From positions 305,087-369,086 of the forward strand of contig CDMY01000466.1 in NCBI GenBank assembly GCA_001179505.1: a DNA stretch of 64,000 nucleotides. Direction: 5' to 3'. The stretch is from Vitrella brassicaformis CCMP3155 (taxonomy: Eukaryota; Protista; Chromerida). The notes beneath the pieces are model-generated. The model was not told the DNA's origin. It saw nothing but the letters and a program-made list of their open reading frames with translations, and did not search any database. A program made the position numbers and the translations under genes. Positions 1-64,000 of this stretch are shown piece after piece. Position 1 is the first letter of the stretch. Each line of letters starts with the position of its first letter.

Positions 1-1560
1 CTCGTTGGTGTCGTACTGCTCCACGCACATGGCCGCGCACTTCTGCAGGGGGCTGCTCTGGTCTGCTGTGGTGGGGTCGAATCCCTGGGGCAGCGCCTCC
101 ATGGCGAGCTCGTCACCACTGGCCAGCTCGGTCGTGAAGGCGCCGAAGCCGCCTTCATACCTCTTGCCCTCGACGTTCATGACGCCCTCGGCCTCGCAGA
201 CGTTGCTCTCGAGGACGTACTGCTTGGAGGGGGGGTTCCAGTCGTCATAGACCTGCTCGAGGGGCGTGACGCCGAACTCGTCGTGTGCCATGCTGCTGCT
301 GGCGGGGGCTGCGGGCGTGAGGGCCTCGTGCTTTGGTGTGATGGAGAGGGCGAGGTAGGAGCCGTCAGACATGGGGTCGTGGTCCTCCGACTTGACGATG
401 ACGGCCTTCTCAGGCGTGAAGTGGGCGTAGTTCACGTCAAAGGTGTGCGCGCCCACCTCCCACAGAGTCGTGTTGAGCGTCTCGAACTCGTCAACCCACT
501 TCAGCGTGAAACCTGAACGAACACACACAGACGACCACCCGACACACACACACTCGATGGGCGGCTGCTGCCAGTGTGGTGTTTTGTTGTGATGTGTGTG
601 CGGGCGGCCAGGCCACATACCCTTGGTGACCGGGTCGTAGTCGTATGCCTTGACGTAATCGAAGTAGATGGTGAGTGGGAGTGTCTCGGGGTTGAACCGG
701 CCGGCCCAGAACTCCGCCCAGAAGGGCTCGGGGTCGCAGGGCCAGAGGGAGATGCGGAGGTTCATCGGCTCCAGGAGCTGGGCGGGCTGGGGGCTGCAGG
801 TCTCGGGGTCGGCTCCCTCGGCCTCGCAGGGGATGTCCATGCGGATCCTACGGCCGTCAAAGTACCAGGCGACGTACTCGGGTGTCCACTCGAGCGCAAA
901 GTGGTGGAAGCCCTGCTTGATGGCGGCCTTCTGCGCCTCGATCTCGGAGGGGTGGCCCGCCGCGCCGAAAAAGATTTCGCTGATCTCTCGGTCGGTGAAG
1001 TTACCGGTGATCATGTTGGTCTGGATGGGCACCTCCCCGTGGCCGCCCATCCCGTGCACCTCGTAGTCGATCTCCTGCCATGACGCCCCCGCGACCTTGT
1101 CGGAGTCGTTCTTGTAGAGGAAGAACGTGGCGACGGTGCCGTTGACGTCGATGTTGGGGTAGAGGCTGGCCTCGAAGCGGCCGTACATGAAGTTGTCCTT
1201 GCTGGTCAGCTCGGCAGCGTCGTAGCCCCGGCCGCACTCGCCCACACACGTGCCGCCCACGCCAGCACAGAAGCACTTGTCCTGGTTCATGTAGAAGCCA
1301 TCCTCCGTCTGGTGGATGTCGTCAAAGGTCGTTACGGCCTGCCAAACCAAGGCAACCAACACACAGAGAGCGCCGGCGAGCAGACAGTCAACGCACACAA
1401 ACGCACAAACAGAGAGAGAAAGCACAATTGAGGCGGTGGCTCAGAGAGGGTGTGCGGGGGGTGCAGGCGTGTGAGGCAGGGACTGAGGGGCTCTCTCTGG
1501 CTCACTGACCTGTCCCGCGATAAGTGGCAAAGCGGCGAGCAGCGCGAGCAGGACCCTCAT
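1..1560 (-). CDS. Secreted glycoside hydrolase family 16, beta-1,3-1,4-glucanase-like, circularly permuted (Fibrobacter-type); 3' end runs off the window
   Basis: Exons 1560-1510 (signal peptide MRVLLALLAALPLIAGQ), 1338-621 and 512-<1 with GT-AG junctions in matching phase. Translation has AAELTSKDNFMYGRFEAS, catalytic WQEIDYEVHG (ExDxE), FHHFALEWTPEYVAWYFDG, then FTLKWVDEFETLNTTLWEVGAHTFDVN. Confidence 0.85.
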
Positions 1561-3224
1561 GGCGACAGGCTGGCTGGACGGCTGGCACACGTGCGAGAAA
1601 GATGACCACGCGCGCAGCTGGAGGGAGCGAGTTGATTCCCGTTTTGTGTCCTCCCAACGCCTGTAACGGCATTGCACTTGGCTCAACGTAAACATCGATG
1701 ACTCTGTTTTGGCTGATTTGATTGCACGTCCCTGTCAGTGTGTCATCGTCTCACTCCTCTCTCTTAAGGTCAACATCATTCCACCCCGTCGACAGTCTCA
1801 CACACGACATGAGATCACATGAGATCGCAGCACTGCCGGCAGCATGGCCAAACTCAGAAAAGACCTCCCGCACTATCTGTTGCCCTCCCTGCTCACACAC
1901 GACACAGGCAGGGGATGCCACACGCACACGCACACACACACACACACACACAGACCGAGTGACAGAACGAACGAGTCTCGGTCAGTTGGGGGCAACCACA
2001 TGAAATGAAGAGACGGACATGCACGCGCACACAGGTAAGTATGCGGAATCAGCAGCACGCACACACAGACGCAGGGAGAATGGACAAATCTCTCTCTTCC
2101 CATGGTGTTGATGTGTGGGTGTGCAGACGCCATTCCCGCCCTTATCAATCGTGGAGCATTCTGCAGGGTGGACGAGTGAGCGAGTGGGTGGCAAAACTGA
2201 CTGACCTGACCATGGACTACGTACGGTACGGTCGGTGTACGTGAGAAATCGACCCAGCCAGCCACCGTGTGTATGAATGAAATCAGGCTGTGAGTGTGTC
2301 TATGAAATCCTCGATAAATAGCCCTTCCCTCATTCACCGCCCCATCGCATCCCATCCCTATCGGATGGCCTCGCCCCCTCCCGTCCCCCCCGGCCTCCCG
2401 TCCCCCCCGGCCGTCGCCCAGACACACACGCACACGCACACAGGACACACGCAGACACACACACATATACATGTACATAGCGCATTCACACATGAACACG
2501 GCACCGGACGTTACGTTTCGTTTCGGGCGCGCTTTGCTGGGCATGGTGTGCACCCAGCTAGCCAGCCAGCCAGCCAGACAGGCAGACAGACAGACAGACA
2601 GGCAGACAGACAGGCAGACAGGCAGACACTGAACGGACAGGTGTGTATGTATCGCTGGTAGGCAACAGCGTGGTTCGTACTCGCTGTCCACTCACTCACT
2701 CACTCACTCACACTGACATCACATCCATAAACACCCACACATCCGCTCATCCACGACGCTTGATCTGTGCCCCTAATCGGGGCAGACACACGCATTCACC
2801 GCCACAACACGTACCGGACACGGACGCTTTTCTGGCTGCATGACCCGACTTCTTCTCTTCAAACAGTGCACTCGTCATCCCCTTTGCAAAAGTGAGTGCG
2901 CGTACACCCCTCCCTCCCTCCCTCCCCCGCCCCTTGCTTACACAAGCACAAGCAGCAGCAGCAACAGCACTACCGACCGTCCCTGTAGTGAGAACACGCT
3001 GACAGACAGACAGACAGACAGGCAGACAGAAACACACAAATCAAATCAAATCAAATGAAATGAAGTGGAGGATGCACACCCCACCCACACACCGCATCCA
3101 TCCAGTCAGTGCTGGCAAGCAGTGATCAGCCCACGCAATCAAACACAAAATAGAGCCAACGGTCAAAAGAGACCGGGCAGACAAACGCACGGACACGCCT
3201 CACTTCAACACATACACATCTTCT

Positions 3225-6200
3225 TCAGCTGGCCATCCATCTGAGCCAGCCTGTCATGTAGCCTATGAGCGTCGGCGGTTGCTGCGGGTGCTGCATTGTG
3301 TGGTCTGTCAGCACCAGACGAGCGCGCGACGACCGGCCCCTGTTGGAGTGGGTGCGGGTGGCACGGCCCACGGGGGTGAGATGCTGATGCTTCCTCAAGG
3401 GCGTGTAAGGCGGGACGCACGAGCGGACATGCTTGAGACCGATGAACACACGCGCAGGGTCGTCGGCATCCACTAGTATCACCATCTCGGCCTGACGTGA
3501 GTGAGAGAAGAAGGTGAGAAACAACATCTTGTTTCTGGAGGGGTGTGTCCCTGCCTGCCTGCCTGTGCGTGCGTCTGTCTGTGTAAGAGGTGAGTGACCT
3601 GACCTTGCACTGCTGCTGTGTGCTGTTGGGGTTGGTGATGATGACGGACACGTTGAGCTCGGGTGGGTGAGTGGAGAGGTCGCCCTTGAGCCAGTTGAGG
3701 GTCCAGCTGTTGAACAGCGGCGACATCGGCATGCCCTCCAGCGACTCACCCGCCCACAGATTCAGCAGCTCGCTCGACTCCAACACTATCTCCTCCTGCA
3801 CCGCACCAGCAATGATCCCAATGGGGAGCGGCTTGTTCGTTCGTGTGTTCCTCCCGGTTTTGTTACCTGCACGTCAGCGATGATGCTTGCATCGAGAGTG
3901 GCGTCGGCGAGCCGGTCGAGGAGGTGCACACGCTGCTCTAGGTAAGCCGTGGTCCTCTTGCGATCCGTCACGTCCTGACGTGTGGACAGAGAAGCGTGGT
4001 GGACAATGCAACCAGGGCAGGGCAGGGCAGGGCCGGCTCGTGTGTGTCTCTCTCTCTCTGATGTGTACCGTATTGTACCTACCTGAATGTACCCGTACAC
4101 GACGGTCGATGTGGGCGAGGATCGACGGCCGCCACAGCGGAAGAATCTCACCTCACCGTCAGCTCGCTCATACATAATCTGGACACACACACACATACAC
4201 ACACAGCGGCATGAGCATCGCCGACTGACGGCTCTCCGAGTGGGCACCTCCACCCACCTCCATCTCGTAGGGGTCTCCGTGATCGGCGCAGCGGATGATG
4301 GCCTCTTCAATTTTGACGCGATCAGCTCCTACCACATGCTGTGTCCAGAAGCCACTCAGACGTTTGTCGCGCACCCCGTCATCGACGAACGAAGCAACGG
4401 GCACGGGCGGCACCGAGATTGCCACATCCTCGGCGACGCCCTCCGCCTGCCCGACTACAGCCACTCCGCCCTGTTTCTTGGGCGATGCGACGTACTGGGC
4501 CATGCGGCTGTTGCCGGATGGGACACTGGCCACCGGCGTGGTGTTGCCCCCCGACTCGGTCGACGAAGACGGGGGCCCGCTGTTGTCGTCTTTGCTCGGT
4601 GCGCGCGTCTCAGACAAGTCCTTGCTGATGGGAGGGGTGACGGTACGCGACACTGCTGTCTTGTCCTTGTGGACGCTGTAGCCTGTGCTGCTCACGCCCG
4701 TCAGGGAGGGAGGGGCCGCCAGCTTGAGGCGCGACAGTGGGTGGGAGGGGTACTTGAAGGCAGTTGAGGCGACCGACTTCTCCGATTTGGCCATGTCCGG
4801 AACGAGGGCCTGCTCGAGAGCACGGCGGGGGAAGGCGCCAGGGTGCTCCGATCCGCGGGAGCGACCGGTCAGAGCCTCGATCACACGCGTCTGAGATTCA
4901 ACCACATCACACCACATCCACCATGACGCAGGACGTGCGGTGCGCATGTGGTGGAGCTGGTTTGGTTTATGTGGGTCTGGTCACCCGCCCACCTGGTAGA
5001 AGTCGGTCTGGACGTTGCCCGCCGAGTCCCACTCCCTGCAGATAGTCACCACCACACAACACAACACCACATCACACCCTTGCTGTATGTCGGATGACTG
5101 ACTGTCTGTCTTGTGCCGTAGGTACGTACCAAGCAGCGATGTCGACCATGTAAGCGAAAGACTCGAGCAGACGACGGCGCTGGCCCTTCTCACGGGCAAC
5201 CTGACCAAGACCAAACGGACAGACTGGTTGGCTGGTGTCTCCTGCCTGTGGTTGCTGCTAACCTTACCTTGTCCGTCTGGAACAAAGCGCTGCGATAGAA
5301 GTACTCCACTTGACGTGAGGCGGCGATCATCAGAATGCCCACAACTGTACATAAAGAAAGAAAGGAAGAACGAGAAGCGCGACAGACAGAGAGGCACAGG
5401 AGAGACAGGTAGGTAAGAGGTGCGTTAGGCTGGGTCAGCTGGGTGTTGCGTGCGGTGCAGTGCGGTGCGCTCACTGGGGTAGAAGCAGGTGTAGATGGGC
5501 GACCCGAACACGTAATTGGCCACGTATCTCAGCACTTGGTGGACGAGAATCAGCCACGACGTCGCGAACGAATCGCACCTGACATGCGCCACAGTCACCA
5601 CCTGCCCAGCCCAGCCCAGCCCAGCCATGTGTGTGGTACTGACTTGAAGATCATGAAGGCCAGTGCAGCGACAGCGACGTTCTGAAATTCCGCAGCGACA
5701 TAGTGCTCAAACTCGGGCTTCAGGATGATGATGCCAGGGACCTCTGGGTGCTCGGCCTCCTTCCACGCCATCAGCTGGCTGCTGCCGAACATGTCGCGAA
5801 GCTTGCCGATGAAGTGCACCTGGCTGCTCACAGCGACGCTCGTCGCAAGGAAAAAGCCGTACAACACGTACCTGGGGGACACACATCATGAGATGAGCCA
5901 CACAGCAGAGCAGTGTGTCCGGGACTTTTGGTGCGTGTGTGTGCTGTGGTCTGGAGTGGTGTCACCATTCGACGCGATAGTAGGGCTGCAACACGTCGTC
6001 AAGCGTGGCCACGAGCCTGCTGGCGCTCCGGCCATCCGGGGAGCCCGTCCAGAGGTCGCTGTGGTCGCCTTTGGTCATGGCCATGCACAGGTACCAGCGG
6101 ACGATCTGCTTGTGGAAGAGGCCGTAGAAGACCACGACGATGGACATGACCAGGGGCGTGCCGATGCGCGGCCAGAAGGCCTCGAGGCCGACGTTGGTCC

Positions 6201-6719
6201 ACACATTCGTCTGAAGCTGGATGGCAAGGGCGATGGCGAAGCCGATTATCGCCAGGGACACAATCACGCCCAGGAGCTGGCCGGGGACACACACAAGCAC
6301 AAGCACAGGAGCATGACGGCAGAGTCTCAGTGCATTCTGCAGTGGTGCTTGCGCGTGTGCGTGTGTCGCATCAATCCACCCACCTTGGCGGTTTCTCTTG
6401 TGTCTTCCCTCTTGAGCTTCAGGTATTGTTTCTCGAGCTGCTGGTCTTTGAACCTCACCCGAGCCCACGGCAGGCAGGCCCACTCGCTCTCGCACCCGAT
6501 CTGCGTCCACTGCGTACGCAGCGTCCGGGAGAACCTCGAGCAGTAGGCCCATGTGGATGGCGGCAGCACCATGTCGATGGCTGTGGCCAGCGGGGGAGGC
6601 GATGCGCTCTGCATGCTGGCCTCCTTCATCTTGCAGCCAGCCAAGATCTGCGAGTCTGCGACCACCGTGGGAAATAAGCAGGGTTTGAAACCCTGTACCC
6701 TTCCAGGTCGAAAAACCAT
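3225..6719 (-). CDS. Multi-pass membrane protein with PAS/PAC domain(s), about 11-12 exons
   Basis: Hydrophobic exons (e.g. LLGVIVSLAIIGFAIALAIQL). Splicing gives GADRVKIEEAIIRCADHGDPYEME|IMYERADGEVRFFRCGGRR...VVYGYIQ|DVTDRKR, a PAS_3/PAC-like signature. A second PAS-like segment follows. The start codon and some exon edges are uncertain. Confidence 0.6.
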
Positions 6720-7030
6720 ATGACCTCGGCTGGGGATGTGGAGAGCGAGTTGTGCACCCCAGCAGAGGTGGAAGTGAGAGGAAGGCCTACCGACGTCAGC
6801 TCAGGCTCGCTTATCAGTGGATCGAGAGGGAGGCATTTCGTGGTGGAGGACGGGAAATAGATAGATATACAAGGCCGCATCGCATCGCACAGGTGGGCAG
6901 GCGAAAATGGAAAAGAATCCATCCACAAGTGCCCTGCCCTCTGCCCGTGTGTTGTTGCTCTGGTAGGCACTCGTGCATTTCATCCATCACATGGCGTTGA
7001 GATGGCATTGACCCATCCCGGCCTCTTGCC

Positions 7031-10000
7031 ATGAATGACGGCAACTTCCAAATCAGCCAATGCGACGTCGACGCGGCCATCGCCAAGGTGGCCATCGCGA
7101 CACTCTCGTCACCGCATCAGCCGTCCGATGACGCCTTTACCCATGGCCTCAGCATACTCGGAAGGGCAGCTCAGGGCGCGTTGGTGGCTGTACGAGAGGG
7201 AGAGGTGCAAAGTTGGGTTAGGGAGCTGTTAGAGCGGCTTTGCAACGATCGGCTGCTGCAGCGTGTGCACGCCGCCTTCATCAATGCCGGCAACAGGGCA
7301 TGCCAAGAGTCGGCGGCCAAGGTGCTGCGCCTTCTGGGCGACCAGTTATCGTCCGTAGAGATCAAAAGGTCTCTCATCTCGGCTGTCGGTGGCTCGCCCC
7401 AAACCTTCATCAGCTCGCTTGCCCCAGTGTTGGACAATACCAACCTGGAACGGCCCGCAAGCAACACGGTGGAGTGGGTAGCCTTCTATCTGCTGTTTCA
7501 CATCCTGCTCAACGGCCGGGAGGAGGGCAATCGTGTCGACTATCTCGATCATTTGGTGCAGCAGCACCCCGCCATCCTCGAGAAGGCCATCGAGTGCCTG
7601 GAGAAGGCCCCAGAGACCGTGACTCGCAGCATGATGCCGTTTTTCTTCCTGCGGGCGGCGTTCGACACGGAACCGGGACAGTTCCCCCCCTTCCCATGGG
7701 CTCCCCTACCGCCCTTTGTGTTTGTCGGTTGTTTCCGGGCGGCAGTACGCATCATGGCACACGAGAGGAAGGATATTCGGGACACATAGTAAGCAAGCAA
7801 TCAATCGCACACAGACAGACAGGCAGGGAGTGCTGCGATGGATGCTGCTGTTCGTTCTTCTTTGTTCCTTCAGCGATAGTACGGCTAAAGACCTCCGATC
7901 GCTCATCCACTGCGGGCACATTCGCCACTTGGCCAATGGAGGTGGTCAGGCCCGGCACACAAACATGGTACTTGTGCGGCTAATGTCCTGCACGCGCCCT
8001 TTCAGGGTCGGATGCTGACCGCGCTGAGTGTCTGAAGGCGCTGCAGGAGCACATTTACCCCCTGGTAGATGTCAAGCAAGACAGACACCGCACAGCACAA
8101 ACACATGTCTGTCTTGGCTAATGTGGCCAGATCGACACACTGGCCGCCACGCTGACGTCTCCTGACGCAGACGAGGGAATGCGCCGCGGTGCCGCCCTGT
8201 GTGTGGAGGACATCTTCGAGTTCTGCCAGATGTTCACGACGGCGACAGGCCTAGGTACGTACACGATACACCCCCACGTGGGGCGGGGCGCCTGAGTGTG
8301 TTGGATCACTCTGCAGGGGTCGATTACATTTCTTCTCTGCCTGACGGGCCCGCCCAGCGTTTGATGAGAGTTCCGAAGGCGATGGAGACCTACACCGCTG
8401 CGCGTACGGACGACAAGCGGGATCGCGTCATCTTATTAAGTGTCCCACTTATGCTGGCCGGTGACCAATCACAACAGAGAGGCAGCGGAGAGAGGCTGTT
8501 GCGTTGTGCTGTGCACACTGTCTACTCCCTGCCTGCAGTGTGCGGCTTTCGTGCCGAGGTGTATCGCGCTGGATGGATCTCGATCATGTCGCAGCTGCCC
8601 TCCCTCATCAGCACGGAATCGCAAGACAGTCTGGTCGACTTCGCTGACACGCTTGTGTCGATCGTCGGTCCGGCCACAGACCTCACTGACGAACGGGCAA
8701 GGGTTAGTCGCGCAAGCAAGCAGGCAGACAGGCCGGCAGGGAGGAGGGCCATGTATGTGTGTATGCTGCAGATCGCTGTGCGTGAGGGTCTCCCCGTAGC
8801 TCTGTGTGAGATGATCCTCGAGCTGAAGCGCGCCCAGGTCGACCAGCAGAAGGTGGACAGATTCGAAGAATTTGCCGTCGGCACTCTGAGTGCTCTCGTC
8901 AGGTCACACACTCACTCAGTCACACACACACACACAGACCTGCCCGATCCACAAAACTCACTCCACCCTCTGTCTGTCTGTCTGTCTGTCGGTGCAGCTA
9001 TGGCGATCACGTGAGCAGCCGAGGGGGCAAATCCCGTCCCAACTCCGTCACCCAGGCCATCCTCCAGCACGAGTCGGTCAAGGCCATGCGCGCGGCCGGG
9101 CGGCAGCCAGGGCGACGCAAGGGACAGCAGCAGCTGATAGTGCCCAAGGAGGTGTCACACATAAGATGACACACACACATGGCTGCTGACAGGGGGCACA
9201 TGGACTGCATGTTGTCTTTTTTTGTAGTTGTTGGAGTTCTTTGACCTGATAGAGCGTGCGGCCAACGAGCTGGCCGACTCACTCCTGGCGGCAGAGCTGG
9301 CAGATGACCACATAGATGAGGGCAAGAAGGACACCAACACCAGCAGCAGCAGCGGCAGTAGGGGCGGCAAGAAGCGATCGAAGGGCAAGAGGGGCGGCAG
9401 GGGGGCCAACGGCACCAAGACGATCGACATCAACGAAATGGAAGCATCCTCCAGGTGGGTGAGGTGGACAGACGGGAGAAGAGGCCGGCCATCCATATGG
9501 ACCGCTGATGATGTGTGTGTGTCTGGTGGTCTACTCGCAGTGTTGGCGCTGACAACATAGACGTGGACCCCCTGAAGCATGACCACGAGGAGGACACAGA
9601 AGACCACCATGACCTGCCCGACCCCCCCACCCCCTCACCCCCGTCCCCTCCCCGACCCTCATGCTCATTCTCGTCTTTATCGGCGGCTGTAGCTGCCGGC
9701 AGTTGGCAGCAGGTGGGGGCGGGTGATGGTGGTGGTGTCGAGGGCGGCGGCTTCGTCACGGTCGGTCGTAGGAAGAGAGGCAAGGGAACCACCAAGCCGC
9801 CACAGGGCGGCCATGCACAGCAGCAGACGGACAAAACCGACAAACCACACGACAGGTACAAGCAACAAGACCAACCGTTTCTATTGTCTGTCTACTCGTG
9901 TCCTGTGTGAGTGTGTTCATTCAGCTCTAACACATCAGTGCTGCCCTCTTCGTCCGAGTCGACTCGCCCCTCCTCATCCCACTCGTCGGTGCGTGACGAC

Positions 10001-10860
10001 CCCGGCAATGCTTCGCCCCTCCCCTTCACCCTGCCGCCCCGCACATCCCGCCCTGCACCTCCAGTACCATCCCACATGGCCGGCAATGGTGCATCGGGCG
10101 GCTATGGCGATGCTCCAGTGTCTCGTGGGGCGGGTCGCGGCCTCGGGGTGCTCATCAGGCCGCCACCGCACGAGATGCAGCAGCCGTCATTCCCTGTTGC
10201 CAACGTGGCAGCCCCCACTGCATCGTCGGCCGCCAGTGCATCACCTGTCGCCATTGCAACAGTTGTCGCATCGTCATCATCCAGCGGTGTTGGCTCCGAG
10301 GGGCATGGCTTTGCCCCGTTGGCAGGCATTAGTAGCGGTAGCAGTAGCAGTTTGCAGAGGGCGGCGGACGACGAGGGCTGCGGTGGTCAGGGCAGGTACA
10401 CATTTACTTACGCACAGGGAAGCCAAGGAAAACGGGCACACAGACGACAGCCAGCCTTGGCCGCACCTGTCTGTCTGTCTGTCTGTCTGCAGGTGTGATG
10501 GTGAGGAGGTGAGTGAGGTGGAGGCGCTGCGGCAGCAGCTCGAGGCCATGCGGATGGAGAAGGAGGCCATACTCAAGGAGAAGGATGACATCAAGCGGGA
10601 GAAGGACAGGCACGTGATCCGATCAACACGCACATGAGAGATGGTCGCCGAACGGATGGCTTCTGTGTGTGTGCAGGCTGGAGGAGAGCACTGAGTGCGA
10701 CATCTGCATGGCTGACAAGAGATGCATCGTGTTGGTGCCCTGCCGCCATTTCTGTCTGTGCGGCACTTGTGCGGCCACCCTCATGAGCCGCCCCGTAGAC
10801 CAGCGGCTGTGTCCCAGCTGCAGACAGAAAATCACTGCCACAAAACACGTCTACACATGA
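7031..10860 (+). CDS. Multi-exon protein with helical N-terminus, low-complexity/coiled-coil middle and C-terminal C3HC4 RING finger (putative E3 ligase)
   Basis: First exon 7031-7788 ends at a GTAAGC donor. Last exon encodes CDICMADKRCIVLVPCRHFCLCGTCAATL...CPSCRQKI, stop at 10860. Coiled coil EALRQQLEAMRMEKEAILKEK precedes it. Confidence 0.75.
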
Positions 10861-12165
10861 GAGAGAGAGAGTGAGGGAGAGAGTGAGAGGGGGCGGGGCG
10901 GGGGGACTGTGTGTTGATTAGACCAAACCAGACTTACTTCCTCATCTGCCGTGTACGTATGCCTGTGTGATGACAACGTCTCCCCTCATTCTTTCTCGCC
11001 CTTCCCACCCTACCCACACACTGACGAAGCACATCACCACAGCCAAGACACACACAAAGGACTTAAGGAAGGCATGGGTGCGGTGCAGGTGTGTCTGCCA
11101 CGTGCGGTTTCCTGCTTGGTATTCCCATGCCACACTAATGAATGCACCTCACCTCGGTGGGGGAGGGAGGCCACCGGTCGGGGCTGGGCGTCCCGTGTGT
11201 ACGTGGCCAGCCTCGTTTTTGTGCCTCCCACACGCACTTCCACATTGCAAGACGGTGGGATGGATATCGGGATGGATATCGGTGTTCGTTGACTGGTTAA
11301 TTGTCCACAGAAAGGCCGGGCACTCGTCCACGCCATCCATGGTTGTGTGCATCCCATGTGTCTGTCCCTCTTGTCTGTAAGAATGCAACCGCGTACCCAC
11401 ACCACAGTGCCAGCACTGACTTGTAATCGACACCCACAGCCAATCCAGCCCAACCAAACCACCTGCCTGCCTGCATAGTGTGTGTTGCCCTGCAATGCAT
11501 GTAAGCCCACACGAGAGACAATTGAGGCGAGAGAGAAATAGACCTGACCTGCCTGTACTTAGTCCGTCCATCCATCCATTCATCCATCCATCCATCCAGT
11601 CAGCCAGCCGAAGAAATAAAGGCCCATCCATCCATCCACACGATGCACATCATGTCATGCACATGACATCGATGGATCTGTCTGTGCAGCCAGGTGCTTC
11701 ACGTGCCTCCGCGGGGCGAGGCCAACACGAAAACCACCCGAGAAGACACACCTGTACACACAGACACATACACACGTAGGTAGATAGACACACACACCAC
11801 ACAGACAGACACCCCCAGCCAGCCGGCATCACATACACCCTCCTCTCTGAAGGAAGGAATCGAAAACAACAAATGGGGCCCACGTTGATCTCGATCCGTC
11901 TAGCTGTTGTTCTCATGATTAAAAGCCCACAACCCACCCCACCCCACCCCGCCCCACCCCGCCCCACCCCGGTCCGGTCAGTCGTCCATCATCACCAATA
12001 CAATGCGTACGCACACACAGACACCACGCCACACCACACCACAGTCAGCCCTTAATTCGCTCGGTACCAGGGCTTCCCCTCATGCACATGCACGCCTTTC
12101 TCTACCTCTGCGCCATGCGACGACAGCCTGCCTGCCTGCCTGCCTGGCCAGAAATGACGCTCTAT

Positions 12166-15100
12166 CTATCCCTCCCGCCTCTTGAAGTTGGCCAGCAGCT
12201 GTTCGAGCGCCTTGTCCCACTCCTTGCCAAGCTCCTCCTCTTCCATCTCCTCAGGGGTCCGCTGTGCACCAAGGGGCGGCGCAGCCGGCGGAGGTGGCGC
12301 ACGGGGCTGCTGCTGCTGCTGGTGCTGGGAAGACGATGCTGCCGCTACTGCGACGGCAGGTGGTGCTGGCTGTGGTGGTGGTGGTGGTGTTGGCTTGCTT
12401 GCCCCTCCCCCTCCCCCTCCCCCCAGGAGGTCGAACAGCTGCCTGGACGCCAGGCCGGCGTTGCTCCTGGGGTCCTCCTGCTGGCTTTTGTTGACAAAGA
12501 CGGCGTCGCTCTTGCCCGCCACCGCACCCACGCCGGCGGCGAAGTGCGGCGGGAGATGGTTGCCTCGCGGCACGAATGTGGGGGCATGGGGGTTGAGGCC
12601 GGGAGAGCCTGCGGGTGGGCGAGAAGAAGGTGGCGGGGCGGGGGCGACGGGGGCAGCAGGGTGGGGAGGAAACGGTTGTGGCGCCGTGGTGGGCGACCCA
12701 CCACCGGCTGGCCGACCGTGTGTGAGGATCCTTGGCGGCTCTTGCGGTGCGGCCTGGCGTCCGCCCTGTGCCTGGTTGGCTGCCGCAAACAGCATCTGCA
12801 ACTGCGGGGGGCCATGGAAGCCGCCCCTCGCCGGCGGATGTTGCTGTGGTGCGGCACCCTTAGACATCCCCACGGCCCCTCCACCGCCAAGAAGACTCAG
12901 CAGGTCCTTGCCTGGGTCTGGAGAGGGCTGTGGGGGGAACTGTTGTTGGTGGGGGTGGTGGTAGAAACCGTTGGGATGATGGCCCACACCACCATGGTGC
13001 AGCATGTGGTTGTCGTTGTGTGGGTGTCCGAAGGGCGGGGGAGGGTTGGAGTAGGACCGTTGGGGGCCGCCGTGGCCCTGCGCCTGGGGGAAGTGCAGGT
13101 AGTGGTCGGGCGGGGGCGACTGAGACGGCCGGTGGGACTGCCGATGCCCGTGGGGCTGCCCGCCACGCAGCTGATTTCGCGACTGCTGGGGCGCCGTCAG
13201 CTTGGGGTAAAGCGCCACGATGTGGTTGTAGCTCACCAGGATGCCGCGAAGAGGGGAGCATCGGTCGTTAAGGTCGCTCGCACCTGACACACGTAGGCAG
13301 AAAAGGAGGCAGAATGACGCGTTGCGTCATTGCGCGTGAGACGGTATGGGCACCCACCTAGTGAGGCTTCGTCGAGTAGGACCTCGACCATGGTGTTGTT
13401 TCCCGCGTCGGTGTAGTGGCCCACGACGGTGCCCTGCGAGCCGATGGGCGCCACGCCCCTCTCCTTGACGTACACCACTCGCTGACCCAACATCAGCTTC
13501 GAGTCGAACAACGCCGCTGACACACACAGCCACATCGACACAGAGAGAGGGAGAGGGAGAGGGGGAGGGGTAGGGGGGAGAGATACGTACGAGCCGAGCC
13601 TTGCCCACCTGGTGGCCTGGCGTTTGTTTCCATCTTGAATATGTGTGAGATGCCCGTCATGCGCGGCCGCTGGGGCTCCTCGTTGCCGCGCTCTGCCTCG
13701 AGAAACGTCAAATACGCCTCTACCGCCATCACACCTGTCAGTCAACACACCAACACACATACACATGACTGACGCGTGTGCCCCTCCTCTCCCTGCCCCA
13801 TCACATCAGCGCATGGGTCGACTCGACGCACGTACCGTCCTTTGGAACGCTCTGATACTGCCCCGGGACGACCTTGAGTGTCTTGAAGGGCCGGGAGAGG
13901 CACCAGGAGACCATTTTGTCGAAGGCGTAGGCGGGGTCGGGTTTGTCTCTGAAGACGTCAGAATACTTGACGGCCGAGCTCTTGCCGCCGCTGCGGTTGG
14001 TGAGAGCGTCCTGGAGGGCGCGGAAGAGGCCGGGGAAGGTCTGCCGGTAGAGCTGCATCTCCTCTACCGTCAGATGGGAAAACAGATAGCGTGACGGGCC
14101 GCCTGACACACACACAACACCGAAACAGAGTGTCCGTCCGCAGGTTTCTCGGCTGGGGTGGTTCATGCATTCCGCGTGTGTGCTGTGTTGTGTTGTTGGG
14201 GACCTACCTCGATCGTTCCAGATGATCATGTTGTCGTTTTGGTCTCTGTGCATGGCGGAGTAGCAGGGTAGGCAGAGGGGGTTGCCGTCCTTGTCGTCGG
14301 CCATGAGGTTCATGCCCACGTCCTCGCGCCCCTCCTCCCCTCGCACGTTGACCGATCGGCACAGCCAGGCGCACACCCCCACTGATATACCCACTGCACG
14401 CGCCATCTCGTCCATCGTGTACCACTTCATGTCCTGATTTGAGTGTTGTGCGAAGGAATCAACACACACACACACACACGTGTGAGGGGCTATGGGAGTG
14501 TGTGTAGGGGGTGGGGAGGAGGGTGAGGTTACGTTGACGTGTTTGCGAATGATGTCGAGGACCTTGCTCTGCATCTCGTGCCGCTCGCCGTCGGTGCCCT
14601 TCATGACGTACTCGACAAGCACGTCGCTCCCGTCCTCAGACTTGCCCAAATCAACCACCTGCAACGCACACACGCCTCTCCTTCAGGTGTCTTCCGTGCA
14701 GTCGTGTGTGTGTGCGTGTGTGTGTGTGTGTGTGTGTTACCGATCCAATGGCGCCGAGCATCGGCCCGGCTTGTGTGCAGAGCACTTGGTCGCCGACCTC
14801 CAGGTTGTCCCGCAGGCGTGCTGACCGTGCCTTCTTGGTCAGCTCCGGCGGCGCCTTCGACTGGAACACCGACACAAACGGCGCCAGACGATACACAGTC
14901 TCGCGACGGAATCGGTACGTCCTGCACACACGGATGGATGGATCAAAGACTTTGGGCCGGGTGCCTCTCCCGGCCTGCCTACCTGCCGTTGTCGCCCTCG
15001 ATCGTTTCCTCCGCCTGCTTGACCTCGAGGAGCACATTCTCCGGCAGGGCGGGCTTGCCGCCCCCATTAGCCATCTGCGCCTGCCCGAGGCCATCCACGA

Positions 15101-18100
15101 GCATCCGCGGCAGGTCCCCGCCCTTGACCTTCCCGGTGCGGCACTCGTCCGTGGCGCCCTTGACGAGCAGGTCCATTAGGTCTCGCGTCTGGTGCTTGGG
15201 CTGCGGTGTGGGCCTGACGACGAGGCCCTTTCTCTTGAGGTCGGTGGTGTGCTTCTGCAGCTCCATTGTGAAGTCGCGCGGGTCTGAGTGGCGGAACTCA
15301 CCGTCTTTGGAGAGAAATCCCAGGGGGGACCATATGCCTTGCTGCACGGCACGGACCAACAGACACACAGAGAGAGAAAGGGGTGTAGGGGTGATGATGG
15401 CTTGCTTTCCGCCGCATGGGCGTGGCGTACCAGTTGTGCGACGTGTACGCAGGGGTAGTCAATCTGGAGGGTGTAGGCCTTGAGCAGGCCCATCAGCCGC
15501 TGGTAGCTGTACTCGTCGTCGGGCGTCTTGTCCTGCTCCACCGTCAGGATGATGCCCTTCTGCCGACTCTCGCTCTGGAACACATGGATGCCGCTGCCAA
15601 ACTCGGCCTGCAGCCACCCATCCATCCATCCATCCCATCCACACACTCATCCACGAACAGACAGACGAAGGAAGGCCTTCATCTCTGTCTCTCTCTCACC
15701 GTCACTGATTTGGTGTGGAGGCTGGGGAAGCCCTGGTACGGCAGCTGACACCCCTTGGGCACCCGGTTGGGAAAGGTCTCGGCCCCATGGGGCAGGGGGT
15801 CGTGCTCGTACTCCCTCCTGTTGACAGGGGCGTGGTAGAGGTCGGGGAAGCGCTCCTTGAGGGTCGACTGGAAGAACACGCAGGCCGTCTTGTCGTATCG
15901 GAAGATGAACGCCTTGCGCTGCGTGTTGCGGGCGCGCTCGGCTTCAGTGAGGCGGTGGGTGTGGGGGGGCTGCTCGCTGCGCAGCTGCACGTAGTCCATG
16001 GCCTCGAGCAGCCGGGTCTCTTCGATGAAGGGGATGAGTGTGACGCCGCCCCACGGCACCTGATGACAGACAGACAGGACAGACGGGGGATTGCGCGGGT
16101 CTGCTGTTTGCTACGTATGTCTGTGAGTAGTTGTGTTTGTGCGGGTGGGTGTGTGGTCGATGTACCGTACCTTGACGCCGTCCATGTCAATGTCGAAGGT
16201 CTGTGGGTAGAAGTCACAGATGGGGCTTCGCGGATTCATCATCAAATCGCGATACATCTGAACACTCACCCACAACCACACCCACATCACTCTGACCATC
16301 TTCTCTCTTTCCCCTCCCCCTCCCCCCGCCCGTCCATCCATCCATCTCTCCTACCTCAGGCAGCAGGTAGGCGCACGCCGACGGCAGGACGGCCATGAGC
16401 TGCTGGAAGGGCTTGAAAGGGTGCCCCAGCTCGAACTCTATCTTGGGTGGCGGGTCGTGGATGGACTTCATCCGCAGCGGGCCGTAGTTGAGGAGGTCGA
16501 TCACATAGGGGGGGTAGTGGAAGGGGTAGAACCATATCCACGAGGGCGCCCCGCGGTAGTAGTAGAATAACACCTGCACATCACATAGATAGGACAGGTG
16601 GACGGGAGGGGTGTGTATGTGTGTGGTGGATGGTAGATGGGTGGACAGGTACCCATTGCAGGCCCTCAATGTAGCTCTGCAGGAGGTTGTTGCGCATCTC
16701 CCGGCCCTCGTGCTGGTTCAGATTCATCTTCATCTTGATCCAGTAATACCTGCACGCACACACAGGTGGGCCAATCACTCTTCGTGTGTGTGCATGAGTC
16801 TGAGTGTGACTGCGTGTCTGACCTGGCCCTGACATCTTCAGTGGATGTGGGCGGCCCAGTGAAGTCCCCCGACCGGTCCTCACTCTCATCACCATCCTCT
16901 ACAGCACCCACCTGACACACATCAACCCACACAACCCACCACACAGCACAACGCACACGTCGATCCGCCAATGGTCGATCCATGGCATGGTTCGTGTACC
17001 GTTTTGCGTTTGCCGATGAACCAGGCGTTGTCTTCGAGTTTGGTCTCGAGTGCGTCGTCCTCATGGTCCCTGAAGTGCTCCAGAAACACCACCAGCTGGT
17101 ACCAACACACCTCGCCGCAATTTCGGGTCAGCCACGGGTCGCCGCCGTCCTCATTCCACGTCTGACCGACAGACAGATTCGATTCATCGACATACACGCC
17201 ATCCCATCCACCTCATACAACGGCGCTTCCTTGTCCTCTCTGGCTGTGTGGCCTGGCGGCTGCTGACCGACTGACCTCTAGGTATGTTTTGTACTTCTGC
17301 ATGATCATGCCCAGGCCGCCCTCGCCGATATCGGCGAACTCTAGGTGCGGGAGGAAGTCGTTGCCGGCGAGGAAGCAGAAGAGAATGAAGTCGTCGATGA
17401 CCCGCTCGGGGTCGTACTTGTACTTGAGCTTGGACAGGTATTTGGGGCCGGGACGCATCTCAAGGTCGAGGTACTCGCGGACTAAGGAGATGTGCAGCAG
17501 CTGCAGCTTCTCCTTCTTTGTCAAGACCTACGCGTGCCGGCCACACAAGGACACACACAGACAGACAGACAGATAGGGGTGTGTGTGTGTGTGTGTGTGT
17601 GCATGGCTGGCTGGCTGGCTGGCTCACGCACTCTATGCTCGATGCCCTGTGTCTTTTGTTTGCCGAATATGATTTCCTCCCGTAGCAAAGCGAAGTGCGG
17701 CTCGTGGCTGGCGAGCGAGAGCATGATGAGGTCGGCGTCGAGGCCGTAGAGGCAGTGCCGGGTATTGGGGTCGTAGCCCGGCTGCGCTTTGCTCCGCCGG
17801 ATGAAATCCATTATCTTGTGCTCACCCTCACCTGACCACCACACCACAAACAACAAACATGACACACACATACGTGCATGGATTCCCTCCCTCTCCCTCC
17901 CTCCCTCCCTGCCTCCCTCCTTGAGTCGATTTCTCTCTGCCCGCCCCCCGACCCACCCGGCACATCCGGCCCCGAGAGGATGACGTCGATTCCCTGCCAG
18001 AGAGGGTCCTGCTGTATCTTCTTGAAGACAAAGTACTGTAGGTGTTTGGTGAGCCGGTCCATGAACTCGGTGCCGGGGGTGATGCAGTTGGAGTCGAACC

Positions 18101-18627
18101 GGTTGGAGGTGTCCCCCATGGCCTCGGCCTTCTCCTTGCTCTCCTTGTTGTCCTGCGCCGCCCGGAAGCGCCGCGACCTTTGCTGGTTCATCTTGGCGCG
18201 GGGGGCCACCCCGTCGACGGCCATGTAGATGAGCCGCTTGGGCTTGACAATGTAGAAGAGGTGGTTGATGTACTGAAACACTGACGTCCACACATCCTCC
18301 TCCTTGACGAAACTCTTGCCTGATGTGCACACACAACACACACACACGACACACACAGAGAGAGAGAGAGATCACATGCCATTCACCATGTCTGCCGTCC
18401 AATGCTCTGTGTGTGGTGTGGTATGTGCGTGTGTGTGAGTGTGATTGCGTGTGTGTGTGCGCACCCCCCCCCGCCCCCCTACCGGTGTTTCCATGAGTGC
18501 ATCCGTGAATGATGCCGTTCATGTCCAGGTAGAAGTTGTCGAACTCGGGGATCTGGTCGAACTCTATCTGCTCGTTGATCAAAGGATACCGCTCACTCAG
18601 CCAGCGATAAAAGCGACTGATCCCCAT
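12166..18627 (-). CDS. XRN1: 5'-3' exoribonuclease 1 (XRN1)
   Basis: [115 protein letters not shown]. The long SH3-like region and P/Q/H-rich tail indicate XRN1 rather than XRN2. Confidence 0.95.
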
Positions 18628-19063
18628 GGTGACAGAGGATCAGGAAGAGACAGACAGGTGGGGCGAAGTCAGTCAGTCAGTCAGGGCAGATGAATCGCCC
18701 CGAGAGGTGAAAACACAGACAGGGAGGGCCGCGTCTTGGATGGATCCGCGTGACAGCTGCCCACGCACGGAGGACACCCCTCTCGGGTGGATTGCTTGTC
18801 TTCTACTCGACGCCCGTTCGTCGCGAAAGCTGGTGCTTGGATCACCAACTGCTGTCGTCGCCCCTATGCACTCACCAGCTTCCTCGCTCCTTCTCTCCCT
18901 TTCCACCCCGATCGTGAGCTCGCAAGTGGAGGAGGTTGGTTGCGACTGTTAGGTGCTGCTGACGCCTCGTGTGCCGTGTTTTGGAGAGTTTTGGAGCAGA
19001 GCGTCGAACGTTTGTTGCCATCGCATCCCTGTGTGCTGCCCGTGGCCTCGTTAGTATTCCGGT

Positions 19064-20498
19064 ATGGTGAAGATGGACGGCGGGCAGCCCCAGTACCTCT
19101 TCCAGGTGCCCACCTGCACCCACCGACACATCGCAGCACACCACACCACATGACACTCTGTCTGGTTGGTTGTGCATGTGTGTGGGTGTGTTTGTCTGTG
19201 TGTCATGTCAGGACAACGAGGGGTGGGATCTGGTTGATGCCCTGCCGTACATCGACCCGCTCCCCGCCGACCTGCAGCAGGAGGTCAGGCGGCTCGTCGA
19301 GGAGGAGATGTCCCGCATGCCGCCTCGCGACTACCTCGCGTCGCTCCCCAAGCCCGCCACACCCGTGCTCGACAGCGACCCGGTCATCAAGGGCGAGATG
19401 GAGCGTATCAAGATGCAGCGGCCGATGGCCAAGCTGGACCAGGCGCGGTTGAACGTGGAGGTGCCGTCGGGCGCCAAGGCGGCTGACGTGGGTGAGTGGA
19501 AGAAGTCGCTGGAGAACGCCGAGGCGCAGCTGGAGCACTCGAATGTGCGGATGGTGAACCTGGAGCTGATGCACAAGAACGCACAGAAGGTGTGGCTCAA
19601 CCACCTGCAGCAGCTCGAACACCACCACACCGGGTGAGTGGGTCACTGAGTGAGGGGAAACGTCTGGCAAAGATGGCATGGCTGATCAGATCAGTGCTTG
19701 CCTTGCCGTGCCCTTGTCTGTCTGTGTGGTGTGTATCCGTCCATCCATGATTATGTGCGTGCAGGTTGCAGTCTGATGTGAAGATCCTCAAGCGGGACAT
19801 GGACGAAGTCAACAAACGACGCAAGCTGGACCAGGTGACTTGACTAGTACTGGAAAGTATGGAATGGAACAACTTCGACACACATCAAAACATCGGTCCA
19901 TCAAAACATGTATGTCTGCCTGTCCCCCGTCCGTCTGTCAGGTGTCGTGCGGCAACACTCTTCGCACTCTCGGCCGTGAGTGGGAGGAGCTTGTCGACAG
20001 GTTAGCAGTCATAAGTACGCCGACACAGACAGACCCACCCACAAGAGCGTTCAGGGACGGATTTGCAACCCCCTGGCCTGTCTGGGCTGCGCAGGAATGG
20101 TGAGATTCTGCAGGCCGTGGGTGAGCTCGAGGAGGACGTCGCATGGCGCAAGCGCAAATGCAGAGACCGGTGCGCACAGCACACGGGACAGCGCAGGACA
20201 CACGTGTTTGCGTGTGCAAATCACTGCGGATGTGTCTGTATTGTATTGTGTGTGCAGCGGCATCTTGCCTGACAAGTATCTTCATGACGACGAGCCGATG
20301 GAGGTGGACCCCACGACAGGTGCGCCGCTGGCCAACGGCCCGCGGCCCGCCACTGCCAACACCAACGGCCCCATCGCAGCGCAGCAGGCCAACATGGAGT
20401 TTGCCGAGGGAGAGGACGAGAGCATGATGGACGTCGACCAGGCAGGGTCATCGTACGCCAACGCCAACGGCATGATTGACGCCAATGGCAAGGAGTGA
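19064..20498 (+). CDS. BCAS2: Pre-mRNA splicing factor SPF27/BCAS2
   Basis: LVDALPYIDPLPADLQQEVRRLVEEEM...WKKSLENAEAQLEHSNVRMVNLELM...VNKRRKLDQ, across GT-AG exons. Confidence 0.9.
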
Positions 20499-21086
20499 GG
20501 GGTAGTCGACACAGAATGGGGGGAGGGGAGGGAGGGAGGGATGGGGTTGGTTGAGAGACAGACAGGCTGAGTAAGTGGGGTGGGGGCGTAGTGTACGGCT
20601 TAGCGCGGCGCTGGGCTGTCTGGCTGCTGGTGGGTCGGTGCCTCTCGCTACGCTGCATATGTGCACATCATGATGTGTGTGTGCGTGTGTGTGTGAGTTA
20701 GGACGTCCCTGTGAGTGCGTGTGAGGTTTATGAATGGATCGACGAAAAGTGGCCGGGGAGCTGGGAAGGTGTGTAAGGTGGCTGATTGTTTGCTTAGATG
20801 CTCAGTGCCGGCCGTATGTCAAGTGTGTGGCTGTTTACAATCACATGCAGGGACAGACAGACAGGTGAGCCCTGCCTGCCTGCCTGACACATGAATGAAT
20901 GATTTCTTGAATTGAGCAGGACTCACAAGCAAACGACCAAATCTCAGTTGACACGCACGTGTGAGAGGAAGTCAGCACACACTCATCGCAGAGAGGAAGA
21001 AAGACAGACAGCGGGCAGGGTTCCCCATCAAGGTAGGAAACAAGGCAAGGCTGCCACCCTCCCTCAATGACTGACGTACACTCACT

Positions 21087-22996
21087 TCAACCGACTTGCC
21101 AACTCCACCACCACTCAGCCTCTGATGAGCCCACTGCCCCCCCGTCAAGGTCGTTGAAGGGCTCGGCCGACAGCGGCTGAAAGTCGCCGCTCCTGTCGAT
21201 GTAACCCAGGTGCTGCCACTCGAACAGGCAATCGCAGTCGCCGAGGTGGGTGTTGAAGCCCTTCTCCACACCCTCCAGCTGATACATTGCCACCTCGTCC
21301 AGGCGGGCACGGTGCACCACCTCCCTGAGGCCGAGACGCCGCGGCTTGCTCACCACGTGAGGCGGACGGCTGTCGGCCCCGTCGGCGAGAGCGAAGCACT
21401 GCAGGGGCGGCACGGACACCTTGCTGCGTTTCGCCCCCTGCTCATCCTCCCCCTCTGTGTCTTGCTGCTGCTGCTGCTGCTGCACTGGCCGTGTCCCTCC
21501 GACCACCTCGTTGTTGCTGGCCGCTTGTGTGACGGCTGATACGATGAACTGCCGCATGGCCGCGTGCAGGCGGCCGCCCAGCACGCTGTGGGCCCGCAGC
21601 TTGACGGCCGAGAGGGCGTCGTATGCCTCTCGCTTGTCCCAGCACATGGCGGCGATGTGCCAGGCGATGCTCTCTGCCTCGTTGTCGCCGAAGGACATGC
21701 CAGAAGGGGCGGGGTGGGGGTGGGCGCCGTCATGGTGGGGTGCGACGGGCAGCAGGTGGGTCAGCAGGACCGCCAGTGCGCGGTGTGGCCGCAGGGCTCC
21801 GTTGATGGCAACCATGACGTCGTACCGCAGCTTATTCAGCACCTTGACGTACTCCTTCAGGACCCGCTGACGACGAACAAGGCCTAAGACGGGGTATGCC
21901 CCTATCATTGAGATGTCAGCGCCCGCTCGCAGGAGGGAATGGACGATGAGCGTGTAGTTCTTGATCTTGACTCGACACTCCTCCTTGTTTGTCCCCCTCC
22001 GTCGAAGCTGTCGGCTTTGGCTGACAAGCTCCTCGGCAGCCAGGTAGAGGGGTGTGGCGGTGTGGTGGCCGCACGGTCTGTTGATGTCCTCGACGTCAGG
22101 CACTTCGCGGCAGAGGTAGTCGGCCACATAGGGAGAGCCATATTGTGCCGACAAGTGCAGTGGCGTGTCTGAGAGACCGTCGCCCGCTGGCGTAACGTCG
22201 ACTCCGTATTGCGTCATGAGATCCAGGTAGCCGTTGATGAATTCTGGCGTATACTGGCCCTGTGCCCGCTCGGCCGCGGCCCCGACCAGCTGTCTGCCGA
22301 GCCTGTGTGCTTGATCAGTGGCGAACTCGCTGGAGCTGTGTTGGATGAGGGTGCGGTACGTGAGCAGCAGCCTCTTCTGGTACTCAGTGGGGGGCGGGCG
22401 CAGCGGCCGCGGCAGCTCCATCACCTCGGGCACGTACACGACAGAAAGATCCAATCGCCACACCAGCAGCCTGAAGGCGTCCGTATTGCCAGATGCCACC
22501 GCCATCCACGTGGGCGTGGTCCACTCGAAGACCTCTGTGGCGTCGCTGCCCCTGCCTCCGTCGATGAGGGCGTTGAGGATGCCTCGCTGCAGCCCTCTGG
22601 GCCAACGTGGCAGAGCGACGGGACAATAACCAGTCTCGATGGTTTGGATGGTGTAGTCGCTCCTGTCGTCGATGCACAGGACCAGCATCGAGTACTTGCG
22701 GCCGCGGCTGAAGCTGCCCTTGCGGCGCAGGCGAGGCTTGACATGGGGATCGGCGCCCTGCTTGATGAGCCGGGTCACTTGGCGTTTGCTGGTGAAGCTG
22801 CGGCGGAGGGTTCGCCAGACGAGCTCCTTGGTGGCCTCATTGGTGGTCCTGGGGACCACAGCCTCGAGGTCATCGACGCCTATACAGCCCACCGGCACAG
22901 CACCTGAAGTGAAAGGAAGGCAACACAACACATCAGCACAACACTTTGTCCGATGCTGTTTTGTTCGTTCTCACCGCCAGCCTCATTGCTGTCCAT
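21087..22996 (-). CDS. Ankyrin-repeat protein
   Basis: Short exon 1 (MDSNEAG, ATG 22996) plus a large exon from 22903. Ankyrin-like motifs DTPLHLSAQYGSPYVADYL, TPLYLAAEEL and IVHSLLRAGADIS. Confidence 0.7.
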
Positions 22997-23381
22997 CGTG
23001 TCCTGCGCCCCTCGGTCTAGTGGCGCTTGTTTGCAGAGGCAGGCCAGATCTTCGTGCCGTTGTGGCCGTATGTATCGGCTTACGTATCAGATCTCTGCAG
23101 ACACACAAGCGGCGCGGCGTGTGAACCCTGGGACTGTCACTGCTGTCGCTCGTGAGCTCACCACAAGAGCACTTTGGACACTGCTGGAGAGGAATACCGC
23201 CCTTCTTGTAACGGATCAACCCAATAAGCTTTACTCACCCATTTCCTCGCCACTCTTGCCTCTTTTCCGCTAAGCTCGCAGACGCCAAGCTCGCAAGAGC
23301 GGAGAAGCCGAAACTCCTCTCCAGGTCTACCGGGAGGCAGCTGAGTGACAAACAAGCCATTTGTGTTCAGAGATCAGCGCG

Positions 23382-23794
23382 ATGAACACGGACACGACGC
23401 CGGCCGTCGTCTACATCTGTGGAGGTCAGCAGAAGGAAGGAAGATCCGCCGACACACACATGCACACGCACTCGTGCACGCACGAGAATGCCTTTTGGTG
23501 ATGGATGGAAGATAGACCAAACGGCTCCTGCTCTCATCGCGCCTGTCTGCCTGTGCGTGTGTGTGATTGCTTTGAACAGAGTGTGGTCGTGATGTGGAGC
23601 TGAAGCCCACCGATGCCATCAGGTGTCGTAACTGTGGATGCAGAATACTCTACAAGAAACGGACTCGGAAAAGTAAGGCAAAAGGCACTCATCACATCTC
23701 TCCCTGTGTGAGTGAGTGAGTGAGTGTGCTGTGTGTCATGGCCGTCCGTCTGTCTGTCTGTCTGTCTTCAGTGATGCAATACGAAGCACGCTGA
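23382..23794 (+). CDS. RPB12: Shared RNA polymerase I/II/III subunit RPABC4 (Rpb12), 52 aa; absent from the supplied ORF track
   Basis: Exons 23382-23424, 23580-23672 and 23772-23794 splice in frame to [52 protein letters not shown], the canonical Zn ribbon. Confidence 0.95.
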
Positions 23795-24145
23795 GGACCA
23801 TATCACTCCATGCCGACAGCGGCAGCGGCAAGACCCTCGCTACATTATGCTGAGATTATCATGACGAGTGACAGCAGCTGGCTTTTTCAGTGACTCGTGT
23901 GTTGACTTCGTCGTGTGGTTGTGCGTGGAAATCCTGAGCTGGTGCATTCGAAGTGCCGTCAAGCTTGTACAGCCGCCACAGATCGTCAAATGCCATTACA
24001 GCGCCATTAGTGACTATATACGACGAACACACACCCCTCCCTAGTCAGCTACAGCTGAGTACTCCAACCACAGCCGACTAACCTACCCGGCCTTTCACTC
24101 GAACACTCATCCCTCCCTCCATCCATCCATCATTCACTCATTCAT

Positions 24146-27100
24146 TCATTTGCGCCGCTTCGAGATCATGTACTGGCGTCCCCTGCTGGCCACATACACG
24201 CCGCCCTGCTGCCCTATCACCTCGTCCAGCAAACCACGGAGGTAGCTGCGTTGATCCTCGGTGTTTCGCTCGCTGACGTGATAGAGCTTATCGATGAGGC
24301 CATCCTGTTTGACACACACACACACAGAAACAGTGAATGGATGCCATGTTCGCTCTGCTGTCCTGTGCTGTTATGTGCTGCGTTGCTCACTTTCGATTCC
24401 GCCCTGAATGATGAATCAGCGCTCGAGTCGCCCCCCTGACCAAACGGCTCAGCAATGTACTCATACTCGGCCGCTTCCCCGCCCATCTCCTCCCCGCCCC
24501 CGCCCCCATCCCCAGCCGCTGCTGCCACGGATGGCTCGCTCTTGACCGCAGGCACGCCCCGCTGCCTCTGTGGTATCCGGTCAGCCCTGCCTCTGTCGTC
24601 GCCCTCGCGCACCGACGATGGGGCATTGCTCCCGGCACGTGATTTCGAGTGCTGCTGCTTGACAAGCATGAGCAGCTCGCCCATCTCATCCAGTGCGTTG
24701 CCCAATCGGATGAAGTTGCCCGGGGCCCTGGCTGACGTGTTGATGGGCATGAAGCCTTGCACTGCTCCGAAGCACACGGGGCATTCCTCTGCACGCGGAG
24801 AAGAGGGGCTGGCGGCCGCTGCTGCTGCTGGTTGGGGCTCCTGCAGGCGGGGCGGGGCGGTGGAGTCGAAGTGTTTGTGCAGACACAGTTCACAGAGCCC
24901 GTGACCACATGGGGTCAGCACACCGTGTATCTACAACAGGTAGGGACAGCCACATGCAGACAGACAGCCATTCCATCCCGCGAGCACGCCCCCTGCCAGC
25001 CTTCTTTTTGTTCTTCTGTGTGCCGCACCTCACCTGCCTCTCCTTGCACGCACCACATTGGAACACAGCTGGCCGCCTCGACGACGCCACTTTGAGCGAT
25101 AGGGCATCCTCTAATCGTGGAGACCGCCGCGGGCGCTTGGCCTCCTCCTCGGTCAAATCGCTCTTGTCATCGTCATCGTCACTTTCCTCGTAGGCCGCAT
25201 CCTCAGCCTGCTTCTTGGATCGCTTCCTGCGCCTCTTCTTCTTGTCTGCCTTTGCTTGGGCGACGTCTCGGTCGTTGATGGCAATGAGGAGCTCCTTTTC
25301 TTTCTTCTCGAGGGCCTCCTCCTTGGCCTTGAGCTTCATCGTCATGGCATCAAGTTCCTTGTGCAGCCGATCGCACTCCTCCTGACGTTGTTGGCACTCC
25401 TCCCGAAGCTTTTGGCACTCCTCCTGGAGCTGTTGGGACTTCTCTTGACGCTTGTGCAGCTCCGCTCTGAGTGGGGGAGGAAGAAGGACACGATCGTGAA
25501 TGTCCACCAGACAGAGAGGGTCTCTCTCGTTGTGTAATACCGGCTTACTCGCTCTCCTTGTTCTTTCCTTGCTCCTTCTGCAGCTGCACGACGGCCTCAT
25601 CGTGCTTCTTCATGAGCTCCGCCTGTTTGTCCTGGAAGCGCCTCACGGCCTCATCCATCTCCTTGTCCTTTGCCGCCAGCCGCTCGCCCAGCTCCTTGAG
25701 ACGCGCACGAAAGGTGGCCACGATCTCATCCTCATCCTCATCCTCACCTGCCAGCGAGCGGAGCTGCCGCTTCTTGGGCCGCCGCCGCAGGATGGCATCG
25801 TCGTCAGAGTCGTCACCGTTGGTGAGATTGGCCACAGGGGGGCTGCCGGCTGGTGCCGCAGCAGCTGCTGCAGCTGCTGCTGCTGCTGGTGCGGGGGACT
25901 CAGATGTGGGTCGCTTCAGTCGTTTCTTGGGTGGTGATTTGGGTAGCGTGACCACGCTGCTCTGCCGGCTCGGTGTGTCCTTGGGTAGAGGGCGGCTGTC
26001 CCTGTCCTTGTCCTTGTCCTTGTCCTTGTCTTTCATCTTGCCGCCCTCCTTGGCGCCCTTGTCCTTGTTTTTCTTCTTCTGTTTGCCGTTCTTCTTAATT
26101 GACATGCCGGCCCTGACGTCCCCCTTCAAACTATCCCCCGGTGACGATGCCACATCGGTCTCAGGGGGCACATGCTTGCGCTTCTTGCCCGTCAAACCTG
26201 GACTCGCGGCCGCTGCCGCTGCCGCTGCGGCTGCAGCAGCCGGCGCCTCCTGCTCCCCTTCCCTCTCGTCTCCCTCGAGAATGTTGATGTGATGACGCCT
26301 GCCCTTCCGCTCTGCAATAAGGCTGCTCGCCCGGTCCACGCCAGAGCGGGGGGATGAGCCCGGCAGGGAGGCCGCGGCTGGCGGGCCGGCCTTGGCCAAT
26401 GACAGATGCGCAACAGTGGTAGCAGCAGCAGCAGCAGCGGCGGCAGCAGCTGGTGGTGGTGGTGGTGGTGGCGTCGCCTTTGGCTTGGGCTTGGGTTTGC
26501 TCTTGGATGCAGCCTTGGGCTTGGGTCCAGCGTTGGCGACTGGGGCGGGACTCTCGGAAGGCCGCCTGGGGGAGACGCCGCCGCGCTTGGGGGACCCGCC
26601 ACGATGAGTGGGGGATTGGCTGCGAGGAGTGGCTGACTGGTCGCGAGGAGTGGGCGACACGCGCTCAGGGGAGGAGCCCGAGGGGTGCGAGAGCGGGGTG
26701 AAGAGCAACACCCCCTTGGCAGCACAGCCTAGCGCTGCAGCCGCACCAGGGAGATCACCATCCTTGTCGACGTAGAAGACGCGGATGCGCAGGAAGGCCC
26801 GCGCCTGATCGATCTGCCGGCAGAGGAGGACGCCCTTCGACCAGTCGGTCGCTGGGTTTGGTCTGCCGCCGGAGCCTTGCTGCTGCCTCTCGAAGGCGTA
26901 GATGTTGATGACGTCTCTCATGGCGGGGAGGAGGGCGGCACAGCCGTCGTCACCCAGCGCTTGCCGGAGCTGCTGCAGCTTCTCGGTGATGAGATCCCGA
27001 ATGCCGGATGAGTCCTTCCCCCTGAGAGGTGGATGAATGGATGCATGGCCAGGGCACAACCACAGTGGGTGACGTTAGTCGCACATACGGCCTTGTTGTC

Positions 27101-28206
27101 CGCCTGTCTGTCTGTCTGTCAGTCAGTCAGTGTGTGGTGGCCTACCAGTTGTGTGTCGGGCTAATCCACTCGTATTTCACGAGGTTGTTCCTGTACGCCT
27201 CGTAGAGCTCCGCCCAGTGCTTGCTGCTGTCGAACGCGTCGGGACAGAGGGGGAGGTCTGACACATCCACACACAAAACACAAACACACACACACACACA
27301 CAAATCCCCACTCATTTGTCTGTCCGCCTAGGCCGACTGCCTGATCCGCCCTCCATCCACCCACCCACAACTCTCTCTAAACGTACCTGACTCACTCGGC
27401 ACTTTCAGCTCCAGTCGGCGCACGCTTTTCAGATCTCCCTGCATCGCCGCCTCGTCCACAGTCGCCCGAAATGCCCCTGACGGGAAGGGCTCCCGCAGCC
27501 GGTCGGGCAGGGGCAGATCACCAGCAGGAGGGATTGGCCGCTGATGACCCGGTGCGGCGGCTGCAGGTGGATGCGGCCATACCAGCCGGGCGCGGCTGAA
27601 CGGCTCCCTGATGACAATGGCCAGCTGGCCAATGTCGCCCTCTGACCGGAGAATGGTGGGCGGTCTGATGATCTTGGGGGCGGCCTTGAGTGCCTCCCGG
27701 TAGAAAAAGAGGCGCAGCGTGTGGAGCACATGAGAGGGGAAGGCCGCAGTGTCGTTGGCATATGCAGTCTTGACCTCCTCGGCACTGAAGCACAACAGCG
27801 AGCCACTCGTGTGGAGAAGCAGTGCAGTGCACAGCTTCCCGGCTCTTGCCTGCTTTTTCATCGTGCACCTGACAGGGGTGTCGTTGGCACCTTGTCTGAC
27901 CACCAGCCGCAGGGGGACCGGCCACTCATGAGCCCTTCCCCCTGGTGCAGCAGCTGCAGCCTTTGCCTTGGGTGCTGGTTTTGCTGCGGCCTCCTGCCTC
28001 CCGCCCGCTCGGGGTGTTTTGCTGGGGTCTGAAGAATGAATGACTGAGTCGGCATCGGCTGGGTCGCCATCGTCCCTTCTTGGTGACGCTCCGCTGCCTC
28101 CCCCACGCCCCCTCGTTGCTCCACGACCAGCTGCTCCGTTGAGAGGGGAAGAACGGCCTCGAACCGCCGGAGCTTGTGCTGGGCGAGATGATGCTTGCCC
28201 ATTCAT
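24146..28206 (-). CDS. Large low-complexity/coiled-coil protein with C-terminal RING finger
   Basis: Exons include 27328-28206, 25545-27022 and a coiled-coil exon, then FQCGACKERQ|..VLTPCGHGLCELCL...CPVCFGAV. The last exon (DGLIDKLY...ISKRRK*) ends at 24146. Confidence 0.65.
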
Positions 28207-28302
28207 CTCATGACCGGATCTCACGAAGAAGCGATGCTTTCTGCGAGCTAAGAAAGCAGACTACACTCTCTGCTTCCTCCCTGCGTCCTCGGACCGTTCA
28301 GC

Positions 28303-28902
28303 ATGACATCGTCGTCTTCACTGCGTCGCGGCTCGGTGCTGAAAGCGACGCGGAAGTTTGCGCATGATTTCTTCCAGCAGAACGCGTTCGGATCTCCGCC
28401 GCAGATGACCCTCAACAGCTTCATCTCCCAGCTGCTGGCGCACCGCCTCGTTGACCCCGACCACTGGACACGGCCCGACATCCTCCACGAGATGTTCTAC
28501 CGCGGCTTCAGACACGAGTACTCGACCCACTACGTCCACCTGGGATACAAGAGGTGGCCGTGGAACCCCGACAAGCGCATGATGAACCAGACGGAGGTGG
28601 AGAAGTGGCTGCAGGTCATGGAAATCATCGACCTCGAGAGGCGGGCTGTCAGGGAGAGGGACGAGGCCTCCAGGCGGCGGAAGGAGAGGCTGATGCACCA
28701 ACAACAAGATGCAGAGAGGAAAAACGAGCTCGCCGAGATGGAGGAGGGGGCAGCTGAGGCGCCAGTGCAAAGCCGGGAGGGGAGTCAGGAAGGAGAGCCT
28801 CTGGCGCCAGCCGATGCTGGTGAGGCTGCTACCGAGAGAGCGGTGCGTGAAGAGGGCGGCAGAGGTGGTGTGACAATCCGGAAGACACCGCCGAAGGGCT
28901 GA
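28303..28902 (+). CDS. Intronless hypothetical protein, 199 aa
   Basis: ATG-initiated ORF with coding-like codon use, an aromatic-rich N-terminal domain and a charged coiled-coil tail. Divergent from the RING gene. Confidence 0.65.
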   Translation: MTSSSSLRRGSVLKATRKFAHDFFQQNAFGSPPQMTLNSFISQLLAHRLVDPDHWTRPDILHEMFYRGFRHEYSTHYVHLGYKRWPWNPDKRMMNQTEVEKWLQVMEIIDLERRAVRERDEASRRRKERLMHQQQDAERKNELAEMEEGAAEAPVQSREGSQEGEPLAPADAGEAATERAVREEGGRGGVTIRKTPPKG

Positions 28903-29090
28903 TTGGCGCAAGCATAACTCAGCGCGCGCAAAGGGAGAGGAGATGGGAAGGGGGTGGTTTGTGTGGATTATGGGTGGATGAGTGACCGAATTGCGTGTTT
29001 ATGCGTGTTTATGGTAGTAAGAAGCTTCGTGGTAGTAAGAAGCTCTGTGGTAGTACGGACTGACGAATCGATTGATAAGCTTCATTGCGC

Positions 29091-30395
29091 AACGATAAAG
29101 AAAGTTATGTATCTGCAGCTGACAAACAGCTTGCCGCTCTCATCCACACGGTCTCCCACGCGCACACATTCGCACACAGACAGACACACACGCAATTGCG
29201 ACACGAAAACACATTCGCAGCCATGCACACGAGAAACCCTGCAGGCAGAAACTCCCAACAAACAGAAGCTTGTCGTCGTCCGTGGATTCCACACACATGA
29301 ATAACATAGGCAAGTAAGGTGTGCATGGTAGGGCACATGATATGCAGATGCACTGATATATAAGAGATAGATGCACACACACGAGAATAAAGGTAGGTGG
29401 ATAAAGGAGGACTCACTCACCGAGGTCCTCTCAATTGGCTGGCTGTAAAAATGCCATATATATATGATGCACACGTACGTCTACACAGCCACTGACTTAA
29501 CTGGGGGTCGGTGGGAGGGGTGGCGACACGCGCACACAACACCACACAACACATTCAAAGAGGGAGGGATACGGAAGGCGAGAAAAATGATGAATGATAC
29601 ACACACCGATGGATGCATCACACACTCAGTCAGGACGGGAGGACTTTTCTCGCTCACGCGTGCCCTTCTCACTCACAGACAGACAGACACCATCCCACCA
29701 TCCCACCATTATAAAGCACCCCATCTACCATGAAGCGCAACCGACGCCCCCGCTGTCTGTCATGGTCAGCACCCCGCTGGCCGTCCTGCGGTGTCTCCTG
29801 ACCACTTGTCGATGTCCTCGTTGTGCCATTTCTCTACCCACCTGTGCCCCCCGATGCCGCCCACGCCCCATCGGTCGCCCCAGTTGTTGCCCCACCGGTC
29901 GCCCTGCGCGTTGGATGCCCACTTGGAGGTCCACTTCTCGCCTGCACAACCAGCCAGCAAGGGGACCAGACCACGTGTGTGGCGGTGTGTATGGGTATGG
30001 GTGTGGGTGTGGGTGTGGGTGTTGGTGTAGTTGTGTAGTTTATCAGCTCCATCGAGTGAGATGTCTTCGCCCCACTCTTCCTCCCACTGGTCGCGCTGGC
30101 GCGGCGGCCCGTCTTCTTGGCGCGCTTCTTGTTCTCGTTCTCCTCCAGCCAGCTCTCCAGCCACGCATCGCCCTGAGATCAAACAAAGTGACAGACACAT
30201 AGGGCTCATGGCTGATGGCAGATGGATGGCGGGGTGATAGGACTGACTGACCTGTGCGTTGTGTCCCTTCTTTTCTGCGAACTTGACGAGGCCCTTCTGC
30301 GTGAGCTGCTCGGACCACTGCTCCTCCCACGCGTCGCCGCGACTGATGGATGGATGGATGGAACGACGAACCATAAATCACAAGCAAGACAAGGC
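29091..30395 (-). pseudogene. Degenerate duplicate of the last exons and 3' UTR of the Trp-rich gene (copy A)
   Basis: Near-identical to 31217-32528. A 1-nt deletion at about 30094 (tcgcgctggc vs tcgccgctgg) breaks the KTGRRASGDQW frame. Confidence 0.8.
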
Positions 30396-31037
30396 AGAAG
30401 CTGAGGTCGTGTGTGTGAGATGACTTGACTTTGGCGGTTTAGGCATTAGCAAGGACAAGGCGGGAGGGCGTGTGTGTGGGTCGTCGGGCTCCTGATGGAA
30501 ACCATGTTAGGGTAGGCCTGGGAGATGGCTTTGTAGGACACATGGGGGTCTCTCCAGCTCACCCCTAGGCCTTCATCAATGGGTCACAAGCACTCTGCTA
30601 GGGCACCTCACAGGATTGCCGAATCGCTGAGAATGGGCAGCATCTTCCTGAAGACAGGCACACACAGACAGAGAGAGATGTCAGCTGGGGGGCCTTCTGG
30701 CTGCTTCTCGCTTCGTGTGTGGCCTCTGTGTGTGTGAGCCTCTCTGGTGCTGTTGTGTTTTCGGAGAGAGCATGTGCTAGCGACCCCTAGCACCACTCAA
30801 GCTCGCAACTGTAAACTCTCTCTGATTTGAGGCTTTTTCCCATTCCAGGGGGGCGGGGCGGCGGCTGAGGTGCTCAGCTAAACCCTAATTATGCGTAGGT
30901 TTTGCGAATTATTTCGTGAATGCGCGTGTGCAGCAGTGCGTGGCAGACAGGCAGGCACCTTCCCACACACGGATGTGCGCAGGGGTGGGCTGTGTGTGCA
31001 AAGAGGGAGCAAGGGAGGGCGTGCACTGCGCATGTGC

Positions 31038-31068
<31 letters not shown>

Positions 31069-31216
31069 TGTGTCTGTCTGTCTGCGTGTGTGTGTGTGTG
31101 CCACGAGTGCACTCACTCCTGCACACCGACCGCACCCTCTCACACACACCAACCTGCACACACATTTATTACGTACCAACGGGGAGCTGGAAGGACGGCT
31201 CTCCCAAACGACAGTT

Positions 31217-32528
31217 AACGATAAAGAAAGTTATGTATCTGCAGCTGACAAACAGCTTGCCGCTCTCATCCACACGGTCTCCCACGCGCACACATTCGCA
31301 CACACAGACAGACACACAGACTCACACGCAATTGCGACACGAAAACACATTCGCAGCCATGCACACGAGAAACCCTGCAGGCAGAAACTCCCAACAAACA
31401 GAAGCTTGTCGTCGTCCGTGGATTCCACACACATAACATACGCAAGTAAGGTGTGTATGGTAGGGCACATACATGCAGATGCACTGATATATAAGAGATA
31501 GATGCACACACACGAGAATAAAGGTAGGTGGATAAAGGAGGACTCACTCACCGAGGTCCTCTCAATTGGCTGGCTGTAAAAATGCCATATATATATGATG
31601 CACACGTACGTCTACACAGCCACTGACTTAACTGGGGGTCGGTGGGAGGGGTGACGACACGCACACACAACACATCACATTCAAAGAGGGAGGGATACGG
31701 AAGGCGAGAAAAATGATGAATGATACACACACCGATGGATGCATCACACACTCAGTCAGGACGGGAGGACTTTTCTCGCTCACGCGTGCCCTTCTCACTT
31801 ACAGACAGACACCATCCCACCATCCCATCATCATAAAGCACCCCATCAGCCATGAAGCGCAACCGACGCCCTCGCTGTCTGTCATGGTCTGTCAGCACCC
31901 CGCTGGCCGTCCTGCGGTGTCTCCTGACCACTTGTCGATGTCCTCGTTGTGCCATTTCTCTACCCACCTGTGCCCGCCGATGCCGCCCACGCCCCATCGG
32001 TCGCCCCAGTTGTTGCCCCACCGGTCGCCCTGCGCGTTGGATGCCCACTTGGAGGTCCACTTCTCGCCTGCACAACCAGCCAGCAAGGGGACCAGACCAC
32101 GTGTGTGGCGGTGGGTATGTGTGTGGGTATGGGTGTGGGTGTGGGTGTAGTTGTGTACTGTACCAGCTCCATCGAGTGAGATGTCTTCGCCCCACTCTTC
32201 CTCCCACTGGTCGCCGCTGGCCCGTCGGCCCGTCTTCTTGGCGCGCTTCTTGTTCTCGTTCTCCTCCAGCCACGTCTCCAACCACGCATCGCCCTGAGAT
32301 CAATCAAAGTGACAGACACACAGGGCTGATGGCTGATGGATGGCGGGGCGATATGATAGGACTGACTGACCTGTGCGTTGTGTCCCTTCTTTTCTGCGAA
32401 CTTGACGAGGCCCTTCTGCGTGAGCTGCTCGGACCACTGCTCCTCCCACGCGTCGCCACGACTGATGGATGGAGGGAGGGATGGATGGATGGATGGAACG
32501 ACGAACCATCAAAAGGAAGCAAGACAAG
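31217..32528. repeat. Intact copy B of the ~1.3 kb direct duplication
   Basis: Both copies start at aacgataaagaaagttatgtatctgcagctgac (29091 and 31217) and end near gaacgacgaaccat...aagcaagacaag. Confidence 0.9.
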
Positions 32529-35500
32529 ACAGTGGATTTTCATGGCCTGCAGGGGCAATCACCACAGCGGTACGGTACACTTACGCGTTCTGTCCGGTCT
32601 TTTGTGCCATCTTGTGTCCAGGCTTCTCGTTCCATTTCTGCAAGCCGGCCAGCCACAAACATACACACACAGAGAACCCCACATCGATGCATCAGACGCT
32701 CGTGTGTTGGCCCTCCTCCCTCCCTCCCTCCCTGACTCCCTCCCTGTCTTGTCTGTCTGGCTGACCTCCATCCACTTGTCGCCGCTCCCAGCGTTGTATC
32801 CCTCCTTGAAGGCCCACTTCTCGCTCTGGTCGGCGCACTCACCGAACCGATCGGCGAACCAATTCGTCACCTCACGGCCGCCGAACTCGCCAGCCCTGAG
32901 AGGGAGGGTGACAGACACAGTGACAGACACATGTGCTGTGTTGCGTTGCGCAGCGTATGTGGACACGTGACGTACCTCCATGCGGTGCCCTCTTTGATGG
33001 TCTTGGTGTTGCCCGCGCCGTCGTCGTCCCACTTCTCTGTCCACTCCTCACCCTCACCGCCACCCTGGACAAAGACAGAGAAAAGACACATTGGTGAAAG
33101 AAGGTGACTCTCCACTCATAGATCGAGATCGAACTGCCTGCCTTTGGTCTCACCTCAGCCCTGCCCCATTTCTGGAACCATCGCTTGCCGCCCTCGTTGC
33201 CCCACGTCTCGCCCCAAGAGTGAGCCTGTGAGCGACGAGTGACAAAACAAACCGACCGAGTCGCATCTGATCTGCCTCGCTGGCTGACGGCCTGGTCTGC
33301 CTACCTTTCCGTCATCGCCCTGGACGGTCCAGTGCTTGTCGACCCACTCGCCGTCCCCGGCCGGCCCCGCCCCCCACCTCTCGCCCCATTGGGTGCCGTC
33401 GACTCGGCTGCCGAACTTCTCGCCCTCCTTGCTGCCGTCAGCGCGGGTCTCCCAGCGGTCCACCTGCTTCTCCAGGCCGTTGTCGTACCACCTCTCCTCC
33501 TTGGAACGACTCTCACGCACATCCTCGAACCTATGAGTGGGTGTGACGCACACAACAGCCGAATTTACCGCCCTGGTAGGTCTCTCTCTCTCTGTGTGCG
33601 GTGGTCAGGACTCTTACGTACTTTTTGTCGCCCCAGCTGTTGCCCGACCCCTCCCTCCACCACTTGTCCCAGTGGCGCACCCGGAGCTTCAGTATCTCGC
33701 GGTGCTCGTCGGTGGTGCTGGCAGATGCAGCCTCACCCTCACTGTCGGCGGGCTTGGCGATGCGGCCCGTCAGGCAGACGTCGGGCTTCCACGCTGTGGG
33801 GCGGGGCAGCACCTCGGTCTCGGTGCTGCTGCTGGTGGTTGTGGTGGTGGGGAGGTCGTCCCACTTTGGCTCGAAGGACTCGCCCCATCTCTCCCCCCAC
33901 GACATGGAGTCGCTGTAACGGTGGCCGCTCTTCTCACCGTTCTTGACCTGAACAGACAGACAGACAGACAGCAAGGATAATCCAAGCATGGGTGTCCTTC
34001 TGGCTCGCTTCTCTTCTTACGATCTCTTTTGCGGTGCCCTTGATGACGAGTCGTTTCTCTCCGTTTTGGAGTGCGGCGATGACGGCCTTGCTGTCGTCTG
34101 CATGCGCTGCGGCGGCGGATGTGGTCGTGTAGACCATGTCTTCCTCGATGGCTGATGGCGGGCCGTCGGGGGTGTCGAAGGCCGTACACGTCTCCCACTT
34201 GTCGATGACCTTCTCGGTGCCGTTGTCGTACCACTTCTCGCGATACTCCTGAAACAAACACACACCAGCACACAGCGTGTGCTTGTCGTCATCCCACACC
34301 TTATTGATTTGCCTGGGTATTGCCCCACCTACCTGTGACTTGGTGACCTTGCATATGGAGTCGATGTGGTCGTCTGTGGCGGCACCGGCGCCCCTGGCGC
34401 CGCGCACATCGAGGTGGTGGACGTCGACGGCCTTTTCGCCCCAGCTGCCGCCGTCGGGGTGCGACCACCACTTGTCGAGGAAGTACTTCTCGCGGCCGTC
34501 CTCCGCTGTCCGCTCCCACTTCTCGTTGTACTGCGTGCCGTCGTGACTCGTGCCGGCCTTCTCACCCCATCTGATACATGAGCCAGCCACACACGTCGCA
34601 CTATGGGTGATGGATGGTGTTTGGTTTGTACCGGTGTCTTGAGTCAGCGGTTTCCGCCCACTTGTCGACCTCTCTGTCGCCGTCCCTCTCGACCCATCTC
34701 TCGTGCCACTTTTCGCCCAGTGTGTTGCGGCCCTTCTTCTCGCCGCACTTGGTGCCGTCGGCGTTGTCGCGCCACCGGTCGGTCCACTCGTCCAGCACAT
34801 TGCCGCTGCCGTTCACCTCACGGAACCACACCTCGTTGAATGACGTACCCTCGGCATCTGACGATAGAGAGACATGGACGTGTGTTGTGGCAAATGCTGT
34901 CCTTGCCATTGGTTCGTGTGTATTCACCTCTCCTGGTTCGTTTGCCCCGTCGCAGGTTGCCTTGGCGCTCCTCGAACTCGCCCTGGAAGCTGGTCTCGAT
35001 CAGGCCGTGCTCGTCACTCTCGAAGCTGTCGACCTTCTCCTTCTCAAACGATGTGCCCTCCTGATGGACAGGCACGTGAGGGGAAAGGACATGACCCCTC
35101 AGGCCTCCCCCTTGTGTGTCGGTGTTTGTTGTGGGTGGTGTGGTACCTACCTGCCACTGTCTGCCGGTGAGTTCGCACTGCCCCCGCTTGCGGATGGCCT
35201 GAGTGATGGGGATGTGCTTGGTGGTGTGTCCGTCCTCGGCGATGACGGACATGAGTGTCTCCTCGATCTCCTCCTCCCAGGCCTCGATGACCATACCGTT
35301 GCGGTCCACCTTCTGCACGCTCTTGTGGATCTTGAGCGTCAAGCCGTCCTTCTCCCACTTTTCTGTCCACCTGAGGAATGACGCACAGTGGCTGGCTGCG
35401 GTTTGTTTGTGTTTGTTTGGTGGCTGCAGAGCTCACTTGTGTCCGTTGTCTGCGTTCCATCCGTTGTTGCGGCCGCTGACGACCGTCCTCTCCGTCCCAT

Positions 35501-36110
35501 CATCGTTGCGCACCTTGCTGGACACACAGACACATCACACACACACACACACACACACACACAAAGCAGAGGGTGACCTTTGGTTGTGTGTTGGCTTGGT
35601 GCGGGTGGCTCCTACCGCTGTTGCTGCATCCACTTCTCTGCCCATGTGCCATCGCGTGAGCGCTTCTCGCCCCATGTCAGACCTGACTCGTTGCTGTCCC
35701 ACACCTAAACAGACACACACACACACACACAAGCACACACACAGAGTCGTCAACAAAAAGCCAGCCAGCCAGCCAGCCAGACATCTGACCGCCTCCCGCC
35801 CTCTCACCTCGACGTGTGAGTCGTGCTCGTCGACTCGCGCGGTGCTCCTCGGTGCTCTGACACGAAACCGCTCAGGAATCCTCAGCACAGGCTGGTCTTC
35901 ACCCGCAGACGACGAGGGGGCAGCCGCATCCGTCGGTCTCTGGGCGGAGTCTTCATCGACGGTGACTTCGTTGGTGTCTGCGTTGATGCGAAGGCGCAGA
36001 ATGGGTGTGGGAGTGGCGGACCGCCGGCGGATGTCGGGCTTGGACGAGTGCTCCACCGACGCACCATCTCGGGGAGGCTGGGACAGCTGCTGCCGCCGGT
36101 TGGCAGACAT
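31892..36110 (-). CDS. Trp/Glu/Lys/Gly-rich repeat protein resembling plant ESV1/LESV starch-binding proteins
   Basis: About 15 exons with repeated motifs: DEWTDRW, GEKWHERW, VDKWAET, FLDKWWSHPDGGSWGEK, WGERWGE, WTEKWDDDG, WEEQWSE, WEEEWGE, KWTSKWASNAQGDRWGNNWGDRW. No signal peptide. Family similarity is from memory of ESV1 motifs, not from a search. Confidence 0.55.
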
Positions 36111-36313
36111 GACGACGCTCTACAGGATCTGCTTGCTGCTTGGCTTAACGCGGGCGGCGGAAGAGAAAAACCTGCGAGCTCAAAAACGCAGATCTTCGTG
36201 GTGGACTCCCCGCTGCTCTGGGGATAGGCAGAGCTGTGCGTGAGGCGAATGCCCATCAGTGCAGCAGCAATACAGCATGTGAATCAGCTGCACGCATGAT
36301 CCCGGTACAAACA

Positions 36314-36396
36314 TTCCGACATCGGGAATCGAACCCGAGTCTCACGGGGACCCGCGAGTGAGAGCCGTGTATCCTAACCGACTAGACTATGTCGGA
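36314..36396 (-). tRNA. trnE: tRNA-Glu (anticodon CTC) with a 10-nt intron at 37/38
   Basis: Reverse strand: TCCGACA TA GTCT AGTCGGTTA GGAT A CACGG CTCTCA[CTCGCGGGTC]C CCGTG AGAC TCGGG TTCGATT CCCGA TGTCGGA A. All stems pair; 73 nt after removing the intron. Confidence 0.9.
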
Positions 36397-36546
36397 GCTG
36401 ACAACAGCCCGGTGTCAGACGGCACGACCACAGCCATATGGCACAGAGCTGGGAAAGGTGATCCAATGATCGCTCTGATCGCTGGGTGAGCGGTGCAACC
36501 CGACGCTGCATTCCTTTCGGGCGTCTGTGTCTTCCCTGCAGGTTGG

Positions 36547-37801
36547 ATGAGTCTGTTTGTCAAAGCGTCGAGCGCGGTGCATCTTCCCTGCTGCCGGTGG
36601 CTCTCGAGCTCTCTCCCGTCTGCCCGACTGACGGCCAGCCCACCATGTGTCCCTCGCTGGCTGCCCCTCCCTCATCTCTCCCCCTTCCCCTTCTGTTCCT
36701 CGTGGCAATGCCTCACTCAGCACCGCCGCTTCACTGGGGCTCGTGATGCTGGCGCTGCCGATGGTGCAACTGCTGAGAATGAGAGTGAGGAGGAGTTTCG
36801 GCTCATCCCTGGCTTCGACGGCCGGTCCAAGACGGGCGCCCAGGTGTCCAATAGAGGCAGAGTGCTCCACGGCGACGGGAAGGTCTCGTGGGGCACGCTC
36901 GAGAAGGACGGCTATCGGCGAGTCAACGTCAACAAGAAGCGCTACGCCGTCCATCGGCTTGTGGCTGAGACCTTCCATCGAGAGCAAAAGGAGCAGCTGA
37001 TCGCACAAGCTGGCGAGATGACGCTGCATGTCGACCACATTGACGGCAACAAGGTCAACAATGCTGCGTCGAACTTGCAGTGGGTGACGCCTGCTCAGCA
37101 CCGCCGCAAGACCGTCGAGAGCGACCTGCCTCGGCCGCGGCCTCTGATGAGCTCTGCACGGCAAGTGACGGCCACTAATAGGACCTCTGGCGAGGTGCTG
37201 ACATTCAGAAGCACGATGCTGGCGGCCAAGCACTTCAAGATCTCCCCCGCTGTCTTCCGCAAGAGCGTCATCCGACGGAAGATGGAGGCTCACATGATGT
37301 ATCCGTCGGTGATGAAGGAGTGGGTCTTTGCTTTCGAGAAGCCGGACAAGATTGAGGGCGAGCGCTTCCGGAGCATTGGCTTCCTGAAGCATCTTTTCCC
37401 GGAGAAGAAGAGGCTGCCAATGGTGTCAAACATGGGTCGGATTCGCCACGTGAATGGGCGGGTGACGTGCGGCACCAAGACCGTGACGGGATACTTGCGA
37501 GTCGAGCTGGCCGGGCAGAGCATCCTTGTGCACCGCATTGTGGCCACCCTGTGGCGCCCTCATGAGCTAGCCAGGTGGAGGAAGGAGGGCTACGCAGATG
37601 ATGACCTCGATGTGCATCATGTGGATGGGAATCCAGCCAACAATGAGGCGTCCAACCTACAATGGATGCCACGTAAGCTTCGAAAGCAGAGAAGCAGGTC
37701 GGGAAGCTGTACTGTACGTGTGATTTTGGTTTGCAGCGAAGGAGCATGCGAAATTGAATGCTGAGGCGCAACGTGCGAAGCGCCGTCAAGAGTCGCGGTG
37801 A
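36547..37801 (+). CDS. Double NUMOD4-like/HNH_3 endonuclease with a central NUMOD1/IENR1-like segment and one spliceosomal intron
   Basis: VSNRGRV...GYRRV...VHRLVAETF...HVDHIDGNKVNNAASNLQWVTPAQH and VSNMGRIR...GYLRV...VHRIVATLW...VHHVDGNPANNEASNLQWMP. Intron 37673-37736 (GTAAG...TTGCAG) gives PKEHAKLN...ESR*. Confidence 0.85.
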
Positions 37802-38173
37802 TGGGGTAGCAGTTACGTATTGACATTCACCGGGGTGGGGGTGGGCTTGTCGATACAAACACTGTCTCCTTCATGGATTGACACGTGATCCATGTGCTTG
37901 TACAGTCACTGAATACGATGCTCGTCTCGCCCACACACCATTCAGCAACAACAGAGAAGGAGAGAATTGATGTGGCCGACCCACATTGTGGTCATGTCGT
38001 CAAGGTCTTTCACTAAAGGGTCACCTCCACTCACTTCTATGCACACACACAAAAATGCCTAAATGCACCTCCCAGCTGCCCCTCCATGGCGCCCATCCAT
38101 CCTCCCGTCCCTCCGCCCTTCGTGTCACACCATCCATCGCCCATCGCTCTCGGCTAGACGCCCATCTATCCAT

Positions 38174-39129
38174 CTATCCCGCCTGATCCACCTCAAATGG
38201 CGAAAAGACAGGATGATGGTGATCCCGCACAAACCCCCGACCGTCGCCCACATCCGTTTCTTGGTCGTCGGCTTCATCCATCAGACTCATGCCGTGAGCG
38301 TCATGCGGCCCAAGCTCTCTCATGCCGGCTGGGCCCACACAGACGGTCACGAAGTCACCCACGCTCAGTCGCCTGCAGGCTGACACAGCCACGGCGGCGA
38401 TGTAGCTGCCGGCGATGACCTTGAATATCGAGTCGGCGATGTTGATGCCGATCATCCGTCTGCAGGCATCGTTCTCCGGGTCGTCAGCTGCAGTAACCTC
38501 GGTCACGCAGAGAGTGCGACTGAACGGGAGCAATCGAGAACGGAGGTATTGGTTATCCTCCTGTGGTGTATGTGCGGGTCTGTGTGTGTGTGCACCTGTG
38601 GTGTGCGTCGGCAGCGAAGAGCAGAGGCACCGACAGTGTGGCCCATCCCGCATAGATACTCAGCAGAGGAATGCTCAGCGCTGCTATGCCGGCGAAGCCG
38701 ATCAATGCACCTGTGCACATCCACCGGAAAGATGGCACATAGAGCCTTCCCCTCTCCATCCATCCGCTGTGTGTGGGCGACGTACCGACGAGCAGCGACG
38801 CAGCCAGTGCAAGGAGCAGCTCGCAGAACAGATGCTGACCCTCGATGTTCGACAGCTGCACACACGCGTCACACACACAAACACACTGAGCACCCACCAC
38901 GAAGCACTCTGCCTCCCCTTCTCTGCTCTCTCACCAGAACATCGTTCTTGACCGCGAATATGCCCTTGGGTGGCCATCCCGTCATCACGAAGTTGTCCAG
39001 AGAGGCCGCGAGGCCGAAGATGCCATAAAGGAGCTGAAGGCCGCATCCGAGTTTGATGCCGAACGCTAAGGAATACCCGCAAAAGCTGCGAGGCAAGTGC
39101 ACGTACTGCCGCAACCGATTGGCGAACAT
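38174..39129 (-). CDS. Hypothetical multi-pass membrane protein (about 5 exons)
   Basis: Hydrophobic exons (GIKLGCGLQLLYGIFGLAASL; ALIGFAGIAALSIPLLSIYAGW; IGINIADSIFKVIAGSYIAAV) separated by microsatellite introns. The 3' end is approximate. Confidence 0.55.
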
Positions 39130-39357
39130 CACATCGTCGGTTTTCCCCCCTTTTCATCGCGAGCTGTCGTGGCGACATTTGCGAGCTTGAAACAATCAGT
39201 TCCTCCCTTGTGTGGGGAAGAACGCATTGCCAAAGGCAAGGGGAATGAAAGGGCATGCCCTCACCATTTTCATGAATCGTTCTTCTGTGTTTGCCTGTGT
39301 TTGCCATGCTCTTCGGGCAGGGGAGAGGAGAGGAGCGCCGGGCTGTGTTCACGTGAG

Positions 39358-39977
39358 ATGCAGCGGCCCTCGATGGTTCTGCGGCATCGGAGGGCGGCCC
39401 TCAGGCGCCTGATGACATCACGCAAGGGAGTGGAGGCCGAGAACCCCGAGAGCAAACCATGTGTGGCGGGGCGGTGGGGAGATCCGCGTGTGGGTGTCAT
39501 GTACCTGTCCGCAGAGAACTCGTACCTTTCATGGACGAGGAACGGCGTCATCACGACTGTCGCGTCCGTGGCGGTCTTCAATCTCTCGCCGAGAGACTGG
39601 TGAGGAGATGCCCCATGAGCGTCTGTTCGTTCTGATGGTGATTTTGTGTGTTGTGCAGGCGCTCTGACCTGGCAGGGCTGTCCCTGTTGTTTTTGGGGGG
39701 GCACTTTATTCTGGTTGGGACGGTGCGGCACGTGTGGTGGTGCGCCCAGCCCATATTCACTGTACACACAAACAGAGAAGGATCTATGGCAAACCTGGTG
39801 GCTTGAATGTGGACGAGCGCATGCCTGGTTTGTCTGTCTGTCTGTCTGTGTTTGTCTGTCAATCAGTTGACAAATGTCGAGAAGGGCACCCACCTGCTGA
39901 CCTCCCTGGGCGTGGTGTTCTTGTGGGGCGCCGCTGCCCTCGGCATCCTCGGCGAAGTGCCCGGCTCCCTTCAGTAA
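39358..39977 (+). CDS. Small membrane protein, DUF202-like
   Basis: MYLSAENSYLSWTRNGVITTVASVAVF resembles the DUF202 motif (LAxERTFLAWxR). Two further TM exons end GEVPGSLQ*. Confidence 0.55.
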
Positions 39978-40557
39978 GGCTGAATGAGGACATAGCTGAC
40001 TGACACCCACAAGTCGGTGTATATGGATGTGTGTGTGTGTGTGTAAACAGGTCGATGCTGCGTCCCCACGTGTCGCGCCGTCTTCTGCGGTCGTTCTGTG
40101 TGCTGGAAAGTGATGATTTCTTTGAGCTCATCGACTGACTGATGAGCAAAGGATGCAGACGGGTGTGGTGGCATGCATTGCTGCAGTCGGTGTAGCCTGG
40201 TTCTTTCTTGGACATGTTCTGAGGGGCCGGGCGGCTGTGTGTGTGCGAATGAGCTTGTATAGTTTGAGGTGTCTGAATGCCTGTACAGACAGACAGACTG
40301 ATATTCCCACTCTGAACTGATCGGTTTGTGACCCCCCAACCAACGCGTGTTATGAGTCCATCCCCTGTTGCCATCTCACACACCACGCGCACAAACACGA
40401 CATGAGTGTCTCTGCGGAAAGGACAGCGGCAGGCGAAACTATGCACAAACGGCCACTTGCCATCCATCGACCCACAGATAGTCTCCTGCACACACGCACA
40501 CACGCACACATGCACACACGCGCACACGGGGGAAATTAATCGGTGGGCAGGTCGCTG

Positions 40558-40588
<31 letters not shown>

Positions 40589-40643
40589 CTGTCTGTCTGT
40601 GTGTCTGTCTCTTCATCCTCACTCCTTCAGCATGGACCCGCCG

Positions 40644-41344
40644 CTACACGCGACCTGCTGACGTCGTCTGTCTTCCGCGGACCGATGCGGGCCGGTTCTC
40701 TTGCCACTGCTGAACCGCCCTTAGTTCTTCGTCTGTCAGACGCTTGCGCCACGTCCCCCAGCCCATAAACCCGCAGATAATCTCCTGCACACACACACAC
40801 ACAGGGGGGTAATTAATCGGTGGGCAGGTCGCTGTCTCTCTCTCTCTCTGGCTGTCTGTGTGTGTGTGTGTGGCTGTCTGATTTGCCATCGCACAGCAGC
40901 AGTCGTCTTGGGGCATGCTGAGGCAGATCGAGCCGCCGATATACCCCCCCATCATGTTGTGCTCAGCTGATGGATGTAACACACACACATTCAGAGAGAG
41001 AGGCAGAGAAGACTGACACGCTTGACGATGCGCGCCAGTCGAACCAATCCCCACCCTTTAGGCCTACACAGATCCCTACGTTTGCTGATCTCGTCCACCA
41101 GGCCCTTGTAGAACTCGGCGAAGGTTCGGTCATCTGTGCAGCACTTGTTGTGAGCGTCGAACATCACACGCAGCTTGTAATCCACCAGCTGCCACCACAC
41201 ACGCACCGCACCAACCGATCGGTCCACTCACTGAGTGTCTGTCTACTCACACCCACCCGATCAAGGGGCCGCGTCTCGACTATATCTCCCAACGCATCAA
41301 TCTGCTGGTGCATGTGGTAGTCACACGTGCGCCTGACAAACACA

Positions 41345-41380
<36 letters not shown>

Positions 41381-41725
41381 CAAGTGCACTCCCTGTCGAG
41401 GACTGTCATGCAGCATACATACATACTGGTAAGTCCAGACCTTCTCAAAGCCGCTGTTGAAGAGTGCCTGGCCGGCGTAGTTCTCGAAAATGGTCACAGG
41501 GGGGAACTTGTGGTTCTCGCTAAGCCAATCGTAGATGAAGGTGTCCATGAGCTCATCCTTGTGCACAATCAGGTTCTGGTAAGACGTCACCCCCTGGTCA
41601 CGGTTCTCGGATATCCGTCGGTCGACCGATCCTTCTGTCTCTCCTGTCTTCCGGCTGATGGCCTTCTTGAAACGGCCAGGGCTACGACGCAGCGCGTTGC
41701 ACACGCGACCCGTGACGCGAGCCAT
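40644..41725 (-). CDS. Hypothetical protein, multi-exon; 3' end ambiguous (may extend to about 40060)
   Basis: Coding-like exons (MARVTGRVCN...FIYDWLSENHKFPPVTIFENY; VWWQLVDYKLRVMFDAHNKCC) with GT-AG introns. Confidence 0.5.
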
Positions 41726-42117
41726 GACACGTGGCACATCGGTGGTTGTTGGGTGTGCGAGAGGGCGGGAGTGGCGAGGCGACGGTCTGACGATGCTGCG
41801 AGAGGGGTGGAAGGCGAGAACCGTCAGCGGAAACACCTGCAGCAGGAGGCTGCCAACAGCAGCCTGGATGCTGTTCAACAAGGTCTTCATTGTTCGCCAA
41901 GGGGGAAGATCTGCAACCCCGGCGCCAAGCTCGCAACTTTCTCGCTCTCGCTGCTCGGAAGTAGCTCGACGAGGCGCATCGGCGATTCACCGATGATTGA
42001 GTGCGGTCTTCCTGTGTGACATTCTCGAGCCCGTCAGAGAGTCGACAAGAGAAGGCCTGACAAGACTCAGCTACGCTCGGGTCAACCGCTCCCTGGACAC
42101 GGCTGGCCTGCGTCGAA

Positions 42118-43952
42118 ATGGCGGCGATGGGCAGCCAGCGTGGGAGTTGCTGCAGTTCGCTGACGAGCTCAATGTGCGCAATCTGCTCAAGGCCATCTGT
42201 CTGCGTGATAGAGGCGCCTCAGGGCGGCTGGGGCGGGGTGCGTGAGGTTCTGCAGCTGGCGGGGCAGTGCCGCAAGCGGCTGCCCATCATGGTCACTGTC
42301 GCCTGCGGTAAGCAAGGAAGGAAGGCTGGCTCACTGACTGACTGTGCGGCCGTCAGGCAGCTTATCATTTTTGGTGTGTGTGGGGATGCATTCATTGACT
42401 GACTGCATGCAGGCATGCTTGGCTCAGCCGAGTGTGTTGGCACAGCCCAAGATGGTGGGCCACCACATCTTTGCCGGCGAGCAACTCAAAGTCTTCCAGC
42501 ACGGTGCCGACACGCAAGGTGGGTGAGCCAGCGGCTGACACAAGGCAGAGCAAGTCAGCCCTCTCTTTTTTTGGATCATTGCAAATGTCTGACTGATTGT
42601 GCCTTCACTTCAGATGTGCGTGTCATTCGTGACGAGGCTGCGTTTCGGCTGACGGTTGACCCACCCCCTTCTGCCACACCCCACCACTACCACCAGCATC
42701 GACAGCCCAATGACCCACCCGTCAGCAGCCCCATCCAGTACACCACGGTGGACCCATGGGCCTCTCCTGGGCGGCAGAAGGAGTGCAACTATGTGGTCAG
42801 TGACCCACCTGTGGCGTATTCCTCTCTGTAGTCGATGCGCCATCGGCCCTCGACACATCGCGCATCGTATCTATCACACCCACACACTCGTCGACAGGTC
42901 AGTCAGGTCCGCACACCGCATAGCATAATACCCTCGTGTGTGCCTTTAATTGTGCAATGTGGCCTGTCTGTCTGTCTGTCTGTCATCCCTGGGTGGGTGG
43001 GTTGATGGATCAATCAGGCACGTTGATGGCGGTCGGCTGCACGCCATCTTGACACGAGCCACTGGAGGGCTGCACGACCACCACAGACTACCGCACACCC
43101 GCCTCAGGCAACGGGGCCCCTGCACGCTTCGAGTGCCAGTTGGTGCTGACCGACGCCGCCCACTCGTTCGTCGCCTGGCTTACCATCAGCGAGCGGGACA
43201 ATCTGCTGGGTGCGTCAGTCAGCACAATGATGGCGCTGCGCAGCCATCATGGGTGTGTGTGTATCCGTCTACTTACCGATGTGCTCGTGTGATTGATGCA
43301 GTGCGTGTTGAGGTCAAGACGAGCGAGATCCCGGTGCGTGACGACTTATGTGCCGTCAAGGACCGCCACCCACAGACGGCCGCACTGCCTGGGGGACCAC
43401 ATCGCACCGCAGCTCTTGGACGTGCTGGCTGGCCTGCCGCACTCACGGACAGCCCAAGCAAGTACGCTGTCCAAGTACACCAACAGCCCATACATAGCTC
43501 ACACGTGTGTGTGTGTGTGTGTGTGTGTGCAGGAGGGGGCGGAGTACAGACAGACATTTTGATGTAGATATCAGGGTCTGGGCGGAGGGACCGTTTGTGC
43601 ATAGTGAGGGAGTATGGGCGTTCGTGTGTGTGCAGTGAGACGCTGGCTACTCCCCTGTGACGTGTGTGCCTCAGCTCATTGCACGGTGCATTGCAAGGCG
43701 TCTGAGTGAACCAGCCAGCTGTCGGTCTGCCACGCAGTGCTGCACGCCAACCGCATTCCGTCTGTCTGCGTCTTCTTTTACTTTGTCCTCGGCTCAGCCG
43801 TGTACGTCTACCGTTACCTCTACATCAAGGTGCAAAAACCAAAAACGGAGAGAGGCATCCTTACATCAAAGTGTCCTCTCGAATGCGATGCGTGGCACCG
43901 ATCACTGACCGAAAAGACCGAGATAGATGTGTGCGGCGAGAGCACTGACTGA
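42118..43952 (+). CDS. Hypothetical protein, possibly OB-fold/Zn-ribbon (RPA1-C/SHLD2-like); contains an in-frame TGA in my reading
   Basis: Exon about 43019-43190 reads TLMAVGCTPS*HEPLEGC...RFECQLVLTDAAHSFVAWLTISERDNLLG. Other exon edges are uncertain. Confidence 0.25.
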
Positions 43953-44316
43953 CCAAAGTGCATGTCGGAACGCGAAGACGATGCTGCCCTACTTTTCGTG
44001 TTCTCATCAATCAGTGGTTGGTCGTTCAGGAGTTGCCACACGTTCACAGGCCCATGAATCCAACACACACCCGACACGCGCGTACAGTACGGCAGCGAAA
44101 AATCGAGAGGGAGAGGGAGAAGTTGACGAGGTAGGTAGAGGGACAGGGAGAGCAAGAGGGAGAGAGATGAGACATAGAAAGATGAGACATAGAGACTAGA
44201 TAGGTTAGAGAGACCGAGCCCCACTGCATTCCTCAGGCCACACAAACAAGGAATCTCACGGACAACACCTAAAATGTCTGGCTCACGCGTCTCACACACA
44301 AGCATCCCCTCTCTCT

Positions 44317-46236
44317 CTACTGTTGGAATGTGGTCTGAAATGGCGCCTCCTCCCCTGACTTGGCGCCCCTGGTGATATCTGGCTCGACTGCCTCAAGCAC
44401 GAGAGTCCAGTCGGGCGTGCCTACCCGCCTTGCTACTACCTTGCCGTCGTTGCGGACAACTAGGACTATCCCCTCCTCCTTGGCCTTGCCCGCACCCTGA
44501 CGCTCCGCGTCTGGTGTGCACACAGGGCAAGGGAGGGAGGGAGGGAGGGAAGACAACCAAGAGAGTGTGTGGACCTGTCGGCCTGTCTGTCTGTCTGTCT
44601 GTCTGCTTGTCTGTCTATCACTTTCCTTGTTCACCTTGTATTTCTTTCCTCAGTGCTGCCCGCCAGCTCTCCTCATCCACAGGCTCGGCGATATACCTGC
44701 AGGTACAAACCACAGATCGATACACACACACACACACACATGTTTTCGACTCTACAGGAAGGCATGTCTAGCTGGCTGACTCACCCCTGTTTCCTCCATG
44801 AGGGCCTCTTCTCACCAAACCCTCCGCCCTTCCCACCCTCCTTGCCGCCCTTGCCCCGACGCATCTCAACTACAACAGAGACAAAGGCAGACAGACCGTA
44901 AATGCCATGTGAGGTCCGTGCTGGATGGGAGGACGGATGGATGTCTACCTGGCACGATGAGGACGTCCTTGTTCCGAAAGAGAGAGCCCTTGATCTGTGC
45001 GGACACCAATGCGTCAGTGACCTTGGCCGTCGGCGCCCCCACGATCACCACATGCTGGCCTGCATCGTCCTGCATGCCACACGACAGAGATTGGCGGATC
45101 TCGTTGCCGGGCCTCATCTATCGATCCCACCTGTATTTCGCCCACTGTCGTTTCCTTGAATGCTTCCGCCCCACTAGCCTTCGTTCCCACAGACACAGCC
45201 AGGGGCAGCGATGCGATCACCTTGGCGCGCCTCGCCAGCTCTTCAGGAGCTATGGCGCCCTCTTTGCGCGTTTCTAGCAGCTCCAACCTGCATGCAAACA
45301 AAGAAACGCGCCACGCACATGTGGTTGTGTGAGCGTCATGCCTTTCCCTTCCTTCTCCCCTACCTGGCCGTGGCGTCGAGTTGCCTCTGCCTCTCGAATC
45401 GGAAGAGCAGCGCCGCCCCCACGAGGACCCCCCCATCCACAGCATAGTTCTGCAGTGCTGTGTTGATGTCCATCTCGCCACCAAGGAGTCCCAGGGTGTT
45501 CGCAGCACCAGCCAACACACCTCCGATGATGCCTGCACGGATGGAGCAAACAAACACCATGCAGTCGCAGATCGTACACGTGCGGGCAGAGGTTTCCTTC
45601 CGTTTCGCATCGTTACATACCGACGATATATATGGCGTATCTGAGATTGCGAAATGGATACGACGCTTCTTCTTTCAGTGTGGTCAGGGTGGTCTTGGAC
45701 ATGGTCGCATCAAAGGGCGCCTTCTCCTTTCCCTTGCCCTTTGTGGTGGCCGCCTTGTCGCTTGCCACGGCCGCCAACACCTTAGACTCGCCAGACATCT
45801 GCGACGGGATGCGAATCGTCCGCTGCCTCTCCTGCGCAATCTGATTCGCCAGCCGCTTCAGCTCAGCGTCGCTGACACCCACGACGTCGAAGTCCACCGT
45901 CACCTTGTCCTGTGTGGCGATGTTGTTAAGGCCGTTGATGGCAACGCTCTCCGGCTTGACGCCCAGCCGCTGGGCGATGGACGTCTGCAGCCGCCTGGCG
46001 TTGCGCTCCAGGAACTTCTCCTCATCGATGTACACCTGCTCTTTGGTCGATGTGGCGGCAAGCAGACTAAGAGGAGGGCTCAGCGGATCATGATGTAGCT
46101 GACGCAGCTGGAGTTGTCTGGCTGATAAGGGCAGGGAAAGCTGATGGACGCGACATGGCGATGAGATGAATGCAGCATCGATGCCTGCTGACAGGTGAAT
46201 CACAGTGAGGAAGAGGCAAGCGAAGAGGGACTGCAT
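44317..46236 (-). CDS. Plastid-targeted LPA1/DUF3493-like thylakoid protein
   Basis: Bipartite leader MQSLFACLFLTVIHLSAGIDA-AFISSP. TLKEEASYPFRNLRYAIY...GGVLAG...NYAVDGGVLVGAALLFRFERQ resembles DUF3493/LPA1. Confidence 0.6.
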
Positions 46237-46362
46237 TATCGGTTCCGAAGCAGCTGCTGCAGATCTGCTCTGTGAAGAAGAATTCACTTGTATTTGACGG
46301 CGTGTCGGCCCCGAACGCGAGGGTCGCAGAAAAAAAGCATTCCCTTCTTCCCCCCCCCCCCC

Positions 46363-46662
46363 NNNNNNNNNNNNNNNNNNNNNNNNNNNNNNNNNNNNNN
46401 NNNNNNNNNNNNNNNNNNNNNNNNNNNNNNNNNNNNNNNNNNNNNNNNNNNNNNNNNNNNNNNNNNNNNNNNNNNNNNNNNNNNNNNNNNNNNNNNNNNN
46501 NNNNNNNNNNNNNNNNNNNNNNNNNNNNNNNNNNNNNNNNNNNNNNNNNNNNNNNNNNNNNNNNNNNNNNNNNNNNNNNNNNNNNNNNNNNNNNNNNNNN
46601 NNNNNNNNNNNNNNNNNNNNNNNNNNNNNNNNNNNNNNNNNNNNNNNNNNNNNNNNNNNNNN
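46363..46662. other. Assembly gap (300 N)
   Basis: Run of N flanked on both sides by tcttc followed by poly-C. Confidence 1.
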
Positions 46663-46709
46663 TCTTCCCCCCCCCCCCCGACGCCTCCCGCAGCACACAG
46701 CGAACAAAC

Positions 46710-47561
46710 ATGAATGCGGTGAGTTCAGGGGCTCGGGAAGACTGGCTCTAAAGGCCCATTCGGCCGTGCTTTCGTCTCCCCCATTTCTGCAGGCGGCGGT
46801 GTTGCTGCAGCTGCTGTCCATCATCTCCTCACTGTTGCTCATCGTATATGCCCTCGTCCTCTTCATCCTTTCACATGTACACTCAATCGGGTATGTATGT
46901 ACCGATGACCGCAGACGGACAGACAGACACACGCACAAAGGGGGAAGAGAGACGTGCTTCTTTCTCCGTGTCTGCGTCTGTTGGTCATCTCAATTGATTG
47001 ACAGCGGGTGGGTGGTGGCGATCTTCCTTATTCTTTTTGGCGTTCTGCTCTTTGTCGCCGACCTCAAGTCGTTCCCCATGTTCGGCTATGTCCTCTTCGT
47101 AAGACACATAGACACAGACAGACAGACAGGCAGGCAGGCAGACACACAGACAGACACGGAGCACATACAGCCGCGGGTGTGCTTGTGTGTGTAGATATAC
47201 ACGTCTATGGGTCGGGGACTGTTCCTGATATTCCTGGGGTGCCTCTGTCTGGGGGGCTGGGCATTTTCAATTGCCGTTGCGGTGATACTTATGGTCACAG
47301 GAGTGCTCTACATGATCGTCGGGAGCCTCCTGCTCAAAGGTGAGTCAGGCCCTCGGTTGAGTGGCAAATGACGGGTACTATGCACTTTTTGCTCACTGCA
47401 TGCAGGCTGTCCCAAGCCGCTGATGCAACGAAATGAGGGTGTGATCCAGCTGGTAATGACGAGAACAACCCCTTAGCCAAAGAATGAATGATACATACAG
47501 GTGATGTGTTATTTGGTACTGCTCGCTGCAGGAATCCAACATCAATTTCGTGGCTGACTGA
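46710..47561 (+). CDS. COPI-associated / TVP15-family Golgi membrane protein
   Basis: Six small exons: MNA|AAVLLQLLSIISS...|GWVVAIFLILFGVLLFVADLKSFPMFGYVLF|IYTSMGRGLFLIFLGCLCLGG...; the GRGLFxIFLG motif fits the family. Confidence 0.75.
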
Positions 47562-48095
47562 ACTGCCTGCCCTCCTGCCTGCCTTGATCAAATGGATCAG
47601 AGAAGGGAGACCAAATCGGTCCCTCGACTCATCTTTTTTCGCTCATCTGCACTCGTACGCTGACTGACCTGGTCTGTCTGCAAATGAAGTTCTGTTGATC
47701 TGACTGAAATGGCGTGCAGTGTGATCGAATCGCTTGGAATGAGCAGACGCAGCAAATTGACACAAACAAACACGATAAGGTCAATCACCCACCCACCCAC
47801 CGACCGGTCGATGCAGCCACATGCACGTAAGTACGGAAGTCAATCAATTGGGTGCCATGGTCTTGACACGTGTCACGCATACACACATCCATCCATCCAT
47901 CTGTGGAGCGAGCGATACACAAAAACGCATACAGTCAGTGATGATAAAGAACACACCGGACGAACCACACCATGTAGCAGCCAGCGAGACAACAGCAGTT
48001 CTCGAACCAGGCAGGCAGGCAGGCAGGCAATCATTCAAACACACCACAAACAGACATACCATCTCATCTCCCTCTCCCCCTCTATACTCACTGTC

Positions 48096-50269
48096 TCACG
48101 AGCCGGACGACCTCTTCTTGCCCCACTTCATGCCCTCCCCGCTCACGCCGATCTTCTTCTCCTGCCGACCAAGCGACTGCGTGTCGTGCAGCATCGGCCT
48201 CCGGCTACTCTGCGGCTGCACGGCCGCGTGCGTGGCACCAGCACTGGACATGGACATGGCAGCCGATGAGCTGGCGGCCGACTCGCGAGTGGGGGAGTCG
48301 CGGGACTCGTGGGTCCCGCCATTGACAATGGCTGGGAAGGGGTCAGTGGTGAAGCTAGGGGCTGCCTGCTGCTCGGGGTCGTGATGAGGGGCGGCTGTGG
48401 GGGGCGGGCCGCCGCTCATGCCGCCCCAGACATCATGCAAGAAGTTTCTCGGGTTGGTCGACGCTCTGACAGACAGCCAGACAGGCGGCATGTGTGTGTG
48501 TGTGTGTGTGTGTCTATGGGGCTGTCTGTCTGTCCATGACTGACCCAGTGACGTCTTCCACTTCTCTGGCGGCTTGCACGACGTCCAGAAAGTTGACCCC
48601 ATCCATGAGCCGCCTCCTGAGTGCGTCGAGCATCATCATGGAGACATAGCCACCACCGCCCATTTTCATCTTCTCGTCCAAAGACATGTTGTCACTCTTT
48701 TCATCATCAGGCCGCTCCATCCCGCGGTCGACCTCCACCCCCTCATCAGGACCGCCCTGCTCCTCGTCCTCCTCCTTGACACACTCGAGCAGCATCCGCC
48801 TGCGATCGTTGTCATCTTGTATGTCGACGCGGGTGGCGCCACGCGCCGACCGTGCCTTGGCAGACTTGGCCGACGCCGTGTTTATCTCAGAAGCGCCAAA
48901 GGGACCAGCTACGCTGCGTGTGAGCTCGCCCGAGATGAGCCTGGCGTGGTCGACGAGTGGCCGCGAGAACTCATCGTACGGGTAAGCTGCAGGCATGACA
49001 CACACAAGAAAGAACAGACAGACAGACAGACAGACAGAGAGACAGACAGAGAGACAGGTGAGACGTGGCTGGCTTGGTGCTTGGTGGGGTGGATGGGAAC
49101 CTTACATACTCACCATAGCAGTGTGCGATGGCGAATCCGAGCATTTCGATGCAGAGCACAAAGTTGCCCACCCCTATTGCGATCTCGCGGGTGCTCCAGG
49201 TGTGGATCAGCTCCCACTTCTCCGCTTTAATCACTCCCACATACTGAAGCGCTGCACACACACAAACACAAAGGCCCACACAAAATGCATGGGAACACAT
49301 GTGTGTGTATGTGGGCGCCGTGCGCACCTGCGATGGCCACCGACTGCCAGAAGGTGAAGAACACCAGCCCCTTGATGCAGAGGAACTTCGCAAGGGGTCT
49401 GATGTTGACGAGCTTGTGGTGTATGGCGTGGTAGAAGAGGATCAGCGAGTACATGGCCCAGATCTGCGAGAAGTTCTTGAGCAGGGTCAGCCACGGGTAC
49501 ACCGACTGGAAGGTGAAGCGGCCCTCCTTGTACACTCGGAACGACCACGCCACGAGCGACACGATGGTCGTGAGGATGGATATGGGGATGTACTGCAGCA
49601 CCCCGCGGAAACACATGGCGAGGAACTCTCCACCCATGTGCCAGTCGCGCAGGAACCATCTGAAGGGGATGAAGTGTGTCGTGGGGTTGCCCTCCTCCTT
49701 GAGCAGACGGGCCAGATTCTGCGGCCCGCCCAGGTAGGCCAGCATGAACTGCAGGAAGGAAAACAGTACGAACGCCTCGTAGAGCTCGCGGATTACCGTG
49801 AACACCTCTGAGTCAACGATCCACAACGGATACGTGGATGAATGGATGAGTGGGCAATAGCACCTGTCTGTTTGTCTGTGTGTCCGTGTGTTTGTCTTCG
49901 CACCTACCTGTCCAGTTTCTGTCAGATGACCCGACGAGGAGGGACCACCAGCAGTCGATTGAGAAGACGGGCACCAGGAGCAGTATCCTCACTGTGTACT
50001 TGGTCATACCCCAGTACTGCGTGTGGTGCACGTGCCGCATGATGTGAATGAACGACACAACCGTCGCCGTGTATGCAAACCTATCACAACGAGACGACGA
50101 CACACACACACAAACAGCACACACAGACAAGGGCCAGAGAGAGAGTGAGTGAGACAATCGCAGCCGAGCATTTCTCATGCGCAGGTGCTCACACTGTGGC
50201 GACTGCATCGGCCCAGAAGTGCAGCGGGAGGGCGTGGGCGGCCTTGGCTGCGTCACCAAGCAGCGCCAT
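48096..50269 (-). CDS. TMEM184: TMEM184 / organic solute transporter Ostalpha family protein
   Basis: YTVRILLLVPVFSIDCWWSL, VIRELYEAFVLFSFLQFM, GVLQYIPI, NFSQIWAMYSLILFYHA, RPLAKFLCIKGLVFFTFWQS, NFVLCIEM. Confidence 0.9.
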
Positions 50270-50362
50270 TGCCGCGTCGATGTGCAGAAAGAGACGGGAG
50301 ATAGAAAAGCAGCACAAGCGAGGACAGAGGCTGCTCTCCAACCTATTTGCTTCTTGTGATCT

Positions 50363-50379
50363 AAGCTCGCAGCGAGCTT
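50363..50379. promoter_or_regulatory. Inverted pair of the candidate promoter motif (AAGCTCGC-A-GCGAGCTT) between divergent TMEM184 and PheRS
   Basis: Read directly; the same motif recurs in other divergent intergenic regions (see findings). Confidence 0.5.
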
Positions 50380-50466
50380 TGCCTCTGGCGCGTGAAGGAA
50401 CCCTTAGCGCGTGAAGACTAGCAGCAGACGCGAGATCTACCTTGGTTCATCCCATCTGACCTGACA

Positions 50467-52159
50467 ATGAAGCAGCCGTGGCCGTCATTATGCGCCCTCA
50501 TTGGCATCGTCCTGCCGCAGCGTGCTGCCGCATTCCGTACGCCCATGCAGCTATCGCGACTGCAGCACTCCCACCCCTCTCAGTCACTCTCGACACACAG
50601 CAGAAGGCAACACAGGCGGCAGTCGGCCACCCGTCAAGGTGTGTCGATGCAGCTGGTGGAGACCGCGCCGCCGTCAGCCGAGGTGCTGCCGATGAAGACG
50701 GCCTTCAGCAACGTGCCGCCGTCCGTCGAGAAGAAGATCGGGCGCAATCTGCACAACCAGAAGAACCACCCGCTGGAGATCCTCAAGCGGCACATATATG
50801 ACTACTTCCTCGCCCTCGACGGCTACAACTTCTCGAGCCACGACTCGCTCTCGCCCGCTGTGTCACTCGAGGACAACTTTGACAAGCTGCTGATTCCCCA
50901 GGACCACCCCGCCCGCGGCAAGACCGACACCTACTATGTCAATGAGGGCACGGTGCTGCGGACGCACACGTCGGCGCACCAGAATGAGCTGCTGGCGCAG
51001 GGGCACCGGTGCTTTCTGGTGACGGGGGATGTGTACCGGAAGGATGAGATCGACCGCTCCCACTACCCCGTCTTCCACCAGATGGAGGGGCTCTGCATCG
51101 TCGACGACGGCGTCGACCCAAAGGACGACCTCATGCGGGTCAGTCAGACCCCTCCCCACTCACCACACGCATACACACGCGATACACGACTGCGCCCTGT
51201 CGGTGCTCTCCCTTCCTCAGGTGATCGGCGGTCTGATAGAGCACCTGTTCCCAGGGTGCGAGTGGCGGCTCAACGCCGACTACTTCCCCTTCACCGACCC
51301 CTCCTTTGAGATCGAGGTCAGGTACCAGGACAAGTGGCTCGAGATACTCGGCATGGGCGTCGTCCAGCCAAAGATACTCGAAAACAACGGCTTCAGCGGC
51401 GAGAGGGGCTGGGCTTTTGGTGTGGGCTTGGAGCGGCTGGCGATGCTGTTCTTCGACATCAATGACATCCGTGTGTTCTGGTCGGAGGACCCCAAGTTCC
51501 TCTCGCAGTTCGAGAGCGGGGAGTTCGTCAAGTTCAAAGAGTTCTCGAATGTCGACCCGGTGAGGGAGGGAGGGAGCGGTGGAATGCAATTCAACTGCAC
51601 GGTCGCGCTGACCTATATTGTCTGTATTCTCTGTGTGTGTGTGTGTGTAGGTCGAGAAGGACATATCGTTTTGGCTGGACAGTGACGAAGTGGCTGAGGG
51701 GGAAGACGGAGACGACGACTGGACCTGGTACGCCCACCACTACACATCTGCACCCGCGTGGACACACTCATGGGTGCAGTGTGCTTGGCCGGTCTGTGTT
51801 GTGTTGTGTTGTCCAGGACGGACGCGAATTCGTTTTACGAGTTGATTCGCGAGAACAGCGAGGACCTGATAGAGGAGAGCATTCTGGTCGACCGCTTCTT
51901 CCACCCCAAGAAGAAGCGATTCAGCCACACATACAGGCTCAGGTTCAGCCCAGCCGCGACGGTCAAGGTGCGCGACACACACACATATGGATAGAAGAGG
52001 CAATGGTGAATGCGGGCATCCACCGATCTTTGTCTCTATGTGTGCGTTGGTCTGATTTGTCAGGACCCGGCTGAGTTCACGTCAGCGGCGAATGAGAAGA
52101 TGGAGATGATCAGATCTCTGGTCGCGGAGAACCTGAGGATCGAGCTCAGGGAAAAGTGA
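50467..52159 (+). CDS. FARS2: Organellar monomeric phenylalanyl-tRNA synthetase
   Basis: NLHNQKNHPL, NFDKLLIPQDHPARGKTDTYY, LRTHTSAHQ, GDVYRKDEIDRSHYPVFHQMEG, YFPFTDPSFEIE, GWAFGVGLERLAM, and a C-terminal FDX-ACB region (DRFFHPKKKRFSHTYR). N-terminal signal plus AAAF transit-like leader. Confidence 0.92.
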
Positions 52160-52367
52160 CCATGAAGATGAGGACGAGGGATGCATGCTCTCTGCTGTTG
52201 TGTGTCATGTGGCGGGGAGAGAGGCATGTAGTCGTCTAGCTTTGACGCTGTGTGCCGTGTCCATTCGTTTGACTGCCGCGTCGGATGCCTCTCGTGTTTC
52301 TTGAGCAGACAGTAACACGAAACACATCTAAGGCGGCAGCGGAAACGATCGATTGAGATGGTGAAGG

Positions 52368-52667
52368 NNNNNNNNNNNNNNNNNNNNNNNNNNNNNNNNN
52401 NNNNNNNNNNNNNNNNNNNNNNNNNNNNNNNNNNNNNNNNNNNNNNNNNNNNNNNNNNNNNNNNNNNNNNNNNNNNNNNNNNNNNNNNNNNNNNNNNNNN
52501 NNNNNNNNNNNNNNNNNNNNNNNNNNNNNNNNNNNNNNNNNNNNNNNNNNNNNNNNNNNNNNNNNNNNNNNNNNNNNNNNNNNNNNNNNNNNNNNNNNNN
52601 NNNNNNNNNNNNNNNNNNNNNNNNNNNNNNNNNNNNNNNNNNNNNNNNNNNNNNNNNNNNNNNNNNN
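52368..52667. other. Assembly gap (300 N)
   Basis: Run of N. Confidence 1.
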
Positions 52668-53376
52668 GGGGGGGCGTTTTTGTAGTCCGATGAATCGTGC
52701 ATATCACATACGTAGACACAAACACTCACACACACGCGTGTGTTAGCGCTGCGGAGTGGTGCATTCTTATGTGTATGTTGGCATATGCGTGACTAAGTGA
52801 TGACTCAATGTCTCAAAGAGACCCAAAGACCAACACATGAGTGAACGCTGACGGACGATCGAGTAATTGCCCACCGAGGCACCAGCCACGTCTCATGATC
52901 AGTTGAAAGGCTCAACGAAACATAAGATGCAGACAGCGGTGTCCGCTGACTGTCTGATTGCCATGCCATCCAACTCATCTCTCCTCCCGATCCTGCTCTC
53001 ATGAGCACACGCAAACGGTGAAACCATTACACATGAGCGAGAGATGACTTCATCACACATGTGTCTGAATCTGGCCACGGACATGGTCTGCCTCTTCCCA
53101 CCAAGCAACGTCCCCTAGAATGTGCCCAACCAATATAAAATGTAGGCACCGATCTGCACATTCTCCGTGTGCCACGCCACGGTCCTTGACGTTGGGCCGC
53201 CGCCCTTGGCTCGCCACCTGGGAGTCGCCCACACACAGACGATCGCCCCTGTCCCAATCCCATCCCATGACGCTGACACTTAAAAAGACGCTGTACACTG
53301 TCTGTCTGTCTGTCTGTCTGTGTGTCTGTCAGTCAGTCAGTTAGGCAGGCAGGCAGGCAGGCAGGCAGAGGCCGAC

Positions 53377-54514
53377 CTACGCCTGTGTACCTCTCTTGCG
53401 TGTGTGCCAGCCATGTGTGTGTGTATGGTGTGTGTGCGCCATAGCTCGCGTCATCCTGATGAGCGCGGGCGGCGGGATGGCGAGACGCTTCTTTTTGGGG
53501 ATGGCAAGACGCTTCTTTTCCCAAAAAGAAGAGATGAGAAAAGGGCACCAATGAGCAATTGCCAGTGAGAAAGAGGCACCAATGAGAAAATGGCGGAGGT
53601 CCTCCTCGTCGTCGTCATCGCCCTCATCGCTGCTCGAAGGCTCATCTGCTCCCGGTGGTGATGGGGCTGCTGCTGCTGCTGCTGCTGCGGGTTCGCTCGG
53701 AGTGGTGGGGGCGTCTTGGAAAGGAGGAGGGGCGACGTCCTCACCACCAACAGCTGCTGCGGCCTCCCGCCTCTCCGTCATTGCCGCCTCGTAGCGGGAC
53801 CGCAGGCGCATTTCGTCGCTCCTGGGCAGTTGGACGCCAGCCAGAGGGACAGAAGCGCTTCGTCCGTGGCCTTCTGCTGCTGCGCCATGGCCGCCTCGTC
53901 CATGGGCTCTTGTGCAGCAGCGGCCGTACCGGCGCCTCTACCCCGTCGTCGCCCTTGTGGTGCTCGCGCGGGGGGGCTGGTCTTGTCTGGGGTGGGCTGG
54001 GTGGGTGACCGGGGGCGGGTGGGCAGCACCTCAGCCGCAGCGGCAGCGGCAGCAGCAGCAGGGCGCGATGGCGGGCAGGCGGGGAATTGGAACTCCAGCA
54101 TTTCGGAAGCACACACAACAGAAATCGATGATGGACTGCATTGCGTTCTGTATGTGTCTCTGTGTTGTCTGCGTTTCGCTTACTTATATCCTTGTTGAGT
54201 TCATTTATATCCTGTTATAGTCGTTGGAGCCGTCCCTCCCGCTGCCCGATGGTCTCCCTGGCTCGCGCCTCCTGCCGCGCTGTCTGGCGGCGGCCGGCCT
54301 TGGAGGCCCGCAGCACCTCGATCTGCGCCCGCAGGCCCTCGATCTGCTGCTGGCAGCCGGTGAGGGCCATCTGGGCGATGCTGCGGCACAGAGAATGGTT
54401 GGATTGGCGGAAACATGCATCGTATGGCCTCGCTGGGCGACGCCGTCCGGCTGTACGTCCGGCTGTGGATGGCAGGTGAAAGAGGAAACGTGGACGAAGC
54501 CGGGAGAAGCTCAC
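53377..54514 (-). pseudogene. Probable degraded gene encoding a coiled-coil/low-complexity protein
   Basis: The frame QQQIEGLRAQIEVLRA...GRLQRL*QDINELNKDI is interrupted by TAA at 54215-54217 just before a GTAAG donor. Downstream coding-like segments change frame. Confidence 0.35.
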
Positions 54515-54727
54515 AAACAGACCAAAACAAAAAGATGCGGTCTCAATTCGCCGCGATTCTCGCCGTTATTTGCGTGTTTTCTCTGTTTTCGTTGTTTTCC
54601 CTCACGAGGCCTGCCCTCACGCACCACATCAACAGCCCGGGGCAGATCCGGAGCACGGGCTCAGATCCGGGGAAGAACAGCCAGACAGGGTCGTGAAGAG
54701 TGCGCCAGAACTATTCGTTCCTTCGGT

Positions 54728-54878
54728 CACCCCATGTGCCAGCTCTTCCCCTCCAATGCATCCCCGGCCCCGCACCCTGCCAACGCATCCCACCCCATAT
54801 TGGCCCGGATCACGGAGGAGCTCACGGAGGAGCAACTGGACGAGCTGAACCGCGAGGGCGAGATCTTCTCCCGCTCGT
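54728..54878 (+). repeat. About 150-bp direct repeat of 56700-56848 (3' part of putative ORF1)
   Basis: cagctcttcccctcca.tgcatccccggccccgcaccctgccaacgcatcccacccc...gagggcgagatcttctcccgctc occurs at both sites. Confidence 0.9.
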
Positions 54879-55365
54879 CGTGAACTCCTTCCATCATCAT
54901 TCGAGTCGATCTATGTACGGCCCTCGACGTCTTCCTCAGACTGCTGCTGCGATTCATGGCCCGGACTAAGGCTCATCAGCAAGTAGCGCGATGCACGACC
55001 CCCACAGCAAAGCAGAACCCTGTGCACTCTGGGCCCATTCCTCTCCTCTGAATATATCAATGGAACTCTCCTCTGCCGCTCCTCGCCTTCCCCCCCTCCC
55101 GTCGTGAACCGTCCTCTCCGTTGGCACCCACTGAGCGTGCTCTACTTCAAGATCTGTCTACCAGGTGTGCCAATACTCGCTGTCTGCATCAGGTGTGCCA
55201 ATACTCGCTGTCTACTCGGGCTGTTTCTGGTGCCGCACCAAGCAAAACCATCGGCTTTGAGACCTGAACCCCTGCAGCAGCCCCTCTGCCCTCAGCACTC
55301 GGCTATCCCGCCGCACCCCTACGCTGACGCCCACCGCGGTCTCACTCACCTCCCCCTCACCCTTC

Positions 55366-56987
55366 ATGGACTCCACCTCGCCCCCTGCAGCCTCCCCCAT
55401 GGCTGTCTCTCATGATGACCCCACCACACGTCGAGCAGCGCTGACGCAGCGCATCTTAGCCCAGCAGACTGCAGACCTTCCAGCTGACGGGCAGAAGATG
55501 GCGGGAATGGAGACCGCCATCAAGCAGCTGGTGATGCAATCTGGAGTTTCGAGCACTTCTCTGACCCTCGATGACATCATCAAGGTCGGCGTGGCGGCTG
55601 CAGTGTCCGGCTACGACATGGCCATGCGAGCGACTGCCGAGATCCTTCCCGAGGCCGTGGCAGACGTCCAGGAGACGACGGCCGACTCCATGCGCAGCCT
55701 CGATGACGCCGTCACCCATCTAGGCCACAAGCACGACCAGCTGCTCGGTGGCGTCACTCATGCGGTCGCTAACCTCACCAAAGTGGCCATCCACCAGGAC
55801 AGCCGCCTGGACGCCATCAGCGGAAGGCGGTTCAAGGGCGGCTTCGCATCAAGAACGTGCTGCACCCCAATGACCCTCCCCTCCCCCCCGCCCACCTCAA
55901 GGCGTACATCTGCAGCCTCCTGGCCAACGCCACCCCCTCCCTCCCCCCATTCGACACGCGCAGCTTCGCGTGCTTCGCAGTGGGCTCCCGCTCGCGTGAT
56001 GTCATCATCCACTTCCACGATGGTGACTTGTCCTCAGCCCTGCATGCACGTATGGAGAGCGGTCATGGCCTGCAGCTCTTCAATGGACCGACCTACCCGC
56101 TGTTGAGTGAGAGAACGGCTGGCGACCACCTCAAGTACGGATTGCGTCTGGCCGAGCGCACACAAAAGGCGGATGACATCTATGTGGGACCGGCATTGGC
56201 TGTCCCGTCGGCAGAGGCGCTCTCGCCCCCCCACCCCACATATGACCTGCACCTGCTCACGCCGCTCGCCCTCCCACGTGTGTCTGCGCGCGACTTCACG
56301 GAGGCCGTTCATCAGCTCAACGACGCTGTCGACCCCCTCCCCCCGTCCATCCCAGATGCCCGCCCGTCCTCACCCCCACCCAACCAACGCAAGCGCCACC
56401 GTGCATCACCCGCACGCCCGGCACTGTCGACGCACCCTCGCCCGGCGTCCCAGGTCCCGCTGATGCTGCCGGCGCCGTCGACACCAGCGGGAGCAGGCCC
56501 GTCGATGCACACACGGCCACCGTCGGTGCCTACTAGACCGTCTCGGCCTCGGGCGCCGCCCATGCCCGCCATGTCACCGGCGTCCGCGTCCATGCCATCG
56601 GGGGGGTACATGGCACCTCCGCCAGCACCGGTGCCGTATGCAACGTACATCCAGCCCCTCTCCTCGTGCGCACCCCCTGCCCCACAGCCCGGCCCCTATG
56701 CACCCCATCCGCAGCTCTTCCCCTCCAGTGCATCCCCGGCCCCGCACCCTGCCAACGCATCCCACCCCATGTTGGCCCCGATCACGGAGGAGCTCACGGA
56801 GGAGCAACTGGACGAGCTGAACCGCGAGGGCGAGATCTTCTCCCGCTCCGCCAGCAGTCGCTCGCTGGCCTCCATGCGGACAGCTACTAGCCTGCCGGGC
56901 CCCTACCCACCCCACAAGCCGGGCGTCATGTCAACGTGGGCTGGCCTCAATGCCCCCGGCGTCCCCCGTTTTCGTCACCAACGCTAA
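55366..56987 (+). pseudogene. Putative LINE ORF1 (coiled coil + RRM-like + Pro-rich tail), frameshifted near 55830-55845
   Basis: ORF 55366 (heptad-like helices) shifts into RLRIKNVLHPND..., reminiscent of the L1 ORF1 RRM start, then continues to the stop at 56987. Confidence 0.5.
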
Positions 56988-57700
56988 GGACAAGGGGAAG
57001 GGAGAGCAAGGAGGGTTGGGTGCACGCAAGATCTCCATCCGTTGGTTTCATTGTGTTGTTCGTCATTGTCAGCCGCTGGGAATGGTCGTTTTCGCCTGGT
57101 GGCTATATTGTATTCTTGGCTGGATGGGACTCTGTTCATCCGCTGCCCGTCTCGCGGGGCTTAAGCTAGGTGATACACAACACTCCCCCTTCCGCCCTGT
57201 TGTCTCCGTCCGCTCTTGGTCCGCATATGTCGCATCAGGCTCTTGCTGGTTGCGGTGTTCCTCGGCGAGTTTTCCGTGGTGGACACTTACTCGCAGCCTT
57301 GTACTGTGGCTGCCTATACCCCTTCTTTTTCCACCACAGGCCGCCATGCTGTTGTTTTTCGTATACTTCTTATTGAGTCTCTTCTCTGCCGTGCTGTTCG
57401 TCATTATGCGCGCGTGCCTGTACCTACTTTACTGCCCGCCTCGCTTGTATCCCCTCTACTCCCTTCCTCCCCGCCTCCCTGCTTGCAGATGGCAGCGATG
57501 GCGCCCACCCAGTGACTTGCATCGGTTGCATGCCATTCAATGGCTCATGCACTGCTCTCGCATCTGCTGGCTGCCCTTCTGGCAGTCTCATCAGGTGGCA
57601 GTACGAGTACGTATAGCAGCTCTGCTAGTAGGTGGGGAGGCGTCGGTGGTGTTACCCTTGCTGGGCGTGGGGGGAGACTTGGTAGCCACATTGTGGGTGG

Positions 57701-57932
57701 GTGCGGCGTTTCGTGTGCATGATGCGTGGTGGGAGGGGAAGGGCAGGCAGTCGAAGTGGCCGAGGTTGGGTGCGTTTCGTGTGCATAATGCGTGCTTCGT
57801 GTGCATAATGCGTGCTGGGAGGGAAAGGGCAGGCAGTCGAAGTGGCCGGGGATGGGTGCGTTTCGTGTGCACGATGCGTGCTGGGAGGGACAGGGCAGGC
57901 AGTCGAAGGGGACGGGGTTGGGTGCGTTTCAT
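57701..57932 (+). repeat. Tandem repeat of about 66 bp (3 units plus a partial) with a 20-bp internal duplication
   Basis: Unit gtgcgtttcgtgtgcaNRatgcgtgStgggagggNNagggcaggcagtcgaag... starts at 57701, 57770, 57856 and 57922. Confidence 0.9.
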
Positions 57933-58371
57933 GCGTATGTAGGAGGGGGGAGGGGCACAAATCTGACTGACTCGTTGCATCTTCAGCGCATGGCGGCACC
58001 AGGGGGCATGCCTCGCGTCTCCTCCGATGAGGGGGGAGGCGTGCAGCCTGGGTCGCTCTCCTCATGCGTGCTGGAGGCACGGTCAGCTCATCGTACAGGT
58101 ACAAGTCATGGTTCATTACATGTCGGCGGGGTGTCTGATTCATGCATGTTGCGTGCGGTGTTGTGTTGTGGGCGGGGGATGGGCAAGTGGTGTGCCCGTG
58201 TATTTTTGCACATGGCCGAGTGGCTAGCAGCACGCGGGGGGAAAGGAAGAGGCAGAGGCAGGGGGCGGGCGAGAGGCAGACCCATTCATAGACAGGCAGG
58301 GCCAACCAGGCGCACAGCGCCCATCTGGCGTGGGACGCGGCTGCCCCCGCCGTCGGCCCCGCCCATCCATG

Positions 58372-61300
58372 CATGGATGCATTGCGTCGATCGCCATGAC
58401 GCCGGCCAGCTCTTCGCTGCCGGCCTTCACGTTTCTGTGTTTGAATATCCGGACTTGGCGGCGAAGTTCCGTGCATATGGTGATTTGTTGGATGATTTGT
58501 GTATGTGGGATGGGTGCAAACGCGTTCGTTATGACTTTCTTGCCTTTATTGAGACGAAACAGGACGAGGACGACCCGCCTGTGGCTCTCACTGGCTATAC
58601 TTGCTGGTCTTCGCCGCGTGCCCTCTTGTATAGTAGTTCGGCGAACAAACAAGTCAAGTCGGTCGGGGTTGCATGGTACACGAGTACGCGTGTCACTCAC
58701 CTGCTCACACGTCGAGAGACGCCACTTCGTAATGTAGTCATCCTGAGAGCGGACCAGCAGCTGTTCGGTCTGGACCGCCCGGTGTTTCTGCTTGCCTGCT
58801 ACGTGCCTCCTTTCATGCGCCCCGATGACGACGGTCAGGGTGGTGAGTGGTGGAGTGCCTTCACCCTGCTGTGTGAGCAATTGGCTGAGGATGGTTATGT
58901 GCTTTTGTGTGGTGATTTTAACGGCAAGACGTCGACTGACCCTGACACTTTGCCGCCGTCGGATTATGCAGATATTGGCATTGATTCGACAGCACTGCAC
59001 CCCCTTTTGCTTGATCCACCGACGCGTGTCAGTGATTGCTCTCACCCTCGTAACTGGATGGGCGTCTGGCTGCTCGCTCTGTGCAAGGCATCATGCCTTC
59101 TGCTCTTTAATGGCCGCCAGATAGGCTCCTGCCCTGCTACGAGGACGGCTCAGCCTACGTGTAGACAAGGGAGGAAGCATAGCGTCATTGACTATGTAGC
59201 TGCCTCGCCACAGATCTTCCTTCGCGCCAGTCATTTTTCTGTAGACGACCATGCATTTCATACACCGCACCGATGCCTGTCATGGGCTATCATGCCCGTT
59301 GTGGTGCCTCCATCTTTGACTAGCCTTCGTAGCCGGGTGCAGGCAGCCACGCCAAGGCAGGGCAGGGTGAGATACGTGTGGAGTGCGCAGGCTGTCGGTG
59401 CTATTTGTGCATCATTGGCGACTGACCCTGCTCATATTCATCTACGCTCAGCACATTCTGATGCATGTCGGCGTGGGGATGCCGTTCGTGCGGCATCCTG
59501 TGCGCGAGCACTGCTTGACTCACTGACTCGTCTCTTGCACCGGCACGGTCGTCTTATCGACTGTCGAGCGAGGGCTGCACGCACTCTCCTCAACCAGCTG
59601 GAGGGCAAAGGCCGCCATTTTGGCGTGTCTAAATGCCCTCGCTCCCCTGAGGTCAATCGTGCAATCTCGCGCGCGTCTCATGCCTAGCGTCTCATGCCTA
59701 TCGTGCGTATATATATGCGCTACGATGTGGGTCTGCACATGATGCTGCCCGCACACTAGATGAGTCATTGCGTGCCCGCAGCTATCGTGATCGTGTCTGT
59801 CGTAGGCACAAGTCCGCTCGGGCCAGTGCGTTGTTGCGAGAGGTGACTCTTTCGCGCCGCCACTGCCCTCACGACTTCTGGCGCTTGCTCTCTCCCCCCG
59901 ACACATCATCTCGGTTGCCTGTTGACTGTCCATCAGCTGATGTATTCGCTGGTGCGTTTGCCGCGCTCTTTCAAGGCCTCAATGTACCGTACTTCAATGC
60001 AATGTCTCCTGCGCTGGCTGAACTGCTGAATGAGGCGGTGCGTGGCCCGCCTTTGGCAGTCAGCTGGCAGGCACACCAACCCTTCACTTCTGCCCACCTG
60101 CATGCTGCCCTGACTGACTGCTCTAAGACGAGTGCACCAGGCATGGATGGGATTATGCGGTGGTCCGTCAAGTGGGGGACCCCCTACTGCATGATCTCGC
60201 TGCTGTGTTTCCACTTTCTTTCGGGCGTCTCACTGGGGATATTCATTTGATCGCATTCTCATTCATCCCATCCACAAGAAAGGACCCTTAGATGACCCTG
60301 GCAATTATAGAGGGATTCACTTGCTGCCTGTCTTCATGAAGCTGTATGATAATGTGCTTCAGTCAGAGCTACTGCGTCAGTCAAGAATATGCTCTGAGCA
60401 GGCAGGTTTTCGCACAAACCACTCCACGATCGGTCAGTGCTTTGTCTTGGCATCGCTCATCGAGCGGGCCAGGCGAGCTAACTCCCCTCTGTATGTCTGT
60501 TCTGTCGATTTTCGCAAGGCGTTCGACTCGATCAACCGTAGCCTGCTGTGGTGTAAGTTACGCGCTAGTAGCATTAGTGAGCGACTCGTTCGAGCCCTCG
60601 AGGCCTTGTATGCTAATGTAGAGGCTTGTGTGGATGGCGGATATGAGGGTTTCTCTGCCGTCTTTAATGAACTGCATGGCGTGAAGCAGGGCGGTGTGCT
60701 GGGCCCCTTGCTGTTTTCCCTCTTTGTTAATGACTTGCCTGGCTTCATTCGCGACGGACATGCATCCTCACCTGACCTTCTCCGTTTGCTCGATGTGCTC
60801 GTCTTTTGCCTGCTGTATGCCGATGATCTTGCTCTTATGCACACTACTGCTGCTGGGCTTCAACTTAGCTTGGACCGGTTGTTTGAGTGGTGTCGCCTCA
60901 ACCGCATAGATGTGCACCTAGACAAAAGCAAAATTGTTGTGTTTCATCCTGATCGTGCGCCATTGAGCGAGGCAGGTAGACAATCTTACTTTGGCACGCC
61001 GGACAAGCTGCTAGAACGGGTGCCGTTGGTTCGCTATCTGGGCGTATGGTTTCATGAGAAGGGCGGGTGGAAGCATTATATAGACATGATGGTCAAGAAA
61101 GGGGTGGCTGCGTTAGCGGTATATCGACGTCGCCTTAGGCAGCTTCCTGCCCTTGACCTATAAACACGCTTCCACCTGTATGATGCCACAGTGGCGCTGG
61201 TCTACCTCTAGGTAGTGAGCTGTGGGCGGGCACTAACTGTGACGCTCTTGAGCGTCTCCATCGTCACTACTTGCTGTCATGTATGGGGGTCACTCGTCGT

Positions 61301-62571
61301 GTCTCTACTGAGGCCTTGCTGTGTGAGCTTGGCCGTTTTTCGGTGCTCTTCGAGGCGCGTTGTCGCCAACTGTCCTTCTATATCCGCCTGCGCAATCGCA
61401 GAGCTGGCATCCTTGCAGAGAAGGCTTTTGCTGTTGCACAGCATGCATATCGGTCTGCTCCGTCATTCCGGCGCATGCAAGGCAACGACGCTTACTTCTA
61501 CATGCAAAAGCACAACACGTTCACTCTGTTTGCACGCACATTCGATTTCATGGGCCAGCGTGTCCGGATTAGTCAGATTGGCCCGCTGACTGCTATCGAT
61601 ACCAAGCACATGATCACGGCGCACACAAAGGCAGAGTTTGCTCGTATTTTGACCGAGCGATGGAATCGTGCTCGCTTGCTTGATATGCGTAACACTCCCT
61701 CACTTCCTCTGCCCCTCTCTCTCTCCGCCGAGGCGATATCCTTACTGCCTTGGCGCACATATGCGTGTGGTCAGACAGCTGTTACTCGTAGAGCCCTCTT
61801 TCAGGCACGCAAGGAGCTGTTCGTGCCATCCTCTCTATTCAATCATGCCTTTTCTGTAGCATTTCCTCGCCCACATCGTTCCTTTCCGTCTCCCTTACGT
61901 GACTGCCCGTGTGACATGGATTCGATTGTGTGTATGGCGCCATATGTGCCTGCTGCTGCGTACATGCATGTGGTGCAGTAAGGGCAAGACTGGCTCCATC
62001 GCCTCGTTCAGCCGTTGCCGTGCTTTCCTTCCTACCTGTCACTGCCGTTTCGTAAGCGTTGTGTTCTGTTTCTTTTTCGTATGAGCTGCTACCCTTCTGC
62101 CATCATGGATGGACGCATTCTCGGCCGGCCGCGAGAGGGCAGCGTCTGCCCGTTTTGCTCGCACAGAACCGACTTGCTCGTATCTGCTGTGAGCCTTACT
62201 GGGCAGTCAATCATCCGCCCTCCCATTGAGGATGAGTCTCATATTTTTGCATCCTGTCCACTGTACGATGTCTTCGTGACACACTGCACACAGTTATCAG
62301 CCAGCATGGCGTGACTGCCCTTGATGCCTCTAGTTATCGTCGGTGGCGGAGGTCCCATCCGATTGTGTTCACCTGTTGTGTGCTGCAATCGGACAAACTG
62401 CCGGTGCTTTCTGCAGCGGCCGACTTTCTTCTGTCAGCACATGCAACACGCACTGAGTGGCTTGCGCTTCATTCATTCTTGCCAGACAGTCAGACAGGGG
62501 CAGGTGACGACTTGCTGTACGAACAGCATGTATTAGATCAGTGGGCGCTCGACGTCGAGCTCTCTGACTAG
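58372..62571 (+). pseudogene. LINE ORF2: AP endonuclease + reverse transcriptase + CCHC zinc knuckle, multiply disrupted
   Basis: EN: FLAFIETK, YVPP, LLCGDFNGK, SVIDYV. RT: APGMDG, YRGIHLL, EQAGFR, DFRKAFDSI, GVKQGGVLGPLLFSLFVND, LLYADDL, YLGVWF. Knuckle: CPFC...EDESHIFASC. Stops/frameshifts at about 59687, 60250, 61163, 61981 and 62314. Confidence 0.92.
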
Positions 62572-62928
62572 CCTCTGCGCGTCATGCTTATGTCTGCCTG
62601 TCCTCTCCCACATGCGCAGCCGGGGTTCACAGTGATTTTTCTGACCATAATAGGGCTGGCATGTGCATGTCGAGTGGGTGGGACTGGGAGTGGGCTGGGT
62701 AGATAGGACGTGTGCATCCTTCCATGCATGTGCATGTTGCTAGTTTAGTGCGTGAGACAACAGGATCCCTCCGGGGTTACAGACACGAGTCTCGTTAAAC
62801 ACACTAACCAACCAACCAGAGGTGAGCAGAGGCTGCTTAGAGAGTGCGCTGGGCGTTTCATCTCCCACAGGAGGTGTCATTGACACAGCTGTAGCAAGGG
62901 CCGACAGACGACCCTTCAGAGGAATCGC

Positions 62929-64000
62929 TCACAGAGGATCCACACTACCGAGCACTGTGGTTGTGAAGCGCAAGCACGCGTCAGAGGATGGCCCAGGCGT
63001 CCAGGGGTGCGAGGGAGAGGGAGAAAGGGCCGCCAGGGCGGGACCGGGAGAGTGGCGGGCAGGGGCAGCAGCATCAGCATCCGCATCAGGCTGCGGTCGG
63101 TGCGGAGTGTGTGAGTTCGAGAAGTTGTTGGTGTGTTGTACCGGCATGGCTCGGATGGATCTGTATTTGTGTCCGAGTATGACACGTGCGATGATCATGC
63201 ACCTGACGTGCTCCTCGGCGGCGCCGTCCTCGCCCAGCTGCTCGTGCTTCTCGGCCGTCGTGTAGAGGTCGGCCTTGGAGAAGGTGTCGGCAAAGTACGT
63301 CCCCACGCCAAACAACTTGCCGCGGTGACCACCCGCAAAACTGACAGAGAGAGAGGAAGACATGACGGAGGTGCCTGCCCTTGTGTGTGTGTCATGCAGT
63401 GCAGTTATCGGCCCACTCACCTGCAGTTGAAGCCCTCGGTGCAGATGCTCTGTGTCTTGGCCCACGAGCAGCCGTGGTACAGGAAGGCCTCACACACGTG
63501 ACCCCTCGCACCATCAGCCCCACCACACGCGCCACGCCGCACCAGGTCGGTCTTGAGCAGCGGGTTCAGCTGCGACGCGTCACACCGCATCCGCACCAAT
63601 GGCTCCGCCGCAGCCCCGGCCACACCCACACCGACCCCCCCAGCCTCCTCGCCCTTGTGATGGATCAGATGCAGACTGGCATACGTCTGGCGGTAGATGT
63701 CGGCGTATTTGCGCAGCAGCGAGGGGTTGGTAATGCGCTCGACGTAGAGGAGGTCGACCTGGGGCGGCGGGCGGAAGACGGCCGAGTGGAATGTCTCCCG
63801 GTGAGAGGTGAGGGCCGACGACACCATGAGCTCGATGTAGGTGTGCTCGCGGCTGCCCGGCTCCACCCGCTCGCACCGCGGCACCTCTTTGCTGTCGCTG
63901 TCTTTGCTGCTGTCGCGGTGTTGCCAGAATGGGGAGGGGAGGGGCAGGGACCAGGCAGACAGCGACCGGCTGGCCGCCATGCCCCGCACCAGGCCATCCG
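62929..64000 (-). CDS. PARP catalytic-domain (ADP-ribosyltransferase) protein, 3' part; 5' end outside the window
   Basis: VERITNPSLLRKY, EAFLYHGCSWAKTQSICTEGFN|..GKLFGVGTYFADTFSKADLYT...MIIARVILG. Confidence 0.85.

Follow-up and report, generated by a model that had tools for sequence, protein, structure and literature searches.

The closest described counterparts of the locus reported here are the plant proteins ESV1 and LESV, non-catalytic members of a Pfam family that are rich in tryptophan and acidic residues and are predicted to form an extended antiparallel β-sheet. In the published description (PMC10219597), 16 antiparallel strands build a sheet of ~70 Å in which aromatic strips lie 14 Å apart with acidic residues between them, and these strips are proposed to act as docking sites that bring the double helices of amylopectin into line. 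The role proposed for the family is the alignment and stabilising of amylopectin helices, with LESV promoting the phase transition and ESV1 stabilising. A bioRxiv preprint of October 2026 (10.64898/2026.09.25.754361) reports ESV/LESV proteins in chromerids, apicomplexans, dinoflagellates and ciliates. With this preprint and Pfam 38.1, the concept of alveolate ESV/LESV proteins is already known, and the statement in a preliminary description of this DNA that such a protein would be little described has been overtaken.

The lineages concerned here (chromerids and Apicomplexa) and the proposed glaucophyte link are the same as in the preprint, whose main text, unlike the account of the Vitrella locus given here, holds no gene identifiers, architecture or structure. 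Because the genome has no other LESV-like locus, we infer that this gene is one of those covered by the preprint. New here are the gene-level identification, the threefold expansion of the sheet via internal duplication and the presence of a partial, decayed tandem copy; the contribution is one of confirmation and detail rather than of discovery.

The window analysed is a stretch of 64,000 nucleotides from Vitrella brassicaformis, a chromerid, in agreement with the alveolate host that had been proposed from the letters. An exon model built from the sequence gave a gene of 17 exons and 936 codons (2811 nt) on the minus strand, at window positions 36110..31892, with the ATG at 36110 and the end of the stop codon at 31892. 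All 16 introns are bounded by GT-AG, measure 61–128 nt and keep consistent phases. The 17 exon translations were all found in order within the database protein CEM15615.1 (936 aa), and two transcript-type assemblies contain all of the exons, exact and contiguous. The span first put forward, 31892–36110, is exactly the coding sequence, and the gene model equals CEM15615.1 with the transcripts in agreement. The Vitrella brassicaformis tryptophan-rich gene is thus real and expressed.

The transcripts also extend into the flanks on the same strand. In one contig (L016), 65 nt before the ATG match the window exactly, giving a 5′ UTR of at least 65 nt (36111..36175), and the tail of another (L015) matches with 0 mismatches over a 3′ UTR of at least 689 nt (31203..31891). 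Analyses at full length were run on the CEM15615.1 record and on contig L015. Exon 1 (35808..36110; residues 1–101) encodes no Trp, is mostly predicted to be disordered and carries a conserved P-I-L-R-L motif, and the first Trp hairpins are encoded by exon 2 (35616..35704), whose AG/GT borders are exact in the cDNA. Gene model and transcript define exon 3 (35437..35517), exon 4 (35151..35370) and exon 5 (34928..35060), which are followed by exon 6 (34632..34857), bearing one copy of a super-repeat of ~70 residues, and by exon 7 (34333..34570), defined in the same way as exons 3 to 5. According to the gene model and the predicted structure, exon 8 (34021..34248) contains a disordered loop and exon 9 (33622..33947) a Thr/Ser-rich disordered loop at residues 537–588; the high-confidence C-terminal sheet of the predicted model begins in exon 9, at residue 589. 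By exon comparison and predicted structure, exon 10 (33305..33530) holds another super-repeat copy inside this sheet. The remainder of the gene, again from gene model and transcript, consists of exons 11 (33154..33225), 12 (32976..33064), 13 (32766..32895), 14 (32585..32637), 15 (32371..32461) and 16 (32164..32293), and of exon 17 (31892..32067), which includes the stop codon and encodes a conserved G-R-P-x-G-C C-terminal ending.

Downstream of the LESV-type gene, and outside the functional gene, lies a partial tandem duplicate of exons 15–17 that has decayed, at 29754..30381 on the minus strand (profile match, E 5e-31). In the DNA alignment its mean column identity to the gene is 96%, and a repeat pairs positions 29091–30362 with 31217–32481 within the window. 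The copy of exon 16 has a 1-nt deletion and shows AT in place of GT at its donor site. In a family-profile search of the genome, the locus is the single detectable gene for an LESV/ESV1-family protein in Vitrella brassicaformis. A weak match on another Vitrella contig (C553; E 0.009) was not recovered with the family profile and was treated as noise.

CEM15615.1 shows the Trp/acid-rich composition typical of ESV1/LESV, with 6.6% W (61 Trp), 19.5% D+E and 11% G. The full protein holds 14 W-x-[ED]-x-W motifs, of which 13 are counted exon by exon, against 0.80 ± 0.88 (maximum 6) in 2000 within-exon shuffles; for [DE][KR]W the figures are 23 observed and 1.85 ± 1.35 in such shuffles. The more than a dozen hairpin-like repeats of the preliminary description are therefore present, as 14 motifs and far above the shuffled controls. 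When 21 family sequences were aligned, many Trp of the Vitrella protein proved invariant or nearly so, and the P-I-L-R-L and G-R-P-x-G-C terminal motifs were conserved in the family. No hydrophobic stretch was found in the first 80 residues (best Kyte–Doolittle 15-residue mean 0.16), which agrees with the absence of a signal or transit peptide noted before. Unlike plant ESV1/LESV, the protein has no plastid transit peptide, as would be expected if Vitrella starch is cytosolic, and it is probably located in the cytosol.

AlphaFold2 modelled the full-length protein as an all-β hairpin meander with 49 strands from residue 92 (pLDDT 80, pTM 0.56), and the C-terminal 348 residues (589–936) as 24 consecutive hairpin-linked strands with pLDDT 95 and pTM 0.81. 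Of the 61 Trp, 59 fall inside single predicted strands; so do the W-x-[DE]-x-W motifs, all 14 of them, and 26 of the 27 aromatic i/i+4 pairs. From β-strand geometry, such a motif on one strand would place its two Trp on the same face, ~13–14 Å apart, a register that would fit the paired aromatic strips ~14 Å apart, with acidic residues between, of the plant proteins. The predicted extended antiparallel Trp/acid sheet agrees with the published ESV1/LESV fold (PMC10219597). In place of the 16 strands and ~70 Å of the plant sheet, 24 to 49 strands were found in the Vitrella protein (~49 in all, 24 of them in the high-confidence C-terminal block), which bears out its description as a longer counterpart, and the P-I-L-R-L and G-R-P-x-G-C motifs at its two ends are a further difference from plant ESV1/LESV. 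On the predicted model, the Vitrella sheet appears to be an expanded ESV1/LESV variant that differs in size, not in kind. The enlargement, to ~3 times the plant size, arose by internal duplication: exons 6 and 10, which carry the super-repeat, are 38% identical. The N-terminal block 92–276 is only weakly related to the remainder of the protein (hhalign 53% or lower).

Structure searches of the PDB returned generic β-meanders only, and PDB sequence searches with one exon and with a 21-sequence profile returned no relatives. The solved structures matching with the lowest rmsd were of the Borrelia OspA type (Z 9.0–9.2, rmsd 6.6–8.2 Å, 168–216 residues aligned). The single-layer β-sheet of OspA and its engineered extended variants (6kk9, 8xwg) likewise form an open up-and-down meander with both faces exposed, a structural analogy only, at 7–14% identity, as OspA has neither Trp strips nor a glucan role. 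The closed β-cocoon of an Rhs/YD-repeat shell or teneurin, to which Foldseek gave E values down to 4e-9, was rejected with TM ≤0.07 and rmsd >40 Å, and a Pfam scan found no RHS_repeat match.

Membership of the LESV/ESV1 family is indicated by several lines of evidence. CEM15615.1 has a Pfam match to LESV (PF28232; PF28232.1) with E ≤ 1e-5, taken from the precomputed Pfam 38.1 record, which does not give domain limits, and the same family is annotated on 14 of its relatives. A Pfam scan of ten exon stretches and four full-length proteins, with a version that lacks PF28232, returned nothing relevant. In the ESM Atlas, the closest named clusters consist of 'Like early starvation' proteins from streptophytes and chlorophytes; feature scores to these green-lineage LESV clusters are 0.89–0.81 with exon 6 as query and 0.84 with the whole protein, and scores below 0.9 are rated as leads only. 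Residues 704–936 superpose on the model of a chlorophyte LESV cluster (216 residues aligned, TM 0.63 by target), both structures being predicted models and the query having a pLDDT of 0.64. The ESV1/LESV-like identity proposed at the outset is borne out by the Pfam match, the green-lineage clusters and this superposition.

By sequence, the nearest link to plants is a PF28232 protein of the glaucophyte Cyanophora, which matched in BLASTP with compositional adjustment (33% identity, 354 columns including gaps, E 9e-29) and in which the Trp/acid pattern is in register with that of the Vitrella protein. No plant sequence was returned by word searches with the Vitrella C-terminus and with Cyanophora or by an exhaustive profile search. 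A word search with the stop-free stretch across exons 7–8 gave no match, an outcome accounted for by the length window of the search and the small number of words in common.

Word and profile searches found relatives in Chromera, coccidia, Cryptosporidium, gregarine-type transcriptomes and Cyanophora, the only non-alveolate match. No match came from Plasmodium or piroplasms in the same searches, which had missed Cryptosporidium until a second query. The Chromera orthologue is Cvel_11216. The orthologue in Toxoplasma gondii, TGME49_206640, shows 55% identity across the final 337 residues and has the same terminal motifs, and it differs in its 1282 residues and in a long low-complexity N-terminal extension. 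All matches come from starch- or amylopectin-storing groups, the storage being as given in the preprint (10.64898/2026.09.25.754361). The preprint also reports that ciliates making amylopectin have the family and those making glycogen lack it, and that red algae make starch and lack ESV/LESV; starch therefore does not strictly require the family.

The gene probably encodes a non-enzymatic, probably cytosolic organiser of storage-granule amylopectin belonging to the LESV/ESV1 family. Residues 92–928 would form a long up-and-down antiparallel β-sheet of ~49 hairpin-linked strands, in which each W-x-[DE]-x-W strand would present two Trp on one face, separated by an acidic residue, and repetition strand after strand would yield paired aromatic strips. 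Through these, the protein may bind nascent or surface amylopectin on cytosolic storage granules, and binding would promote or stabilise semi-crystalline packing, with altered packing changing the access of degrading enzymes.

The preliminary description had left homology and convergence side by side, and the colinear similarity to the Cyanophora member favours the former. That an unrelated Trp/Glu/Lys/Gly repeat protein scores on the LESV profile through its composition is quite improbable: the sequence is indeed repetitive and compositionally biased, PDB hits are generic and the link to plant members runs via Cyanophora and Atlas models rather than by direct alignment, but the Cyanophora match withstood compositional adjustment over its 354 colinear columns (gaps included), PF28232 recurs at E ≤ 1e-5 throughout the close kin, the Atlas structural match is itself a chlorophyte LESV model and an independent phylogeny, that of the preprint, gives the alveolate proteins a place in its ESV-LESV tree. 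The AT-hook DNA-binding identity suggested by database names, carried by the Toxoplasma, Neospora and Cyclospora orthologues, is barely credible. Among the family members only T. gondii has the R-G-R-P core (2 sites), and the 20 others, Neospora and Vitrella included, lack it; there is no Pfam AT-hook match and the Vitrella protein is predicted to be an acidic all-β sheet. For the Vitrella protein this identity is refuted by the absence of the motif, and TGME49_206640, as judged from these sequences, is misnamed 'AT hook motif protein', a name resting on a motif specific to T. gondii.

An unlikely reading, although less so than these two, is that a true LESV-family sheet has been repurposed and its Trp ribbon binds another polymer or partner, such as a wall or cyst polysaccharide or proteins, in place of storage amylopectin. 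Flat aromatic-rich sheets are able to bind many glycans, the starch role of the alveolate members is itself inferred, and the threefold size, the divergent block 92–276 and the conserved terminal motifs, which have no assigned role, would suit a new function. However, the protein lacks the signal peptide that secretion to a wall would call for, every taxon found stores amylopectin or starch, the preprint (10.64898/2026.09.25.754361) places the family in amylopectin-making and not in glycogen-making ciliates, and the Trp/acid pattern has been kept in register with the Cyanophora member. An organiser of storage amylopectin thus stays the preferred reading.

For TGME49_206640, the hyperLOPIT assignment is 'NA' (PMC9729606 supplement), nothing was found in the hyperLOPIT or PP1 supplements, and a literature search by gene identifiers gave no main-text mention of family genes. 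In Toxoplasma proteomics its abundance ratio in a PP2A mutant was 0.24–0.28; a PP2A-specific drop was rejected, as the same data set lists the majority of proteins as 'down'. A bolder proposal, which we hold only tentatively and consider somewhat doubtful, is that the myzozoan form is distinct, a threefold-expanded, two-faced Trp ribbon of ~49 strands that serves as the main non-enzymatic template on which cytosolic amylopectin crystallises, and that the Toxoplasma orthologue is PP2A-controlled and governs bradyzoite granules. Made by internal duplication, the ribbon would possibly be >200 Å long if continuous, and, if the proposal is true, TGME49_206640 under PP2A-dependent phosphorylation would have control over the amylopectin granules of bradyzoites.

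Chromerids, like coccidian parasites in their persistent stages, are characterised by amylopectin granules, and how cytosolic amylopectin turns semi-crystalline is only partly understood. CEM15615.1, with its orthologues Cvel_11216 and TGME49_206640, provides a concrete candidate for a non-enzymatic granule organiser, and the longer Vitrella sheet offers a natural experiment on sheet length versus glucan ordering in the ESV1/LESV mechanism.

Six-frame translation of the minus strand revealed Trp-rich open stretches, with the frame shifting between them. From the exon borders, a gene of 17 exons (window 36110..31892, minus strand, numbered from the ATG at 36110 to the stop at 31892) was modelled, totalling 2811 nt or 936 codons, with introns of 61-128 nt, GT at all donors, AG at all acceptors and phases that agree. 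In many of these introns (e.g. 35705-35807, 35518-35615 and 32068-32163), most of the sequence is made up of microsatellites of the TG/CA and C-C-A-T types. An exhaustive protein search identified the product as CEM15615.1 (A0A0G4FN54), a Vitrella 'unnamed protein product' of 936 residues in which the 17 exon translations were found in order, with gaps at split codons only. Contigs of 3.3-3.6 kb from two Logan assemblies (runs ERR558152 and SRR646408) carried an uninterrupted 2811-nt ORF, with all 17 exons exact and contiguous in both. The LESV-like gene of Vitrella is real and spliced as in the 17-exon model.

The transcripts also carried a 3' UTR of at least 689 nt (31203-31891, minus strand, 0 mismatches), and a 5' UTR of at least 65 nt upstream of the ATG on the same strand was matched exactly by one of the two contigs. 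The first 58 nt of the other contig differ from the genome (window 36111-36168) at 17 positions, possibly owing to an intron in the 5' UTR, a different start site or a chimeric assembly. The last three exons of the gene and its 3' UTR are partially duplicated in tandem (window 29091-30362 versus 31217-32481, spacing about 2.12 kb, 91-98% identity), and transcripts match only the upstream, functional copy. The downstream copy appears to be a decaying fragment, since its version of exon 16 lacks 1 nt and the donor has changed from GT to AT.

The preliminary description had claimed more than 12 Trp/acid hairpin-like repeats and no signal or transit peptide, and both observations were confirmed. 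CEM15615.1 is composed of 6.6% W, 19.5% D+E and 11% G, and W-x-[ED]-x-W occurs 14 times in the whole protein (13 when counted per exon), compared to 0.8 ± 0.9 (maximum 6) in 2000 within-exon shuffles; for [DE][KR]W, the count was 23 versus 1.9 ± 1.4. Exons 6 and 10 each represent one copy of a roughly 70-residue unit (38% identity), and shorter pieces fit the consensus G-E-K-x-G ... W-x-E-x-W. No hydrophobic stretch was found within residues 1-80. The otherwise disordered N-terminus holds a P-I-L-R-L motif (residues 35-41, exon 1, window ~35990-36010), kept from Vitrella to Toxoplasma, where a long extension places it near residue 297; this region is not a cleavable presequence. At the other end, the protein finishes in D-T-x-G-R-P-x-G-C, with Cys as the last residue (window 31892-31930, end of exon 17), an ending common to chromerids, coccidia and Ancora and missing from Cryptosporidium and Cyanophora in the family alignment, which could be a modification or partner-binding site.

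When exons 6 and 10 were combined in a profile and searched against 1.84 billion representative proteins, 13 matches were obtained: Vitrella itself, Chromera Cvel_11216, Toxoplasma TGME49_206640, Hammondia, Eimeria, Cyclospora, a single protein of Cyanophora paradoxa, and transcriptome proteins of Rhytidocystis, Ancora and unnamed records. Word searches extended this set by Neospora, Eimeria flavescens and six proteins of Cryptosporidium, and neither approach returned plant proteins. Within the Vitrella genome (72,700,666 bases in 1064 contigs; PMC4501334), a profile of the 21 aligned sequences matched only this locus and the adjoining fragment. The genome assembly of the fly Condylostylus longicornis has a 779-residue member annotated (LOC129617018, contig of 25.8 kb) that shares 51% identity with the C-terminus of the Vitrella protein; the contig most likely comes from a gregarine or other apicomplexan parasite.

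The likeness to the plant starch-organising proteins ESV1/LESV, left earlier between homology and convergence, is supported as membership of the LESV family. A Pfam scan with a library lacking PF28232 (LESV) found no relevant family, and sequence searches of solved structures (PDB) found no relative. PF28232.1 is the precomputed Pfam family of CEM15615.1 and its relatives in the protein database, a match given without residue coordinates, and the transcript contig record carries 'PF28232:LESV' without a weakness mark (E <= 1e-5). In the ESM Atlas, the three clusters nearest to exon 6 were 'Like early starvation, chloroplastic domain-containing protein', PF28232 (0.89, 0.87 and 0.81, scores that the tool grades as leads only), and chlorophyte LESV clusters were nearest to the whole protein (0.84). 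By structure, residues 704-936 matched a chlorophyte LESV model of 294 residues (216 aligned; TM 0.63, normalised by that model). BLASTP between Vitrella and Cyanophora with compositional adjustment gave 33% identity over 354 alignment columns, gaps included (E 9e-29), colinear up to the C-terminus, which favours homology over convergence.

AlphaFold2 with the 21-sequence alignment predicted 49 strands with short turns between residues 92 and 928 (mean pLDDT 80, pTM 0.56), a disordered N-terminus and disordered loops at 411-421, 462-494 and 537-588; residues 589-936 alone gave 24 consecutive strands (pLDDT 95, pTM 0.81). Each of the 14 W-x-[DE]-x-W motifs fell within a single predicted strand, as did 59 of the 61 Trp. 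As residues i, i+2 and i+4 of a beta-strand share one face, with i and i+4 about 13-14 Å apart, each motif would encode two Trp about 14 Å apart with an acid between them. This predicted arrangement resembles plant ESV1/LESV models, in which aromatic strips 14 Å apart alternate with acidic strips on a sheet about 70 Å long (PMC10219597), but those have 16 antiparallel strands. When slices of the family alignment were compared profile to profile, 277-410 and 422-536 both matched 589-700 (probability 97%; E-values 2e-11 and 1.7e-10), 277-410 matched 701-936 (89%, 2e-6), and the best match of 92-276 was 277-410 (53%, 1.4e-4). Duplication of the same hairpin modules thus gave rise to the long predicted sheet. 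A structure search of the PDB returned generic beta-meanders only, with no solved relative; engineered single-layer OspA sheets had the lowest rmsd (6.6-8.2 Å, Z 9.0-9.2), and the matches to Rhs shells/teneurins (TM <= 0.07) and outer-membrane barrels (rmsd 24-30 Å) were poor.

Coccidian orthologues are labelled 'AT hook motif protein'. As the R-G-R-P core occurs in T. gondii only (0 of 20 other members), where it sits in variable loops, this label is not supported and appears to be an annotation artefact that spread to the relatives. According to the supplement of PMC9729606, TGME49_206640 is quantified as a protein with phosphosites S209 and S571 and a hyperLOPIT class of 'NA'. In its Supplementary Data files 5-7, the PP2A-C knockout, which overaccumulates starch, shows a 2.7-3.0-fold increase at S209 that may be a regulatory link; the abundance ratio of 0.24-0.28 is unspecific, as the majority of proteins in that data set decrease.

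The suggestion that this was a little-described subject has been overtaken by a preprint of 2 October 2026 (bioRxiv 10.64898/2026.09.25.754361), which reports ESV/LESV, termed polysaccharide chaperones, in chromerids, Apicomplexa, dinoflagellates and amylopectin-making ciliates, their absence from red algae and glycogen-making ciliates, and glaucophytes as a possible source. Therefore, the core idea is already public. The main text of the preprint contains neither gene identifiers nor structures, and a literature search by identifier found no mention of CEM15615, Cvel_11216 or TGME49_206640 in paper texts. The present analysis adds the assignment to a specific gene and the expanded architecture. 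The concept is barely new, the details modestly so. On good grounds, the putative function of the protein is probably that of a cytosolic sheet that orders amylopectin.
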